Source: Candidatus Hydrogenedentota bacterium
Lineage (GTDB): Bacteria; Hydrogenedentota; Hydrogenedentia; Hydrogenedentales; SLHB01
Reading direction: 5' to 3'
DNA length: 25,417 bases
Assembly: GCA_045863295.1 (NCBI GenBank)
Contig: BTWA01000056.1
Span: 1 to 25,417 of the forward strand
Shown in pieces: positions 1-25,417 of the stretch. Positions within the stretch are counted from its first letter, which is position 1. Every line of letters begins with the position of its first letter. Both the position numbers and the translations under genes were made by a program. The notes below the pieces were generated by a model. That model searched no databases. It saw nothing but the letters and a program-made list of their open reading frames with translations, and was not told the DNA's origin.

Positions 1-32
1 TACAGGGCTTATGGATATGTGGTGTGGGTAAT

Positions 33-76
33 CCCAGGGCGTTGCCCTGGGCTGTTCTGTTTTGGCCTTTCAGGCC
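33..76. repeat. REP-like palindrome pair
   Basis: Perfect hairpin CCCAGGGC-GTT-GCCCTGGG (33-51) followed by GGCCT-TTC-AGGCC (64-76) in non-coding DNA. Confidence 0.65.
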
Positions 77-207
77 GTGTGTGGCGAAGAGGCGACCCTG
101 TTACAACAAGAGCCGGTGAAGCGGATGTCGTCGATGTCGGCGGTTTGCCAGAAGCCGGTGCTGAACAGGGATTGGGCGTAGGTGTGGGAAGGAAGACCGT
201 TTTCGTC

Positions 208-234
208 CGCAGATTAGCGCAGATAATCGCAGAT
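208..234. repeat. Three CGCAGAT heptamers at exact 10-bp period
   Basis: CGCAGAT at 208-214, 218-224, 228-234. Confidence 0.85.
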
Positions 235-254
235 GGGACGATTTTAAGGGAGAC

Positions 255-534
255 GCCGATGGATGGGGTGTGTGTTTGAGGTGGCTGGTTTTTGGTGGGA
301 TGGTTGTGGGTGGTTGCGCGGGAGCAAGCTCCCTTGGGTAGGGCGGGAGCAAGCTTCCGCACTCCATAGTGGGAGCGGCTCCTTGTGCGGCGGGTGGAGT
401 TCGTCGACGGATAGGGCCGATGGATGCGGGTGTGTTTGAGGTGGCTGGTTCTTTGTTGGGACGGTTTTGGGTGGTTGTGCGGGAGCAAGCTCCCTTGGGT
501 AAGGCGGGAGCAAGCTTCCGCAGGCCAGAGTGGG
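255..534. repeat. Two ~119-bp direct repeats (period 161 bp), each with two REP-like palindromes
   Basis: Copies at ~255-373 and ~416-534; GGGAGCAAGCTCCC at 320-333 and 481-494; GCGGGAGCAAGCTTCCGC at 343-360 and 504-521. Confidence 0.9.
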
Positions 535-636
535 GCCTATCGTCGCAGGTGCGGGTGTGATTGGAAACGGAGTCTTGGGCCACGAGTGTGCACGGATTTG
601 GGCGACGTATGCCAACCGCTTGGTGTGCAATGCAGG

Positions 637-1713
637 TCAGAGAATTTGTTTGGTTGCTTTCACTCTTGCGTATACCTGTTGTCTGGTTTTCAGAATCAGG
701 TGATCGAGCGAGCGTCTGGTTATGAGGGCGTTCAAGGTTTCTTCGCCTCCCGCGGAGAGCCGGATCAGAACTTGTCCGTGATCATCGGGTTCTATTGCCT
801 CGATGGTAAGCAGGAGTTGGTTGATGAGGCTGGAGTTGGGTTCGTGGCTGAGGGCGATGCTCACGTCGTGCGGGTCCACCCACAAATTCGCTTCCGCGCC
901 GACTGGCAGATCCACGGCCTTTGTCCAGAACGATCCGATGCCGGTATCCAACCGTGAAAGGCGGTAGTTATCGTCGTGTTCCGCGACTCGCGCGCGAAGG
1001 ATGACGGAATCCCGCAAGGCAGGATCCATCGAACCGGCCGCCACCTCATGGGCCACTTTGTGGGGACTTCCGATGGCGACGATGCGGCCTTCGCGAATGC
1101 AGACCATGGTGCGTGCGATCTGAAGGACTTCATTTAGCGTGTGGCTGACGTACAGGCATGGAATTTTCAATTCGCGGAGGATGCGCATCAGGTACGGGAG
1201 GATTTCACGGCGGCTTGATTCGTCCAAGGCCGAGAGGGGTTCGTCCATGAGAAGTAATTTGGGACTTGTCAGGATGGCCCGTGCGATAGCGACGCGTTGG
1301 CGTTCGCCGCCGGAGAGTCCAGCAGGCATGCGATTCAGGAGGGGTTCCAGGCCGAGCCAAGCCACCGCCTGTTCGCAGGGAATCACCCGATCCGCCGCGG
1401 GAACCCGCTTCCATCCGTACTGCAAATTTCCTATCACGGAAAGATGCGGAAACAGGCTGGGCTCTTGAAAGACATAGCCCACCGGCCTTCGATGTGGAGG
1501 AAGACATATGCGGTTGTCGTGCCAGAGATCGCCATTGACAGAAATGTGTGCGCTGTCGGGCCGGACCAGGCCTGTAATACATCGGAGCAGCGTGGTTTTT
1601 CCCGAGCCGGACGGACCAAAAAGACTGGTAACGCCCTGCGCCGGCACTTCGAATGCCGTGTCCAGCACGAATGACCCTTGCGCGTGTTTGATGCGTATCT
1701 GGATGGTGCTCAT
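637..1713 (-). CDS. modC: Molybdate ABC transporter ATP-binding protein
   Basis: Walker A GPSGSGKT, GYVFQE, signature LSGGERQRVAIARA, Walker B LLLMDEP, C-terminal TOBE/Mop-like region ending VYARVKA; 4-bp overlap with modB. Confidence 0.95.
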   Translation of the reverse strand: MSTIQIRIKHAQGSFVLDTAFEVPAQGVTSLFGPSGSGKTTLLRCITGLVRPDSAHISVNGDLWHDNRICLPPHRRPVGYVFQEPSLFPHLSVIGNLQYGWKRVPAADRVIPCEQAVAWLGLEPLLNRMPAGLSGGERQRVAIARAILTSPKLLLMDEPLSALDESSRREILPYLMRILRELKIPCLYVSHTLNEVLQIARTMVCIREGRIVAIGSPHKVAHEVAAGSMDPALRDSVILRARVAEHDDNYRLSRLDTGIGSFWTKAVDLPVGAEANLWVDPHDVSIALSHEPNSSLINQLLLTIEAIEPDDHGQVLIRLSAGGEETLNALITRRSLDHLILKTRQQVYARVKATKQIL

Positions 1714-2378
1714 AGGCCCAAGGGGTCCGGCTTTCGGTTGAAGGCATAGACCGCGAACAATGTGACGAACGAAAACAGCAGCAATCCGGCGGACAAGATG
1801 TGCGCGTTTCGGTATTGCAGCAGTTCGACGTAATCATAGATGGCGATCGACACTACGCGGGTCCTGCCCGGGATGTTGCCGCCGATCATCAGGACGACGC
1901 CGAATTCGCCCACGGTGTGAGCAAAGCCGAGCGTGGCGGCGGTAAGAAATCCGCGGCGCGCCAGCGGCAGTGTGACGGAAACGAAACGGTCGATTGCGTT
2001 GGCCCGAAGCGTGGCGGCCACTTCCAAAGGCCGGTTGCCGATTGAGGCGAACGCATTTTGAAGTGGTTGAACGACGAATGGCAGCGAATACAGAACCGAG
2101 CCGATAACAAGCCCTGCAAAAGAGAAGACGAGCCGGTCACCGCCCATGTTCTCCCAAGGCCCACCGAAAATGCCGCGGGGTCCCAGGCATACGAGCAAGT
2201 AGAATCCGAGGACGGTGGGCGGCAGTACGAGCGGCAAGGCTACGACCGCTTCGACGGCGGTGCGAAGGAGTGAGCGGCCCCGTGCGAGCCACCATGCCAG
2301 TGGGACACCGATAAGCATGAGCACGAGCACGGTGGTCAAGGCGAGTTGAATGGTCAATGCGACAGGTTGCCAGTCCAC
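1710..2378 (-). CDS. modB: Molybdate ABC transporter permease
   Basis: Hydrophobic; ALPLVLPPTVLGFYLL, FAHTVGEFGVVLMIGGNIPGRT motifs typical of ModB; GTG start. Confidence 0.95.
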   Translation of the reverse strand: MDWQPVALTIQLALTTVLVLMLIGVPLAWWLARGRSLLRTAVEAVVALPLVLPPTVLGFYLLVCLGPRGIFGGPWENMGGDRLVFSFAGLVIGSVLYSLPFVVQPLQNAFASIGNRPLEVAATLRANAIDRFVSVTLPLARRGFLTAATLGFAHTVGEFGVVLMIGGNIPGRTRVVSIAIYDYVELLQYRNAHILSAGLLLFSFVTLFAVYAFNRKPDPLGL

Positions 2379-2383
2379 GCGGG

Positions 2384-3226
2384 TTATCCGGGGGTTGGGG
2401 TTGCCGATGATTCCTTGGGCGGTCCGGGCACAGCATAGCCGGATTCGCGGATGATTTCACGGGCGTCTGGCGATTGGAGGAATTCGAGGAATGCGGCCGC
2501 TCCCGGGTGCGATTCGGCGGTGGTCAACAACACGGCCTGCTGCAGGATGGGCGCGTGGAATTCGCTGGGCACTTCGCGATATTCACCCTGCGGTTTATCC
2601 ATGACCTGGGACTTGGCGACAAATCCAATTTCCGCGGCACCGGTGATGACAAATTGGAAGGCTTGCGCGATGCTTTCGCCTTTGACGAGTTTTGGAGTCA
2701 CTGCATCGGAGAGCTGGAGATGATCCAACACTTGCATCGCCGCAAGGCCATACGGAGCCAAGTCCGGATTTGCGATGGCGATGTGTCTTATATCGTTTCT
2801 CCGCAGGACGTCCATACCGGTTTCAGGCCATGCCGCCAGCGCGTGGCCGTAGAGTACCAGTGTGCCCATGGCATAGTTGAAACGGGAACCCGCTACCGCA
2901 AGTTTCCTCTCTTCAAGCCACTGGGCATGTTTCTCGTCGGCTGACAGGAAGATGTGAAACGGCGCGCCGTTTTCGATCTGGGCGTACAGTTTGCCGGTAG
3001 AGCCGCTACTCGTGTCGACGGCGTAACCGGTTTTCGCGGTGAAGGTTGCGGCAATGTCGGCTTGGGGTCCCAGGAAATTGGCTGCGACGGCTACACGCAC
3101 GGGCCACTTGCCGGATACGGGTCTGTCCTGGATGCCGGTTTCATTCTTGCACGACGAAACCAGAGCAAGTGCTGACGAGCATAGGAGCAGGCGAACAACG
3201 ATGCGGCGCAATCGCCTAGGCGACAT
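2384..3226 (-). CDS. modA: Molybdate ABC transporter substrate-binding lipoprotein
   Basis: VAVAAN, SSGSTGKLYAQIENGAPFHIFLSAD, IAIANPDLAPYG motifs; lipobox-like VSSC; start may instead be 3247. Confidence 0.93.
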   Translation of the reverse strand: MSPRRLRRIVVRLLLCSSALALVSSCKNETGIQDRPVSGKWPVRVAVAANFLGPQADIAATFTAKTGYAVDTSSGSTGKLYAQIENGAPFHIFLSADEKHAQWLEERKLAVAGSRFNYAMGTLVLYGHALAAWPETGMDVLRRNDIRHIAIANPDLAPYGLAAMQVLDHLQLSDAVTPKLVKGESIAQAFQFVITGAAEIGFVAKSQVMDKPQGEYREVPSEFHAPILQQAVLLTTAESHPGAAAFLEFLQSPDAREIIRESGYAVPGPPKESSATPTPG

Positions 3227-3707
3227 AGTCGAAACCGATCCGCTCATAGATGCGGCGGGCCGGCGTGTTGGCTTCGTTGACCATAAGAATCAGGTCTTCG
3301 TATCCGTCTTTCAACAGCGAATTGATGCTTTTCTTGAGCAGGAAGGTGCCCATTCCTTTGTTCATGTATTTGGGATGGGTCATAGAGAAGGCCACTTGGG
3401 GGCACCCATCTTGGGCGCTCCAAGTGACGAGGGAGGCGCACACGGCGCGGGAATCCTGCATGATGATGAATGAGGCGCGGCGCAACAATTTGCCGTACTT
3501 GCCCATGAGAATCTGGGTCATCTCGGAGATGGACGTCTGGAGCGAGTCGTAGTCCTGCGTTTCCTTTGATTCATTAAAGGATTCCAAGAGCAACATGCCG
3601 AGGTGGTCGACATCGTCGAGTATGACGGTGCGCGACGGCCACATCTTTTCTTTGTTGTAGGCCTGATGCACCATCTTGAAGCGCATCTTCATGCGATTGG
3701 CTGGCAT
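3216..3707 (-). CDS. GNAT-family N-acetyltransferase
   Basis: Motif A THPKYMNKGMGTFLL and motif B VNEANTPARRIYERIGF; GAGG/AGGAG RBS; overlaps modA start. Confidence 0.88.
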   Translation of the reverse strand: MPANRMKMRFKMVHQAYNKEKMWPSRTVILDDVDHLGMLLLESFNESKETQDYDSLQTSISEMTQILMGKYGKLLRRASFIIMQDSRAVCASLVTWSAQDGCPQVAFSMTHPKYMNKGMGTFLLKKSINSLLKDGYEDLILMVNEANTPARRIYERIGFDYVA

Positions 3708-3743
3708 TTCCTCGAAACTCCTAAATCGGGGTCACGCCGTACT

Positions 3744-5075
3744 TTACACGATACGAAACGAATCAACAAGCGTGCACCGGCGTTCGCGGGTAAAATGGAT
3801 GGCCGTGGTCATGCCTTCGCCGGTTGGACTGGCGATGGTAAACGAGGTGTAGCCCTCGCCTCCCATGCCGAGTCCGGCATAGTTGGGGCCGTTCTTGATG
3901 AAGATGGAACAGTTTATCCGCCGTGCCATGCTGCTCAGGCGGCCGATGTGAAAAGAATGCATGCTGGCTGTGTGACGGCGGCCACCTTCGTAGGCGACGC
4001 CCAAGTCGATGGCGTCTTCGGCGGTTGACGCGCGCACGATGGGCATGACGGGCAGGAGTTGCTCTGTCCAGGCCAGGGGATGGTCCGGAGCTACTTCGAC
4101 GATCGCGAGGCGAGTGGAATCGGGGGCGTCGATACCAATCTTTTTGAGAATCTGATTCGCATTCTTGCCGACCCAGCGCTTATCGATTACGCCCTTGCGA
4201 TCTTTCCGGGACTCGAAGATGACATTGCACAGGCGGTCGATGGCTCCCCCTGTCACTTCAATGCATTCACACTGTGTCATTTCGCGTTTGAGCTGATCGG
4301 CCACGCTTGCGACGACTACTACAACCTTTTCATCGGTGCAGATGATGTTGTTGTCCAATGAACCGCCAGCCACGATGTTTCTTGCGGCGGCGGCAATGTC
4401 GGCGGTCTCATCCACCACTGCGGGCGGATTGCCGGGACCCGCGGCAATGACTTTCTTGCCGGAGGCCATCGCTTCGCGCACCACGGCGGGACCTCCGGTT
4501 ACACACAGCAGGGCAATGCCGGGGTGATGCATGAGCGCCTTGGCCGTATCGATACTTGGATCAGAAACGGCCGAAATGAGGCAATCGGGCCCCCCTGCAT
4601 CCACGATGGCCTTGTTGAGGATGTCGACGCACCGTTGCGAGCACCCTTTGGCAGCCGGGTGCGCGTTGAATACGACGGCGTTTCCTCCGCTGACGATGGA
4701 AATGCCGTTGTTGATGACGGTTTCTGTTGGGTTTGTGGAGGGAATCACGGAACCGATGACGCCGTGAGGGGCGCGTTCCATCAGGGTGAGGCCGTGATCG
4801 CCCGTGCGCGCGCGAGGCTCCAGGATTTCGGGTCCTGGGGTTTTGACGGCCACCAGGAGATTTTTGCGAATTTTGTCTTCCGCGCGTCCCATGCCGGTTT
4901 CTTTGTACGCGGCAACGGCAAGTTCCTTGACGTTTGCCTTGGCGGCTTCGCGCATGGCATCGACAATCCGATAGCGAATATCCAGCGACAGGTCGGACAT
5001 TGCCGCGAAAGCTTGGCGCGATCGTGCGACGGTTTCATCGAGGGAGGGGTGGTCTGTTCGTGATGTGTTGCTCAC
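3744..5075 (-). CDS. CoA-acylating aldehyde dehydrogenase, EutE/PduP family (microcompartment-associated)
   Basis: ETGMGRAEDKIRKN, PSTNPTET, TGGPAVV, AGPGNPPAVVDETAD, catalytic SLDNNIICTDEK, C-terminal FTRERRCTLVDSFRIV. Confidence 0.95.
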   Translation of the reverse strand: MSNTSRTDHPSLDETVARSRQAFAAMSDLSLDIRYRIVDAMREAAKANVKELAVAAYKETGMGRAEDKIRKNLLVAVKTPGPEILEPRARTGDHGLTLMERAPHGVIGSVIPSTNPTETVINNGISIVSGGNAVVFNAHPAAKGCSQRCVDILNKAIVDAGGPDCLISAVSDPSIDTAKALMHHPGIALLCVTGGPAVVREAMASGKKVIAAGPGNPPAVVDETADIAAAARNIVAGGSLDNNIICTDEKVVVVVASVADQLKREMTQCECIEVTGGAIDRLCNVIFESRKDRKGVIDKRWVGKNANQILKKIGIDAPDSTRLAIVEVAPDHPLAWTEQLLPVMPIVRASTAEDAIDLGVAYEGGRRHTASMHSFHIGRLSSMARRINCSIFIKNGPNYAGLGMGGEGYTSFTIASPTGEGMTTAIHFTRERRCTLVDSFRIV

Positions 5076-5167
5076 GGAATTACGCGGACCTTAGTTTGTA
5101 AGATTCAGATTTGCAGCGAATGGCAAACGTTTTCCGCCACTGAAACGGACACGTCCCGATGCCGATT

Positions 5168-5455
5168 CTATTTCCGCCACTTCACTGTGCCTTCGATATC
5201 CCAGGAATCGACAATGGCCATGATGACCGCGTCGGCCGGGCGATCGCGGGTGGCTTCGGTCAGGCGGGCGGAACTGCCTGTAGCCACGAGCACTACGTCC
5301 CCCACGCCGGCGCCGACGGCATCCGTCGCCACGACGTATCCTCCGGTTTCCTTTGCGTCGGTGTCCAGCGTTTTTACGACGAGGAACTTTCCGCCTTCGA
5401 GGGTGCGTTCTTTCGCGGTCGCTACGACGCTGCCCACCACTCTGCCCAGTTGCAT
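5168..5455 (-). CDS. BMC-P pentameric vertex shell protein (EutN/CcmL family)
   Basis: MQLGRVVGSVVATAK...VATDAVGAGVGDVVLV..GSSAR...DAVIMAIVD; AGGGG RBS before ATG 5455. Confidence 0.95.
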   Translation of the reverse strand: MQLGRVVGSVVATAKERTLEGGKFLVVKTLDTDAKETGGYVVATDAVGAGVGDVVLVATGSSARLTEATRDRPADAVIMAIVDSWDIEGTVKWRK

Positions 5456-5468
5456 GAAATACCCCTGA

Positions 5469-6071
5469 TTATAGCGGCACAATACCCGTTATCGTGGCAT
5501 TCTGAATGAACACGCTCGTCTTCTGGCCCGCGGCGTTGAAGGCCTCGTGGGCGATATCCACTTGTTGGGCAACCGCCCACGCACCGACGGCTTTGGTCTT
5601 GTGCACGATGATGATTGTGTCGTCATTCGACCCCAGGATTACCTGCGTTGGGAACGTGGGATCACCTACGGCACACAAATGGAATTCCTTCACCTCATTC
5701 GCGCCGTTGTGTGAACCGCCGGCCACCTCGTCCATGGGATCACCGGAGATAAGGTTGGCCAGGGAGTAATTCAGGCCGGCAATGAAATTGCCAAAGGGTT
5801 GATTGTCCGTGAGGGTGAATTTGGTATTCGTGTTGTCGATGATAAACGCGTTCAAGTTCAAGTCAATCACGATGGTGTAGGCAACCGAGTCGCCGACTTT
5901 AAGGCCGGCAATGGCTGCGGCACCAGCGTTGTCTGTAATCTGGGTAATTGTGCCGTTTATGTTGTATTGAATCGGTTTTGGGGTGGGCGCAATGGGGCAA
6001 CCTGACCCCAATAGCAATACCAACGCCACGGCAACGACAGATACACCGCATTTGAAGCCGGTCCAGAACAT
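5469..6071 (-). CDS. Hypothetical lipoprotein, beta-rich (200 aa)
   Basis: AGGAG RBS (6079-6083) before ATG 6071; hydrophobic VSVVAVALVLLL then GSGC lipobox and a Pro-rich linker; no family recognised. Confidence 0.8.
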   Translation of the reverse strand: MFWTGFKCGVSVVAVALVLLLGSGCPIAPTPKPIQYNINGTITQITDNAGAAAIAGLKVGDSVAYTIVIDLNLNAFIIDNTNTKFTLTDNQPFGNFIAGLNYSLANLISGDPMDEVAGGSHNGANEVKEFHLCAVGDPTFPTQVILGSNDDTIIIVHKTKAVGAWAVAQQVDIAHEAFNAAGQKTSVFIQNATITGIVPL

Positions 6072-6146
6072 GATTTTACTCCTCGCCCGCGCACGCGCAC
6101 AGGCATTCCAATTTCGTGTGCAAACCGGCGTCATTGGACGCGGGTT

Positions 6147-6452
6147 CTAGCGCTTATTTTCCGCCGCCGCTTCCTTGGCTCGGCCAAGGGGCAGTGCGAC
6201 GTCCACGTTGCTGTGAGGCCTCGGGATGATATGTACGGCGATCACTTCGCCCACGGCGCGGGCACTGCGTTCACCGGCTTCGCAGGCCGCCTTCACGGCT
6301 GCGACATCGCCGCGAACCACGGCCGTCACGAATCCGCCGCCGATTTTTTCATATCCCACGAGTTCCACTTTGGCGGCTTTCACCATGGCGTCCGCCGCTT
6401 CCACCATCGCGGCAAACCCGCGCGTTTCCACCATGCCCAATGCATCGGCCAT
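6147..6452 (-). CDS. BMC-H hexameric shell protein (EutM/PduA/CcmK family)
   Basis: [12 protein letters not shown]...[21 protein letters not shown]...[11 protein letters not shown]...HIIPRPH; GGGGAG RBS. Confidence 0.97.
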
Positions 6453-6474
6453 GTGATTTCTCTCCCCTTCTACA

Positions 6475-6615
6475 TTTGAGGCGTTGCCTCGTGTCAAACT
6501 AGTTTGGCGGGCTGATGAAGCACGGGGCCTTCACCCTCTCTCCTGCTTTTCCTGTTCAGGGAGTCGCTACAACTCCGTTGCACTTGTTCGCCCAAGTAGC
6601 CTGTGAGTTATTCTA
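6475..6615 (-). promoter_or_regulatory. Putative promoter (-10 TAGAAT) and structured 5' leader or operator of the BMC-H operon
   Basis: TAGAAT at 6610-6615 (minus); hairpins at 6560-6576, 6512-6559 and 6478-6490; perfect palindrome CAAACTAGTTTG at 6495-6506. Confidence 0.4.
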
Positions 6616-6718
6616 CCGTTTGGACGCGGGCTTTGGCATTTCCCACTTACTGCCCCATTTTAAACCAACGCAGTGTAGTAGTTGCGCCATCACAATCGTC
6701 GCCCAACGAGGTTGCGCA

Positions 6719-7333
6719 TCAATCCCTGCCAGACAATCCCTGCAATGCCTTTACCGCTGCCTCACTGCCTACCACTACATCGGCCTCTTCGCCTCCGAGA
6801 TACAGGCGGCCGTAGGCGCCAAAAGGCCGGATGTCCACCAGGGTCACCCGGCTGGCTTTCTCGGCCTCGTTGGCGGCGAGCACGGCGTACAGCGCGGGTT
6901 GTGTCTCCAGAATAAACAGGGTTTGGCCCGCAAGCAACATGGAGCCGTCACGCTGCTTATTAATGATGGCGGCCTGATAGGCATCGACGTGGCGGATAAT
7001 GGTGGAGGACGCAATTTTCGGCTTTTGGCGGTCGGCCTCGGTCCAGTTCATGGCCTTGAGGACGGCATCGCCAGCCTGACGCACGTTTGCCTGGGATTCG
7101 GAGTGCACCTCGAAGGTGCCGAAGCTGCGTTCCACCACCTGAATGGCGGGGTGTACATCGGTGGCTTTGAGGGCAATGTCGAGCAGGCGGACGATTTCCA
7201 TTCCTGGGCCGACTTCAACGAACAGGCTTGCCATTCCCGCCACGGGCATGAAGCCCTGCACGGTCGACGCCATGAACGACGCCAATTGTTCCTGAAGGGA
7301 ATCCAGGACGATGTAACTGCGGAGTTCGGTCAT
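6719..7333 (-). CDS. BMC-T trimeric shell protein, CcmP/CsoS1D-like (double-stacking type)
   Basis: ELRSYIVLDSLQEQLASF, EVGPGMEI, VVERSFG.FEVH, LETQPALYAVLAANEAEKA, FGAYGRLYLGG motifs; AGGGGA RBS. Confidence 0.92.
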   Translation of the reverse strand: MTELRSYIVLDSLQEQLASFMASTVQGFMPVAGMASLFVEVGPGMEIVRLLDIALKATDVHPAIQVVERSFGTFEVHSESQANVRQAGDAVLKAMNWTEADRQKPKIASSTIIRHVDAYQAAIINKQRDGSMLLAGQTLFILETQPALYAVLAANEAEKASRVTLVDIRPFGAYGRLYLGGEEADVVVGSEAAVKALQGLSGRD

Positions 7334-7382
7334 GTGGATCCCCTAATAAAACCACCGGCTTGACGCAAAAGAAACGAGCCAC

Positions 7383-8312
7383 TTAGTAAACGGGCGTGCA
7401 CCAGTGCGCGTATCCGGGCACTTTACCCATTACGACGTCAAAATACAGGTCTTGGAGTCGCTTCGAAACGGGGCCGGGTTCGCCTGAGCCCACCACCCGG
7501 CGGTCCACCGAACGGACCGGGGCGACTTGTGCGCCGGTGCCGGTGAAGAAGAGTTCGTCACAGACATAGAGTTCGGTACGCGATATGGGCCGTTCAATCA
7601 CTTCGAGGCGGAGCGAATTGCGCGCCAACTCGATGACGGTGTTGCGGGTGATACCGACGAGGATGTCGTCGGTGGGCGGCGAGGTGATGAGTTTGCCGTC
7701 GAGGACCATGAAGAGGTTCATGGCGCTGCCTTCGGCGACGGTGCCGTTTTCGCGGAGAAAAATCGCCTCATCGAACCCGCCCAACTTGGCTTCCGTGGAG
7801 GCCAGCGAAGAATTGATATAGCTGCCGGTGCTTTTGGCACGGCTTGGAATGGAGTTATCGCCCAGGCGTCGCCAGGACGAGACCGCCACGTCCAAGCCAG
7901 ACACGGTGTCGACGTAGTCACCGAGTTTGATGATGTAGCAGCAGAAGGCGCTTTCCACGTCGTGGAGCTTGGGCCCGAGGGAACACTCGCTTTTATATCC
8001 GATGGGGCGTATGTAGACACCCTCGCGAAATCCGCTCTTCTTGACGATGTCAACGCAAATGCGCTCCATATCGTCCCGGCTTTCGGGGATGCTGATATGG
8101 AGAATATTAAAATTTCGGGCAAGCCGGTCGATGTGTTCCTTGAGGCGGAAGATCAGTACGTTATTGTCTTCGGAGCGGTACCCCCGGATGCCTTCGAAGA
8201 GGGCTGTACCGTAGTTGAAGGCGTGGGTCATGATACTGATGTTTGCTTCGCCGGAGGGGACAAACGCGCCGTTGAGATACGCATACGCGCCCGGTTCCAT
8301 TTTCTTGGCCAT
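7383..8312 (-). CDS. ilvE: Branched-chain amino acid aminotransferase (PLP fold IV)
   Basis: FNYGTALFEGIRGY, HIDRL, YIRP, PLP-lysine region AKSTGSYINS, EGSAMNLF, ILVGITR, ELFFTGTGAQVAPV. Confidence 0.93.
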   Translation of the reverse strand: MAKKMEPGAYAYLNGAFVPSGEANISIMTHAFNYGTALFEGIRGYRSEDNNVLIFRLKEHIDRLARNFNILHISIPESRDDMERICVDIVKKSGFREGVYIRPIGYKSECSLGPKLHDVESAFCCYIIKLGDYVDTVSGLDVAVSSWRRLGDNSIPSRAKSTGSYINSSLASTEAKLGGFDEAIFLRENGTVAEGSAMNLFMVLDGKLITSPPTDDILVGITRNTVIELARNSLRLEVIERPISRTELYVCDELFFTGTGAQVAPVRSVDRRVVGSGEPGPVSKRLQDLYFDVVMGKVPGYAHWCTPVY

Positions 8313-8439
8313 ATCGACTCCAGACTCCCTGGCTTAATAGTTGCCCTTCATGTTTCCGCCCATTCCCCCCGCCATGCGCACGGGATACCCGTAACCAATT
8401 GCCAATGGATGAGTTGCCCACAGTCTGAACGGAATGGAT

Positions 8440-8469
8440 ATAGTACGCTGATGGGATGGGCAGGTTCAA
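8440..8469 (-). promoter_or_regulatory. Putative sigma70 promoter for ilvE-BMC-T
   Basis: Minus strand TTGAAC (8464-8469), 18 nt, TACTAT (8440-8445). Confidence 0.4.
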
Positions 8470-8529
8470 AAATCATTTAATGTAGGCATTAGAGATGGTC
8501 ATCACAATTTGCTAACAATCACAATCCGG

Positions 8530-9879
8530 CTATTGACTGGGCGGCTTGCTCGCTCTACGTACAGCGGCGTCCAGCCCGTCGTCAACAGGAAGTTGCTCCA
8601 CAGAAAAACCCGGATTGTCTTGGCCGACGAGGAATACGGAATTCACTTCGTATGTGTTGCCGTCCACATTAAATCGAAGCGGTTGACCGTCGAATGGGTC
8701 CAATGGCACGGATTCCAGGTAATCAGGAACAAGGTCGTCGAGACCATTGGGGAGGGCGCCATGTTGCGCGCGGAACCGCTCGATGGCCAAGGTGGTCATG
8801 ACGATCCGGGAATGTGTCTCATTTCTGGCAAGCCATGAAGCGGCACTTCGACACTCGGTTGCCGCGAGTTTTCCAAACGTGCTGTGTCGGGATTTTTCAA
8901 TCTCATCGGATAACTGTTCTGTGAACCGAATCAATTCCGGCCAGGTGCCTGAATTGTGCTCAAGTACCTGCCGGTAGATGCCCATTGTCTCATTCTCGTA
9001 GATTTTGCGTTGTGTGAGTTGCCTCTCTGGTGAAAGCGATCGGTATTCCAAACGCACTTTTCCAAAAACCATCTCAAGAGTGTTTTCATTCAGAGACTGC
9101 TCAATGCTGTGAGGTATTGAACAGACACCCCAAACCATTCGCTTTTCAAAACTAATTCTATAATCGTGCGCCGCGTACAGCGCCAGAAGCTCGGCCAGCA
9201 TAACAGGGTCAAAGGTTCGCCAATTCAGTACTTCCAACACGGTATGCTTCGAGATTGCTAAACAGCGCCAACCCACGCTTTGCGTAAAGAAGTCAGGGGT
9301 GTTGAAACAGGCCATGGCAATGCGCATGGCTCACGTCTGGCTTTCCAGCACGGATGATCCATCACCCGCTACACTGGCATAACGCGTGTTTAACCCGTCC
9401 AGTTTCGCGAGCAGCCATAATTCCTTGAGCGGTTGCGGCGGAGTTAAATTAGCGATATTAAAGTGTATTTTTGGTTTCGCGTCGCCCGCTCTCAAAAGTT
9501 CCACGACTTGGGAACATGACCCCAAAAAAGTACCTGCGCTTTTGATCTATTCGTCAGGATACGGCAAATCACGCTGGGAACCTTTCAGCAATTCATCCAA
9601 TGCATATAGACGCTTGCCAGAAGGATCGATCGATTGAAGCAATTTAAGCGCGTCCAGATACAACGGAGCCGCGTTGTCTTCGAGGGAAATAACGCCGTAC
9701 CACGACTGCAATTCCTCTAATGTGACGGGGTATCCCAACGCCTGGATCTCATGTCTCGTGGATTCGAGTTCGGCTACCACCTCGCGAAAAGACGGGCTGC
9801 AACCGACTGCGACCGCAATCCAAACGGGTACTGTCCAACATTGAAGAAAGTCCATTATTCGTCGCAGGTTTCTTGTCAT
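8530..9879 (-). pseudogene. Interrupted lipoprotein paralogue of 9876..11213 with two in-frame stops
   Basis: ORFs 9547..9879, 9331..9525 and 8530..9327 share one frame, separated by TAG 9547-9549 and TGA 9331-9333. Joined length is 449 codons; shares GYPxTLEEL..WY...NAA..Y and LVPxY...VPxDPFD..PL motifs with its neighbour; lipobox AVGC. Confidence 0.85.
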
Positions 9880-11213
9880 CGCAACACACGGAACGGGAAG
9901 TCGCCTTTAACGACTTCCGCACTGTGGTCAAAGTCGACTCCCCCCTCATCGGCCTTGTCCATGTACACAGAGTACACCACGTACCCCACAGGCAATCGTT
10001 TGTACTTCAACGGTTTGTCATCAAAGGGGTCTTTGGGAACGGCCTGGAAGTACTCGGGAACCATTTCCAGCAGGTCCACGGGGAGGCGGTTGCGTTTGTT
10101 GCGGAATTGTTCGATGGATGTGGCAATGGCCGCCGTACGGTTTGCGGCGGCGTCGCGGGCGAAGGCGGCGACGGAGCGGGTAATCATGTCGGCAATCGAT
10201 CCTGCCATCAGACTATTCTCTGACCGGAGGGCCAGATCGACCTGTCCTCCCGCATCGAGAATTTCGGGCCAGGATTTGGATTTCGCGTTGAGAATGGGGT
10301 CGAAAGCACGGAGATACGCGATTTCTTCCTCAAGAAGCGACTGATTTTCACTTGCCCTGGCTGCATTCATCACTGACTGTTTCAGGCTTTCTGAAACGAA
10401 AAGATTCTCGTGTGCTTCTACGTCGAGTTCTCCCGTATAGATCGCATGTATATTGGACGCTCCAAATATACGCTCGCCGACGTAAGCGCGTTCGTACGAT
10501 TCTTTCGTTTCCGTGTCACGATGAATTTTCCGTAGTTCGACAAGCGCAGTATCCGGTATGGCATAGCGGCTCATGGTTTCTTGCAGGTTTGTGAAGGCAA
10601 CTTGCCGGACAGCGATCCATACAAGTTGGGAGATGAGCGTAGGTTCCATGGCAAGCGAATCGGCGACGGCGAAGATTTGGCGGTGATATTCGGTGTAGGC
10701 GTCGAAGTCGCCGGCGGCGGCGGACTGGTAAGCGGCCAATGACACCAAGCGTCCCGCACTTCGGGCGGTGCCCAGGTGGGGGAATTCGACGATGAAGCCC
10801 TTATTCAAATCGATGGGATAACGCGATTTCGACTTTGCGGAGGCTACTTTGATTTTCTCCAACGGGGCGGCGGATTGATCCAGGTGGCCTTTGACTTCCG
10901 CCAGCCAATCTTCGGGGAATGGCACTCCGCGCGGCAAAGAATCGGGGCGCAACACCAGCGATTCCAGTTTGTTGCCGCCGGGATCGGTACCTTCCATGAG
11001 TTCAAACGCTGCGATGTAGTCGACGGCGGCATTTTCGGGGTCGGGGACAGGGGCATACCAGGCGTTCAACTCCTCCAAGGTAGCCGGGTAACCCGCGGAT
11101 CTGATTTCTTGGTGGAGCTGTTCCAGGCCGACCGCGGCCGGGGATCCGCTCTTGGAACAAGAGACTGTGAGCATCGCTCCGAGAACTGCGGCAGACACAA
11201 ACGTCATTTTCAT
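9876..11213 (-). CDS. Uncharacterised helical lipoprotein with GspG/pseudopilin-like C-terminal motif
   Basis: Signal with lipobox-like TVSC; AAGGA RBS; C-terminal IEQFRNKRNRLP.DL.EMVPEYFQAVPKDPFDDKPLKY...YVVYSV. Confidence 0.8.
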   Translation of the reverse strand: MKMTFVSAAVLGAMLTVSCSKSGSPAAVGLEQLHQEIRSAGYPATLEELNAWYAPVPDPENAAVDYIAAFELMEGTDPGGNKLESLVLRPDSLPRGVPFPEDWLAEVKGHLDQSAAPLEKIKVASAKSKSRYPIDLNKGFIVEFPHLGTARSAGRLVSLAAYQSAAAGDFDAYTEYHRQIFAVADSLAMEPTLISQLVWIAVRQVAFTNLQETMSRYAIPDTALVELRKIHRDTETKESYERAYVGERIFGASNIHAIYTGELDVEAHENLFVSESLKQSVMNAARASENQSLLEEEIAYLRAFDPILNAKSKSWPEILDAGGQVDLALRSENSLMAGSIADMITRSVAAFARDAAANRTAAIATSIEQFRNKRNRLPVDLLEMVPEYFQAVPKDPFDDKPLKYKRLPVGYVVYSVYMDKADEGGVDFDHSAEVVKGDFPFRVLR

Positions 11214-11316
11214 GGAGCTATCCTTGTGGCATCGCTCGCGCGGTTATATCTCAGGGCCGATACATCACTATACCTTGCATACCTCAGGGAGATCACGATG
11301 TCACGTGAGAGGCGTT

Positions 11317-11943
11317 TCACGGCGAGGTGCGTTGGATTTGCAGGAGACGATCCATCAGTTTTGCCGTTGCAAGTTCGAGGTCAAGCGTCTCCGGGATGAC
11401 GCAGTCCGCCCGGTTTTTTTGCGGCAATACCCATTCCAGGGCCATGGGCCACACTTGGGAATCAAACTGAATGCGCACACATTCGGGAGTTCGCCCTCGT
11501 TCACCCAAATCGCGGTCCAAGCGTCGTTTCAGACACGTGTCACGGGCGGCATCCATGTATACAGACAGGCTGGCTCGTGCCCGGATTGAGCTATTGAATA
11601 AGGCGTGAATACCTTCGAGAACCAGCCAAGGGGCCGGTTCATATTCCTGGGTATTGGTACACCGAGCATGATCGGCAAACGAGTACACAGGAACGTGTAC
11701 CGTCTCCCCAGACATGAGTTTGTTGATATGCGAAATCAATAAGTGCCACTCCAGGGAGTCGGGATGGTCAAAATTGCACTTTGCGCGTTCTGAATGGGCG
11801 AGATGGCTCATGTCGCGATAGTAAGCGTCCATGGGAAGAATTGTTGCGTTCGAGACTCCCAATTGGGACCGCAGTGCGGCCGCCAACGTAGACTTGCCGC
11901 TTCCGGATGGCCCTGCAATGAGGATTAGTTTTGTTTTGGTCAC
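11317..11943 (-). CDS. udk: Uridine kinase
   Basis: IAGPSGSGKST, DAYY, NFDHPDS, LEGI, RRLDRD..ERGR, ADCVIP; GTG 11943 chosen as start. Confidence 0.9.
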   Translation of the reverse strand: MTKTKLILIAGPSGSGKSTLAAALRSQLGVSNATILPMDAYYRDMSHLAHSERAKCNFDHPDSLEWHLLISHINKLMSGETVHVPVYSFADHARCTNTQEYEPAPWLVLEGIHALFNSSIRARASLSVYMDAARDTCLKRRLDRDLGERGRTPECVRIQFDSQVWPMALEWVLPQKNRADCVIPETLDLELATAKLMDRLLQIQRTSP

Positions 11944-11946
11944 TTT

Positions 11947-11975
11947 TTGCGCAAACCTCGCGAAACCGGTATAAT
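11947..11975 (+). promoter_or_regulatory. Sigma70-type promoter of the ybaB-fmt operon
   Basis: TTGCGC (11947-11952), 17 nt, TATAAT (11970-11975); GGAGGT RBS at 12015-12020. Confidence 0.7.
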
Positions 11976-12026
11976 TCCGCCCTTGTTCCGCGCTTATTTT
12001 ACACCGATGCACTGGGAGGTTGAATT

Positions 12027-12365
12027 GTGTTTCCAAAAGGATTGGGCGGCTTGGGCGATATGGCCAACATGATGAAGACGGCCATGGAAATGAAAGGCCG
12101 CATGGAACAAATGAAGGAGCAACTGGCGAACGAGACCGTCGAGGCCTCGTCGGGCGGTGGCATGGTTAAAGTCGTCATGACGGGCAAGATGCAGTTGGTT
12201 TCCCTGGAAATCGACCCCGAGATCATCAACAAAGACGAAAAGGAAATGCTGGAAACACTGGTTCGTGCCGCGGTCAATGAGGGTGTAGAAAAGGTTCAGG
12301 CCGTGCTGCAGAGCAAAATGCGGGAAGTGGCGGGCGGTATCGACATTCCCGGACTGACCTCGTAA
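12027..12365 (+). CDS. ybaB: YbaB/EbfC nucleoid-associated protein
   Basis: VEASSGGGMVKVVMTG, IDPEII..D.KEMLETLVRAAVNE, Met/Gly-rich termini. Confidence 0.95.
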   Translation: MFPKGLGGLGDMANMMKTAMEMKGRMEQMKEQLANETVEASSGGGMVKVVMTGKMQLVSLEIDPEIINKDEKEMLETLVRAAVNEGVEKVQAVLQSKMREVAGGIDIPGLTS

Positions 12366-12394
12366 TCCACTGACCGAACGGGAAGGCCCTGTCT

Positions 12395-13351
12395 GTGCGC
12401 ATTGTGTTTTTCGGGACTCCCGATATCGCCGTTCCGACGCTTGAGGCTGTTCATGCGAGTCATGAAATCGCTGCCGTGGTGTGCCAGCCTGACCGTCCCA
12501 AAGGCCGAGGCAACAAGGTGGAGCCTCCGGCGACCAAAGTCTGGGCTGCGAATCACGGAATTCCCATACTTCAGCCAACCAAGCTCAACGACGGCACCTT
12601 TGCGTCTTGGCTACGAGAACAGCGCCCCGACGCGGGTGTGTTGATTGCGTACGGGCGCATTCTTAAGCAACCGATATTGGACATTCCGCGATTGGGCATT
12701 CTGAACCTGCATCCCAGTCTGTTGCCCCACTACCGCGGCCCTTCCCCGATTCAATCGGCCTTGCTGAACGGCGAGTCTGTGACAGGGGTCACGATCATGC
12801 GGCTTTCCCTTGAAATGGATGCCGGAGACATCGCGCTTCAGGAGACGGAGCATATTTCGGAGGACGATACCGGCATCACCTTGTCGGCGCGGCTTGCCCG
12901 CACTGGCGCGGCGTTGATGTTGAAGGCATTGGACTTGGTCGAATCCGGCCAAACTGTGTGGCGAAAGCAGGATGGGAGTCGGGCCACGTACTGCCGCCTG
13001 ATAGAAAAGAGAGACGGTCAAATTGACTGGTCGCGGTCCGCGACCGAAATTCACAATCTGGTACGAGGCGCGCAACCTTGGCCGGTTGCTCATTGCCTGT
13101 TTCGGGGTGACGTGTGCCGCATCCATAAAACGGCCACTGCGGAAGGGACGAGCACGTTGATACCGGGCACCATTGAGTCGGTGGAAAAGGAGCGTATTCT
13201 GGTGGCGACGGGCGCAGGACGGATCGCGGTGCTGGAGATCCAAATTCCGGGCAAGCGCGCAATGTCGCTTGAAGAATATGGTCGAGGCAAACCCTTGCAT
13301 GTAGGCGAAATGTTTTCCAGCTTGGGCGGAAACGAGGTGAACAGGTGTTAG
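12395..13351 (+). CDS. fmt: Methionyl-tRNA formyltransferase
   Basis: RIVFFGTPDIA, QPDRPKGRG, NLHPSLLPHYRGPSPIQ, TGVTIM...MDAGDI. Confidence 0.97.
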   Translation: MRIVFFGTPDIAVPTLEAVHASHEIAAVVCQPDRPKGRGNKVEPPATKVWAANHGIPILQPTKLNDGTFASWLREQRPDAGVLIAYGRILKQPILDIPRLGILNLHPSLLPHYRGPSPIQSALLNGESVTGVTIMRLSLEMDAGDIALQETEHISEDDTGITLSARLARTGAALMLKALDLVESGQTVWRKQDGSRATYCRLIEKRDGQIDWSRSATEIHNLVRGAQPWPVAHCLFRGDVCRIHKTATAEGTSTLIPGTIESVEKERILVATGAGRIAVLEIQIPGKRAMSLEEYGRGKPLHVGEMFSSLGGNEVNRC

Positions 13352-13504
13352 CGATTTGCAGGCATGTACTCCATCGATGCTGTCGCGTGTCCTGGGGTGT
13401 GTCCGGTTTCACACTCCTTTTTGGGATGCTTGCGGTGCCTTTGCCTGGCACTTCGATGCGGCTGCTTCTTTGGCTTCCTTCCGGTCGCACCCTGGTATCG
13501 AATC

Positions 13505-14839
13505 ATGCCGGTTGATGCTGTCCGCGATGCGGCGATCGACGTGCTGTTGCGCGTGCTTGACAATGGCGCCTACATCCAGTTGGCGATAGACCGTAAGTTG
13601 CGGCGCCGGGCGATGTCTCCGCGAGGGCGGCGATTCTTCACACAGTTGGTGTACGGCGTTGTCCGCCACGTGCGCCTTTGCGATCATGTGCTGAAGCCAC
13701 TTCTTCACCAGCCGATCCATGAGTTGCCCCATCCAATCTTGATGATATTGCGCATGGGCGTATATCAGTCGATTTTCTTGAATCAGGTCACGTTTCCGGC
13801 GATGGTGCACACCAGTGTCGACTTGGCCAAGAAGCGGGGCCACATTGGCATGGCCAACCTGGTGAACGCTGTTTTGAAGCGCGTGCCGCAAACCCTGGAT
13901 GGGCTTGTGTTCCCGGATAAGGAAAAGGAGTTTGTCCGGCATGTCGGCATCCGCTATTCGCTTCCGAACTGGTTGGTTCAGCGTTGGCAGAACGAATTGG
14001 GTAGGGACGAGTGCGAATCCCTCGCCTTGGCGCTAAATTGCGAAGCGCCAATTGCCCTTCGGGTGAACCGCCGCCTATCCAACCTCAAAGATGTACAGAA
14101 CCACTTGGAGAAGAACGGTTGCGCTGTGGAGAAACGCACGGTGGTGCCCGAGGAATTGACAGTCGTATCGGGGGATCCGCTTCATACGAAAGGGTTCGAA
14201 CGGGGCTGGTTCACGGTTCAGGATCCCGCTTCCATGCTGGCGGCGCATTTGTTGGAACCCATGGAGCCTTGCCGGGTATTGGACCTGTGTGCGGCTCCGG
14301 GGTCGAAAACAACGCATCTTGCGGAGCGTGCTCCGGACCAAGTTCCGATTGTTGCATGCGACATTCATCCCGGCAAGGCGGATTTGATCCGTCAGGCCGC
14401 GGAGCGGCTTCAGCTCGGAAACATTCATGTGTTTTGCGGCGACGGCGCCCGTCCGGCGGTGCGTGGGTCCTTCGATCGGATTCTGGTGGATGCGCCTTGC
14501 ACGGGCCTTGGTACATTACGGCGCAGGCCGGATTTGAAGTGGCGGGTACAGCCGGAAGATCCCATGAAATTGGCGGAATTGCAGATCGCGCTATTGCGGT
14601 CGGCAATCCAACTTTGCGAGAATAACGGCCTTATCGTGTATTCGGTGTGCACCACGACACCGGAAGAAACAGATCAGGTCTTGCAGACCGTCGTCTCGTC
14701 GGAACCTGTTGTTCCCGAAGATGGTCCGGATTGGTTGCATCCTTGGAAAACGAAAACGGGAACATATCGTCTGAGCCCTCATCGCGAGCCTATGGACGGC
14801 TTTTTCTTGACGCGATTGCGGAAATCATCCTCCGTGTAA
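13505..14839 (+). CDS. rsmB: 16S rRNA m5C967 methyltransferase (Sun/RsmB) with NusB-like N-terminus
   Basis: LVYGVVR, NAVLKR, VQDPASM, DLCAAPGSKT, DAPCTGLG, YSVCT, MDGFFLTRL; start taken at MPVDAVR. Confidence 0.93.
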   Translation: MPVDAVRDAAIDVLLRVLDNGAYIQLAIDRKLRRRAMSPRGRRFFTQLVYGVVRHVRLCDHVLKPLLHQPIHELPHPILMILRMGVYQSIFLNQVTFPAMVHTSVDLAKKRGHIGMANLVNAVLKRVPQTLDGLVFPDKEKEFVRHVGIRYSLPNWLVQRWQNELGRDECESLALALNCEAPIALRVNRRLSNLKDVQNHLEKNGCAVEKRTVVPEELTVVSGDPLHTKGFERGWFTVQDPASMLAAHLLEPMEPCRVLDLCAAPGSKTTHLAERAPDQVPIVACDIHPGKADLIRQAAERLQLGNIHVFCGDGARPAVRGSFDRILVDAPCTGLGTLRRRPDLKWRVQPEDPMKLAELQIALLRSAIQLCENNGLIVYSVCTTTPEETDQVLQTVVSSEPVVPEDGPDWLHPWKTKTGTYRLSPHREPMDGFFLTRLRKSSSV

Positions 14840-15885
14840 CGGCGTTCATTTTTGGCTTTTTCTGGTGGGTAACGCGCTGGAGCTTTGCCACGGTGGTTTT
14901 CCTTGCCATCATGGCGGCGGCGGGTTATTACGTATTCAGTCAGGCGGTCGCCGGAGGCGATTACGTGCAAGTGCCGGACGTGTTTGACGTATCGCCGACG
15001 CAGGCCGAGCAGATGCTGGCGGAAGCGGGACTTCAAATGGGGCCTCAGAAGTTTGTATACAGCGAGAAGTTTCCAGAAAACCGCGTTATCCAGCAAGTGC
15101 CTGCCGCCGGAGAGGTTGTTCGTAAGGGTCGCAAAGTCTACCCAACGGTAAGCCGTGGAGCCGAAGCCATTACGGTGCCCGACGTGCAGGGTCAAACCCG
15201 CGATGCCGCGGTCGCACTCATTCAGGAAGCGAATTTCACTACCGGCAGTACGGCGCGCATGACTTCCAATCTACCCGTGGATACGGTAATCAGTCAGGAT
15301 CCAGCCCCCGGCCGCCCGTTGACGGTGGGCGGAGAGATTCATCTGCTTTTGAGTGCGGGCGCGGTGGCCGACGACGCGACCTATATGCCGAGCCTCAAAG
15401 GGATGGACATCGAAGAGGCCCTCGTCGCCTTGCTGGAGTTGGGACTTACGGTCGACCAGGAACCTGTATTTGACGACGAAGCCGCCGAGGGAATTGTCTT
15501 GGGGCAACGCCCTGCGCCCGGCAATCTCATACGCCCCGGGCAACGCGTGGCCATTCAAGTCCGCGCGGAAGGGCAATCCCGCAAGGTCGAGGTGACGTAC
15601 ACGGTTCCATTCACATGGGTCGCGAAGGAAGTGCGGATCGACGCCATCGGAAGTGACGGCAGCCGTACGACGGTTTTTCCCTTGCCGGACCGGGACTACG
15701 TGAACGGGCAGCCGCCGCGCTTTAACCAAGGCGCGCAGATTACGCAACCCTTTGAATTCAGCGGCGAGTTGACCGTGGAAATATTTTTGGACGGAGCCAA
15801 GGTGCGTTCGTACTATTACGAAGGCGAAGGCGAACCCGTAATTGAAGATTTCGATGCGGAAGTGACTGAGGACAGTAATGCCTGA
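14743..15885 (+). CDS. Membrane-anchored PASTA-domain protein (3 repeats, no kinase domain)
   Basis: N-terminal TM segment, then VPDVF.., VPDVQG.., MPSLKG.. repeats with VIQQVP/VISQDP/VLGQRP; start uncertain. Confidence 0.85.
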   Translation: MENENGNISSEPSSRAYGRLFLDAIAEIILRVTAFIFGFFWWVTRWSFATVVFLAIMAAAGYYVFSQAVAGGDYVQVPDVFDVSPTQAEQMLAEAGLQMGPQKFVYSEKFPENRVIQQVPAAGEVVRKGRKVYPTVSRGAEAITVPDVQGQTRDAAVALIQEANFTTGSTARMTSNLPVDTVISQDPAPGRPLTVGGEIHLLLSAGAVADDATYMPSLKGMDIEEALVALLELGLTVDQEPVFDDEAAEGIVLGQRPAPGNLIRPGQRVAIQVRAEGQSRKVEVTYTVPFTWVAKEVRIDAIGSDGSRTTVFPLPDRDYVNGQPPRFNQGAQITQPFEFSGELTVEIFLDGAKVRSYYYEGEGEPVIEDFDAEVTEDSNA

Positions 15886-16525
15886 CTTAAAAATCGCCCC
15901 ATCCATTCTCTCGAGTGATTTTAGCCGCTTGGGAGAGGAAGTCCGGTCCGTCATTGAAGCCGGCGCAGATTGGATTCATGTCGATGTGATGGATGGCCAC
16001 TTTACACCGAATATTACCATCGGGCCTCCCGTGGTGGCCGCCTTGCGTCAGCACAGCAGCGTGCCGCTCGATGTGCACCTAATGATTACGAACCCTGAAG
16101 AGTATGTTGAATCGTTTGCCGACGCGGGTGCGGACATTATTTCCTTTCACGTGGAAACCGTAACTCATCCACACCGCTTGATATCGCGCATCAAGGATCT
16201 GGGGTGTAGAGCCGGCATCGTTCTGAATCCTGGCACGTCGCAAGATGACATTGAATACCTTGTCGACAGTGTGGACATGGTTCTTGTAATGACGGTGAAC
16301 CCCGGCTTTGGCGGTCAGCAGTTCATACCGGAAATGCTTCGGAAGATTCAGTACGTCCGGGCCATGCTGGGTGATCGGGATCTGGAAGTGGACGGGGGTA
16401 TCAACGCCGAAACCGCGAAGCAGGTAATTGAAGCCGGCGCGAATGTTCTTGTTGCAGGATCGTATGTGTACGGCAGCGCATCGTACCTGGAGGCTATAGA
16501 ATCCCTCAAAGCGCCTTTGGATTGA
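15878..16525 (+). CDS. rpe: Ribulose-phosphate 3-epimerase
   Basis: IAPSILSSDF, HVDVMDGHF.PNITIG, DVHLMI, VLVMTVNPGFGGQ, EVDGGI, VAGS. Confidence 0.97.
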   Translation: MPDLKIAPSILSSDFSRLGEEVRSVIEAGADWIHVDVMDGHFTPNITIGPPVVAALRQHSSVPLDVHLMITNPEEYVESFADAGADIISFHVETVTHPHRLISRIKDLGCRAGIVLNPGTSQDDIEYLVDSVDMVLVMTVNPGFGGQQFIPEMLRKIQYVRAMLGDRDLEVDGGINAETAKQVIEAGANVLVAGSYVYGSASYLEAIESLKAPLD

Positions 16526-16526
16526 G

Positions 16527-17705
16527 TCAGCCGCCCGATGCCGTGCGTCCCAGGGTGCGCAACAGGCCCCGGCCGAGTTTCCAACGCCAATCCGGCTCCT
16601 CCACCGCTTCGGGCACTATCACTTCGGTACTCCCCAATACAGTTTCGCCGAGTTGGGCATTCAACGTTCCCACGGCGTGCCCTTGGGCAATCGGAGCCCA
16701 CAAGAAGTCCGGATAGTCGGAAAAGAACTGCACTTTACCTACGGCGCTCGCCGGCAGGATGGCGATGATGTCATTTGCGGCATGCAATTGCATCGACTCC
16801 ATCTTGCCGTTGCCAATTCCCACCGACGGTTCGATGGGTTGACCCTTGGCCACCAGAGTGACCGGACCCACCTGGGTTGCGCTGTATTTCAACAGCGTTT
16901 CCATCGAATCAAACCGGTCTGCCAACCTGTTGCAGCCCATCACCACGCCAATAACCCGGATACCATTGATTTCGGCGGTCGCTGTGAGACAATACCCGGC
17001 AGCGCGCGTGTACCCCGTCTTTAACCCATCGCACTCCGCCATTCGGAACAGCAGCTTGTTCGTGTTGGGTTTAGGATCCTCTCCCACGCGAAACGTCAGT
17101 TCCTTCATGGAGGTCCACTCGCGGATGAGGGGTTCGCGAATGCAGGCTTGGGCCAGTATGACCATATCGCGCGCAGTGGTCTTGTCATGCTCATTGCCCG
17201 GATCGGGCGGCAAACCATGGACAGAGTTCACGACGGTTGACGTCATTCCCAGAGCAAGCGCGCGCTCGTTCGCGGCTTTCTTGTACGTGTCTTCATCGCC
17301 CCAAAGACCTTCGGCCACCGCCATGGCGGCATCGTTCGCGGAGTTGATCGAGACCGCCTGCATGAGTTTTTCCAGCGTATGGACTTCACCTTCCTTTAAG
17401 AATACCTGGGTGCCCCCTATACCGGCGGCTTTTGCAGTGACGGTGATTTCCTGTTCCAGCGTGAAAATGCCTTCCCGCAGGCCTTCGGATACCATCAACA
17501 TTTGAATAAGCTTTACCATGCTCGCGGGCGCCCGGACTTCATCAGGATTGTATTCGACGATGGGCAAACCGGAATCGGCCACCACGCAAATGTAGCTAAC
17601 GGCTTTGCCGCTGAGGATGTCCTGGGCATGTGCGGCCACTGACAGACTGAGGGCCAGCAGCGTGACAAATGCGCCTATCCATTTTGTGCGAGCCATGGTT
17701 TGCAT
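16527..17705 (-). CDS. Serine D-Ala-D-Ala carboxypeptidase (peptidase S11, DacA/DacF-like)
   Basis: Signal peptide; SxxK (ASMVK), SxN (SAND), HGL and KTG (LKTGYT) motifs; PBP5-type C-terminal region APIAQGHAVG. Confidence 0.93.
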   Translation of the reverse strand: MQTMARTKWIGAFVTLLALSLSVAAHAQDILSGKAVSYICVVADSGLPIVEYNPDEVRAPASMVKLIQMLMVSEGLREGIFTLEQEITVTAKAAGIGGTQVFLKEGEVHTLEKLMQAVSINSANDAAMAVAEGLWGDEDTYKKAANERALALGMTSTVVNSVHGLPPDPGNEHDKTTARDMVILAQACIREPLIREWTSMKELTFRVGEDPKPNTNKLLFRMAECDGLKTGYTRAAGYCLTATAEINGIRVIGVVMGCNRLADRFDSMETLLKYSATQVGPVTLVAKGQPIEPSVGIGNGKMESMQLHAANDIIAILPASAVGKVQFFSDYPDFLWAPIAQGHAVGTLNAQLGETVLGSTEVIVPEAVEEPDWRWKLGRGLLRTLGRTASGG

Positions 17706-17719
17706 CAATTCTTAGTTCC

Positions 17720-20491
17720 CTATTCTTTGTACGCGAGCATCGAACTGGCGTGGGCCAATCGTTCGACAATCTCCCGTATTCCAAATGGTTTGCGAAAAAC
17801 GGCGGTGACTCCCGGTTGTTGCCAGCCCTCCGGGTCGAGCCCTGTCAACAGAAATAGCGGTACTGATCGCGAAAGACATTCTTCGCGAAAATGCTCGATC
17901 AATAACTCTGGAGCTGCCTCCGCGTTGTCCATGTCCAATAAGACAGCCGAAGGCGAACGGCTTTCAATTAAGGAAAGACCCATCTCGGTGGAATTGGAAA
18001 CGATGCACGCCACATTTCGCCGGTTCAACGCAGTGGCCAGCCAATCCATCAATTCTGGATCGGCTCCGACTGCCAGCACACGGGTTTCGATTGAACGCAC
18101 GAGCGGATCGCGTGCCGTATCCGTGTCTTTCTCGAACGGCGTGGGCAGTTGAAACGCCGAATGTACGCTCAATTGCAGAGACTGCGCGGAAAAAGGTTTG
18201 GCCAACATCACCACCGAACCGTCGGACTCGGCGCCGAGCATGGCCTCAGACGATTCTCCTCCGCTGAAGACTACGATAGGTGTGCCCGCGAGATTCGCAC
18301 CTTCCCTGAGCCGATTGAGAAAACCAGTGCCACCGAAATCCTGCAGACTTTCGTCCACCAAGATGATGTCATGCGGTTCCTCGTTGGCGTGACGAATGCC
18401 GCCATATCCAGAATTCTGCGCATGTATGGTCATTCCCAGATTGCGCAATACGGACGTGACCGCCTCTACCAAATCGGTGCTGTCCGAAATGAGAAGGGCT
18501 GTTTTGCCTGCCAGCGCGTCATCGGCAAATGCATGGCCGGGCAGTCCAAAAACGACATGTGGCAACACAACCGTGAAGCTGCTGCCCTTGCCGGGTACGC
18601 TTGATAGTTCGATTCGCCCTCCGTGGGCCTCTACAACACTTTTGGCGATCGAGAGGCCGATTCCGGCGCCCTCATAGCGTCGTGCCCATGTGCTGTCCAC
18701 CTGAAAGAACTTGTCGAAAACGCGCCGATGGTAACGCGGGTCTATGCCGATGCCGGTGTCTTGCACTGCAATCCGCAAAGCGCCTTCCCCATCCAGGGTT
18801 ACCGCAAGCTGGATATGCCCGCTGGGGCGCGTGAACTTGATGGCGTTGGAGAGAAGAATTGTGAGCACCTGACCAATCCGCTTCCGGTCTCCCCATGCAT
18901 ACAGCGGGATATCCGGCGTGCCGACATGAATGGTAATATCTTTCGCAATGGCGTGTGGCCGGGCTGAATCGCAACATTCGCGCGCAACCGCCATGGGGTT
19001 GAACAGGGTACGCTGCAGTTGAATCCCACGGATTTCCATCCGGCTGAATTCTATGATCTCGTCGATCAACGTGCCCAAGCGATCCACGTTTCGGCGCATG
19101 ACATTCAATGCCGCTTGCTGTTGAGGTTGCAGCGTTCCCATGCCGGAAGTGTTCAACATTTCCACGTATCCGCGAATGGTACTGAGCGGAGTCCTCAATT
19201 CATGGCTGACGTTGCTCAAGAACGCGTCCTTAGCCCTGTCCAACATTCGGAGATCGGCGTTGACCTCCTCCAATTCCTGTGCACGGGCCTCCAACTCGGC
19301 CTGCATGCTCTTGAGCTGGGTGACGTCCGTTACCACAAGAGAATACCGGGCATCTTCGTCCGGGGCTTGCTCGATCGGGGCAACCGAAACCATCACGGGA
19401 AGGGCCTGTCCCCCTTGTCGCATCAGCCGGACTTCTTGTTGGGTCCCTTCGGCCGCATGACTGTCCGCCGTACGAAACAACTCCACCACTTTTCCACGCT
19501 CGGCGGGTTCTATGAATTCGAATACGTCCCTGCCGATCAGGCTTGCGGTGGGCCGGTTCAGCAACCGGCCGATGCATTCGTTGGCAAACCGGATTCGATA
19601 GTTGCCCCCAACGGTGAGGAATCCTTCGTTCATGTGAAGCAGCAAGGCGCGCATGCGTTCCTCGGACTGGCGCAATTGCTGCGTGCGATCTTCGACCAAC
19701 TCCTGCAAACCACGGGTATACCGTTCCAAGCGTTCCGCAATTTGATGCTGGTGGGTAATATCGCGGACGGTTGCCAGCGCGCCGGCGAAACGGCCCTGGT
19801 GGTCGAAGATTGGAGTGCCGTTAAACCAAAGCTGCTTTGCCTCGCCGCCATTGCGCCAGGGGATGCTGTACTCCGATGCGAGGCCCGAAGAGCGGCTTTC
19901 GATGTGCGGGAACATGGGCTCCAGGTTGAACCGTTCGGCCATCTCGCGCGAATTGCGGCCCAGCACTTCGGATTCCGCAAGGCCGGTCATGTCCAAAAAC
20001 GCTTGATTGACCAGCCGAATGGTGCCGTCGGGGCCCGTTACAATGAAGCCTTCGCTCATGTGGCTGGCAAGGAATTTGAACTGCTGCGCGACTTCGCCAA
20101 TTTCCTCTTCCCGCCAGACCACAATCAGCAAAACGGTAAAGAGACCTAGAATTAGGCTGGCCAGACCAATGTACTGGGACGCCTCCCAAACGATGGTGGG
20201 CACTTCGGCCATGTCCTGCAATTCATCGCCGAGATTGAAGACCTTTCCCATGGCCCCGACAATGAGCAAGACCACCCCGACGACCAGTGCAATTCTCTGA
20301 AAGCCACCCGTTTGTACCCGTGCCAGCAAGTGCCCGACGGCGAACAGCGGTGCGCCCACAGACAACAATATGACCGCCGATTGCAGAAACGGCGTCGGCA
20401 CCTGATTGACGTACAGCAGGCCGCAGAGTCCCAACACGATGGGAAACAAATACAGCGGAAGCCTGATTTTCCTTGTGCGTCTACTCCACAT
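17720..20491 (-). CDS. Hybrid sensor histidine kinase (TM region, 2 PAS, HisKA, HATPase, 2 receiver-like domains)
   Basis: FLSNVSHELRTPL, NAIKFT, DTGIGI, GAGIGLSI, GKGSSF; two PAS domains (EGF...IR.xN); two C-terminal REC-like domains ending KPF. Confidence 0.93.
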   Translation of the reverse strand: MWSRRTRKIRLPLYLFPIVLGLCGLLYVNQVPTPFLQSAVILLSVGAPLFAVGHLLARVQTGGFQRIALVVGVVLLIVGAMGKVFNLGDELQDMAEVPTIVWEASQYIGLASLILGLFTVLLIVVWREEEIGEVAQQFKFLASHMSEGFIVTGPDGTIRLVNQAFLDMTGLAESEVLGRNSREMAERFNLEPMFPHIESRSSGLASEYSIPWRNGGEAKQLWFNGTPIFDHQGRFAGALATVRDITHQHQIAERLERYTRGLQELVEDRTQQLRQSEERMRALLLHMNEGFLTVGGNYRIRFANECIGRLLNRPTASLIGRDVFEFIEPAERGKVVELFRTADSHAAEGTQQEVRLMRQGGQALPVMVSVAPIEQAPDEDARYSLVVTDVTQLKSMQAELEARAQELEEVNADLRMLDRAKDAFLSNVSHELRTPLSTIRGYVEMLNTSGMGTLQPQQQAALNVMRRNVDRLGTLIDEIIEFSRMEIRGIQLQRTLFNPMAVARECCDSARPHAIAKDITIHVGTPDIPLYAWGDRKRIGQVLTILLSNAIKFTRPSGHIQLAVTLDGEGALRIAVQDTGIGIDPRYHRRVFDKFFQVDSTWARRYEGAGIGLSIAKSVVEAHGGRIELSSVPGKGSSFTVVLPHVVFGLPGHAFADDALAGKTALLISDSTDLVEAVTSVLRNLGMTIHAQNSGYGGIRHANEEPHDIILVDESLQDFGGTGFLNRLREGANLAGTPIVVFSGGESSEAMLGAESDGSVVMLAKPFSAQSLQLSVHSAFQLPTPFEKDTDTARDPLVRSIETRVLAVGADPELMDWLATALNRRNVACIVSNSTEMGLSLIESRSPSAVLLDMDNAEAAPELLIEHFREECLSRSVPLFLLTGLDPEGWQQPGVTAVFRKPFGIREIVERLAHASSMLAYKE

Positions 20492-20524
20492 AGCCGCCCC
20501 ACTTGGTGGAAATATTGTTCACCA

Positions 20525-20974
20525 TCAGCGCACGCCGAGCGATTCAATGGCTTGCGTGGCCAATTCGTCACAGCGTTCATTGTCCGGATTGCCATTATGA
20601 CCTCGGACCCAACGCCAATCGATCTCGTGATCACCGATGGCTTTATCGAGCCGCTGCCACAGGTCCACGTTTTTGAGCGCCCCTTCTTTCCGTACCCAAC
20701 CGCGCCGCTTCCAGCCCGGCATCCATTCCGTAATGCCGCGTTTCAGGTATTCGGAATCCGTATGAAATTCTATCTTGCAGGGCTTCTTGAGGGCTTCCAA
20801 AGCGCACACTGCGGCTGTGAGTTCCATCCGGTTGTTCGTGGATTCCGGCTCGCCCCCCGAGAGTTCCTTGACTTTTTCTCCATATCGCAAGACGGCAGCC
20901 CATCCACCCACTCCGGGATTTGGACGACAGCCACCGTCGGTATAAATGGTAACGTGTTGCTTGGAAGTAGTCAC
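20525..20974 (-). CDS. rnhA: Ribonuclease HI
   Basis: [51 protein letters not shown]. Confidence 0.97.
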
Positions 20975-21163
20975 AGCAGCAAATCATCCCCCACATGTTG
21001 TGGGCTCAGGCTCCTCAAGTCAACAGTATACCCATATCTTGCGAGAAAAAGCGAGTCTTTTGCAACTGCTGGGAGTAACCGTAGTCGTCTTGTGGCAGGG
21101 GGAGAAGGTGGAATGAGAGTCTCACACGCCAATGTAAGGCATGCTTGACTCCGAGTTGCAGTG

Positions 21164-22084
21164 CTATGGCTCCAATTGGGATTCAAGTGCCTCGAGGCGT
21201 TTAACGAGGCGGTTGGGCTTCGTGACCAAGTAAAGACCAGCCAGAATCAGCAGCAGCGCGACTACCAGGTTCCACGTGATGGGTTCCTTCAACCAGACAT
21301 AGGCCAAAAGGGTTGCCATGGGAGGCTTCAGAAAGAGGCCACTTATTGCCTGGGTAGAATCGATATGTTCAAGTCCTTTGAAGAAAAGAAGATACGACAC
21401 ACCAGTTGTCGCGATCGCCAGATACAGGACTGGTTTCCAGATGATGGAAATATTTTGAAGTGTCTCGGAGCGTCCTTCAACAAACACCAATGGCAATAAG
21501 TAGATGGCCCCGAACAGTATGCAAAACGTCGTAATCGGCAATCCGCCAAATTTTCCCCCAAACTTCTTCACCAAGACGGTAAAAACCGACAACGATACGC
21601 TGCACACCAAGGCAAAACCCAGCCCCGTCAGGGTGAAATACTGCGATTCACGGCTCAAGGTCATGACACCGATTCCACCCAAGCCGGTGAGAACACCCAA
21701 CAAGCGCGGGCGGGTCAAGGGATCGCCCAGGAGGAGGGCCGAAATGATCAGAGTGAACAGTGGGCTGCTTCCGAATACGGTGGCGACGACCCCGGCACCG
21801 GCATAGGTCAGGCTGTATTGATACGCTAAATTCGTTACGACGATGCCAATCAAGGCAATCCAGGCCGAGTGGAACAGTATTTGACGGGTCGGCCACAGCT
21901 TCTTGCGGTACAGTTCGAACGGCAGGAAGACGGCAAGGAATGCCCCTCCAACGGCAAAGCGCACGAATGAAAGTTGAACCGGCGTGATGTAGCCGACGAC
22001 CAGGCGAGTGACCACTTCAGCCGTGCTCCACAGCGCCACGGACAAGAGTATGTACAGGTAACTTCGTTGCCTCAAGAGGTCCAT
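21164..22084 (-). CDS. DMT/EamA-family transporter
   Basis: About 10 hydrophobic segments in two EamA repeats (FVRF, PLFT..IS..LLGD, KPP.ATLL..VWLKE); start could be 22126. Confidence 0.9.
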   Translation of the reverse strand: MDLLRQRSYLYILLSVALWSTAEVVTRLVVGYITPVQLSFVRFAVGGAFLAVFLPFELYRKKLWPTRQILFHSAWIALIGIVVTNLAYQYSLTYAGAGVVATVFGSSPLFTLIISALLLGDPLTRPRLLGVLTGLGGIGVMTLSRESQYFTLTGLGFALVCSVSLSVFTVLVKKFGGKFGGLPITTFCILFGAIYLLPLVFVEGRSETLQNISIIWKPVLYLAIATTGVSYLLFFKGLEHIDSTQAISGLFLKPPMATLLAYVWLKEPITWNLVVALLLILAGLYLVTKPNRLVKRLEALESQLEP

Positions 22085-22450
22085 GAGCACAGGGAACTCC
22101 GCGTTAATAGGGCCGGAACGGGTCACGATGGGACAAGGAGACCATGATTATACTTCAACGCACGATGCATACCGGAATTGGATTGGTAAGGTCCGATCAC
22201 CACGCTATACCTGTGGATCAGTGGTCAAAGGGAGACATAATCCTAGAATTGCAGAGCCGCATGATCGAAAAAATGAATGCAAATTCTTACTTCCGTCTTA
22301 GCCACTAGATTGGACGACCTAGTTGAGAATAGATAAACTAGGTAACTGGAATAAAGCCATTACGGCACCTCAGGTGAGTTGGACAATTCTCACATACAAG
22401 CTAAGTCGAGTCGTGCATATTCGATTGAGTTCTGCAATTGGGGGTACTAG

Positions 22451-22858
22451 GTGGAATCCATGCGCAGTTACATTTCATATGGACAGACGATTGAGGTTTC
22501 AGTGTGCCCATTCGGTGCGTTTCTCTGGTTGACATATGGCATTGTCGTCCGCGTAGCGGGTCGAACTTTTTACCCTAAGCCCACAAGAATTGGATTAACG
22601 ACTTCAACTGAATTCGACTTTGATTTCGAGGGTCAACGCATTACGGGATGCGTTCGCACGTTGGGCCCCATGTGGTTTCTTCCTAGGTTACCTTATGCAG
22701 TACTTGTCGAAGGTACCGAAATCGCTCGCGACGTGCAGACACTGCGACACTGGTATTTGCTGTATATCGCTTATCTTGTTGCATCCATTGTGTTTCTCCT
22801 GATTGCACTTGGTACGCTCACGTTGATGTATATAATTGGCCAATTGATAGTGCAGTAA
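22451..22858 (+). CDS. Hypothetical membrane protein
   Basis: 135-aa ORF with a long C-terminal hydrophobic segment, in AT-richer DNA. Confidence 0.6.
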   Translation: MESMRSYISYGQTIEVSVCPFGAFLWLTYGIVVRVAGRTFYPKPTRIGLTTSTEFDFDFEGQRITGCVRTLGPMWFLPRLPYAVLVEGTEIARDVQTLRHWYLLYIAYLVASIVFLLIALGTLTLMYIIGQLIVQ

Positions 22859-22941
22859 CAACTCCATGATCCCGCATAATTCAATTTCGCTGGACGGCTC
22901 CAACAATTTGGCAGGGTTTTCAAATAGATGTTAAAGCGAGC

Positions 22942-23172
22942 TTAGCGCATTATCCCACCTGGCTGTTGTTTCAGCACGGTTTCGGCAAGAGTGACAATCC
23001 TGACCGCTTTCACGTCACCATCGCTTTTGTGGAAATGGAATACATTACCTGACTTTTGCAAAATGTGCTTTTGCACTCGGAATGAGTATCCATCTTCAAA
23101 CCTGACGCGATCGAAGCCGGCAAACAAATGTTGAAACTTCTGCGAAATATTTCGCAATGAGGTGCTTTTCAT
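22942..23172 (-). CDS. Small hypothetical protein (uncertain)
   Basis: ATGA overlap with the upstream HExxH ORF; no recognised motif. Confidence 0.3.
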   Translation of the reverse strand: MKSTSLRNISQKFQHLFAGFDRVRFEDGYSFRVQKHILQKSGNVFHFHKSDGDVKAVRIVTLAETVLKQQPGGIMR

Positions 23173-23642
23173 TCTGGGAAGGAGTCTTTACCCTGATACT
23201 GCTGCAGTCTCCGACTACCGACGCACATGGCCAAAAACGCATCCCGGAACGCATCGGCAATACGTTCCTCTTTTGCCCAGAATGCTTCGGGGTGGTTTCG
23301 CCAGGGGTTCAGATTACGGCTGACGACGTAACGCATTCGGCTGAAGCGTCGCCGGGCGTGGCCGAGTTCGTGGAGCAAATGAGGATAGACCTGGGCCAGA
23401 CTTAGATGGCAGACGCTTGCGTGAAGTTGTACGCGTTTGTAATACGGACTGAACGAATAGTCCAGAAATCCACCAATTCCGATGGTGATTCCCTCGGGTA
23501 ATTGGCACTCCGGGTCGCAGGCATTGCTTTGTTCAACAAGCCACTGGGTGAGTTCCTGAAATCGCCGCTGGCATTCGCGGCGGGAGATTTTGATGGCGGC
23601 TGTTGAAGCCCACATTAGCAGGGCACCCGTTGATTGAACCAA
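23169..23642 (-). CDS. Putative HExxH zinc metallopeptidase (ImmA/IrrE-like motif arrangement), possibly 5'-disrupted
   Basis: LLHELGH followed about 30 aa later by EERIADAF; start uncertain, with an in-frame TAA at 23649-23651 upstream. Confidence 0.55.
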   Translation of the reverse strand: MVQSTGALLMWASTAAIKISRRECQRRFQELTQWLVEQSNACDPECQLPEGITIGIGGFLDYSFSPYYKRVQLHASVCHLSLAQVYPHLLHELGHARRRFSRMRYVVSRNLNPWRNHPEAFWAKEERIADAFRDAFLAMCVGSRRLQQYQGKDSFPE

Positions 23643-23805
23643 AGAAACTTATATGATGAAAACACCTGGTTTGGGGTCGTCCATTTCGGTGCCCATATTG
23701 AGGCAGTATGCGTAGCCGACTGCCATACCGAAACCCGTACCGAGAACGCCAAAGGCTATGTGTCGCAGAATCGCTCCAACGTGCTCGGCGCGCGACTTCT
23801 CGGGT

Positions 23806-24375
23806 TCACGAGCCGTTGCCAAGTTGAGCGAGAAAATGAGCGGCCTTGTCCTGGTGATATTTTATTGCAGCTTCTCGTGGGGTGAGGTTGTCCTGATTGC
23901 GTGCTTGGGTGTCTGCACCGTGTTCGACGAGGAATCGGATATTGGCGAGCCGTCCGTGGATGGCGGCGAGATGTAGCGGGGTATCGCCAAATTTATCCTT
24001 GGCTTCGAGGTTGGCGCCGGCATCCAGCAAGAGTTGCATGCGCGAAGGAGTCGTCCACCAAGCCGCGACGTGGAGCGGGGTCAATCCAGTGTCATCCTGC
24101 GCGTCGACATCTGGCGTATGCGAGAGTATGAGCGCGACCATGTCGTCCTTCCCGCTGGTGACGGCGCGATGCAGGGCCGTTTTACCCAGGTCGTCTCGCT
24201 GGGTGAGGACCGAGGGATCGTCGGCGAGCATGGCTTCGACCGCTTCGAGGTTGCCCCTGCCGACTTCGTTAAGGAACGCGGGAGCGCAGCCCGCGAGCAA
24301 CGTGGACGAGAGAAAGATCAGGAGGCCCTGGCATAGGGACCGGCGAATGAAACCTCGCTGTCGTAGGGCTGACAC
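23806..24375 (-). CDS. Ankyrin-repeat lipoprotein
   Basis: LLAGC lipobox after Arg-rich n-region; GKTALH, GLTPLH, GDTPLH, NLTP ankyrin repeats; start may be 24474. Confidence 0.88.
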   Translation of the reverse strand: MSALRQRGFIRRSLCQGLLIFLSSTLLAGCAPAFLNEVGRGNLEAVEAMLADDPSVLTQRDDLGKTALHRAVTSGKDDMVALILSHTPDVDAQDDTGLTPLHVAAWWTTPSRMQLLLDAGANLEAKDKFGDTPLHLAAIHGRLANIRFLVEHGADTQARNQDNLTPREAAIKYHQDKAAHFLAQLGNGS

Positions 24376-24470
24376 AATGTGTGAATGATGGTCCGGACAC
24401 GCTGAGCCACTCTCGCGGGATTGGAAAGCCTTGGACATGTACGGATGCGTCTCCAGTACCACCAATAGCC

Positions 24471-25417
24471 TCACTCAGCCGGTTTCGCGTTCGCGTTCAG
24501 CCATTCGCCGCCGGTCTTGATGTTCTCCGGCGTGAAGTAGCGCGAAGGCACTTCGATTTCCTTGGGTACCGTTTCGCCACCGAGGATTTTGAGGGCAGTA
24601 TCCACGGCTTCCTTGCCACCGGTGGGATACTCAAAACAGGCGCTGAGGATACCTTGCTGCACGTACGCAAGGCCTTCGTGCGGTAAGCCGTCGATACCGA
24701 CAAAGAGCATATTCTTTTCGCGGCCCGCGGCCTTGGCAGCCAGGTAGGCGCCGTGCGCGGCCGGGTCGTTGTGTCCGTATACCAGGTCGATGGCGTCGAA
24801 TCGCGCGAGCGCGGATTCCATTTCCTTGCGTGCATCGGGTTCCAGCCATTTCATATCGGCTTCGAAGATGACCTTAATGCCGCTTTCCTTGATGCCTTCG
24901 CGAAATCCGCTGTTGCGGTCCTGCGCGGGGGTGCTGGTCATGAGGCCTTTCAATTCAACGACGTTGCCCTTCCCTTCCAGTTTTTTCTTGATCCATTTGC
25001 CCGCGGCTTCGCCGATGGCTTTATTGTTCGCGCCAATGAAACAGGTGTATTTGTCGCCCATAACGCGGCGGTCCAGCACAATGACGGGAATACCCGCCGC
25101 AAACGCCTTCTCCACAGGAGGGGTAAGCGGCACGGCTTCCTTGGGGCTTACGATTATCAGATCGACCCCGGCGCTGATGAATTCCTCAATGTGAGCGCGT
25201 TGTTTGAGCGTGTCGTTTTGCGCATCCTGGTACACAACCTGGATGTTCTTGTGGAGTTCCGCGGCCTTCTTGATGTCGGCGTTCATCTGCACGCGCCAGG
25301 GTTCACCCAGGTTGCATTGGCTCATGCCGATTTTCCATGGGCTTTCGGGCGTGCCCTGGCCGGCTGCGAATACCAACGGTGCAAACAATGCCGCCACAGC
25401 AACCACGAAAACCGAAG
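24471..25417 (-). CDS. Sugar ABC transporter periplasmic binding protein (RbsB/Peripla_BP_4 family), 5' end outside window
   Basis: KIGMSQ, DAQND, GVDLIIVSP, GIPVIVLDR, VYGHND..A.GA, FVGIDG motifs; frame open to the window edge. Confidence 0.92.
   Translation of the reverse strand, partial: SVFVVAVAALFAPLVFAAGQGTPESPWKIGMSQCNLGEPWRVQMNADIKKAAELHKNIQVVYQDAQNDTLKQRAHIEEFISAGVDLIIVSPKEAVPLTPPVEKAFAAGIPVIVLDRRVMGDKYTCFIGANNKAIGEAAGKWIKKKLEGKGNVVELKGLMTSTPAQDRNSGFREGIKESGIKVIFEADMKWLEPDARKEMESALARFDAIDLVYGHNDPAAHGAYLAAKAAGREKNMLFVGIDGLPHEGLAYVQQGILSACFEYPTGGKEAVDTALKILGGETVPKEIEVPSRYFTPENIKTGGEWLNANAKPAE

Follow-up and report, generated by a model that had tools for sequence, protein, structure and literature searches.

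A bacterial microcompartment locus from Candidatus Hydrogenedentota that looks like one half of a split metabolosome locus

The window, the whole stretch of 25,417 nucleotides that was analysed, is an entire contig (BTWA01000056.1) of a Candidatus Hydrogenedentota genome assembly (GCA_045863295.1), and the locus described here is known from this one contig of the genome. Seven co-oriented genes, all on the minus strand, occupy positions 3216–8312, in agreement with the original prediction: ilvE and the genes for a trimeric (BMC-T) and a hexameric (BMC-H) shell protein, an exported protein, a pentameric shell protein (BMC-P), an aldehyde dehydrogenase (AldDH), and a GNAT acetyltransferase. These genes and their neighbor are as follows.

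7383..8312, minus strand: ilvE, predicted branched-chain amino acid aminotransferase (BCAT), 309 aa (PF01063, 1.3e-45)
6719..7333, minus strand: BMC-T, assigned by its matches to the CcmP/CsoS1D class (BMC-Tdp), 204 aa (match to CcmP 5lsr, 1.3e-71)
6147..6452, minus strand: BMC-H hexamer protein, 101 aa from its likely start (PF00936, 1.4e-29)
5469..6134, minus strand: exported protein between BMC-H and BMC-P, 221 aa (signal peptide, all-beta domain)
5168..5455, minus strand: BMC-P pentamer protein, 95 aa from its likely start (PF03319, 3.8e-29)
3744..5075, minus strand: CoA-acylating AldDH of the EutE/PduP type, 443 aa, GTG start at 5075 (PF00171, PRK15398)
3216..3707, minus strand: GNAT acetyltransferase, 163 aa (PF00583, PF08445)
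637..3247, minus strand: modABC molybdate transporter genes (modA, TIGR01256, 197 bits; ABC_tran with TOBE; BPD_transp_1)

The BMC cluster ends at the modABC genes, which lie outside it. Within the cluster, the genes on the one strand are closely spaced, neighbors being −32 to 266 nt apart: ilvE is located 49 nt upstream of the BMC-T gene, and the GNAT gene follows the AldDH gene after 36 nt and overlaps the modA ORF by 32 nt. Scanning of positions 2300–9500 for promoters and terminators gave counts at or below the shuffled expectation, and an Rfam search and a tRNA scan gave no matches. Five genes that are conserved in related loci (ilvE, BMC-T, BMC-H, BMC-P, and AldDH) are full length and intact, and their products are 65–91% identical to the orthologues.

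The trimer had been placed in the CcmP/CsoS1D class, and its sequence bears out this placement: a protein of about 200 aa, it appears to consist of two permuted BMC domains that can be aligned end to end with known members. Residues 2–204 align with residues 3–205 of CcmP (PDB 5lsr, 1.3e-71), and further full-length structure matches are HO-5816 (1.9e-64) and CsoS1D (1.2e-49). By E-value the protein is thus closer to CcmP than to CsoS1D, these being pairwise scores and not catalogue clades. The NCBIfam CcmP model is matched with 263 bits, under its equivalog cut-off of 340; E68–R69 is aligned to the E–R pair of CcmP, and identity to the Hydrogenedentota orthologues is 75–85%. The BMC-H protein likely starts at the ATG at 6452, although its ORF extends to 6497, which gives 101 aa as in the relatives. 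It matches the EutM model with 114 bits, is 80–91% identical to its Hydrogenedentota orthologues, and contains the KAAK and PRPH motifs, both of which the 2021 BMC catalogue (PMC8217296, Supplementary Data 2) lists as standard motifs of the interfaces. The start of the BMC-P protein is likely the ATG at 5455 (ORF 5168–5482), because the PF03319 domain begins at ORF residue 10. Its Hydrogenedentota orthologues are 68–82% identical, and the two BMC-P proteins encoded after AldDH in the relatives only 33–48%; the window's BMC-P is the first member of the BMC-P triplet of the relatives.

The AldDH covers profile positions 36–465 of 465 in the NCBIfam model PRK15398 with 605.6 bits (cut-off 403), and it matches BMC AldDH structures (PDB 5jfl, 1.5e-109; 4c3s, 5.2e-109). 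Its relatives at 65–76% identity are Hydrogenedentota MAGs, and in the AldDH tree the window falls within a Candidatus Hydrogenedentota clade of 12 rows (SH-aLRT 100). The protein begins at the catalytic domain and lacks an N-terminal encapsulation peptide (EP); an in-frame TAA lies four codons upstream of the GTG start. In an alignment of 14 AldDHs, the N-terminal helix is missing from the window's protein, while the invariant Cys246 and the other invariant residues are kept. The same lack of an EP is found in 10 of the 12 clade members, including five with complete loci (L002, L003, L007, L008, and L010). The loss of the EP is a derived feature; because EP-less AldDHs occur also in relatives with complete loci, it is not a sign of decay.

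Among the features by which a metabolosome locus is recognized, BMC-H (PF00936) and BMC-P (PF03319) in one locus and a CoA-acylating AldDH (PF00171) of the EutE/PduP type are thus present. Absent from the window are an aldehyde-generating signature enzyme, a phosphotransacylase (PTAC, PF06130) with an alcohol dehydrogenase, and an EP on cargo enzymes, no EP-type extension being found on the cargo candidates AldDH, ilvE, and GNAT. The lack of a signature enzyme, an alcohol dehydrogenase, and a phosphotransacylase had been part of the original prediction and holds: PF00596, PF01791, PF02502, PF06130, and PF00465 have no match among the window's 27 largest ORFs, and tblastn of the window detects no RpiB, DeoC, class II aldolase, PTAC, AckA, PduS, BMC-Ts, or second or third BMC-P of relatives. 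The conclusion drawn at that time, that the locus is atypical since metabolosomes usually carry a signature enzyme, is overstated. The 2021 catalogue includes many AldDH loci in which no signature enzyme is obvious (ACI, FRAG1–7, HO, MIC2–7, and MUF2–3), and main loci of shell genes plus AldDH only are known for HO type I and MIC7 (PMC8217296).

What is missing becomes clearer when the gene order is compared across relatives, by mapping 80 loci with tblastn and scanning 273 ORFs from 21 loci against Pfam (the related loci are GC-rich, and ORFs were called on the plus strand). The comparison, which had been suggested together with the prediction, reveals a backbone of BMC-Tdp, BMC-H, BMC-P, AldDH, BMC-Ts, BMC-P, and BMC-P. 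Its first part, with Tdp, H, and the first P before AldDH, is found in 53 of the 65 loci that are informative upstream, and BMC-Ts and BMC-P follow AldDH in 51 of the 63 that are informative downstream; the window has this order without the downstream Ts, P, P, and aldolase. In Hydrogenedentota, AldDH is followed by Ts, P, P, and a PF00596 class II aldolase in seven of the nine downstream-informative loci (L002, L003, L007, L008, L009, L010, and L012), while in the other two (L004 and L011) the second half is not adjacent to AldDH. In L001 and L005, BMC-Ts is reached and then the contig ends. These Hydrogenedentota aldolases have a conserved C-terminal amphipathic helix, “LDxVxxETLxxLG”, after a Cys-rich linker, and the helix resembles the EP that SPU5 aldolases are described as having at the C-terminus (PMC8217296, PMC11585597). 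The substrate of the aldolase can only be guessed, since no NCBIfam equivalog is matched at its cut-off (the best is 3-oxo-tetronate 4-phosphate decarboxylase, 110.7 bits versus 250). Behind the aldolase lies a conserved protein of 357 aa, whose weak PfkB match (E 7.8e-4) would make it a sugar kinase; an alignment of six sequences contradicts this and contains a zinc ribbon and a linker, together with a hydrophobic segment resembling a membrane helix.

Because most relatives carry the aldolase and the extra shell genes right behind AldDH, the locus looks split rather than like a new kind of organelle. The cluster stops directly after AldDH both in the window and in L004, and the sister of L004 in the tree is the unsplit L003 (SH-aLRT 99) rather than the window; therefore, the break after AldDH happened twice. 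Furthermore, this junction is interrupted in L003 itself by an insert of 2.5 kb. Since L004 and L011 (two of nine) are likewise without the second half, an AldDH gene without an adjacent aldolase may be a stable state.

Probably, then, what the window contains is one half, the main locus, of a metabolosome locus that has been split, a lineage-specific Hydrogenedentota variant in the SPU3/SPU5/HO group. The original prediction had offered, as one of two possibilities, that a main locus elsewhere has this one as its satellite; this comes close to the outcome of the comparison, but the terms are to be reversed. In such a metabolosome, the shell would be built from BMC-H, BMC-P, and a gated CcmP-type trimer, whose large pore would let a sugar phosphate pass; within the shell, a class II aldolase that carries an EP and whose gene lies elsewhere in the genome would cleave a ketose phosphate to DHAP and a short aldehyde, and the AldDH would oxidize the short aldehyde to acyl-CoA. 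Neither PTAC nor alcohol dehydrogenase is found in the window or in the scanned related loci, those of Hydrogenedentota included, which leaves the enzymatic core incomplete; the HO and MIC types are alike in this. A BMC locus that looks poor in enzymes is thus explained by its relatives, as an operon that broke at a junction broken more than once, and single MAG contigs are not to be taken as complete organelle loci.

Alternatively, the second half (BMC-Ts, two BMC-P, and the aldolase) may have been lost, leaving a reduced or relic system, either a minimal shell of one H, one P, and one T or a decaying locus with a cytosolic AldDH. None of the missing genes of the relatives is found downstream of the window's AldDH, the same absence is seen in L004 and L011, the AldDH lacks an EP, and the operon has taken up unrelated genes, all of which would fit a relic. 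We regard it as unlikely: the five conserved genes are intact and their identity to the orthologues is high, the invariant AldDH residues are kept, the EP is missing also in the complete loci, and split loci with satellites are described as common in the HO type (PMC8217296).

The split main locus can be compared with catalogued types. As in HO type I, where the main locus is described as shell genes and an acylating AldDH only, the window has these components, and HO loci likewise have no obvious aldehyde-generating signature enzyme, PTAC, or alcohol dehydrogenase (Sutter et al., 2021, PMC8217296). HO type I is further described with a satellite locus of two BMC-P genes and a PF00596 aldolase gene, and the contrast between the window and L004 on one side and the remaining Hydrogenedentota loci on the other has its counterpart in HO. 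In the same account, however, every HO type I AldDH bears an EP at its N-terminus, the main-locus BMC-Tdp is assigned to the CsoS1D clade whereas the window's trimer is closer to CcmP by E-value, and the HO loci, mostly of Deltaproteobacteria, have no ilvE. SPU3 is similar in its shell: the order CcmP-like BMC-Tdp, BMC-H, BMC-P, AldDH, BMC-Ts, BMC-P, and BMC-P, given for this type (PMC8217296, PMC11585597), is that of the Hydrogenedentota loci, and the AldDHs are 52–57% identical. The whole shell set is present in the Hydrogenedentota relatives; of this set, only H, a single P, and the CcmP-like Tdp are encoded in the window. An SPU3-like order with RpiB and DeoC in front occurs in 35 of the 57 related loci having at least 4.6 kb upstream. 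In contrast, neither DERA (PF01791) nor RPI (PF02502) is present in the window or in any of the 12 loci of the Hydrogenedentota clade; ilvE takes their place, and the Hydrogenedentota loci have the class II aldolase after the BMC-P pair; SPU3 AldDHs are also described with an N-terminal EP (PMC8217296, PMC11585597). With SPU5, whose PF00596 aldolase bears an EP at its C-terminus, the Hydrogenedentota loci share AldDH, such an aldolase with an EP-like C-terminal helix, and the absence of RPI (PMC8217296), but the SPU5 BMC-Tdp is reported as CsoS1D-like (PMC11585597). In MIC7 the Tdp is located on a satellite, and both SPU5 and MIC7 have an N-terminal EP on AldDH, according to the catalogue (PMC8217296). 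Four of the related loci, from Latescibacterota and Krumholzibacteriia (L006, L044, L054, and L071), resemble the SPU5/MIC7 grouping.

In the consulted parts of the 2021 catalogue, Hydrogenedentota are named only under FRAG6 and FRAG7 (PMC8217296). A Hydrogenedentota branch of the SPU3/SPU5/HO group can now be recorded, with two notable traits, the EP-less AldDH and the conserved ilvE neighbor; an EP-less cargo enzyme, in a family whose members otherwise use EPs, is relevant to the way in which shells recruit their cargo. A bolder reading, which we consider quite unlikely as a whole, makes these loci an uncatalogued metabolosome subtype, in which an SPU3-type shell would be combined with an EP-tagged class II aldolase replacing DERA/RPI, the EP-less AldDH would be packaged otherwise, e.g., by riding on the aldolase, and BCAT would be a fixed member of the operon, linking the organelle to the metabolism of amino acids or to methionine salvage; the window would then hold the core module.

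The position of ilvE deserves attention in this regard. The gene is syntenic in seven of the eight informative Hydrogenedentota loci (L001, L003, L004, L005, L008, L009, and L012), with the same position and strand, 71–76% identity, and 3–267 nt to the next gene, and genes upstream of it are not conserved. It is a conserved neighbor that is probably co-transcribed with the BMC genes. Its product scores above the cut-offs of PRK06606 (359.4 bits, cut-off 279) and TIGR01122 (321.8 bits, cut-off 245.55) and is a canonical BCAT without an N- or C-terminal extension, most likely a cytosolic housekeeping enzyme; the tight linkage leaves room for a role in the pathway, which it may have. A function as an aldehyde-making (R)-amine transaminase is ruled out by these equivalog cut-offs and by the nearest structures, which are BCATs (PDB 5ce8, 4.4e-69; E. 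coli 1i1k, 3.7e-61), versus about 1e-24 for (R)-amine and D-amino-acid transaminases.

The GNAT gene stands where relatives carry BMC-Ts. It has no homologue in the 80 related loci and only four, at 40–61% identity, among 5.8 billion proteins, and is lineage-specific. GNATs use up acyl-CoA. A self-contained organelle with unusual partners could be imagined on this basis, in which ilvE would feed or drain the pathway and GNAT would consume the acyl-CoA made by AldDH, recycling CoA instead of PTAC; the tight packing on one strand, the synteny of ilvE next to unconserved upstream genes, and a second GNAT inserted in the L012 locus, unrelated to the window's, speak for it, but it is very improbable, as ilvE is a canonical BCAT by two equivalog cut-offs, transamination of branched-chain amino acids gives keto acids and not aldehydes, the window has no decarboxylase or other aldehyde-forming enzyme, and the GNAT is so rare and without extension. 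One copy each of H, P, and Tdp, which is the minimal shell set given for MIC2 (PMC8217296), would also suit such an organelle.

An unclassified organelle with GNAT and the “lipoprotein” as partners, the other possibility originally offered, is not borne out: of ilvE, GNAT, and the “lipoprotein”, only ilvE is syntenic in relatives, and for the other two none of the 80 loci has a homologue. The “lipoprotein” is an exported protein, with a signal peptide and a near-lipobox (LGSGC); its remote relatives are mostly PEP-CTERM proteins. It matches no Pfam or NCBIfam family and has no close homologue in a word-indexed search, while phmmer detects 86 remote relatives, 23 of the 36 aligned ones with PEP-CTERM. 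A role as BMC cargo or scaffold is ruled out by the signal peptide and this PEP-CTERM share. An alternative start at ATG 6071 would give 200 aa; the AlphaFold2 model has a pLDDT of 90, and a fold search with it against the PDB gave no match at E ≤ 0.001. Both this gene and the GNAT gene are insertions that have no connection with the organelle. Relatives likewise have unrelated genes within their operons: a CPBP protease (L001, L002, L003, and L005), an MNT/HepT pair (L004), the GNAT of L012, and an M48 peptidase (L008).

The BMC (bacterial microcompartment) locus consists of seven co-oriented minus-strand genes, as originally predicted and as recovered by ORF listing and by Pfam, NCBIfam and PDB searches, with intergenic gaps of -32 to 266 nt.

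Genes of the locus and the operon next to it
7383-8312, minus strand, ilvE
6719-7333, minus strand, trimer shell protein BMC-T, 204 aa
6147-6452 (ORF to 6497), minus strand, hexamer shell protein BMC-H
5469-6134, minus strand, 221-aa ORF without family (exported protein)
5168-5455 (ORF to 5482), minus strand, pentamer shell protein BMC-P
3744-5075, minus strand, CoA-acylating aldehyde dehydrogenase (AldDH)
3216-3707, minus strand, GNAT
637-3247, modABC, next after GNAT

The BMC-T aligns with CcmP (5lsr) over its whole length (1.3e-71), with HO-5816 of H. ochraceum (1.9e-64) and with CsoS1D (1.2e-49); the end-to-end CcmP match together with that to CsoS1D confirms its predicted CcmP/CsoS1D class. 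By its matches to PRK15398 (605.6 bits) and to PDB 5jfl and 4c3s (~1e-109), the AldDH belongs to the EutE/PduP type. The predicted absence of an aldehyde-generating enzyme, phosphotransacylase (PTAC) and alcohol dehydrogenase holds for the window: Pfam found no aldolase, DERA, RPI, PTAC or iron alcohol dehydrogenase among its 27 largest ORFs, and tblastn with such enzymes from relatives gave no match. Shell genes with an AldDH and no signature enzyme are thus observed as predicted, but the locus is not unusual as a category. Since the 2021 catalogue lists ACI, FRAG1-7, HO, MIC2-7 and MUF2-3 as types that have an AldDH but lack an obvious signature enzyme (Sutter et al., 2021, PMC8217296), a shell-plus-AldDH locus is an already known category.

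A contig search with the AldDH yielded 80 related loci, all mapped by tblastn; for 21 of these, 273 plus-strand ORFs were also scanned with Pfam. Upstream of the AldDH, a CcmP/CsoS1D-class trimer (BMC-Tdp), BMC-H and BMC-P follow in that order in 53 of the 65 loci where 2.6 kb or more of sequence is available; the remainder have BMC-H and BMC-P only (4/65) or neither BMC-H nor the full set (8/65). Downstream, a tandem-domain BMC-Ts and then BMC-P are found in 51 of the 63 loci where 2.5 kb or more is available, and two or more BMC-P in 52; nine have none of these (L004, L011, L037, L061, L066, L070, L076, L077 and L078). Of the 57 loci that extend 4.6 kb or more upstream, 35 carry RpiB and DeoC ahead of the trimer; these 35 belong to Chloroflexota, Gemmatimonadota and Acidobacteriota, and their arrangement corresponds to the SPU3 type in the available portions of Supplementary Data 2 of PMC8217296 and of PMC11585597. 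Six Anaerolineae loci (L061, L062, L066, L076, L077 and L078), whose AldDHs are 53–55% identical to that of the window, lack shell genes in the flanking sequence retrieved, and their AldDHs, where examined, keep an N-terminal helix resembling an encapsulation peptide (EP), e.g., 'LSENEINAIITRVMRDIG'; together this suggests that BMC loci are fragmented in the genomes concerned.

The closest AldDH proteins come from Candidatus Hydrogenedentota MAGs (65–76% identity). A maximum-likelihood tree was built from 31 of 80 AldDH sequences (one from the window, 79 from loci), comprising the window, all 11 full-length Hydrogenedentota-clade sequences (truncated L013 was left out) and 19 others hand-picked to span phyla. 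The window falls within a 12-row clade (SH-aLRT 100). In seven of the nine loci of this clade with enough downstream sequence (L002, L003, L007, L008, L009, L010 and L012), the order is AldDH, BMC-Ts, BMC-P, BMC-P and a class II aldolase (PF00596); in L001 and L005, BMC-Ts is present and the contig then ends. In the window and L004, the BMC cluster stops directly after the AldDH, followed by GNAT and modABC in the former and by an unknown gene and BlaI/BlaR in the latter. In the AldDH tree, L004 groups with the unsplit L003 as its sister (SH-aLRT 99) and not with the window, so the break has occurred at least twice; L003 itself carries a 2.5-kb insert at this junction. The relation of the window and L004 to the unsplit loci mirrors that of HO type I to type II (PMC8217296).

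The Hydrogenedentota aldolases exceed the Pfam domain by ~40 residues, and their C-terminus is a conserved amphipathic helix, 'LDxVxxETLxxLG', preceded by a Cys-rich, poorly conserved linker. This helix resembles the C-terminal EP reported for SPU5 aldolases in the available parts of PMC8217296 and PMC11585597. The aldolase scores below every NCBIfam equivalog cut-off. The Pfam scan detected no DERA, RPI, PTAC or alcohol dehydrogenase in the Hydrogenedentota loci. In six of them (L002, L003, L007, L008, L009 at 13526-14599, and L012) the aldolase is followed by a conserved 357–364-aa protein that matched no family; its N-terminus carries a zinc ribbon (CPxC...CRxC), and it further contains an invariant 'GRPRDE' stretch, a linker and a hydrophobic segment resembling a membrane helix.

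In every outgroup AldDH examined, the N-terminus is an amphipathic helix with a linker, e.g., 'DDARIDAIIQEVMAEL', and a long N-terminus is present in 58 of 80 sequences (the anchor motif failed for 11 others, and L017 is cut by the contig end). Within the Hydrogenedentota clade, the helix is kept in L009 and L012, and the AldDH starts at the catalytic domain in the window, L001–L005, L007, L008, L010 and L011. Sequence comparison thus suggests that an AldDH without EP is a derived feature in this clade. The recorded window protein (P0001) has 418 aa from ATG 5000; residues upstream of this ATG are conserved in the AldDH alignment (A1), which makes GTG 5075 (443 aa) the likelier start, and an in-frame TAA lies four codons ahead of it.

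Shell genes, AldDH, synteny and EP pattern are direct observations. In the function proposed from them, a ketose phosphate would be split within the shell into DHAP and an aldehyde by an EP-tagged class II aldolase, the AldDH would turn the aldehyde into acyl-CoA, and the CcmP-type trimer would let the sugar phosphate through. In BMC-T, E68-R69 align with CcmP's E-R pair, its presumed gate residues. The accessible part of the 2021 catalogue names Hydrogenedentes only under FRAG6 and FRAG7 (PMC8217296), and this locus is described neither in the available portions of PMC12555021 and PMC3909097 nor in the titles and opening abstract lines of the other papers found on Hydrogenedentes/Hydrogenedentota and microcompartments.

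The flanking genes fared differently. ilvE, predicted as a co-oriented neighbour, is indeed syntenic: seven of eight informative Hydrogenedentota loci, all but L010, have it ahead of the trimer in the same orientation, and no other related locus does. It is a canonical BCAT, above two equivalog cut-offs, with BCATs as nearest structures and no terminal extension. Conservation does not extend to the genes upstream of ilvE. Gaps to the trimer are short, or a small bacterial PH-domain gene (PF03703) lies between (L003, 7187-7618; L004, 7487-7906; sister loci), 3 to 71 nt from its neighbours. GNAT does not stand as a syntenic partner: it has no homologue in the 80 loci and only four (40–61% identity) among 5.8 billion proteins, and L012's GNAT, inserted between BMC-H and BMC-P, is not related to it. 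An unrelated MNT/HepT pair is inserted in the L004 operon.

The 221-aa protein has no close homologue and 86 remote ones; of 36 aligned, most have a signal peptide at the start, and a PEP-CTERM motif closes 23. The predicted lipoprotein is therefore right as to export, but its lipobox is only a near-match (LGSGC) and its relatives are mostly PEP-CTERM proteins. The window copy is without the PEP-CTERM tail, as are its relatives P0129 and P0160, which have canonical lipoboxes. Its AlphaFold2 model (pLDDT 90) is all-beta, with no PDB fold match at E <= 0.001. Being exported, it is ruled out as cargo or shell. A Rce1-like CPBP intramembrane protease, weakly matching CTERM-sorting proteases (MrtS, MrtJ and pepcterm_CAAX), lies between BMC-P and AldDH in L001 (9165-9983), L002 (975-1994), L003 (9184-9981) and L005 (4178-4996), and in L008 (9142-10839) the two later BMC-P are separated by an M48 peptidase that has a CAAX-protease N-terminal domain. 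Membrane proteases are thus found within the relatives' BMC operons, while the window's insert belongs to a mostly PEP-CTERM family.

Elsewhere in the window, three minus-strand ORFs without Pfam or NCBIfam family occupy 8530-9327, 9547-9879 and 9876-11213. Compared with the adjacent 445-aa protein, the 110-aa ORF matches its N-terminal portion (37% identity, E 3e-17) and the 265-aa ORF its C-terminal portion (26% identity, E 1e-18), and the two look like a split or broken paralogue of it. A tandem repeat at 255-557 (161-bp unit, 1.9 copies, 85% matches) falls in the contig's first kilobase, a G-rich stretch (GC skew 0.28).
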